Shown here piece by piece: positions 1-18,975 of a stretch of DNA of 18,975 nucleotides. The stretch is from a virus (Duplodnaviria; Heunggongvirae; Uroviricota; Caudoviricetes): IMG/VR virus record IMGVR_UViG_2744054979_000005. One strand, 5' to 3'. Made by a program: the position numbers and the translations under genes. Under the pieces are notes generated by a model. It searched no databases and was not told where the DNA came from. It saw only the letters and a program-made list of their open reading frames with translations. Positions within the stretch are counted from its first letter, which is position 1, and each line of letters opens with the position of its first letter.

Positions 1-4
1 ATCC

Positions 5-538
5 ATGAACGCAAAAATCAGATACGGCCTGACGGCTGCCGTTCTGGCACTGATTGCCGTCGGTGCGCCCGCGCCTGATATTCTCGACCAGTTTCTGGAT
101 GAAAAAGAAGGTAACCACACAACGGCATACCGCGATGGGTCCGGCATCTGGACCATCTGTCGGGGGGCCACGATGGTGGATGGAAAACCCGTTTTTCCCG
201 GTATGAAACTGTCGAAGGAAAAATGCGACCAGGTCAACGCCATTGAGCGTGATAAGGCGCTGGCATGGGTGGAGCGCAATATTAAAGTACCACTGACCGA
301 ACCACAAAAAGCGGGTATAGCGTCATTCTGTCCCTATAACATTGGCCCCGGTAAGTGTTTCCCGTCGACGTTTTATAAGCGGCTGAATGCCGGTGATCGT
401 AAGGGCGCATGCGAGGCGATTCGCTGGTGGATAAAAGATGGTGGGCGCGATTGCCGCATACGTTCAAATAACTGCTATGGACAGGTTATTCGTCGTGACC
501 AGGAAAGCGCATTAGCCTGTTGGGGGATAGATCAGTGA
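5..538 (+). CDS. R: SAR endolysin (phage lysozyme, T4/P21-type fold)
   Basis: 177-aa ORF from ATG at 5. Gly/Ala-rich hydrophobic N-terminus ([17 protein letters not shown]) fits a signal-anchor-release domain. Lysozyme catalytic E-x8-D-x5-T spacing is present ([16 protein letters not shown]). Stop overlaps the Rz start (GTGA). Only 4 nt lie upstream, so an earlier start cannot be excluded. Confidence 0.9.
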
Positions 539-996
539 GCAGAGTCGCCGCGATTATTTATGCTTTGGTTATCTGCATCATCGTCTGCCTGTCGTGGGCG
601 GTCAATCATTACCGTGATAACGCCATCGCCTACAAAGAACAGCGTGATAAAAAAGTCAGTGAGCTGAAGCAGTCGATCGCCACCATCGCTGACATGCAGC
701 AGCGTCAGCGTGATGTTGCTGCACTCGATGCAAAGTACTCGAGAGAATTAGCCAATGCGAAAGCTGAAAATGAAACTCTGCGCGCTGATGTTGCCGCTGG
801 TCGTCGTCGGTTGCACATCAAAGCAGTCTGTCAGTCAGTGCGTGAAGCCACCACCGCCTCCGGCGTGGATAATGCAACCAGCCCCCGACTGGCAGACACC
901 GCTGAACGGGATTATTTCACCCTCAGAGAGAGGCTGATCACTATGCAAAAACAACTGGAAGGAACCCAGAAGTATATTAATGAGCAGTGCAGATAG
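535..996 (+). CDS. Rz: i-spanin Rz (inner-membrane spanin subunit)
   Basis: GTG at 535 overlaps the R stop. Product [29 protein letters not shown]... has an N-terminal TM segment and is near-identical, from memory, to lambda Rz. Rz1 is embedded in the +1 frame. Confidence 0.9.
755..937 (+). CDS. Rz1: o-spanin Rz1 (outer-membrane lipoprotein spanin subunit), embedded in Rz
   Basis: 60-aa ORF lying entirely inside Rz in another frame. Signal peptide with lipobox LVVVGC and a PPPPP proline run. Near-identical, from memory, to lambda Rz1. Confidence 0.9.
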
Positions 997-1000
997 AGCT

Positions 1001-1016
1001 GCCCATATCGATGGGC
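1001..1016. terminator. hairpin between convergent Rz and bor 3' ends (possible bidirectional terminator)
   Basis: GCCCAT-ATCG-ATGGGC: 6-bp stem with 4-nt loop, placed exactly between the Rz stop (996) and bor stop (1028). No clean T-run follows, so terminator function is uncertain. Confidence 0.35.
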
Positions 1017-1027
1017 AACTCATGCAA

Positions 1028-1259
1028 TTATTGTGAGCAATACACACGCGCTTCCAGTGGAGTATAAATGCCTAAAGTAATAAAACCGAGAAATCCATTT
1101 ACGAATGTTTGCTGGGTTTCTGTTTTAACAACATTTTCTGCGCCGCCACAAATTTTGGCTGCATCAACAGTTTTCTCCTGTCCAATTCCCGAAACGAAGA
1201 AATGATGGGTGATGGTTTCCTTTGGTGTTACTGCTGTCGGTTTGTTTCCAACAGTAAAC
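1028..1259 (-). CDS. bor: Bor lipoprotein (serum-resistance moron), 5'-incomplete because of assembly gap
   Basis: Minus-strand frame ends ...GIYTPLEARVYCSQ*. Translated segment FTVGNKPTAVTPKETITHHFFVSGIGQEKTVDAAKICGGAENVVKTETQQTFVNGFLGFITLGIYTPLEARVYCSQ matches lambda Bor from about residue 22 to the end. The signal peptide/lipobox and start codon are missing: the frame runs into the N-run at 1260-1268, and sequence beyond it does not encode a Bor N-terminus. Confidence 0.85.
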
Positions 1260-1268
1260 NNNNNNNNN
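1260..1268. other. run of 9 N: unresolved or collapsed assembly gap inside bor
   Basis: Literal nnnnnnnnn in the sequence. At least about 63 nt of bor 5' coding sequence are absent, so the true gap is longer than 9 nt. Confidence 0.9.
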
Positions 1269-1382
1269 GATTGATGAAAATTAAAACTATATAGGTGGAT
1301 GCTCAGCCTATCGGAGGTAGTCAGGATTTGAATGTCAGTCTGTTGTCGGCATTCTGGCAATGCAATTTGGATAAAGCGGGGA

Positions 1383-1505
1383 TTAAAAAGATAGAGGCGA
1401 GCCGGTCAGGTAGAAATGAATCAGGCTCAAAGTGAAGCGGAAAAGGTCTGTGGCACAAGCTGATGCAGCCATAATTACAGCCTGATGATTTGTGGAATGA
1501 AACAT
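1383..1505 (-). CDS. hypothetical small protein (40 aa), unannotated in ORF track
   Basis: Minus-strand ATG (plus coordinates 1505-1503) preceded by AAGGAGG with a 6-nt spacer; stop TAA at 1385-1383. Manual translation: MFHSTNHQAVIMAASACATDLFRFTLSLIHFYLTGSPLSF. Hydrophobic, divergent from the HNH gene, same strand as bor. No homolog recognised. Confidence 0.35.
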   Translation of the reverse strand: MFHSTNHQAVIMAASACATDLFRFTLSLIHFYLTGSPLSF

Positions 1506-1585
1506 GTTGAACCTCCTTAATTGATGTTATTCGAGTGATGAAGGCATTCTGTCCTTCTATAGTGTCCAGTAAATCAAACAGGAAA

Positions 1586-1607
1586 CTTGTCCAACGTGTT
1601 GGACAAG
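1586..1607. repeat. perfect 10-bp inverted repeat CTTGTCCAAC-gt-GTTGGACAAG (candidate operator/protein-binding site)
   Basis: Read directly: arms 1586-1595 and 1598-1607 are exact reverse complements with a 2-nt spacer. It lies in the divergent intergenic region between the 40-aa minus ORF and the HNH gene. Confidence 0.6.
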
Positions 1608-1727
1608 CCTCTCCATTAGTGAGTTGTATTGATCACAACTCTACAAAGAATTCATTACTGGGTAGATGAAAATAGTTTCACTATGAATGGAGGAGGCTAT
1701 GTCGGTGGCTTCTTCATTGGAGTACAT

Positions 1728-2078
1728 ATGCCCCCACGAATCCCACGCGCCTGCCGTAAGCGTGGATGTGCAGGTACAACCACAGACAGTTCTGGTTACT
1801 GCGATAAACATCGTGGCGAAGGATGGGTACAGCATCAACGCGGACTGAGCCGCCACCAGCGTGGCTATGGCTCGAAATGGGATGCCATACGTGCGCGCAT
1901 ACTGAAGCGTGATAATCATCTGTGTCAGAACTGCCTGCGCAATGGGAGAGCCGTTGAAGCCAGAACTGTGGACCACATCATTCCGAAAGCTCATGGTGGC
2001 ACGGATGCAGACAGTAACCTGCAGAGTCTGTGCTGGCCCTGTCATAAAGCAAAAACAGCGCGCGAACGCATCAATTGA
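1728..2078 (+). CDS. HNH endonuclease, terminase-associated (HK97 gp74-like)
   Basis: ATG at 1728 preceded by GGAG (5-nt spacer). Product MPPRIPRACRKRGCAGTTTDSSGYCDKH...DHIIPKAHGGTDADSNLQSLCWPCHKAK has Cys pairs and an HNH (D-H...N...H) motif. Sits immediately upstream of the terminase genes, as in HK97-like phages. The track's longer ORF from 1629 is probably an upstream in-frame extension. Confidence 0.85.
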   Translation: MPPRIPRACRKRGCAGTTTDSSGYCDKHRGEGWVQHQRGLSRHQRGYGSKWDAIRARILKRDNHLCQNCLRNGRAVEARTVDHIIPKAHGGTDADSNLQSLCWPCHKAKTARERIN

Positions 2079-2225
2079 TAACAGTTCCCATCTGTAGGGG
2101 AGGGGCAGGCCAAATCTCTGCAACCCTGGCTGCTCAGTACCGCCGCCTGACCTTTCCTCGCATCGCCGCAGGTTCGAAAACTTTTTTTTGGAATGTGATT
2201 AAATGATTGATAGGTAAAACCGATT

Positions 2226-2708
2226 ATGTCTGGACCCCCGAAAACCCCGCCACGCCTGCATTTGATACGAGGCAACCCCTCAAAGCGGCCAGTTAAAGAC
2301 CTCAAAAAAACCGCTAAAAAGGATGAAAAAGGTCTCCCTAAAATTCCGCAACATTTAGGGGCGCAGGGGAAGTACTGGTTCAGGCGAATGGCGGAAGAGC
2401 TGAATGCGGAAGGGATCATTTCTCAGCTTGATGCGCGTGCGCTTGAGCTACTGGTGGAAGCCTATACCGAATACCGGCATCACTGCGAAACACTCGATGT
2501 TGAGGGGTACACCTACCGCTCGAAAACGCAGAACGGTGATGTGCTGATTAAGGCACACCCGGCTGCTGCGATGAAAGCGGATGCCTGGAAGCGGATCCGG
2601 GCGATGCTTGCAGAATTTGGTATGTCACCGGCAAGCCGGGCAAAAGTAAATACCGCCGGACCGGATAATGTTGATCCGCTGGCAGAGCTTTTAAAAGCGA
2701 GAGACTGA
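2226..2708 (+). CDS. terminase small subunit (P27-family-like)
   Basis: 160-aa ORF directly upstream of the large terminase with a 1-nt stop/start overlap (TGATG). Basic N-terminus (PKTPPRLHLIRGNPSKRPVKDLKK) typical of this small-terminase family. Confidence 0.8.
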   Translation: MSGPPKTPPRLHLIRGNPSKRPVKDLKKTAKKDEKGLPKIPQHLGAQGKYWFRRMAEELNAEGIISQLDARALELLVEAYTEYRHHCETLDVEGYTYRSKTQNGDVLIKAHPAAAMKADAWKRIRAMLAEFGMSPASRAKVNTAGPDNVDPLAELLKARD

Positions 2709-4465
2709 TGGCAAAAGTGGCTGACGGGATCCGCTACGCCGAACGTGTTGTTGCAGGAGAAATTGTTGCTGGCGAATTTGTCCGCCTGGCCTGCCAGCGT
2801 TTTCTTGATGATCTGAAGTACGGCGAAAAGCGGGGGATTTATTTCAGTGAACCCCGTGCGCAGCACATCCTGAATTTCTACAAATTTGTGCCTCATGTAA
2901 AAGGGGCACTGGCAGGCCAGCCCATTGAGTTGATGGACTGGCATGTATTTATCCTCATTAATATTTTTGGTTTTGTCATTCCGCTGGTCAATGAAGAAAC
3001 CGGGGAAGTTGTCATGCGCAGCGATGGCAGCGGACGTCCGGTGATGGTGCGCCGGTTCCGGACGGCGTACAACGAAGTCGCCCGTAAAAACGCAAAATCA
3101 ACCCTGTCATCGGGTATCGGCCTGTATATGACGGGGGCAGATAGTGAAGGCGGAGCTGAGGTGTATTCAGCCGCAACCACGCGTGACCAGGCCAGAATCG
3201 TGTTTGAAGACGCCAAAAATATGGTCAGAAAAGCCCGGTCGACACTCGGGCGGTTGTTTGATTTCAACAAGCTGGCGATTTACCAGGAGCAGAGCGCATC
3301 AAAATTTGAACCGCTTTCCTCGGATGCAAACAACCTGGACGGTCTGAACATCCACTGCGCCATTATTGATGAGCTGCATGCACATAAAACCCGCGACGTG
3401 TGGGACGTTCTGGAAACGGCAACCGGTGCCCGTCTGCAGTCCCTGTTATTTGGTATCACCACGGCTGGCTTTAACAAGGAAGGGATTTGTTACGAGCAGC
3501 GTGATTACGCCATCAAGGTATTGCGAGGCTATAACAGCGACGTGGAGGGCGCTGTAAAAGACGACTCTTACTTTGCGATCATTTACACGCTTGATGAGGG
3601 AGATGATCCGTTTGATGAAACGGTCTGGCAGAAAGCGAATCCTGGCCTGGGCATCTGTAAACGCTGGGATGATCTGCGTCGTCTGGCGAAAAAAGCGAAG
3701 GAGCAGGTCTCTGCGCGGGTGAATTTTTTTACCAAACACATGAATGTGTGGGTCACTGCCGAATCTGCCTGGATGGATATGATTAAGTGGGAGAAGTGCG
3801 AATACATTGCTCCACAACATGAGCTGAAAACATATCCCATGTGGGTCGGCGTCGACCTTGCTCATAAGATTGATATCTGTGCGGCGGCAAAACTCTGGCG
3901 AACCGATAACGGACATGTTCATGCTGATTTTAAATTCTGGCTTCCGGAAGGACGGCTGGAACGATGCTCGCGGCAGCAGGCAGAACTTTACCGGAAGTGG
4001 GCGGAGATGGATAAGCTCATCCTGACGGATGGTGATGTTATCGATCATGCTCAGATAAAAAGTGACTTACTGGAATGGATTGGCGGTGAAAACCTCAGGG
4101 AACTGGGATTTGACCCGTGGAGCGCAATGCAGTTCAGTCTGGCACTGGCTGAAGAAGGGATACCGCTGGTGGAGGTTCCGCAGACGGTCCGCAATCTGTC
4201 AGAGGCCATGAAGGAAACGGAATCACTGGTTTATGCCGGGCGTTTCCATCACAGCAATCATCCGGTCATGAACTGGATGATGTCTAACGTTACTGTAAAA
4301 CCGGACAAAAACGACAACATCTTCCCGAATAAATCCACGCCGGAAGCCAAAATCGACGGCCCTGTTGCGCTTTTTACAGCCATGAGCCGCTTTCTGGTAA
4401 ATGGCGGGGGCGTGAATGACTTTCTGTCCACGCTTGATCCTGATGAGGACCTGTTAATTCTGTGA
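2708..4465 (+). CDS. terminase large subunit (HK97-like)
   Basis: 585-aa ORF in the canonical position between small terminase and portal. Length and overall composition fit an HK97-type large terminase. Confidence 0.9.
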   Translation: MAKVADGIRYAERVVAGEIVAGEFVRLACQRFLDDLKYGEKRGIYFSEPRAQHILNFYKFVPHVKGALAGQPIELMDWHVFILINIFGFVIPLVNEETGEVVMRSDGSGRPVMVRRFRTAYNEVARKNAKSTLSSGIGLYMTGADSEGGAEVYSAATTRDQARIVFEDAKNMVRKARSTLGRLFDFNKLAIYQEQSASKFEPLSSDANNLDGLNIHCAIIDELHAHKTRDVWDVLETATGARLQSLLFGITTAGFNKEGICYEQRDYAIKVLRGYNSDVEGAVKDDSYFAIIYTLDEGDDPFDETVWQKANPGLGICKRWDDLRRLAKKAKEQVSARVNFFTKHMNVWVTAESAWMDMIKWEKCEYIAPQHELKTYPMWVGVDLAHKIDICAAAKLWRTDNGHVHADFKFWLPEGRLERCSRQQAELYRKWAEMDKLILTDGDVIDHAQIKSDLLEWIGGENLRELGFDPWSAMQFSLALAEEGIPLVEVPQTVRNLSEAMKETESLVYAGRFHHSNHPVMNWMMSNVTVKPDKNDNIFPNKSTPEAKIDGPVALFTAMSRFLVNGGGVNDFLSTLDPDEDLLIL

Positions 4466-4623
4466 AACAGCTTATTACTGATATGACCGGGCTGATCGGT
4501 TTCGGTCTGCTCACTGCTGGCGTTTATCTGTATGCAGGTCTGCCAGCGTCTCTGATGCTGTCTGGCTGTTTGTTGCTGCTTTATGCACTGGTGGTGTCCA
4601 TGAGGAGAAAACATGCTTCTTGA
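4462..4623 (+). CDS. hypothetical small membrane protein (about 53 aa, two predicted TM helices)
   Basis: ORF starting GTG 4462 (overlapping the TerL stop as GTGA) or ATG 4483, ending TGA 4621-4623. Translation VKQLITDMTGLIGFGLLTAGVYLYAGLPASLMLSGCLLLLYALVVSMRRKHAS: two hydrophobic stretches plus a basic tail. Its 3' end overlaps the portal RBS and start. No strong SD of its own. Confidence 0.4.
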   Translation: MKQLITDMTGLIGFGLLTAGVYLYAGLPASLMLSGCLLLLYALVVSMRRKHAS

Positions 4624-5839
4624 TGCTCTGTTTCGCAGTGAGCCTCTGGAAAATCCCTCGGTTCCGGTAACCGGAGAGGCCGCAGAGACGGATAATATTT
4701 TTGCCCGGGATGTGTATGTCAGTCCGGAAACGTCCATGAGGCTGGCTGCTGTCTATGCCTGTATTTATGTTATTTCATCCAGTGTGGCTCAGATGCCCCT
4801 GCATGTGATGCGAAAAACGAATGAGCATGTTCAGCCGGCACGCGATCACCCGTTGTTCTGGCTCGTTCATGATGAACCGAATGCCTGGCAGACCAGCTAT
4901 AAGTGGCGGGAACTGAAGCAGCGTCATGTGCTGGGGTGGGGCAATGGTTATACGTGGGTGAAACGTAATCGTCGTGGCGAGGTTACCAGTCTTGAATGCT
5001 GTATGCCATGGGAAACCACGTTACTTAACACCGGAGGGCGTCATACCTACGGTGTGTATAACGAAGAGGGTGCATTTGCGGTAAGTCCGGACGACATGAT
5101 CCATATCAGGGCGCTGGGAAACAATCAGAAAATGGGACTGAGTCCGATCATGCAGCATGCTGAAACCATTGGTATGGGAATGAGTGGTCAGCAGTATACC
5201 AGTGCTTTTTTTAACGGTAATGCCCGTCCTGCCGGGATTATTTCTGTGAAAAATGAACTGAACGAACAGAGTTGGAGCAGGCTCAAGAATATGTGGCAGC
5301 GGGCGGTGACAGCGCTTCGCAGCCAGGAAAATAAAACCATGTTGCTGCCTGCGCAACTGGATTACCGCGCTCTGACAGTTTCTCCGGTGGATGCTCAGAT
5401 CATTGATATGACCAAGCTGAACCGGTCGATGATTGCCGGGATTTTTAATGTCCCGGCGCACATGATTAATGACCTGGAAAAAGCCACATTTTCGAATATT
5501 ACGCAGCAGGCGATTCAGTTTGTTCGCTACACGATGATGCCCTGGGTTGCGAACTGGGAGCAGGAGCTTAACCGTCGCCTGTTTACCCGTACAGAACGGG
5601 CTGCCGGGTATTACGTTCGTTTCAACCTCACGGGGTTGCTCCGTGGGACCCCACAGGAGCGTGCGCAGTTCTATCACTTTGCCATTACAGATGGCTGGAT
5701 GAGTCGGAATGAAGCCAGGGCATTTGAGGATATGAACCCGGTTGACGGTCTGGATGAAATGCTGGTCAGCGTAAATGCAGCAAATCCGTTGAATAACTTT
5801 AAAGATACGAAAGGCAAAGAGGAAAAGAACGATGAATGA
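4613..5839 (+). CDS. portal protein (HK97 family)
   Basis: 408-aa ORF with AGGAG RBS 5 nt upstream. Position after the large terminase and before the prohead protease; sequence character typical of HK97-family portals. Confidence 0.9.
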   Translation: MLLDALFRSEPLENPSVPVTGEAAETDNIFARDVYVSPETSMRLAAVYACIYVISSSVAQMPLHVMRKTNEHVQPARDHPLFWLVHDEPNAWQTSYKWRELKQRHVLGWGNGYTWVKRNRRGEVTSLECCMPWETTLLNTGGRHTYGVYNEEGAFAVSPDDMIHIRALGNNQKMGLSPIMQHAETIGMGMSGQQYTSAFFNGNARPAGIISVKNELNEQSWSRLKNMWQRAVTALRSQENKTMLLPAQLDYRALTVSPVDAQIIDMTKLNRSMIAGIFNVPAHMINDLEKATFSNITQQAIQFVRYTMMPWVANWEQELNRRLFTRTERAAGYYVRFNLTGLLRGTPQERAQFYHFAITDGWMSRNEARAFEDMNPVDGLDEMLVSVNAANPLNNFKDTKGKEEKNDE

Positions 5840-6431
5840 CCGTGAAACGCGCTGTTACAGCGGGGAGGTGCGGGCGGAACAATATGATAATGCCCCGACC
5901 CACATTCTGGGCTATGGCTCGGTATTTAACAGTCGTTCAGAACCTCTGTGGGGATTTCGTGAAATCATCAAGCCGGGGGCTTTTGATGATGTACTGAATG
6001 ATGATGTACGTGGCTTGTTTAATCATGATCCTAATTTCATTCTCGGACGAAGTTCTGCCGGCACGTTGTCATTGTCGGTGGATGAACGCGGTTTACGTTA
6101 TGACATTGTTGCACCGGATACTCCGACTATTTGTGACCTGGTGCTATCTCCAATGTTGCGTGGTGACATTAATCAGTCCTCGTTCGCGTTTCGTGTCGCC
6201 CGTGACGGAGAGAGCTGGTATGAAGACGACGAGGGGATTGTTATCCGGGAAATCACGCGCATTTCTCGTCTGTATGACGTCAGCCCGGTGACATATCCGG
6301 CCTATCAGGACGCAGACTCTGGTGTCCGCTCAATGAAAGCCTGGCAGGAAGCGCGGGCGAGTGGTGCGCTGAAGAAAGCTGTTAACGAACGAATGGCGCG
6401 TGAGCGTCTTTTGACCCTTCTTAATGCATAA
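5832..6431 (+). CDS. prohead maturation protease (HK97 gp4-like)
   Basis: 199-aa ORF overlapping the portal 3' end. N-terminal ILGYGSVFNSRSEP...IKPGAFDD is characteristic of caudoviral prohead serine proteases. Located immediately before the major capsid gene. Confidence 0.85.
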   Translation: MNDRETRCYSGEVRAEQYDNAPTHILGYGSVFNSRSEPLWGFREIIKPGAFDDVLNDDVRGLFNHDPNFILGRSSAGTLSLSVDERGLRYDIVAPDTPTICDLVLSPMLRGDINQSSFAFRVARDGESWYEDDEGIVIREITRISRLYDVSPVTYPAYQDADSGVRSMKAWQEARASGALKKAVNERMARERLLTLLNA

Positions 6432-6445
6432 GGATACTACTGACG

Positions 6446-7663
6446 ATGAAACTTCATGAGATGAAGCAAAAACGAAACACCATTGCAAAGGATATGCGTG
6501 CACTGCATGAAAAAATTGGTGATAACGCATGGACTGATGAGCAACGGGCAGAGTGGAACAGGGCGAAAGCTGAGCTGGATGCGCTGGATGAGCAAATCGC
6601 CCGTGAAGAAGAGTTGCGCCGTCAGGATCAGGCATATGTGGATGAGTCCGGGCCGGAAGAGCGCCAGAATAATGAGGCGGAGAACGGGAAAAAGGCGGTG
6701 GAAGAGAAGCGCGCTGCGGCATTTAACCGTTTTCTGCGTGCCGGATTTGCAGAACTGAATGCTGAAGAGCGTAATCTGATGCGTGAACTGCGGGCTCAGA
6801 GTGTAACAACGGATTCTCAGGGCGGATATACGGTGCCCACGCAGATGCGTAACAAAATCATTGACACCATGAAGGCTTATGGCGGGATTGCCAGTGTGGC
6901 GCAACTTCTGACCACATCAACCGGGCAGGATATCACCTGGTCAACGTCTGATGGCACGACTGAAGAGGGCGAACTGCTGGCGGAAAATACAGCCGCAACG
7001 GAACAGGATGTGACGTTCGGGACCGCTATTCTGGGGGCTAAAAAGCTGTCATCAAAAATAATTCGTGTGTCCAATGAGCTGCTCCAGGACAGTGGGGTGG
7101 ATATTGAATCTTATCTGGCAAACCGTATTGCCCAGCGTATTGGTCGTGGAGAGGCAAAATATCTGGTTCAGGGGACCGGAACGGGATCACCGTTACAGCC
7201 AAAAGGGCTGGCAGCGTCGGTGACGGGAACCATCCAGACTGTAGCCTCTGCCGCTTTCACCTGGAAAGAAATGAATGCCCTGAAACATGCCATTGATCCG
7301 GCATATCGTGGTGGGCCGAAATACCGCTGGGCATTCAATGATGCCACATTGCAGACTATTGAAGAGATGGAGGATGGACAGAAACGCCCGTTATGGCTGC
7401 CGGATATTGCAGGCGGTACGCCGGCTACTGTGCTGGGGATCCCTTATGTTATTGATCAGGCTATTGACGGGATTGGTACCGGAAAAAAATTCATTTTCCT
7501 GGGGGATTTCAACCGCTTTATCATTCGCCGCGTTACTTATATGGAACTGAAACGTCTGGTTGAGCGTTATGCTGAGTTTGATCAGGTGGCATTTCTGGCT
7601 TTCCATCGTTTTGACTGTGTGCTGGAAGATGTGGCAGCCATCAAGGCGCTCACTGGCAAATAA
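6446..7663 (+). CDS. major capsid protein (HK97 fold) with N-terminal scaffolding (delta) domain
   Basis: 405-aa ORF. The first ~100 residues are a charged, coiled-coil-like segment (EQRAEWNRAKAELDALDEQIAREEELRRQ) typical of the HK97 delta domain. Followed by a terminator. Confidence 0.9.
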   Translation: MKLHEMKQKRNTIAKDMRALHEKIGDNAWTDEQRAEWNRAKAELDALDEQIAREEELRRQDQAYVDESGPEERQNNEAENGKKAVEEKRAAAFNRFLRAGFAELNAEERNLMRELRAQSVTTDSQGGYTVPTQMRNKIIDTMKAYGGIASVAQLLTTSTGQDITWSTSDGTTEEGELLAENTAATEQDVTFGTAILGAKKLSSKIIRVSNELLQDSGVDIESYLANRIAQRIGRGEAKYLVQGTGTGSPLQPKGLAASVTGTIQTVASAAFTWKEMNALKHAIDPAYRGGPKYRWAFNDATLQTIEEMEDGQKRPLWLPDIAGGTPATVLGIPYVIDQAIDGIGTGKKFIFLGDFNRFIIRRVTYMELKRLVERYAEFDQVAFLAFHRFDCVLEDVAAIKALTGK

Positions 7664-7684
7664 CCACTCGTTGTTCAGTTACAG

Positions 7685-7706
7685 ACCGCGCCGACGCGGT
7701 TTTTTT
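7685..7706 (+). terminator. rho-independent terminator-like hairpin after major capsid gene
   Basis: ACCGCG-ccga-CGCGGT stem-loop followed by 7 T, 22 nt after the capsid stop. Confidence 0.6.
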
Positions 7707-7739
7707 ATGCCCGCACAGTGTTGCGGGCAGGAGTTTCTG

Positions 7740-8057
7740 ATGGCAGCAATAGTGGAAAAACTCAGGGCGCAGTGCCGTATTGATACAGATGATGCAACTG
7801 ATGATGAGTTACTGATGCTGTATTTCCGGGCTGCCTGCCGCAAGGCAGAAAATTTTATCAACCGTAAGCTTTATGAGGAGACGGTGCCGGAAGGTGATCC
7901 TGAAGGGGTGCTTATAGCTGATGATGTTTTGCTGGCGCTCATGTTGCTGGTCGGGCACTGGTACGAAAACCGGGAAAATTCCTCAGATGTCAGCAAGGCA
8001 CCAGTCCCGTTTGGTTTTTCTTCTCTGCTGGAGCCTTATCGTTTTATTCCTTTGTAG
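7740..8057 (+). CDS. head-tail connector / DNA-packaging adaptor (gp6-like)
   Basis: ATG at 7740 preceded by GCAGGAG. 105-aa product MAAIVEKLRAQCRIDTDDATDDELLMLYFRAA... resembles the gp6-like head-tail connector family. The track ORF start at 7560 lies inside the capsid gene and terminator. Confidence 0.75.
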   Translation: MAAIVEKLRAQCRIDTDDATDDELLMLYFRAACRKAENFINRKLYEETVPEGDPEGVLIADDVLLALMLLVGHWYENRENSSDVSKAPVPFGFSSLLEPYRFIPL

Positions 8058-8065
8058 GAGGAGAC

Positions 8066-8404
8066 ATGCAGGCGGGCAGATTACGTGATCGCGTAATTAT
8101 TCTGAATGTCACCACCGCCCGCTCTCCGTCAGGGCATCCGGTGGAGACGGTGACGGAGGGAGCTACCGTATGGGCAGAAGTTAAGGGTATCAGCGGGAGG
8201 GAGATAATCTCAGGCGGAGCAGAAACCGCTCAGGCTACGGTCAGAGTCTGGATGAGATTCCGGCGCGATGTGACAGCGACTTCACGTCTGAAAGTGCTGA
8301 CCGGTGCATTTAAAGGGGCCATTCTGGGTATAGAAGGTCCACCAATACCGGATGCACGCGCTACCCGGCTTGAAATACTCTGCAGCCTGAAGGGGAATGT
8401 GTGA
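8066..8404 (+). CDS. head closure / head-tail joining protein (gp7-like)
   Basis: 112-aa ORF with strong AGGAGGAG RBS. Size and position fit a head-tail adaptor. Confidence 0.7.
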   Translation: MQAGRLRDRVIILNVTTARSPSGHPVETVTEGATVWAEVKGISGREIISGGAETAQATVRVWMRFRRDVTATSRLKVLTGAFKGAILGIEGPPIPDARATRLEILCSLKGNV

Positions 8405-8850
8405 TGGATTTCAGTCTTGATTTTTCCGGCCTGGCGGATATTGCACGGGATTTGGAGACGCTCAGCAGGGCAGAAAACAATAAGGTTCTGCGCGATGCCA
8501 CCCGTGCCGGTGCTGAAGTTATGCGGGATGCAGTTGTTGAACGTGCGCCGGAGCGAACCGGGAAACTGAAGAAAAATGTGGTTGTTCTCACTCAGCGTTC
8601 AAAGCGTCGGGGGGAAATTATCTCGGGTGTCCACATTCGCGGACGGAACCTGCGAACCGGAAACAGTGATAACAGCATGAAAGCCAGCGATCCCCGAAAT
8701 GCATTTTACTGGCGCTTTGTGGAGCTGGGAACGATAAACATGCCCGCGCATCCATTCATTCGCCCGGCTTTCGATACGACAGAGGAACTGGCAGCACGGA
8801 TTGCCATACAGCGAATGAATCAGGCTATTGATGAGGTCTTAAGTAAATGA
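8401..8850 (+). CDS. tail component protein (HK97 gp10-like family)
   Basis: 149-aa ORF whose start overlaps the previous stop (GTGATG). Positional and compositional match to HK97 gp10-type neck/tail proteins; assignment from memory of the family. Confidence 0.6.
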   Translation: MMDFSLDFSGLADIARDLETLSRAENNKVLRDATRAGAEVMRDAVVERAPERTGKLKKNVVVLTQRSKRRGEIISGVHIRGRNLRTGNSDNSMKASDPRNAFYWRFVELGTINMPAHPFIRPAFDTTEELAARIAIQRMNQAIDEVLSK

Positions 8851-9191
8851 GAGAGGCCACACTGTATTCCCTGTTGTCTCAGCTGGCCGGAGGACAGGTT
8901 TATCCTTATGTGGTCCCACTGACGGAGGGAAAGCCTGCGGTATCTCCGCCGTGGCTGGTGTTTTCTGTGGTGTCTGACACGGCATCTGATGTGCTTGATG
9001 GGCAGGCTGAATCCAGAATTACCGTGCAGATCGATGTCTGGGCGACAGTACCTGATGACGCAGATAATATTCGTGAGCAGGCGCTTGATGCGGTAAGAAA
9101 ACTGGCACCCTCCGTTATTTCTAAAACGCAGGGTTATGATCCTGACTCCCGTCTGAGCAGAGCCACGCTTGAATTTCAGGTAATAGCCTGA
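8847..9191 (+). CDS. tail completion/terminator-like protein (DUF3168-like)
   Basis: 114-aa ORF with ATGA overlap to the upstream gene. The motif VYPYVVPLTEGKPAVSPPWLVFSVVS resembles DUF3168 tail proteins. Last gene before the major tail gene. Confidence 0.6.
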   Translation: MREATLYSLLSQLAGGQVYPYVVPLTEGKPAVSPPWLVFSVVSDTASDVLDGQAESRITVQIDVWATVPDDADNIREQALDAVRKLAPSVISKTQGYDPDSRLSRATLEFQVIA

Positions 9192-9211
9192 GGTCATTAA
9201 TGATTTTACCC

Positions 9212-9234
9212 ACCCGCCGCTGGCGGGTTTTTTT
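9212..9234 (+). terminator. rho-independent terminator-like hairpin before major tail gene
   Basis: ACCCGCC-gct-GGCGGGT stem-loop followed by a 7-T run, then an AGGAGA RBS for the major tail gene. Confidence 0.65.
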
Positions 9235-9251
9235 ATTTTCAGGAGACGAGT

Positions 9252-9956
9252 ATGTCCTCTAATTTTGAGCGTTCGCAACTGACGAAAATTATGATTTCGT
9301 CTGCACCGGTAACAGCAGAAACCCTGGATTCTGCCAGCTATCTTGGCCTGAGCTGTACAATCAAAGAGGTGCAGTTTACCGCAGGACAAAAGCAGGATAT
9401 TGATGTCACCACGCTGTGTTCTGTTGAGCAGGAAAATATTAACGGTCTTGGTGCCGCGTCAGAGATTTCCATGTCAGGCAACTTTTATCTGAATGCTGCC
9501 CAGAACGCGTTGCGCAGTGCCTATGACAATGACACCACGTATGGCTTTAAAGTTATTTTTCCGTCAGGCAACGGATTTACCTTTATGGCAGAGGTGCGTC
9601 AGCATACCTGGTCTGCAGGAACCAATGGTGTTGTGGCTGCAACGTTTTCCTTGCGCCTGAAAGGTAAACCTGTGCTGACGACAGAGCCGCTGAAAGTGAA
9701 GGCCGATTTAAAAAGCACGCTGCGGGTTGCTTCCGGAGCGAAACTTGAAATGGCGGTTGAGGCTGCGGGTGGTGTGCCGCCTTATTCTTATGTCTGGAAG
9801 AAAGGTGGTTCTCCTGTTTCCGGACAGACGGCGGCAACGTTCAGTAAGGCATCGGCAGTATCCGGTGATGCGGGTGCATATACCTGCGAGATTTCTGATT
9901 CAGCAAGCCCGGTTAACAAAGTGACCTCCACTTCCTGCACTGTAACCGTCAGTTAA
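9252..9956 (+). CDS. major tail protein with C-terminal Ig-like domain
   Basis: 234-aa ORF with AGGAGA RBS, directly upstream of the G/T chaperone pair and tape measure. C-terminal ~90 residues (about 9684-9953; PPYSYVWKKGG...AGAYTCEISDSAS...TVTVS) look like a bacterial Ig-like domain, as found on lambda gpV-type tail tube proteins. Confidence 0.8.
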   Translation: MSSNFERSQLTKIMISSAPVTAETLDSASYLGLSCTIKEVQFTAGQKQDIDVTTLCSVEQENINGLGAASEISMSGNFYLNAAQNALRSAYDNDTTYGFKVIFPSGNGFTFMAEVRQHTWSAGTNGVVAATFSLRLKGKPVLTTEPLKVKADLKSTLRVASGAKLEMAVEAAGGVPPYSYVWKKGGSPVSGQTAATFSKASAVSGDAGAYTCEISDSASPVNKVTSTSCTVTVS

Positions 9957-9970
9957 TGAGGATGGATGTG

Positions 9971-10342
9971 ATGACTAAAAATATCCGTAATCTGGCACTG
10001 GCAACGATGTCGGGGTTTCGCCATAAAACCGTTGATGTGCCTGAATGGGAGGGAGCAACGGTTGTGTTACGGGAACCTTCTGCAGAAGCCTGGTTGCGCT
10101 GGCAGGAGATCGTTAAAGCAAAAGATGATGAGACACCGTTATCCGTTGCGGAGCGCGCCCGCCGAAATCTGGAGGCAGATGTTGAACTGTTCATTGATGT
10201 TCTGTGTGATACCGGACTGCAACCCGTATTTTCAGAGGATGATCGTGAACAGGTGATTGCCGTGTATGGCCCGGTGCATGCGCGGCTTCTTCGGCAGTCT
10301 CTGGAACTGATCAGTGATGCCGGCGAGGTTAAAAAAAAGTAG
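9971..10342 (+). CDS. tail assembly chaperone (gpG analogue)
   Basis: ORF between major tail and tape measure genes. ATG at 9971 follows GAGGATGG; in-frame ATGs at 9956 and 9962 are alternatives. Ends TAG at 10340-10342 just after an A8G slippery tract. Confidence 0.8.
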   Translation: MTKNIRNLALATMSGFRHKTVDVPEWEGATVVLREPSAEAWLRWQEIVKAKDDETPLSVAERARRNLEADVELFIDVLCDTGLQPVFSEDDREQVIAVYGPVHARLLRQSLELISDAGEVKKK

Positions 10343-10644
10343 CGCTTCCGGGGATGCGTTTTCTGATGATGCTGGCGCTCAGGATGGGGCGCACATTGTC
10401 AGAGTTACGCCGGGAAATGTCCGCATCAGAAATCATGATGTGGGCAGAATTTGACAGGTTCAGCCCGCTGGGGGACGAACGGGCTGATATCCGGGCTGCC
10501 CAGATTGTTTCAGCTGTTTACGGTGCGCAGGGGGTCAAAGTGCCACTGAATGATGCGCTTCTTCAGTGGGAGAAGGAGCAGACAGAAGGCGTATCAGATC
10601 CATTTGCCGGACTGGAAAACGCGCTTTTAATAGTGTCTCAGTGA
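9971..10644 (+). CDS. tail assembly chaperone G-T fusion produced by -1 frameshift (T-frame extension 10333-10644)
   Basis: The conserved G/GT arrangement of long-tailed phages. The -1 frame ORF (track 10354-10644, 96 aa) begins exactly at the slippery site and ends just before the tape-measure gene. Confidence 0.7.
10333..10339 (+). other. programmed -1 ribosomal frameshift slippery heptamer A-AAA-AAG
   Basis: In the G frame the codons are gtt-aaa-aaa-aag-tag, so the heptamer A AAA AAG (same as the E. coli dnaX site) sits immediately before the G stop. The -1 frame has a TAA at 10330-10332 and is open from 10333 to 10644. Confidence 0.7.
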
Positions 10645-10652
10645 GTCAACAT

Positions 10653-10674
10653 AACCGCTTCGGCGGTTTTTTTT
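10653..10674 (+). terminator. rho-independent terminator-like hairpin with UUCG tetraloop before tape-measure gene
   Basis: AACCGC-ttcg-GCGGTT stem-loop followed by 8 T, between the GT stop (10644) and the tape-measure start (10685). Confidence 0.6.
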
Positions 10675-10684
10675 CGTCCGGAGA

Positions 10685-13600
10685 ATGAGTGTGGCGACAT
10701 TACGTGAACTGATTATTAAAATCTCGGCAAATTCCCGGTCATTCCAGTCAGAGATCTCCCGGGCTTCGCGTATGGGGCAGGATTACTACCGTACCATGCA
10801 GAACGGAGGCCGGCAGTCCGCTGCTGCATCCCGTGAAATGCGGCGTGCACTGGCAGAAGTGACGGATCAGATAAATACAGCTAAATCTTCGGCACTGAAT
10901 ATGGCGGGGGCATTTGCCGGGGCTTTTGCTACCGGTCATCTTATTTCTTTCGCCGATGAGTGGAATTCAGTAAATGCCCGTCTGAAGCAGGCCTCACAGT
11001 CCAGTGATGATTTTCAGGCATCACAGCGTGAATTAATGGCGATCAGCCAGAGAACGGGGACGGCGTTTTCTGATAACGCCAGCCTTTTTGCCCGTTCTGC
11101 AGCTTCCATGCGGGAGTATGGTTACAGTTCTGAGGAGGTACTGAAAGTCACCGAGGCGATCTCCACGGGCCTGAAATTATCCGGTGCCAGTACAGCAGAA
11201 GCCAGTTCGGTGATCACGCAGTTCAGTCAGGCACTGGCGCAGGGAGTGCTGCGCGGTGAAGAGTTTAACTCGGTGAATGAGAACGGCGATCGTGTTATTC
11301 GTGCGCTGGCTGCGGGAGTGGGGGTTGCCCGTAAGGATCTGAAGGCCATGGCGGATAACGGAAAGTTGACCGCCGATAAGGTTGTTCCTGCACTGATTAG
11401 TCAGCTTGGGGCATTACGTGATGAATATGCGGCAATGCCTGATACGGTTTCATCCTCTGCAACCAAAGTTGAAAACGCCTTTATGGCCTGGGTTGGTGGT
11501 GCGAACGAGGCAAGCGGAGTGACGAAGACGCTCTCCGGTGTGCTGAATGGTATTGCAGGCAATATTGACACTGTGGCAACCGCTGCCGGTGCTCTGGTTG
11601 CCGTCGGGGTAGCCCGATATTTTGGCAATATGGCGTCTTCTGCTGGATCTGCAACTGCCGGATTAATTACTGCAGCCAGAAACGAAGTGGCTCTTGCGGA
11701 AGCGCAGCTCCGGGGGACACAGATAGCAACAGCCAGGGCGCGTGCGGCGGTTTATCGTGCGCAACAGGCGGTTGTTGCTGCTCGCGGTACCGAAAGGCAG
11801 GCAGCCGCAGAAGCGAAACTGGCTGCTGCCCAGGCATCACTTACCCGTAATATTGCGGCCAGAACAGCAGCACAGACAACGCTGAATACTGTCACGTCAG
11901 TGGGAAGTCGTCTGTTAAGTGGAGCACTGGGACTGGTTGGTGGGGTGCCGGGGCTTGTCATGCTGGGGGCCGCGGCCTGGTACACGATGTATCAGAATCA
12001 GGAGCAGGCCAGAGAATCTGCACGCCAGTATGCCGCAAAAATCGACGAAATTCGCCAGAAAACGTCGGCAATGTCGCTTCCTGAAGCGTCAGATAATGAG
12101 GAAAAGACGCGGCAGGCACTTGATGAGCAAAACAGGTTAATTGACGAGCAGAAAAGTAAGATTAAATCCTTACAGGAAAAAATTGCTGGCTATCAGTATG
12201 TGCTGGCAAACCCGGGCTGGACAACCGATAACGGTTTTATGATTAACCACATGACGTCGGTAAAAACAGTCACAGAAGGGCTTGCAGAAGCAACAAATCA
12301 ACTGGCAGTTGAACAGTCCCGTCTCACACAAATGCAGGGCAAAGCGCAATCCATTCAGGATGTGCTTGCCGGGCTGGAGGAGCGGCGGGTTGCGTTGATC
12401 CGTCAACAGGCGGCGGAACAAAACAAAGCGTATCAGTCCCTGTTGATCATGAATGGGCAGCATACCGAGTTTAATCGCCTTCTTGGGCTTGGTAATGAAT
12501 TACTTCAGCAGCGACAGGGGCTGGTGAATGTACCGTTACGGCTACCACAGGCAACCCTGGATGATAAACAGCAGACCGCACTGAATAACAGCAAGCGCGA
12601 ACTGGCTCTGTCCCGCCTTAAGGGGGAAGCGCGTGAGCGTGCCCGACTGGGCTATGCTGCGGATGATCTCGGCTTTGTGGGAGAGGCGTATCAGACAGCC
12701 AGACAGAATTATATCAATAACTCACTGGATGCCTGGCGAAATAACCAGGCAAATAAACCCAAAGCGCATAAAAAGACCGAAGCGGAAAAAACAGAAGATA
12801 TTTATAAACGGCTGATTAAACAGCAAAAAGAACAGATAGCACTGGCAGGGCAGAATACTGAACTGGCTAAGATGAAATATCAGGTCAGTCAGGGCGAATT
12901 ATCAACCCTGTCAGAAGCGCAGAAAAAAACGCTTTTGCAGAATGCAGCACTCATCGACCAGAAAAAGATTCGTGAGCAGCTTGCTGCGTATGAAAGCAGC
13001 CTGGCGGACAGTAATGCCAGTACCCGGGCGTCTAACGACGCGCAGTTACTGGGATATGGTGAAGGCTCACGGATGCGTGAACGACTCCAGGAAATGTGGA
13101 GTATCCGGCATGAGTTTGAGCAGAAAAATAACGAGCTGCTGAGACAGTATCAGGCCGGAGAAATTGAAGAAGCCCTGTGGAAACAGGAGAAAGAACTGAA
13201 TAAAAAATATCTGGAAGAGCGTCTCAGCGATCAGCAGGATTATTATGCAAAGGCCGATGCTTTACGTAATAACTGGAATGCAGGACTCCAGGAGGGGCTG
13301 ACCAACTGGGCAGACAGTGCCACCGATTATGCTTCGCAGGCGGCAGATGCTGTCGTTTCCACTATGGACGGGCTGGTATCAAATATTTCCGATGCGCTGG
13401 CCGGAAATGTTGTGGACTGGAGAAACTGGGGGAGTTCAATTCTCCAGGAAGTTTCAAAAATTCTGATGAATGCGGCCATTGTTAACGGACTGAAGTCACT
13501 CTCCGGTGCCGGAGGGTGGCTTGGTACGGTCGGCGGATGGATTTCGGGGGCGGTGGCAAACGCAAAAGGTGGTGTTTACACATCGGCAAATCTGAGTGCT

Positions 13601-13918
13601 TACAGTAACACTATTGTGGATACACCGACGTATTTTGCTTTTGCGAAAGGTGCCGGGCTGATGGGCGAGGCCGGGCCTGAAGCTATCATGCCACTGACAC
13701 GGGCAGCGGACGGCTCTCTTGGGGTCAGAGCCATTGGCAATGTGAATAGTGGCGGGGGGGTTGTTTATTCTCCCGTGTATCACATCAGCATTCAGAATCA
13801 AGGGAGCAATGGCGAGATAGATGCGCGCTCAGCCAGGGGACTGGTGGATCTGATCGACAGCAGGGTTGTGTCAATTATGCAGTCATCGCGTCGGGATGGA
13901 GGATTGTACAGTGCCTGA
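10685..13918 (+). CDS. tail tape measure protein
   Basis: 1077-aa ORF with GGAG RBS. Ala/Gln-rich coiled-coil-like composition. Canonical position after the G/GT chaperones. The C-terminal region (…RRDGGLYSA) resembles the C-terminus of lambda gpH. Confidence 0.95.
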   Translation: MSVATLRELIIKISANSRSFQSEISRASRMGQDYYRTMQNGGRQSAAASREMRRALAEVTDQINTAKSSALNMAGAFAGAFATGHLISFADEWNSVNARLKQASQSSDDFQASQRELMAISQRTGTAFSDNASLFARSAASMREYGYSSEEVLKVTEAISTGLKLSGASTAEASSVITQFSQALAQGVLRGEEFNSVNENGDRVIRALAAGVGVARKDLKAMADNGKLTADKVVPALISQLGALRDEYAAMPDTVSSSATKVENAFMAWVGGANEASGVTKTLSGVLNGIAGNIDTVATAAGALVAVGVARYFGNMASSAGSATAGLITAARNEVALAEAQLRGTQIATARARAAVYRAQQAVVAARGTERQAAAEAKLAAAQASLTRNIAARTAAQTTLNTVTSVGSRLLSGALGLVGGVPGLVMLGAAAWYTMYQNQEQARESARQYAAKIDEIRQKTSAMSLPEASDNEEKTRQALDEQNRLIDEQKSKIKSLQEKIAGYQYVLANPGWTTDNGFMINHMTSVKTVTEGLAEATNQLAVEQSRLTQMQGKAQSIQDVLAGLEERRVALIRQQAAEQNKAYQSLLIMNGQHTEFNRLLGLGNELLQQRQGLVNVPLRLPQATLDDKQQTALNNSKRELALSRLKGEARERARLGYAADDLGFVGEAYQTARQNYINNSLDAWRNNQANKPKAHKKTEAEKTEDIYKRLIKQQKEQIALAGQNTELAKMKYQVSQGELSTLSEAQKKTLLQNAALIDQKKIREQLAAYESSLADSNASTRASNDAQLLGYGEGSRMRERLQEMWSIRHEFEQKNNELLRQYQAGEIEEALWKQEKELNKKYLEERLSDQQDYYAKADALRNNWNAGLQEGLTNWADSATDYASQAADAVVSTMDGLVSNISDALAGNVVDWRNWGSSILQEVSKILMNAAIVNGLKSLSGAGGWLGTVGGWISGAVANAKGGVYTSANLSAYSNTIVDTPTYFAFAKGAGLMGEAGPEAIMPLTRAADGSLGVRAIGNVNSGGGVVYSPVYHISIQNQGSNGEIDARSARGLVDLIDSRVVSIMQSSRRDGGLYSA

Positions 13919-14252
13919 GCCTGAAGTTTTTAACTGGATCCCCCGTGAGGGGATGGAGACGACACGAAAGCCATCAGTTATTACGGTAAAGTTTGGTGAC
14001 GGATATGAACAGAGACGGGCTGGTGGTCTGAATGCGGATCTGAAAACGTTTAAACCGGTATTTCGTGTCACAGATGAATATTCCCGTGCCGCGCTGGACA
14101 GTTTTTTATCCCGTCATGCCGGGATTCGTGCTTTTTTGTGGCGTCCGCCAAAACACAACAGGACTGTCCGGGTTGTCTGCAGGGAGTGGAGCATTTCGGA
14201 TAATGCCATGTATACCGATTTTAACTGTACCTTTGAAGAGGTCACTCACTGA
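13911..14252 (+). CDS. M: minor tail protein M
   Basis: Product ...VITVKFGDGYEQRRAGGLNADLKTFKPV...FLWRPP... matches lambda gpM from memory. Start chosen as GTG 13911, 6 nt after GGAGGA; in-frame ATG 13896 is an alternative. Stop overlaps the L start (TGATG). Confidence 0.85.
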   Translation: MPEPEVFNWIPREGMETTRKPSVITVKFGDGYEQRRAGGLNADLKTFKPVFRVTDEYSRAALDSFLSRHAGIRAFLWRPPKHNRTVRVVCREWSISDNAMYTDFNCTFEEVTH

Positions 14253-14950
14253 TGCAGGATATACAGCAGGAAACACTCAATGAGTGCACTAAAACGGAGC
14301 AATCCGCGCTGATCGTGCTCTGGGAAATTGATCTGACAGAGGTCGGCGGAGATCGTTATTTCTTCTGTAATGAGCAGAACGAAAAAGGTGAACCGGTCAC
14401 CTGGCAGGGGCGGCAGTATCAGGCATACCCCATTCAGGGGACGGGATTTGAACTGAACGGTAAGGGCAGTGCTGCCCGTCCGACACTGACGGTCTCTAAC
14501 CTGCACGGCATGGTCACCGGGATGGCGGAAGACCTGCAGAGTCTGGTCGGCGGAACGGTGGTCAGGCGTAAGGTTTACGCCCGTTTTCTGGATGCGGTGA
14601 ACTTCGTCAACGGAAACAGTGACGCCGACCCGGAGCAGGAGGTGATCAGCCGCTGGCGCATCGAGCAGTGCAGCGAACTGAGTGCGGTCAGTGCTTCTTT
14701 TGTACTGTCCACGCCGACGGAAACGGATGGTGCGGTTTTTCCGGGGCGCATCATGCTGGCCAACACCTGTACCTGGACCTATCGCGGTGATGAGTGCGGT
14801 TATAGCGGTCCGGCTGTCGCGGATGAATATGACCAGCCGACGTCCGATATCACGAAAGATAAATGCAGCAAATGCCTGAGTGGCTGTAAGTTTCGCAATA
14901 ACGTCGGCAACTTTGGCGGCTACCTTTCCATCAACAAACTTTCGCAGTAA
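14252..14950 (+). CDS. L: minor tail protein L
   Basis: 232-aa product MQDIQQETLNECTKTEQSALIVLWEIDLTEVGGDRYFFCNEQNEKGEPVTWQGRQYQ... is near-identical, from memory, to lambda gpL. Confidence 0.95.
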   Translation: MQDIQQETLNECTKTEQSALIVLWEIDLTEVGGDRYFFCNEQNEKGEPVTWQGRQYQAYPIQGTGFELNGKGSAARPTLTVSNLHGMVTGMAEDLQSLVGGTVVRRKVYARFLDAVNFVNGNSDADPEQEVISRWRIEQCSELSAVSASFVLSTPTETDGAVFPGRIMLANTCTWTYRGDECGYSGPAVADEYDQPTSDITKDKCSKCLSGCKFRNNVGNFGGYLSINKLSQ

Positions 14951-14955
14951 ATCCC

Positions 14956-15649
14956 ATGACAGAGACAGAATCAGCGATTCTGGNNGCCGGAGGGGGAAAG
15001 ATATTTCCCCTGCGTGAATATCTCCGGTGAGCCGGAAGATTATTTCCGGATGTCGCCGGAGGACTGGCTGCAGGCCAAAATGCAGGGTGAGATTGTGGCG
15101 CTGGTCCACAGTCACCCCGGTGGTCTGCCCTGGCTGAGTGAGGCTGACAGGCGGCTGCAGGTGCAGAGTGATTTGCCGTGGTGGCTGGTCTGCCGGGGGG
15201 CGATTCATAAGTTCCGCTGTGTGCCGCATCTTACCGGGCGGCGCTTTGAGCACGGGGTGACGGACTGTTACACGCTGTTCCGGGATGCTTATCATCTGGC
15301 GGGGATTGAGATGCCGGATTTTCATCGTGAGGATGACTGGTGGCGTCACGGTCAGAATCTCTATCTGGATAATCTGGAGGCCACAGGGCTGTATCAGGTG
15401 CCGTTGTCATCAGCACAACCGGGCGATGTGCTGCTGTGCTGCTTTGGTTCATCGGTGCCGAATCATGCCGCCATTTACTGCGGCGACGGCGAGCTGCTGC
15501 ACCATATTCCTGAACAACTGAGCAAACGAGAGAGGTATACCGACAAATGGCAGCGACGCACACACTCCCTCTGGCGTCACCGGGCATGGCACGCATCTGC
15601 CTTTACGGGGATTTGCAACGATTTGGCCACCGCATCGACCTTCGTGTGA
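14956..15649 (+). CDS. K: tail tip assembly protein K (MPN/JAMM + NlpC/P60 domains), interrupted by unresolved NN gap
   Basis: Downstream part (track 15014-15649) contains the JAMM motif HSHPGGLPWLSEAD and a Cys/His NlpC-P60-like region; near-identical to lambda gpK from memory. Upstream, ATG 14956 opens MTETESAIL in a different frame, which stops at NN (14984-14985). After NN the K frame resumes with PEGERYFPCVNISGEPE. This fits a full-length K whose N-terminal segment is hidden in the gap. Confidence 0.75.
14984..14985. other. NN: unresolved bases / collapsed gap inside gene K
   Basis: Literal nn. Reading frames on the two sides differ, so the true missing length is not 2 nt. Confidence 0.85.
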
Positions 15650-16194
15650 AAACGGGAGCCGAAGCTATCCGGGCGCTGGCCACGCAGCTCCCGGCGTTTC
15701 GTCAGAAACTGAATGAGGGCTGGTATCAGGTGCGCATTGCCGGGCGTGATGCAGGCGAAAACGAATTATCTGCCCGTCTTAATGAGCCGCTGGCAAATGG
15801 TGCCGTGATCCACATCGTGCCGCGTCTGGCGGGAGCTAAAAGTGGCGGTGTGTTTCAGGTGGTGCTGGGGGCGGCGCTGATTGCGGTGGCATGGTGGAAC
15901 CCTGTGGGCTGGCTGGGTGCCGCGGCTGTATCGGGCATGTATGCGGCAGGGGCCAGTATGATCCTGGGTGGTGTGGCCCAGATGCTGGCACCGAAAGCCC
16001 GGACGCCCACAGCGACCAGCACGGATAACGGTAAGCAGAACACCTATTTCTCATCACTGGATAACATGGTTGCCCAGGGCAATGTTCTGCCTGTTCTGTA
16101 CGGTGAAATGCGCGTGGGGTCTCGTGTGGTTTCTCAGGAGATCAGCACGGCAGATGAAGGGGACGGTGGTCAGGTTGTGGTGATTGGCCGCTGA
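15547..16194 (+). CDS. I: tail tip assembly protein I
   Basis: 215-aa product MAATHTLPLASPGMARICLYGDLQRFGHRIDLRVKTGAEAIRALATQLPAFRQK... matches lambda gpI from memory, including the C-terminus ...SQEISTADEGDGGQVVVIGR. The 5' 103 nt overlap the 3' end of K in another frame. Confidence 0.95.
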   Translation: MAATHTLPLASPGMARICLYGDLQRFGHRIDLRVKTGAEAIRALATQLPAFRQKLNEGWYQVRIAGRDAGENELSARLNEPLANGAVIHIVPRLAGAKSGGVFQVVLGAALIAVAWWNPVGWLGAAAVSGMYAAGASMILGGVAQMLAPKARTPTATSTDNGKQNTYFSSLDNMVAQGNVLPVLYGEMRVGSRVVSQEISTADEGDGGQVVVIGR

Positions 16195-16212
16195 TGCAAA
16201 ATATTTCATGTG

Positions 16213-16240
16213 AAACCGCCTCCGGGCGGTTTTGTCGTTT
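16213..16240 (+). terminator. terminator-like hairpin between I and J
   Basis: AAACCGCC-tccg-GGCGGTTT: 8-bp stem followed by a T-rich interrupted tract (TTTTGTCGTTT), 15 nt before the J start. Confidence 0.45.
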
Positions 16241-16254
16241 ATGGAGCATGACGA

Positions 16255-18975
16255 ATGGGCAAAGGAAGCAGTAAGGGGCATACCCCGCGCGAAGCGAAGG
16301 ACAACCTGAAATCCACGCAATTACTGAGTGTGATCGATGCCATCAGCGAAGGGCCGATTGAAGGTCCGGTGGATGGATTAAAAAGCGTGCTGCTGAACAG
16401 TACACCGGTGCTGGACAGTGAGGGGAATACCAACATCTCCGGTGTTACGGTGGTGTTCCGGGCAGGTGAGCAGGAGCAGACACCGCCGGAGGGATTTGAA
16501 TCCTCCGGTTCCGAGACGGTGCTGGGTACGGAAGTGAAATACGACACGCCGATCACCCGCACCATCACGTCGGCAAACATCGACCGTCTGCGCTTTACCT
16601 TCGGTGTGCAGGCACTGGTGGAAACCACCTCAAAGGGGGACAGGAATCCATCGGAAGTCCGCCTGCTGGTTCAGATACAACGTAACGGTGGCTGGGTGAC
16701 GGAAAAAGACATCACCATTAAGGGTAAAACCACCTCACAGTATCTGGCCTCAGTGGTGGTGGATAACCTGCCGCCGCGCCCGTTTAATATCCGGATGCGC
16801 AGGATGACGCCGGACAGCACCACAGACCAGCTGCAGAACAAAACGCTCTGGTCGTCATACACCGAAATCATCGATGTGAAACAGTGCTACCCGAACACGG
16901 CACTGGTCGGCGTGCAGGTGGACTCGGAGCAGTTCGGCAGCCAGCAGGTGAGCCGTAATTATCATCTTCGCGGGCGCATTCTGCAGGTGCCGTCGAACTA
17001 TAACCCGCAGACGCGGCAATACAGCGGTATCTGGGACGGAACGTTTAAGCCGGCATACAGCAACAACATGGCCTGGTGTCTGTGGGATATGCTGACCCAT
17101 CCGCGCTACGGCATGGGAAAACGTCTTGGTGCGGCAGATGTGGATAAATGGGCGCTGTATGTCATCGGCCAGTACTGCGACCAGTCGGTGCCGGACGGCT
17201 TTGGCGGCACGGAGCCGCGCATCACCTGTAATGCGTACCTGACCACACAGCGTAAGGCGTGGGATGTGCTCAGTGATTTCTGCTCGGCGATGCGCTGTAT
17301 GCCGGTATGGAACGGGCAGACGCTGACGTTCGTGCAGGACCGGCCGTCGGATAATGTGTGGACCTATAACCGCAGTAATGTGGTGATGCCGGATGATGGC
17401 GCGCCGTTCCGCTACAGTTTCAGCGCCCTGAAGGACCGCCATAATGCCGTTGAGGTGAACTGGACTGACCCGGATAACGGCTGGGAAACGGCAACAGAGC
17501 TTGTGGAGGACACGCAGGCCATTGCCCGTTATGGTCGTAATGTCACGAAGATGGATGCCTTTGGCTGTACCAGCCGGGGGCAGGCACACCGCGCCGGGCT
17601 GTGGCTGATTAAAACGGAGCTGCTGGAAACGCAGACCGTGGACTTCAGCGTGGGCGCAGAAGGGCTTCGCCATGTACCGGGCGATGTTATTGAAATCTGC
17701 GATGATGACTATGCCGGTATCAGCACCGGTGGTCGTGTGCTGGCGGTGAACAGCCAGACCCGGACGCTGACGCTCGACCGTGAAATCACGCTGCCATCCT
17801 CCGGCACCACGCTGATAAGCCTGGTTGACGGAAGTGGCAATCCGGTCAGCGTGCAGGTCCAGTCCGTCACCGACGGCGTGAAGGTGAAAGTGAGCCGGGT
17901 TCCTGACGGCGTTGCAGAATACAGCGTGTGGGGGCTGAAGTTGCCGACGTTGCGCCAGCGCCTGTTCCGCTGTGTGAGTATCCGTGAGAACGACGACGGC
18001 ACGTATGCCATCACCGCCGTGCAGCATGTACCGGAAAAAGAAGCCATCGTGGATAACGGGGCGCACTTTGACGGCGACCAGAGCGGCACGGTGAATGGTG
18101 TCACGCCGCCAGCGGTGCAGCACCTGGCCGCAGAAGTCACTGCAGACAGCGGGGAATATCAGGTGCTGGCGCGATGGGACACACCGAAGGTGGTGAAGGG
18201 CGTGAGCTTCCTGCTCCGTCTGACCGTAACAGCGGACGACGGCAGTGAGCGGCTGGTCAGCACGGCCCGGACGACGGAAACCACATACCGCTTCAGGCAA
18301 CTGGCGCTGGGGCGTTACACGCTGACGGTCCGGGCGGTAAATGCGTGGGGGCAGCAGGGCGATCCGGCATCGGTATCGTTCCGGATTGCGGCACCGGCAG
18401 CGCCTGTCACTATTGAACTGATACCAGGGTATTTTCAGATAACAGCGGTCCCGAAACTGGCTGTATATGACCCGACGGTGCAGTTTGAGTTCTGGTTCTC
18501 GGAAAAGCGGATTATCGATATCAGGCAGGTTGAAACCAGCGCGCGTTATCTTGGTACGGCGCTGTACTGGATAGCCGCCAGTAGCAATATTAAGCCGGGT
18601 TATGATTATTACTTTTATATCCGCAGCGTGAACACCGTTGGTAAATCGGCATTTGTGGAGGCCGTTGGTCGGGCGAGCGATGATGCGGAAGGTTATCTGA
18701 ATTTTTATAAAGGGTTGATCAATAAAACGCATCTCGGCAAGGAACTGCTGGAAAACTTTGAGCTGACGGAAGATAACGCCAGCAAACTGGAGGAGTTTTC
18801 GAAAGAGTGGAAGGACGCCAACGATAAATGGAATGCCATGTGGGGCGTCAAAATTGAGCAGACCAAAGACGGCAAACATTATGTCGCGGGGCTTGGCCTC
18901 AGCATGGAGGATACGGAGGAAGGCAAACTGAGCCAGTTCCTGGTTGCCGCTAACCGTATCGCGTTTATTGACCCG
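16255..18975 (+). CDS. J: tail tip / host-specificity protein J (N-terminal ~907 aa; 3' end beyond window)
   Basis: Manual translation from ATG 16255 gives [54 protein letters not shown]..., matching lambda gpJ from memory. The frame stays open to the last base (…[11 protein letters not shown]). The ORF track omits it because there is no stop in the window. Confidence 0.95.

Follow-up and report, generated by a model that had tools for sequence, protein, structure and literature searches.

Type I toxins, for example Hok, TisB, Ldr, Ibs, ShoB and ZorO, are helical hydrophobic peptides of 20–50 residues, which are often encoded by prophages and often missed by annotation. Morons are expressed in the lysogen from a sigma-70 promoter of their own, and each has its own terminator as well. 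Chen and Schneider, in Nucleic Acids Research in 2006, are said to have described clusters of tandem T7-like promoters in genomic islands of enterobacteria. Reportedly, each of these clusters holds two or three T7-group promoters in the chromosome of an enterobacterium that has no matching polymerase gene, and the islands, which are said to be 4–13 kb in length with an integrase and several phage-related genes, were read as satellite-like elements. The clusters are not known to have a small peptide ORF or a position between the lysis and packaging modules of lambdoid or HK97-like prophages. In B. subtilis, the gene nonA of prophage SPbeta encodes a small transmembrane protein, whose expression depends on sigma factors that the invading phage SP10 brings with it, and which aborts the SP10 infection (PMC8270828).

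In this study, we analyzed a stretch of DNA of 18,975 bp (called the window here), which is the late region of a lambdoid/HK97-like prophage, and found that the region 1383–1631 on its minus strand is one compact cassette of temperate phages. Like nonA of SPbeta, the cassette is a prophage-borne gene of a small protein that would be switched on by the transcription machinery of an invader. However, the trigger of nonA is a pair of SP10 sigma-like factors working with the host core polymerase, whereas the proposed trigger of the cassette is a complete single-subunit polymerase. The hosts of the cassette are Gram-negative, the peptides of the two systems have no sequence similarity, and the promoters of the cassette stand in tandem with different specificities. 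Abortion by nonA is documented, whereas the anti-phage role of the cassette is a prediction from its sequence. With the clusters reported by Chen and Schneider, the cassette shares tandem T7-group promoters in the chromosome. It is also laid out like the late (class III) units found in T7-like or SP6-like phages, such as T7 phi10 or the K1E-like capsid leader, in which a 23-bp promoter, a stem-loop from about +1, a short leader, AAGGAGG and ATG follow one another; in contrast to these units, it lies in a temperate phage without such a polymerase, and its 40-aa cargo has no homologue in the Autographiviridae. The peptide of the cassette is small, helical, hydrophobic, prophage-borne and missed by annotation, as type I toxins are. 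Unlike type I systems, the cassette has no detected antitoxin RNA, host promoter or family match, and its control would be exerted by promoter specificity instead of antisense RNA. Like the lambda morons bor and lom, it is located in the late region, opposite to the late operon and adjoining iss/bor, but no sigma-70 promoter or terminator of its own was detected for its ORF. No published description of the cassette was found in the searchable full-text literature.

The genes around the cassette encode lysozyme (5–538), Rz (520–996), Rz1 embedded in Rz (755–937), iss/bor (1028 to approximately 1320 on the minus strand, with the 5' end masked by an N-run at 1260–1268), an HNH endonuclease (1728–2078, plus strand), a P27-family small terminase (2226–2708) and the large terminase (2708–4465). 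The 40-codon ORF of the cassette (1383–1505, minus strand, stop included) is placed between iss/bor and the HNH gene, runs from ATG to TAA and encodes MFHSTNHQAVIMAASACATDLFRFTLSLIHFYLTGSPLSF. Translation from 1505 to 1383 matched the 40-aa product of the original prediction residue for residue, and the gene positions agreed with an ORF co-oriented with bor and opposite to the late operon. The near-consensus Shine-Dalgarno sequence at good spacing was also found as predicted: AAGGAGG (1512–1518, minus strand) is 6 nt upstream of the ATG and is the single copy in the window, both strands counted. The chance expectation of AAGGAGG-N6-ATG was 0.05, and the unit was seen in 10 of 200 shuffles. The ORF had been described as unannotated, which is correct for RefSeq/PGAP, where nothing is annotated at the ORF, but not for GenBank. 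Record ON470612 names the ORF as a hypothetical protein, and three related GenBank records tag it as 'DUF4347', a label to which Pfam gives no support.

Annotated genomes, IMG/VR and protein-linked contigs together gave 117 copies of the cassette, among which 67 sequences were distinct. When frame-breaking changes were looked for in these homologous prophages, the frame was found to be kept, and the ORF next to the Shine-Dalgarno sequence was intact in 65 of the 67 distinct sequences. The AAGGAGG-N6-ATG unit was invariant across the E. coli and Shigella copies except for a few damaged or variant ones, while in Klebsiella the corresponding site is AAAGGAG or AAGGAGG, spaced as in E. coli. The substitution pattern bore out the prediction of a coding sequence in one half of the ORF only. 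Codons 21–40 (LFRFTLSLIHFYLTGSPLSF) are conserved at the protein level and under purifying selection, with pN = 0 and pS = 0.13–0.19 among the E. coli types; of their six variable sites, five are synonymous third positions and one is the rare P37L. The last 16 codons, compared between E. coli and Klebsiella, are also under purifying selection (pN = 0.057, pS = 0.31–0.40). In contrast, codons 2–20 showed no purifying selection (pN = 0.32, pS = 0.15–0.22). The stop codon alternates between TAA and TGA among the E. coli types, and the more distant Klebsiella form has conservative replacements (ILSVAHYFLTGSPLSF). Codons 1–20 are hypervariable; at codons 2–20, E. coli has two alleles, MFHSTNHQAVIMAASACATD and M[LF]RSKSQLTVIITTSPYAED, and these N-terminal alleles recombine independently of the upstream region. 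Because the ORF is intact in nearly all distinct copies and the changes in its 3' half are synonymous, we believe that it is not a product of chance and that, judged by this coding pattern, it is a genuine, conserved and translatable small gene on the bor strand.

When the sequences upstream of the ATG were aligned across the copies from E. coli, Shigella and Klebsiella, two promoter-like motifs aimed at the ORF came to light. The distal one (1609–1631, minus strand, CAATACAACTCACTAATGGAGAG) is a predicted T7-group promoter of the Berlinvirus type, covering −17 to +6, with its predicted start at G 1614, 109 nt upstream of the ATG. The proximal one (1552–1574, minus strand, ATTTACTGGACACTATAGAAGGA) is a predicted SP6-group promoter of the K1E/Vectrevirus type, with its predicted start at G 1557, 52 nt upstream of the ATG. 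Every E. coli and Shigella copy keeps this spacing, with the predicted starts at −109 (in one case −110) and −52 relative to the ATG. By counting against the textbook T7 consensus the mismatch result was 15/23, non-significant alone, and a pattern search with three mismatches for phage-type consensus sites gave nothing. These weak consensus counts were resolved by matrices from real phage genomes. Exact-word scans of IMG/VR with a 20-mer for the SP6-group site (TTTACTGGACACTATAGAAG) and a 17-mer for the T7-group site (ATACRACTCACTAATGG) found both words as single copies in prophage-like contigs, and as multiple copies in K1E-like contigs of 43–45 kb for the former and in contigs of 38–40 kb for the latter. 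Two multi-copy contigs were checked against GenBank and proved to be vB_EcoP_ACG-C91 (Vectrevirus, K1E/SP6-like) and vB_EcoP_S523 (Berlinvirus, T7-like). The genomes of ACG-C91 and S523 have ten such sites each, all on the gene strand. The S523 matrix was built from 10 promoter-like sites of this Escherichia phage; for the S523, ACG-C91 and SP6 matrices, the sites were picked by similarity, while the matrices of T7 and K11 use promoters annotated in the genome records.

The distal site (1631→1609) scored 31.8 bits with the S523 matrix, with which the sites of S523 itself score 25.4–36.5, and over its first 19 nt it matches the S523 site at 33626 exactly. With the T7 matrix it scored 22.4 bits, and the own sites of T7 score 26.0–39.2. 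Because this score is below that of the weakest T7 promoter, the site is, as predicted from the matrices, of the Berlinvirus type and not of the T7 type, and T7 itself may be an unlikely user of it. The proximal site (1574→1552) agrees in 23 of 23 positions with a promoter of Escherichia phage vB_EcoP_ACG-C91, the one at 13245. Its score with the ACG-C91 matrix was 36.8 bits, and 35.6 bits when the identical site was left out of the matrix, compared with 28.2–37.9 for the own sites of the phage. The next best site in the window reached at most 10.4 bits, and the maxima of the shuffled windows were 13.5 and 18.3. In 2.19 Mb of prophage DNA, chosen without reference to the promoter pattern and scanned on both strands with the T7, K11, S523, ACG-C91 and SP6 matrices, all sites of at least 24 bits fell in the cassette. 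The SP6-type word was found in the cassette only, besides the Autographiviridae and one AT-rich chance match in two contigs. By these scores, both predicted sites of the window resemble genuine promoters of named phages.

A stem-loop (1582–1611, minus strand), in which 1608–1599 pairs with 1594–1585 around the loop CACG, stands at the 5' end of the first predicted transcript, and both the minimum-energy and the centroid folds place it first. The stem of the first transcript is 10–13 bp in length. Among 14 distinct homologues, 90% of the cells of this stem were paired, compared with 28–38% when the partner was slid. Two of its pairs were changed on both sides (C-G/A-U to U-A/C-G), and its G-U wobbles pair in the minus-strand RNA only. 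At +4 to +33 of the predicted transcript, the hairpin is placed as a stem of a 5' leader would be. The alternative of a plain terminator or operator was considered for this hairpin and set aside, as the covariation and the G-U wobbles favor a stem in minus-strand RNA. A U-rich stretch follows it on the minus strand, and it was flagged by the scan for terminator-like structures. The stem-loop also resembles a terminator for host polymerase coming from upstream. The second predicted transcript begins at +1 with a short stem-loop (1540–1557, minus strand), GAAGG-ACAGAAUG-CCUUC, which has 5 bp and is present in both the minimum-energy and the centroid folds. In K1E-like phages, the capsid genes have leaders of this layout too, with the promoter followed by a stem-loop at +1 and then AAGGAGG.

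The predicted promoters are not the same in all prophages. In SfIV-type copies, the distal and proximal sites are replaced by CAATACGACTCACTAATGGGGAG, with 34.7 bits by the S523 matrix, and ATTTAGGTGACACTTTAGAAGGA, with 32.3 bits by the SP6 matrix (own sites of SP6, 29.9–36.3). The alleles vary where the specificity of the polymerase is read, with −12 to −8 being either CTGGA or ATGGA (both K1E-like) or GGTGA (SP6-like). Some Klebsiella copies have AATTAGGGCCCACTATAGAGACC, which scored 28.8 bits with the K11 matrix and matches the annotated K11 promoter phi1.05 in 20 of 23 positions, and other Klebsiella copies have TAATGCGACTCACTATAGAGAGA, with 21 of 23 positions of the T7 consensus. For a second promoter-like site of Klebsiella, AGTGGCGWGTATAGAAC, a multi-copy counterpart was absent from IMG/VR. 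In one E. coli strain, the promoter module is duplicated, resulting in four sites. Judged by these matches, the predicted promoter alleles among prophages correspond to different phage genera and different host genera. The cargo can be exchanged too. In some Klebsiella prophages, the slot is filled by an unrelated hydrophobic peptide of 38 aa (MSHIEIIHLIDSYVLLATHIISLIIVCRKLIADLSRRS), whose relatives are 50–87% identical, and which stands behind the same promoters and leader and an AAGGAGG.

The 301 bp around the ORF were found in 633 of 5,426 complete E. coli genomes (approximately 12%), near full length in 626 of the 633, with PGAP annotation absent. In the ST131 strains EC958 and JJ1886, the region is identical to the window. 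The Shigella phage SfIV has a copy with approximately 85% identity between its lysis genes and the HNH gene, and the cassette also occurs in many Klebsiella pneumoniae prophages. Most prophages with an HNH protein of 97–99% identity differ from the window in the upstream region, which indicates that the cassette is a separate mosaic module. Homology searches with the peptide gave relatives from E. coli, Shigella and Klebsiella only, and tblastn of the peptide against Autographiviridae genomes gave zero matches.

The original prediction had suggested a small membrane peptide or a toxin, and this is still the most plausible kind of product. AlphaFold2 with 15 homologues gave a single helix at residues 2–34 and a non-helical GSPLSF tail (pLDDT 81), the Klebsiella homologue has a clear hydrophobic stretch of membrane length (ITFAVIYFLLSLIHF, mean Kyte-Doolittle 2.22), and the 38-aa peptide found in the same slot is also hydrophobic. 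The peptide of the window is moderately hydrophobic (GRAVY 0.67), and its best 15-residue stretch reaches only 1.35 on the Kyte-Doolittle scale, with D20 and R23 interrupting it in the middle of the helix. Membrane insertion of the E. coli peptide is therefore not assured. The E. coli peptide had no match in Pfam, PHROGs, NCBIfam, PADLOC or the PDB sequences, and the Klebsiella peptide had one PHROG match at noise level (E = 0.019). The invariant tail of 15 residues, so far as a conserved sequence can suggest, would be more readily explained by a specific binding partner than by the action of a generic membrane toxin.

We lean, with somewhat more confidence than doubt, towards the explanation that the polymerase of an invader would switch on a prophage-borne trap, in which a small helical hydrophobic peptide would harm the infection. 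The host polymerase has no recognizable promoter for the gene, which would thus probably stay silent in the lysogen until a matching phage infects. An infecting phage of the Autographiviridae (Berlinvirus/T7-like or K1E/SP6-like) would make its own single-subunit RNA polymerase. On meeting copies of its promoters in the chromosome, this polymerase would start transcription of the gene at 1614 or 1557, and translation from the strong ribosome-binding site would yield a burst of the helical hydrophobic peptide of approximately 40 residues. The peptide would damage the cell or block the development of the phage early, cutting the yield of the invader, and the result would be abortive infection or exclusion protecting the clonal kin of the prophage. 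We read the cassette as such a trap because of the promoter match, the fixed spacing, the tracking of phages by the alleles, the phage-like leaders, the coding constraint and the replaceable cargo. From these features of the DNA, we infer the use of the sites in vivo, the production of the peptide and its effect; the peptide would act against the phage either by damaging the membrane, which would abort the infection, or through a specific block. T7-like phages degrade the host DNA, which limits the time for expression of the cassette. The lack of purifying selection on codons 1–20 counts against the reading as a trap, and so does the lack of any match of the peptide in the family and structure searches.

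Three rival explanations were ranked below the peptide triggered by a phage polymerase. The ORF might be a host-expressed moron or a type I toxin with an unrecognized promoter, to which the phage-type sites would be irrelevant. Its position, adjoining and co-oriented with iss/bor, is the classic one of a moron, and its product, a short helical peptide of hydrophobic character encoded behind a strong ribosome-binding site, would suit either a moron or a toxin. The original prediction had favored a lysogen-expressed moron, but this was not borne out, since a scan for sigma-70-type promoters found none in positions 950–2300 of the window, 2550–3500 of L001 and 2000–3000 of L003 (the three contexts being the window, EC958 and SfIV), and two phage-polymerase promoters were found instead. 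The scan was strict and insensitive, and the promoter of iss went unflagged as well, which leaves some room for the moron. The sole terminator-like hairpin on the strand of the ORF is upstream of it, with none after it, which is not expected of a moron. With regard to a type I toxin, no promoter was detected on the strand opposite the ORF, a strand that belongs to the late operon, and Rfam (positions 900–2400, E ≤ 1) gave no match to an antisense or other RNA family beyond two noise matches elsewhere; a known RNA family was therefore dropped as a candidate. Host expression also leaves unexplained why two promoter-like sites keep a constant distance from the ATG in every copy and why they switch to K11 and T7 types in Klebsiella. 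We consider it quite improbable. A less improbable rival, although still an unlikely one, accepts that the promoters are used by the invader and holds that the transcript, not the peptide, is the selected product; the polymerase might, for example, read on into iss/bor or transcribe the lysis genes in antisense, or the element might exploit the invader as a satellite does. As there is no terminator after the ORF, a processive phage polymerase would run into iss in the window, and in SfIV-type phages the run-on would enter the lysis genes in antisense. The tandem T7-like promoters of Chen and Schneider, found in islands of enterobacteria, were also reportedly taken as signs of satellite-like elements. 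However, the downstream genes vary (iss here, lysC in SfIV, others in Klebsiella), whereas the ribosome-binding site, the ATG and a small ORF are constant across the contexts. The synonymous substitutions in the 3' half of the ORF point to a protein product, and some cassettes carry a different small ORF with its own AAGGAGG.

The remaining rival is a functionless relic, in which a promoter and leader captured from a lytic phage would stand before a chance antisense ORF whose conservation is owed to lysC. The plus strand has a 5'-truncated remnant of a LysC-type o-spanin gene (1316–1435, Pfam PF23793), the final 53 nt of which lie antisense to the 3' end of the small ORF. Positions 1295–1435 of the plus strand match PF23793 positions 40–68, whereas for the complete LysC proteins of L150 and SfIV the match covers positions 2–68. 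In SfIV-type phages, lysC is complete, and the end of the SfIV CDS is homologous to position 1435 of the window. This overlap, and an N-terminal half of the peptide that evolves like unconstrained sequence, are what a relic would predict. The codon positions speak against it. The third positions of the small ORF are the second positions of the lysC frame, and the differences in the shared block fall at minus-strand third positions, where they would alter the LysC protein but not the peptide. The conservation is thus that of the minus-strand ORF. Both in the window and in the Klebsiella phages, where it lacks a lipobox (as in MK448231), lysC is a truncated remnant and the real Rz1 is embedded in Rz, yet the block is kept. 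On the codon-position pattern and the truncation of lysC in most contexts, a 3' half conserved as a mere echo of lysC was ruled out. The predicted promoters also keep scores of the functional type across diverged copies and swap specificities, the peptide is without a tblastn match in Autographiviridae genomes, and the cassette is carried by 633 of the 5,426 complete E. coli genomes. We therefore regard the relic as very improbable indeed.

For the trap switched on by the invader's polymerase, the wider meaning is as follows. We propose, tentatively and short of conviction, that temperate phages of E. coli, Shigella and Klebsiella use a 'Trojan promoter' defense, in which the promoters of T7-like and SP6-like lytic phages circulating locally are joined to a small toxic or inhibitory peptide. 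If so, the Berlinvirus, K1E, SP6, K11 and T7 alleles, the duplications and the two cargos would record an arms race with the Autographiviridae, and the hypervariable N-terminal half may reflect escape from phage counter-measures. The cassette family offers two candidates for small-peptide effectors. The would-be targets (K1E/K1-5-like, SP6-like, T7-like and K11-like phages) are among the phages most used in therapy against encapsulated E. coli and Klebsiella, and a cassette of approximately 250 bp, which escapes standard annotation and is present in approximately 12% of complete E. coli genomes including ST131, could account for unexplained gaps in phage host range. A rule for further searches is suggested, namely to seek the promoters of virulent phages inside prophages and islands. 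If the proposal is true, this would be a defense without a sensor protein, in which recognition is delegated to the polymerase of the invader and specificity lies in 23 bp that can be swapped or duplicated.

The cassette (minus strand, 1383-1631) comprises two phage-type promoters, stem-loops, an AAGGAGG and a 40-codon ORF (1505 to 1383), and on its iss/bor side the window is interrupted by a run of 9 N (1260-1268), which replaces about 128 nt found at the EC958 locus (L001 2873-3000), the two being identical elsewhere. The stretch masked by this run is the 5′ end of iss/bor together with the adjoining upstream region, and therefore the truncation of iss in the window is only apparent. The cassette is accompanied by a 5′-truncated remnant of a LysC-type o-spanin gene, which lies on the plus strand at 1316-1435 in the window and on the minus strand at 2568-2744 in L373, the locus of the Klebsiella phage MK448231. 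In MK448231 and in a further Klebsiella phage, MK714353, this remnant carries the annotation 'Rz1 lytic protein'. Translation of the MK448231 copy, the only one translated, showed that the remnant has no lipobox and that the real Rz1 of this phage is embedded in Rz. The 40-aa ORF has also been given a name, 'protein of unknown function DUF4347', in GenBank ON470600, ON470607 and ON470621; since the peptide has no match in Pfam, this label looks spurious.

In the Klebsiella copies of the cassette (loci L154-L159 and L373), the first promoter is followed approximately 60 nt further downstream by another promoter-like site (such as TAATAGTGGCGAGTATAGAAC or TAATAGTGGCCAGTATAGAAGGG), which takes the position of the SP6-type promoter in E. 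coli; no multi-copy counterpart of this second site was found in IMG/VR. The slot of the 40-aa peptide is filled in the Klebsiella prophages L352, L356, L373 and L374 (MK714353) by a second, unrelated family of 38-aa hydrophobic peptides, which start with MSH[IL]E, end with LIADLSRR[SF], have their own AAGGAGG and are preceded by promoters of the same kind. L373 (4571-4887) and L374 (4670-4915) also carry tRNA genes clustered in groups of two to four (Arg, Thr, Phe, Asn; Ser, Asn), with the antiterminator Q gene on one side and the holin gene on the other.

In E. coli L1PEag1 (NZ_CP145513; locus L149, reverse strand 1500-2050 of the locus), the promoter module and a 5′ fragment of the HNH gene are duplicated in tandem. 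Both the ribosome-binding site and the start codon of the upstream duplicate are dead, and the single intact ORF is preceded by four phage-type promoters. In L146, L147 and L153, three E. coli prophages whose terminases are of other types, the cassette is accompanied by a stub of the HNH gene, namely its initial ~150 nt, which PGAP annotates as a pseudogene; these phages do not use an HNH/P27 terminase module. The presence of an HNH stub beside the cassette in such phages suggests that the cassette originated between lysC and HNH and then spread via recombination, carrying stubs of both neighbours.

Follow-up and report, generated by a model that had tools for sequence, protein, structure and literature searches.

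Between the genes for the large terminase subunit (TerL) and the portal, the DNA analysed here (the 18,975 nucleotides of the Caudoviricetes record IMGVR_UViG_2744054979_000005, hereafter the window) carries a small gene that is maintained by selection, encodes a two-helix hydrophobic protein and is linked to the portal gene, with which, and not with TerL, it is co-inherited. The best reading of this gene, which we put forward tentatively, is that its product, made late by coupled translation, acts in the inner membrane as an accessory to the synthesis or assembly of the portal. The gene, recognized from the ORF list, the sequence and its homologs, occupies positions 4462-4623 of the + strand, starts with GTG and codes for 53 amino acids (MKQLITDMTGLIGFGLLTAGVYLYAGLPASLMLSGCLLLLYALVVSMRRKHAS), exactly as an earlier preliminary description of the sequence had stated. 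Upstream lies TerL (2708-4465, +; Pfam TerL_ATPase 6e-27 and TerL_nuclease 3e-52; 'terminase large subunit' in RefSeq), whose TGA (4463-4465) shares the tetranucleotide GTGA (4462-4465, +) with the GTG of the small gene (4462-4464), and downstream lies a PF04860 portal gene (4613-5839, +; Pfam Phage_portal, E 1.9e-100), whose ATG at 4613 precedes the end of the small gene's TGA (4621-4623), giving an overlap of 11 nt. The portal Shine-Dalgarno sequence, GAGGAG at 4602-4607, sits within codons 47-49 (M-R-R) of the small gene, and the codons of the tail are thus in dual use, as portal Shine-Dalgarno sequence and as the first three portal codons. Both overlaps had been described before and are confirmed; the 160-nt spacer described between TerL and portal does carry the ORF, but its actual length is 147 nt. 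On the opposite strand, a 159-aa antisense ORF (4258-4737, -) is treated as spurious, since phage SfV does not keep it.

The two hydrophobic helices and basic tail noted at the outset are borne out by prediction. Hydropathy gives one hydrophobic stretch, from about residue 8 to residue 46, and AlphaFold2, supplied with a 110-sequence alignment, predicts a helix over residues 2-25, a break at G26 and a second helix over residues 27-52 (mean pLDDT 88.7). The first predicted transmembrane helix (about residues 8-25; 4483-4536, +), placed by hydropathy, AlphaFold2 and conservation, holds G13, G20 and the GxYL motif, and is followed by a tight turn at G26-L27 (4537-4542, +; conservation and AlphaFold2); G26 does not vary in the close family and is at least 90% conserved in the broad one. 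The second predicted helix (about residues 28-46; 4543-4599, +), which rests on the same three kinds of evidence, includes G35, invariant in 110 of 110 diverse members, and leads into a basic C-terminal tail, MRRKHAS (4600-4620, +). By the established positive-inside rule this tail would be cytoplasmic, and the protein is predicted to insert into the membrane with N-in/C-in topology.

A short ORF with a GTG start and a weak, distant Shine-Dalgarno element might be expected to have arisen by chance or to be a decaying remnant without function, the latter being one of the possibilities raised earlier. All conservation and selection data contradict this reading, and we consider it practically dismissed. 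Among 13 E. coli alleles the segregating sites comprise 11 synonymous and 2 non-synonymous ones (binomial P = 3e-5), and pairwise dN/dS between the small ORF and diverged homologs is 0.3-0.5; the remnant reading is therefore refuted by purifying selection. Frame and length (52-54 codons) are retained without indels in homologs that are 40-66% identical, and the length of the family as a whole is held at 50-55 codons; in place of the variable interval that would have spoken for a non-coding stretch, the relatives thus show a conserved one, in support of a coding gene for a two-helix membrane protein. Four glycines (G13, G20, G26 and G35) are near-invariant and, like a GxYL..FGL..AL motif, can be followed to about 30% identity and through 264 clusters. 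Disrupted copies were seen in two places only, a symbiont genome that is degenerating (L142) and the truncated edge of a prophage (L040).

The gene is already catalogued, as RefSeq WP_000811487.1 ('hypothetical protein'), to which the window protein is identical, and as PHROG 7105, annotated as of unknown function. E. coli EC958 carries WP_000811487.1 at this place, with DNA 100% identical over window positions 4300-4800, and the matching stretch of the other ST131 genomes carries the same listed features. The small protein matches the PHROG 7105 HMM over its full length (E 9.4e-20, 71 bits; residues 1-52 against positions 1-52 of 52) and is an ordinary member, with no difference from a group that carries no assigned function; all 110 diverse family members match the same profile. 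PHROG 7105 is related to PHROG 502 and to PHROG 4810, which includes orf3 of Pseudomonas phage D3 and is matched by the window protein with E 3e-4 and likewise by 34 of the 110 members. The window protein shows the traits of the superfamily formed by these three PHROGs, as delineated here: about 45-65 amino acids, two hydrophobic helices joined at a glycine, G13, G20, G26 and G35, a basic C-terminal tail and a gene directly before a PF04860 portal gene, whose codons it overlaps or abuts (in the window by the 11-nt overlap). A search with the single sequence retrieves near-identical E. coli proteins only, and an alignment query is needed for the wider family, which comprises 264 clusters at 50% identity and extends from Enterobacterales to a Chlorobiaceae genome. 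Homologs occupy the slot in SfV (where the gene is unannotated), in phages of Morganella, Edwardsiella, Klebsiella, Ralstonia and Vibrio, and in D3 as orf3. A first portal-based scan of viral contigs and a scan with the HK97 portal yielded near-identical loci only, and a query with the Chlorobiaceae-type portal yielded one locus. The small protein has no meaningful match in Pfam (none at E <= 1), NCBIfam or PADLOC, no paper on the PHROG 7105/502/4810 family was found in the literature search, and no natural fusion of small protein and portal was found, the long 'members' being frameshift or contig artefacts or, for P0244, which is actually Rho factor, a clustering error.

Members of the family almost always stand immediately before an HK97-type portal gene, also where TerL is located elsewhere. 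All nine distant members that were looked up lie directly before a PF04860 portal gene, and three of these lineages do not have TerL as the upstream neighbour (L086-88, L091 and L096/97), TerL in L096/97 being 2.3 kb away with five genes between. Across species-level prophage loci from other species, with portals 59-84% identical, the gene is retained in 42 of 44, and orf3 is kept in 79 of 80 D3-like loci (near-identical viral contigs), while the one without it is the truncated edge of a prophage; in 71 D3-like loci orf3 ends 8 nt into the portal gene. Another ORF intervenes between the small gene and the portal in two of 28 environmental loci. In a comparison of 57 distinct TerL/small protein/portal triplets (1596 pairs), identity of the small protein tracks that of the portal (r 0.82; partial r 0.73 given TerL) and not that of TerL (partial r 0.07), a co-inheritance that could simply reflect where recombination junctions are located. 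In 304 mosaic pairs, defined by portals at least 75% and TerLs at most 50% identical, small-protein similarity is 0.54, as against 0.56 where both neighbours are similar and 0.30 where both are different, and the window and SfV are themselves 38% identical in TerL, 53% in the small protein and 83% in the portal. The family is inherited with the portal and has therefore long belonged to the head-gene block, and it is neither a stray insertion nor a remnant; what had first been called an unexpected, inserted ORF is an old, conserved occupant of the slot before HK97-type (PF04860) portals, as the 264 clusters and the 42 of 44 loci attest.

That the portal gene normally abuts TerL in HK97-type modules, as had been assumed, is correct for HK97 itself but not for such modules generally. 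TerL abuts the portal without a small gene in HK97 and in roughly a third or more of diverse related portal loci, and the family gene, though stable within lineages, is missing from HK97 and from many further portal clades. Portal N-termini show no visible difference between loci with and without the gene, the motif M-x-Φ-x-R-L-F being found in both. In phage lambda a small gene, that of the soluble head-completion protein gpW, lies between terminase A and portal B, and an abutting TerL and portal are therefore not universal; gpW shares the slot with the window protein, which differs in being a predicted hydrophobic hairpin without any Pfam match at E <= 1. The small genes for gp6.7 and gp7.3 of T7, which lie immediately upstream of the portal gene, are described as encoding minor virion proteins, and small genes before T7-like portals have been discussed in these terms (PMC13320782). 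The window gene shares with them its place directly before the portal, for which a similarly low stoichiometry would be expected, and its product could by analogy be incorporated close to or at the portal, as a minor virion or ejection protein, and be released at infection into the envelope, where a hydrophobic hairpin could insert into the recipient membrane. We regard this as improbable: a protein of 53 amino acids that is hydrophobic almost throughout is expected to insert into the membrane of the producing cell and not to be packaged, it has no similarity to known ejection proteins in Pfam and PHROG searches, the likeness to gp6.7 and gp7.3 is one of position, and the literature searched yielded no virion proteomics evidence for it or its family.

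The preliminary description had further suggested a moron, perhaps holin-like or involved in exclusion. A moron is not what the locus looks like: no promoter-like or terminator-like site was found near 4400-4650 on the + strand, the GC content of the small ORF (0.494) matches that of TerL, portal, downstream protease and MCP (0.506-0.513; TerS 0.532), its codons overlap both neighbours, and its presence is stable, not variable, among close relatives (42 of 44 and 79 of 80 loci keep it). This context argues for late-only expression; superinfection exclusion proteins of the T4 Imm and HK97 gp15 type are made early or from the prophage and block the entry of DNA. Class II holins and pinholins such as S21 have two glycine-rich transmembrane helices, both ends inside (N-in/C-in) and a charged C-terminus, and for the window protein two glycine-rich helices, a basic tail and the N-in/C-in arrangement are predicted; at 53 aa it is shorter than a typical class II holin, and it lies outside the lysis cassette (class II holin, lysozyme and lysis protein), which is found about 4 kb upstream and provides the prophage with a class II holin of its own. 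Neither Pfam nor NCBIfam gave a holin match, and the holin-like label is not supported. For an exclusion-type function the sequence offers nothing specific; PADLOC returned no match for the window protein and, for one relative, a weak match to a 2TM effector model (E 0.026).

More broadly, the gene could encode a late membrane effector that acts on the host cell and not on the portal, through superinfection exclusion, tuning of lysis timing by an antiholin- or holin-like action in the membrane, or interference with a membrane-bound host defence, and that merely occupies a permissive slot before the portal. Small two-transmembrane proteins with a charged C-terminal tail, such as T4 Imm and the class II holins, are typical of such functions, and the related PHROG 502 is filed as 'membrane protein' under 'moron, auxiliary metabolic gene and host takeover'. 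The deep phylogenetic patchiness of the family indicates a gene that is not needed for head assembly as such, one member (L091) follows directly after a holin gene, and the 2TM effector match, weak as it is, points the same way. Against this stand the lack of a promoter or terminator of its own, a GC content like that of the neighbours and codons overlapping both, production only late, when exclusion would benefit the phage little, the full lysis cassette already present in the prophage, and the absence of a holin Pfam match and of a significant PADLOC match. Position and portal co-inheritance are moreover conserved across phyla, which is unusual for accessory effectors, as these normally vary between closely related phages. 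On balance we judge an effector of this kind to be somewhat unlikely.

The geometry on both sides of the small gene fits translational coupling, which had been suggested from the GTGA overlap. A 4-nt overlap with TerL, in the form ATGA, is also present in the SfV, Morganella, Edwardsiella, Klebsiella, Arsenophonus, Pasteurella and D3 loci. In the window, the sole Shine-Dalgarno-like element preceding the small gene, GAGGA (4445-4449, +; from reading the sequence), is a sub-optimal 12 nt from the GTG, and initiation therefore probably depends on ribosomes that terminate on TerL. Coupling through RNA structure was not accepted as shown, as folds that might mask the portal or the small-gene ribosome-binding site are no better than those of shuffled controls (z = 0.16 and -0.22). 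Since the window's portal gene begins with ATG behind a strong Shine-Dalgarno sequence of its own, and no RNA fold that would sequester these is better than the shuffled controls, nothing here points to a strict need for coupling.

Phage D3 provides an experimental hint of a role with the portal. D3 orf3 encodes 54 amino acids with two hydrophobic helices and a basic tail, overlaps the TerL stop by 4 nt and the portal start by 8 nt, and shares G-x-Y-x-L-x-G-L-G-x-(A/S)-L with the window protein; it differs in being distant in sequence (the broad family HMM scores it weakly, at 11 bits) and in its neighbouring module, where the protease is of ClpP type and the capsid T=9. When the portal gene was added in a study of the D3 capsid, there was no detectable portal synthesis or incorporation, a result that the authors called unexpected and did not link to orf3 (PMC12749128). 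The deposited clone begins at D3 nt 2189, inside orf3 (2107-2271), and thus contains orf3 without its start. Many other causes of this result are possible, including the heterologous host, the GTG start codon of the D3 portal and the vector context. The D3 clone, the start/stop overlaps conserved across the family on both sides and the double use of the tail codons as portal Shine-Dalgarno sequence would also suit a pure translational spacer or leader, in which the act of translation hands ribosomes on from TerL to the portal and sets portal dosage, and the peptide has no function. We think this very improbable, since the amino-acid sequence is selected (the four glycines and the motif are kept to about 30% identity), synonymous changes greatly exceed non-synonymous ones and length is constant at 50-55 codons; in phages without the gene TerL is coupled directly to the portal, and a spacer is therefore unnecessary.

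The old and widespread families PHROG 7105, 502 and 4810 belong to HK97-type head-gene blocks, at the end where the portal is encoded. In the portal-accessory reading that we prefer, the gene, without a promoter of its own, would be translated late in a chain from TerL through the small ORF to the portal, and its translation would deliver ribosomes to the portal start. The product would be an inner-membrane helical hairpin of about 50 amino acids with both ends in the cytoplasm (N-in/C-in), a basic tail among them, and only a very short turn, at G26, in the periplasm; embedded in the membrane, it may help new portal protein to accumulate, oligomerize or start prohead assembly near the inner membrane. 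Membrane insertion and topology, coupling and any action on the portal are inferences. HK97-type phages are not known to assemble at the membrane. In T4, genes 40 and 20 lie apart, and gp40 is larger than the window protein. The working model, a factor acting with the portal at the inner membrane, nevertheless follows the logic of T4 gp40, the viral membrane factor needed for the membrane-bound gp20 portal initiator at the start of prohead assembly at the inner membrane (PMC9958956); the resemblance lies in the logic and is one of analogy, not membership, and the window protein matches no Pfam family. HK97 portals are incorporated without a family gene (PMC12749128), and many other loci lack it; the function is therefore not general to this portal type and would be dispensable in lineages such as that of HK97. 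A stronger version, in which the family is a dedicated membrane partner of HK97-type portals, needed in its lineages for portal production and for the start of the prohead at the inner membrane, seems to us unlikely, though not far-fetched.

It is not yet fully understood how prohead assembly produces and selects its single portal vertex, which in most systems is studied by plasmid expression of portal, protease and capsid genes. If the stronger version is true, the family would be a widespread, previously unrecognized counterpart of T4 gp40, and the truncation of orf3 would account for the missing D3 portal. If the small protein contributes to portal synthesis or nucleation in many phages, the T4 membrane step would extend to phages of the HK97 type, a role would be found for thousands of small genes now labelled 'hypothetical', and there would be a simple reason for the failure of constructs that clip the small gene, as the published D3 clone does. 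Some annotations miss or mask the family gene, with the portal start placed too far upstream in SfV and too far downstream in one metagenomic contig. Surveys of prophages in pathogenic E. coli ST131 should not count the small gene as a moron or cargo.

The window is a lambdoid prophage in which a small ORF encoding 53 aa (4462-4623, + strand; WP_000811487.1, a 'hypothetical protein' in RefSeq) lies between the genes for the large terminase (TerL, 2708-4465) and the portal (4613-5839), preceded by those for an HNH endonuclease and a P27-family small terminase (TerS, 2226-2708) and followed by those for an S78 prohead protease (5832-6431) and the major capsid protein (6446-7663). Positions 4300-4800, the stretch that was queried, are 100% identical to E. 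coli ST131 genomes, including EC958 and JJ1886, and are matched in 914 of 5426 complete E. coli genomes. As claimed in the preliminary description, the start codon (GTG 4462) overlaps the TerL stop as GTGA, and the end of the ORF covers the ribosome-binding site and start of the portal gene: the portal Shine-Dalgarno sequence GAGGAG (4602-4607) lies within codons M47-R48-R49, and the ORF stops (TGA 4621-4623) 11 nt past the portal ATG at 4613. The sole Shine-Dalgarno-like element before the small ORF is GAGGA at 4445-4449, 12 nt from the GTG, which makes it plausible that ribosomes finishing TerL initiate there. At the TerL/small ORF and small ORF/portal junctions, no RNA structure better than that of shuffled controls was found.

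Phage SfV and the Morganella IME1369_02, Edwardsiella EPP-1 and Klebsiella VIPKPNMC05 phages each have a 53-codon ORF that overlaps its neighbours in the same way; these homologs are 49-62% identical to the window protein without indels, and an alignment-based search recovers 101 proteins across Enterobacterales, nearly all of 52-53 aa. The 85 loci compared comprise 29 distinct DNA alleles, of which the 13 of the window type carry 11 synonymous versus 2 non-synonymous segregating sites (binomial P = 3e-5), and dN/dS against diverged homologs is 0.3-0.5. Judged by these substitution patterns, the ORF is a selected gene and not a chance frame or remnant; the earlier suggestion of a non-functional remnant is refuted by the segregating sites, the dN/dS and the indel-free homologs, and its probability is now practically negligible. 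A pure translational spacer, contradicted by the amino-acid conservation, is very improbable. In SfV, the homolog (53 aa, NC_003444 2289-2450, with an ATGA overlap at the TerL stop) has escaped annotation because the portal gene is called from 48 nt too far upstream: the portal is annotated at 2392-3666 from GTG 2392, and homology with the N-terminus of the window portal (MLLDALFRS) places its true start at GTG 2440. A 159-aa antisense ORF in the window (4258-4737, - strand), covering the end of TerL, the small ORF and the portal start, is not kept in SfV and is therefore most likely spurious.

A hydrophobic stretch covers about residues 8 to 46 of the small protein, and AlphaFold2 (110 homologs; mean pLDDT 88.7) predicts helices at 2-25 and 27-52 with a break at G26, which bears out the earlier claim of two hydrophobic helices and a basic tail (MRRKHAS). 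Given this tail and a turn of just 2-4 residues, a cytoplasmic location is predicted for both ends by the positive-inside rule. A minor virion or ejection protein, encoded in the same slot as T7 gp6.7/7.3 (PMC13320782), seems improbable for a product that is hydrophobic almost throughout. Window 4600-4623 is dual-coding: M-R-R-K of the tail is encoded by the portal Shine-Dalgarno region (ATGAGGAGAAAA) and the last three codons overlap the first codons of the portal (MLLD), so that conservation of the tail may be partly due to constraints on portal translation and the portal N-terminus, and not to the small protein.

Both the ORF and its family are already known as sequences in RefSeq and the PHROGs. 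For the window protein, PHROG 7105 gives a full-length match (E 9e-20), and PHROG 502 ('membrane protein') and PHROG 4810 give weaker ones; no family was found for it in Pfam, NCBIfam or PADLOC. Searching 1.84 billion representative proteins with a profile yields 264 clusters at E <= 1e-3, nearly all of 45-70 aa, with the consensus M-x-x-L-x-x-D-x-x-G-L-x-G-x-x-x-L-x-x-G-x-Y-L-x-F-G-L-x-x-A-L-x-x-x-G and with named sources including Pasteurella and a Chlorobiaceae genome; PHROG 7105 is matched by 110 of the 110 members tested, PHROG 502 by 39 and PHROG 4810 by 34. Orf3 of Pseudomonas phage D3, which the RefSeq record of the D3 genome lists as a hypothetical protein, belongs to PHROG 4810, with a match along its whole length (E 2e-26), and shares the architecture and placement of the small ORF, with a 4-nt TerL overlap and an 8-nt portal overlap. 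A systematic linkage of the family to the portal gene was not described in a literature search of incomplete coverage, which is weak evidence.

In the loci analysed here, such a linkage is seen. The small gene lies immediately 5' of a gene of the HK97-type portal family PF04860 in 9/9 distant members looked up in their contigs, five of which sit between TerL and the portal. Three lineages have something other than TerL next to the small gene on its 5' side (L086-88; L091, in which a holin gene precedes it; and L096/97, in which five genes separate it from TerL, 2.3 kb upstream), and the overlap with the portal start is kept in all three. An apparent 127-nt gap before the portal in contig L093 (2308-2435) is a gene-calling artefact, the portal being called 126 nt too far downstream; its frame opens with ATG 2309, right after the small ORF stop. 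A species-level scan with the window portal gives 47 loci from Enterobacterales, Pasteurellaceae and a Paracandidimonas (portals 59-84% identical), and the small ORF is intact in 42 of the 44 having upstream sequence; of the two exceptions, one has a partial portal and no ORF, and the other is frameshifted (Ca. Symbiopectobacterium endolongispinus, L142), which fits symbiont genome decay. Orf3 is present in 79 of 80 D3-like loci and ends 8 nt into the portal gene in the 71 with full flanks.

Across 57 distinct TerL/small/portal triplets (1596 non-independent pairs), identity of the small protein correlates with that of the portal (r 0.82; partial r 0.73 controlling for TerL) and not with that of TerL once the portal is controlled (partial r 0.07). 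In 304 mosaic pairs (portal >= 75%, TerL <= 50%; the set contains no reverse mosaics, with TerL similar and portal different), small-protein similarity is 0.54, compared with 0.56 when both neighbours are similar and 0.30 when both differ. The window and SfV form one such mosaic pair (TerL 38%, small protein 53%, portal 83%). By these comparisons the small gene goes with the portal, and we are highly confident that it is at once real, portal-linked and the source of a two-helix hydrophobic protein. A membrane protein in the head module had initially been thought unexpected; this anomaly dissolves, as the ORF belongs to the normal, conserved gene content of many HK97-type modules.

In HK97, TerL abuts the portal, and a family member is found in 0/80 HK97-like loci. 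Among 75 diverse environmental loci (portals 33-49% identical to that of L093), 28 have an HMM-detectable member, 26 abutting the portal and 2 with an intervening ORF, and in about 7 more a two-TM ORF of similar appearance, missed by the HMM, adjoins the portal, two of these ORFs matching PHROG 502; TerL directly abuts the portal in about 22, and the remaining loci have unrelated genes upstream of it. Within a lineage the gene is thus stably kept, whereas between lineages its occurrence is patchy; it is found with both S78-type and ClpP/S49-type proteases. L251 (1891-2333) is an exception to portal adjacency: its small TM gene overlaps the stop of TerL, and a non-hydrophobic ORF of 64 aa (2034-2228) separates it from the portal. 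No portal feature correlating with presence of the small gene was found; an N-terminal motif, M-(L/I/G)-(L/F/I)-(D/E)-(R/K/A)-(L/M)-F, is common to many PF04860 portals with or without it (L087, L091, L092, L094, L136, L139, L250, L271, L309 and window 4613-4640).

The ORF had also been proposed to be a moron or holin-like. The former is not supported, since nothing resembling a promoter or terminator flanks the ORF, its GC content (0.494) is near that of its neighbours (~0.51), its codons overlap both of them and close relatives retain it; nor is it the prophage's holin, as a class II holin, lysozyme and lysis protein are encoded upstream and it matches no holin model. A late membrane effector acting independently of the portal, in exclusion, lysis timing or anti-defence, would typically be a protein of this type, but the context of the small ORF is atypical for such genes, and we consider this reading rather unlikely. 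We tentatively favour a portal-linked accessory role, because adjacency to and co-inheritance with the portal are conserved across phyla, as expected of co-adapted partners in phage head modules. In the portal-linked model, the gene would be expressed late within a TerL-small ORF-portal translation chain, its translation would supply ribosomes to the portal start, and its product would insert into the inner membrane, where the hairpin could aid portal accumulation or the start of prohead assembly near the membrane, a logic shared with the action of T4 gp40 on gp20 (PMC9958956). Against this model stand the absence of the gene from HK97 and many related portal clades, the window portal's own strong Shine-Dalgarno sequence and ATG, and the lack of a correlating portal feature. 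In a 2025 study of the D3 capsid, portal synthesis was lacking, a result that was unexplained and termed unexpected by its authors (PMC12749128). The deposited D3 portal-protease-MCP clone (L308, PV029250.1) begins at D3 nt 2189, inside orf3 (2107-2271 in L314), and thus lacks the first 82 nt of orf3 and with them its start; the D3 portal start codon is GTG. The missing portal synthesis fits the portal-linked model but is suggestive only, as other causes are possible; orf3 was not considered by the authors of the study. The model amounts to a cheaply testable hypothesis on portal production and assembly.

Several loci show minor peculiarities. In the window, a gene for Iss, a Bor-like serum-survival lipoprotein (~909-1202, - strand), lies between the lysis genes and the HNH endonuclease gene (1629/1728-2078, + strand), which precedes the P27-type TerS and whose longest ORF (TTG 1629) exceeds the RefSeq call; the Iss and HNH coordinates are carried over from the EC958 annotation. 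In the viral contig L040 (1-246, identical in sequence to protein P0004), an unrelated N-terminus of 32 residues, possibly resembling E. coli ModE, runs in frame into residue 5 and the rest of the small ORF; this arrangement suggests a rearrangement or the truncated edge of a prophage. Symbiopectobacterium purcellii has five copies of the portal locus (L107-L111) with identical small ORFs. In an Arsenophonus-type contig (L090 1782-3511), TerL is split into pieces of 127 and 414 aa and the protease is split as well, while the small ORF and portal are intact.
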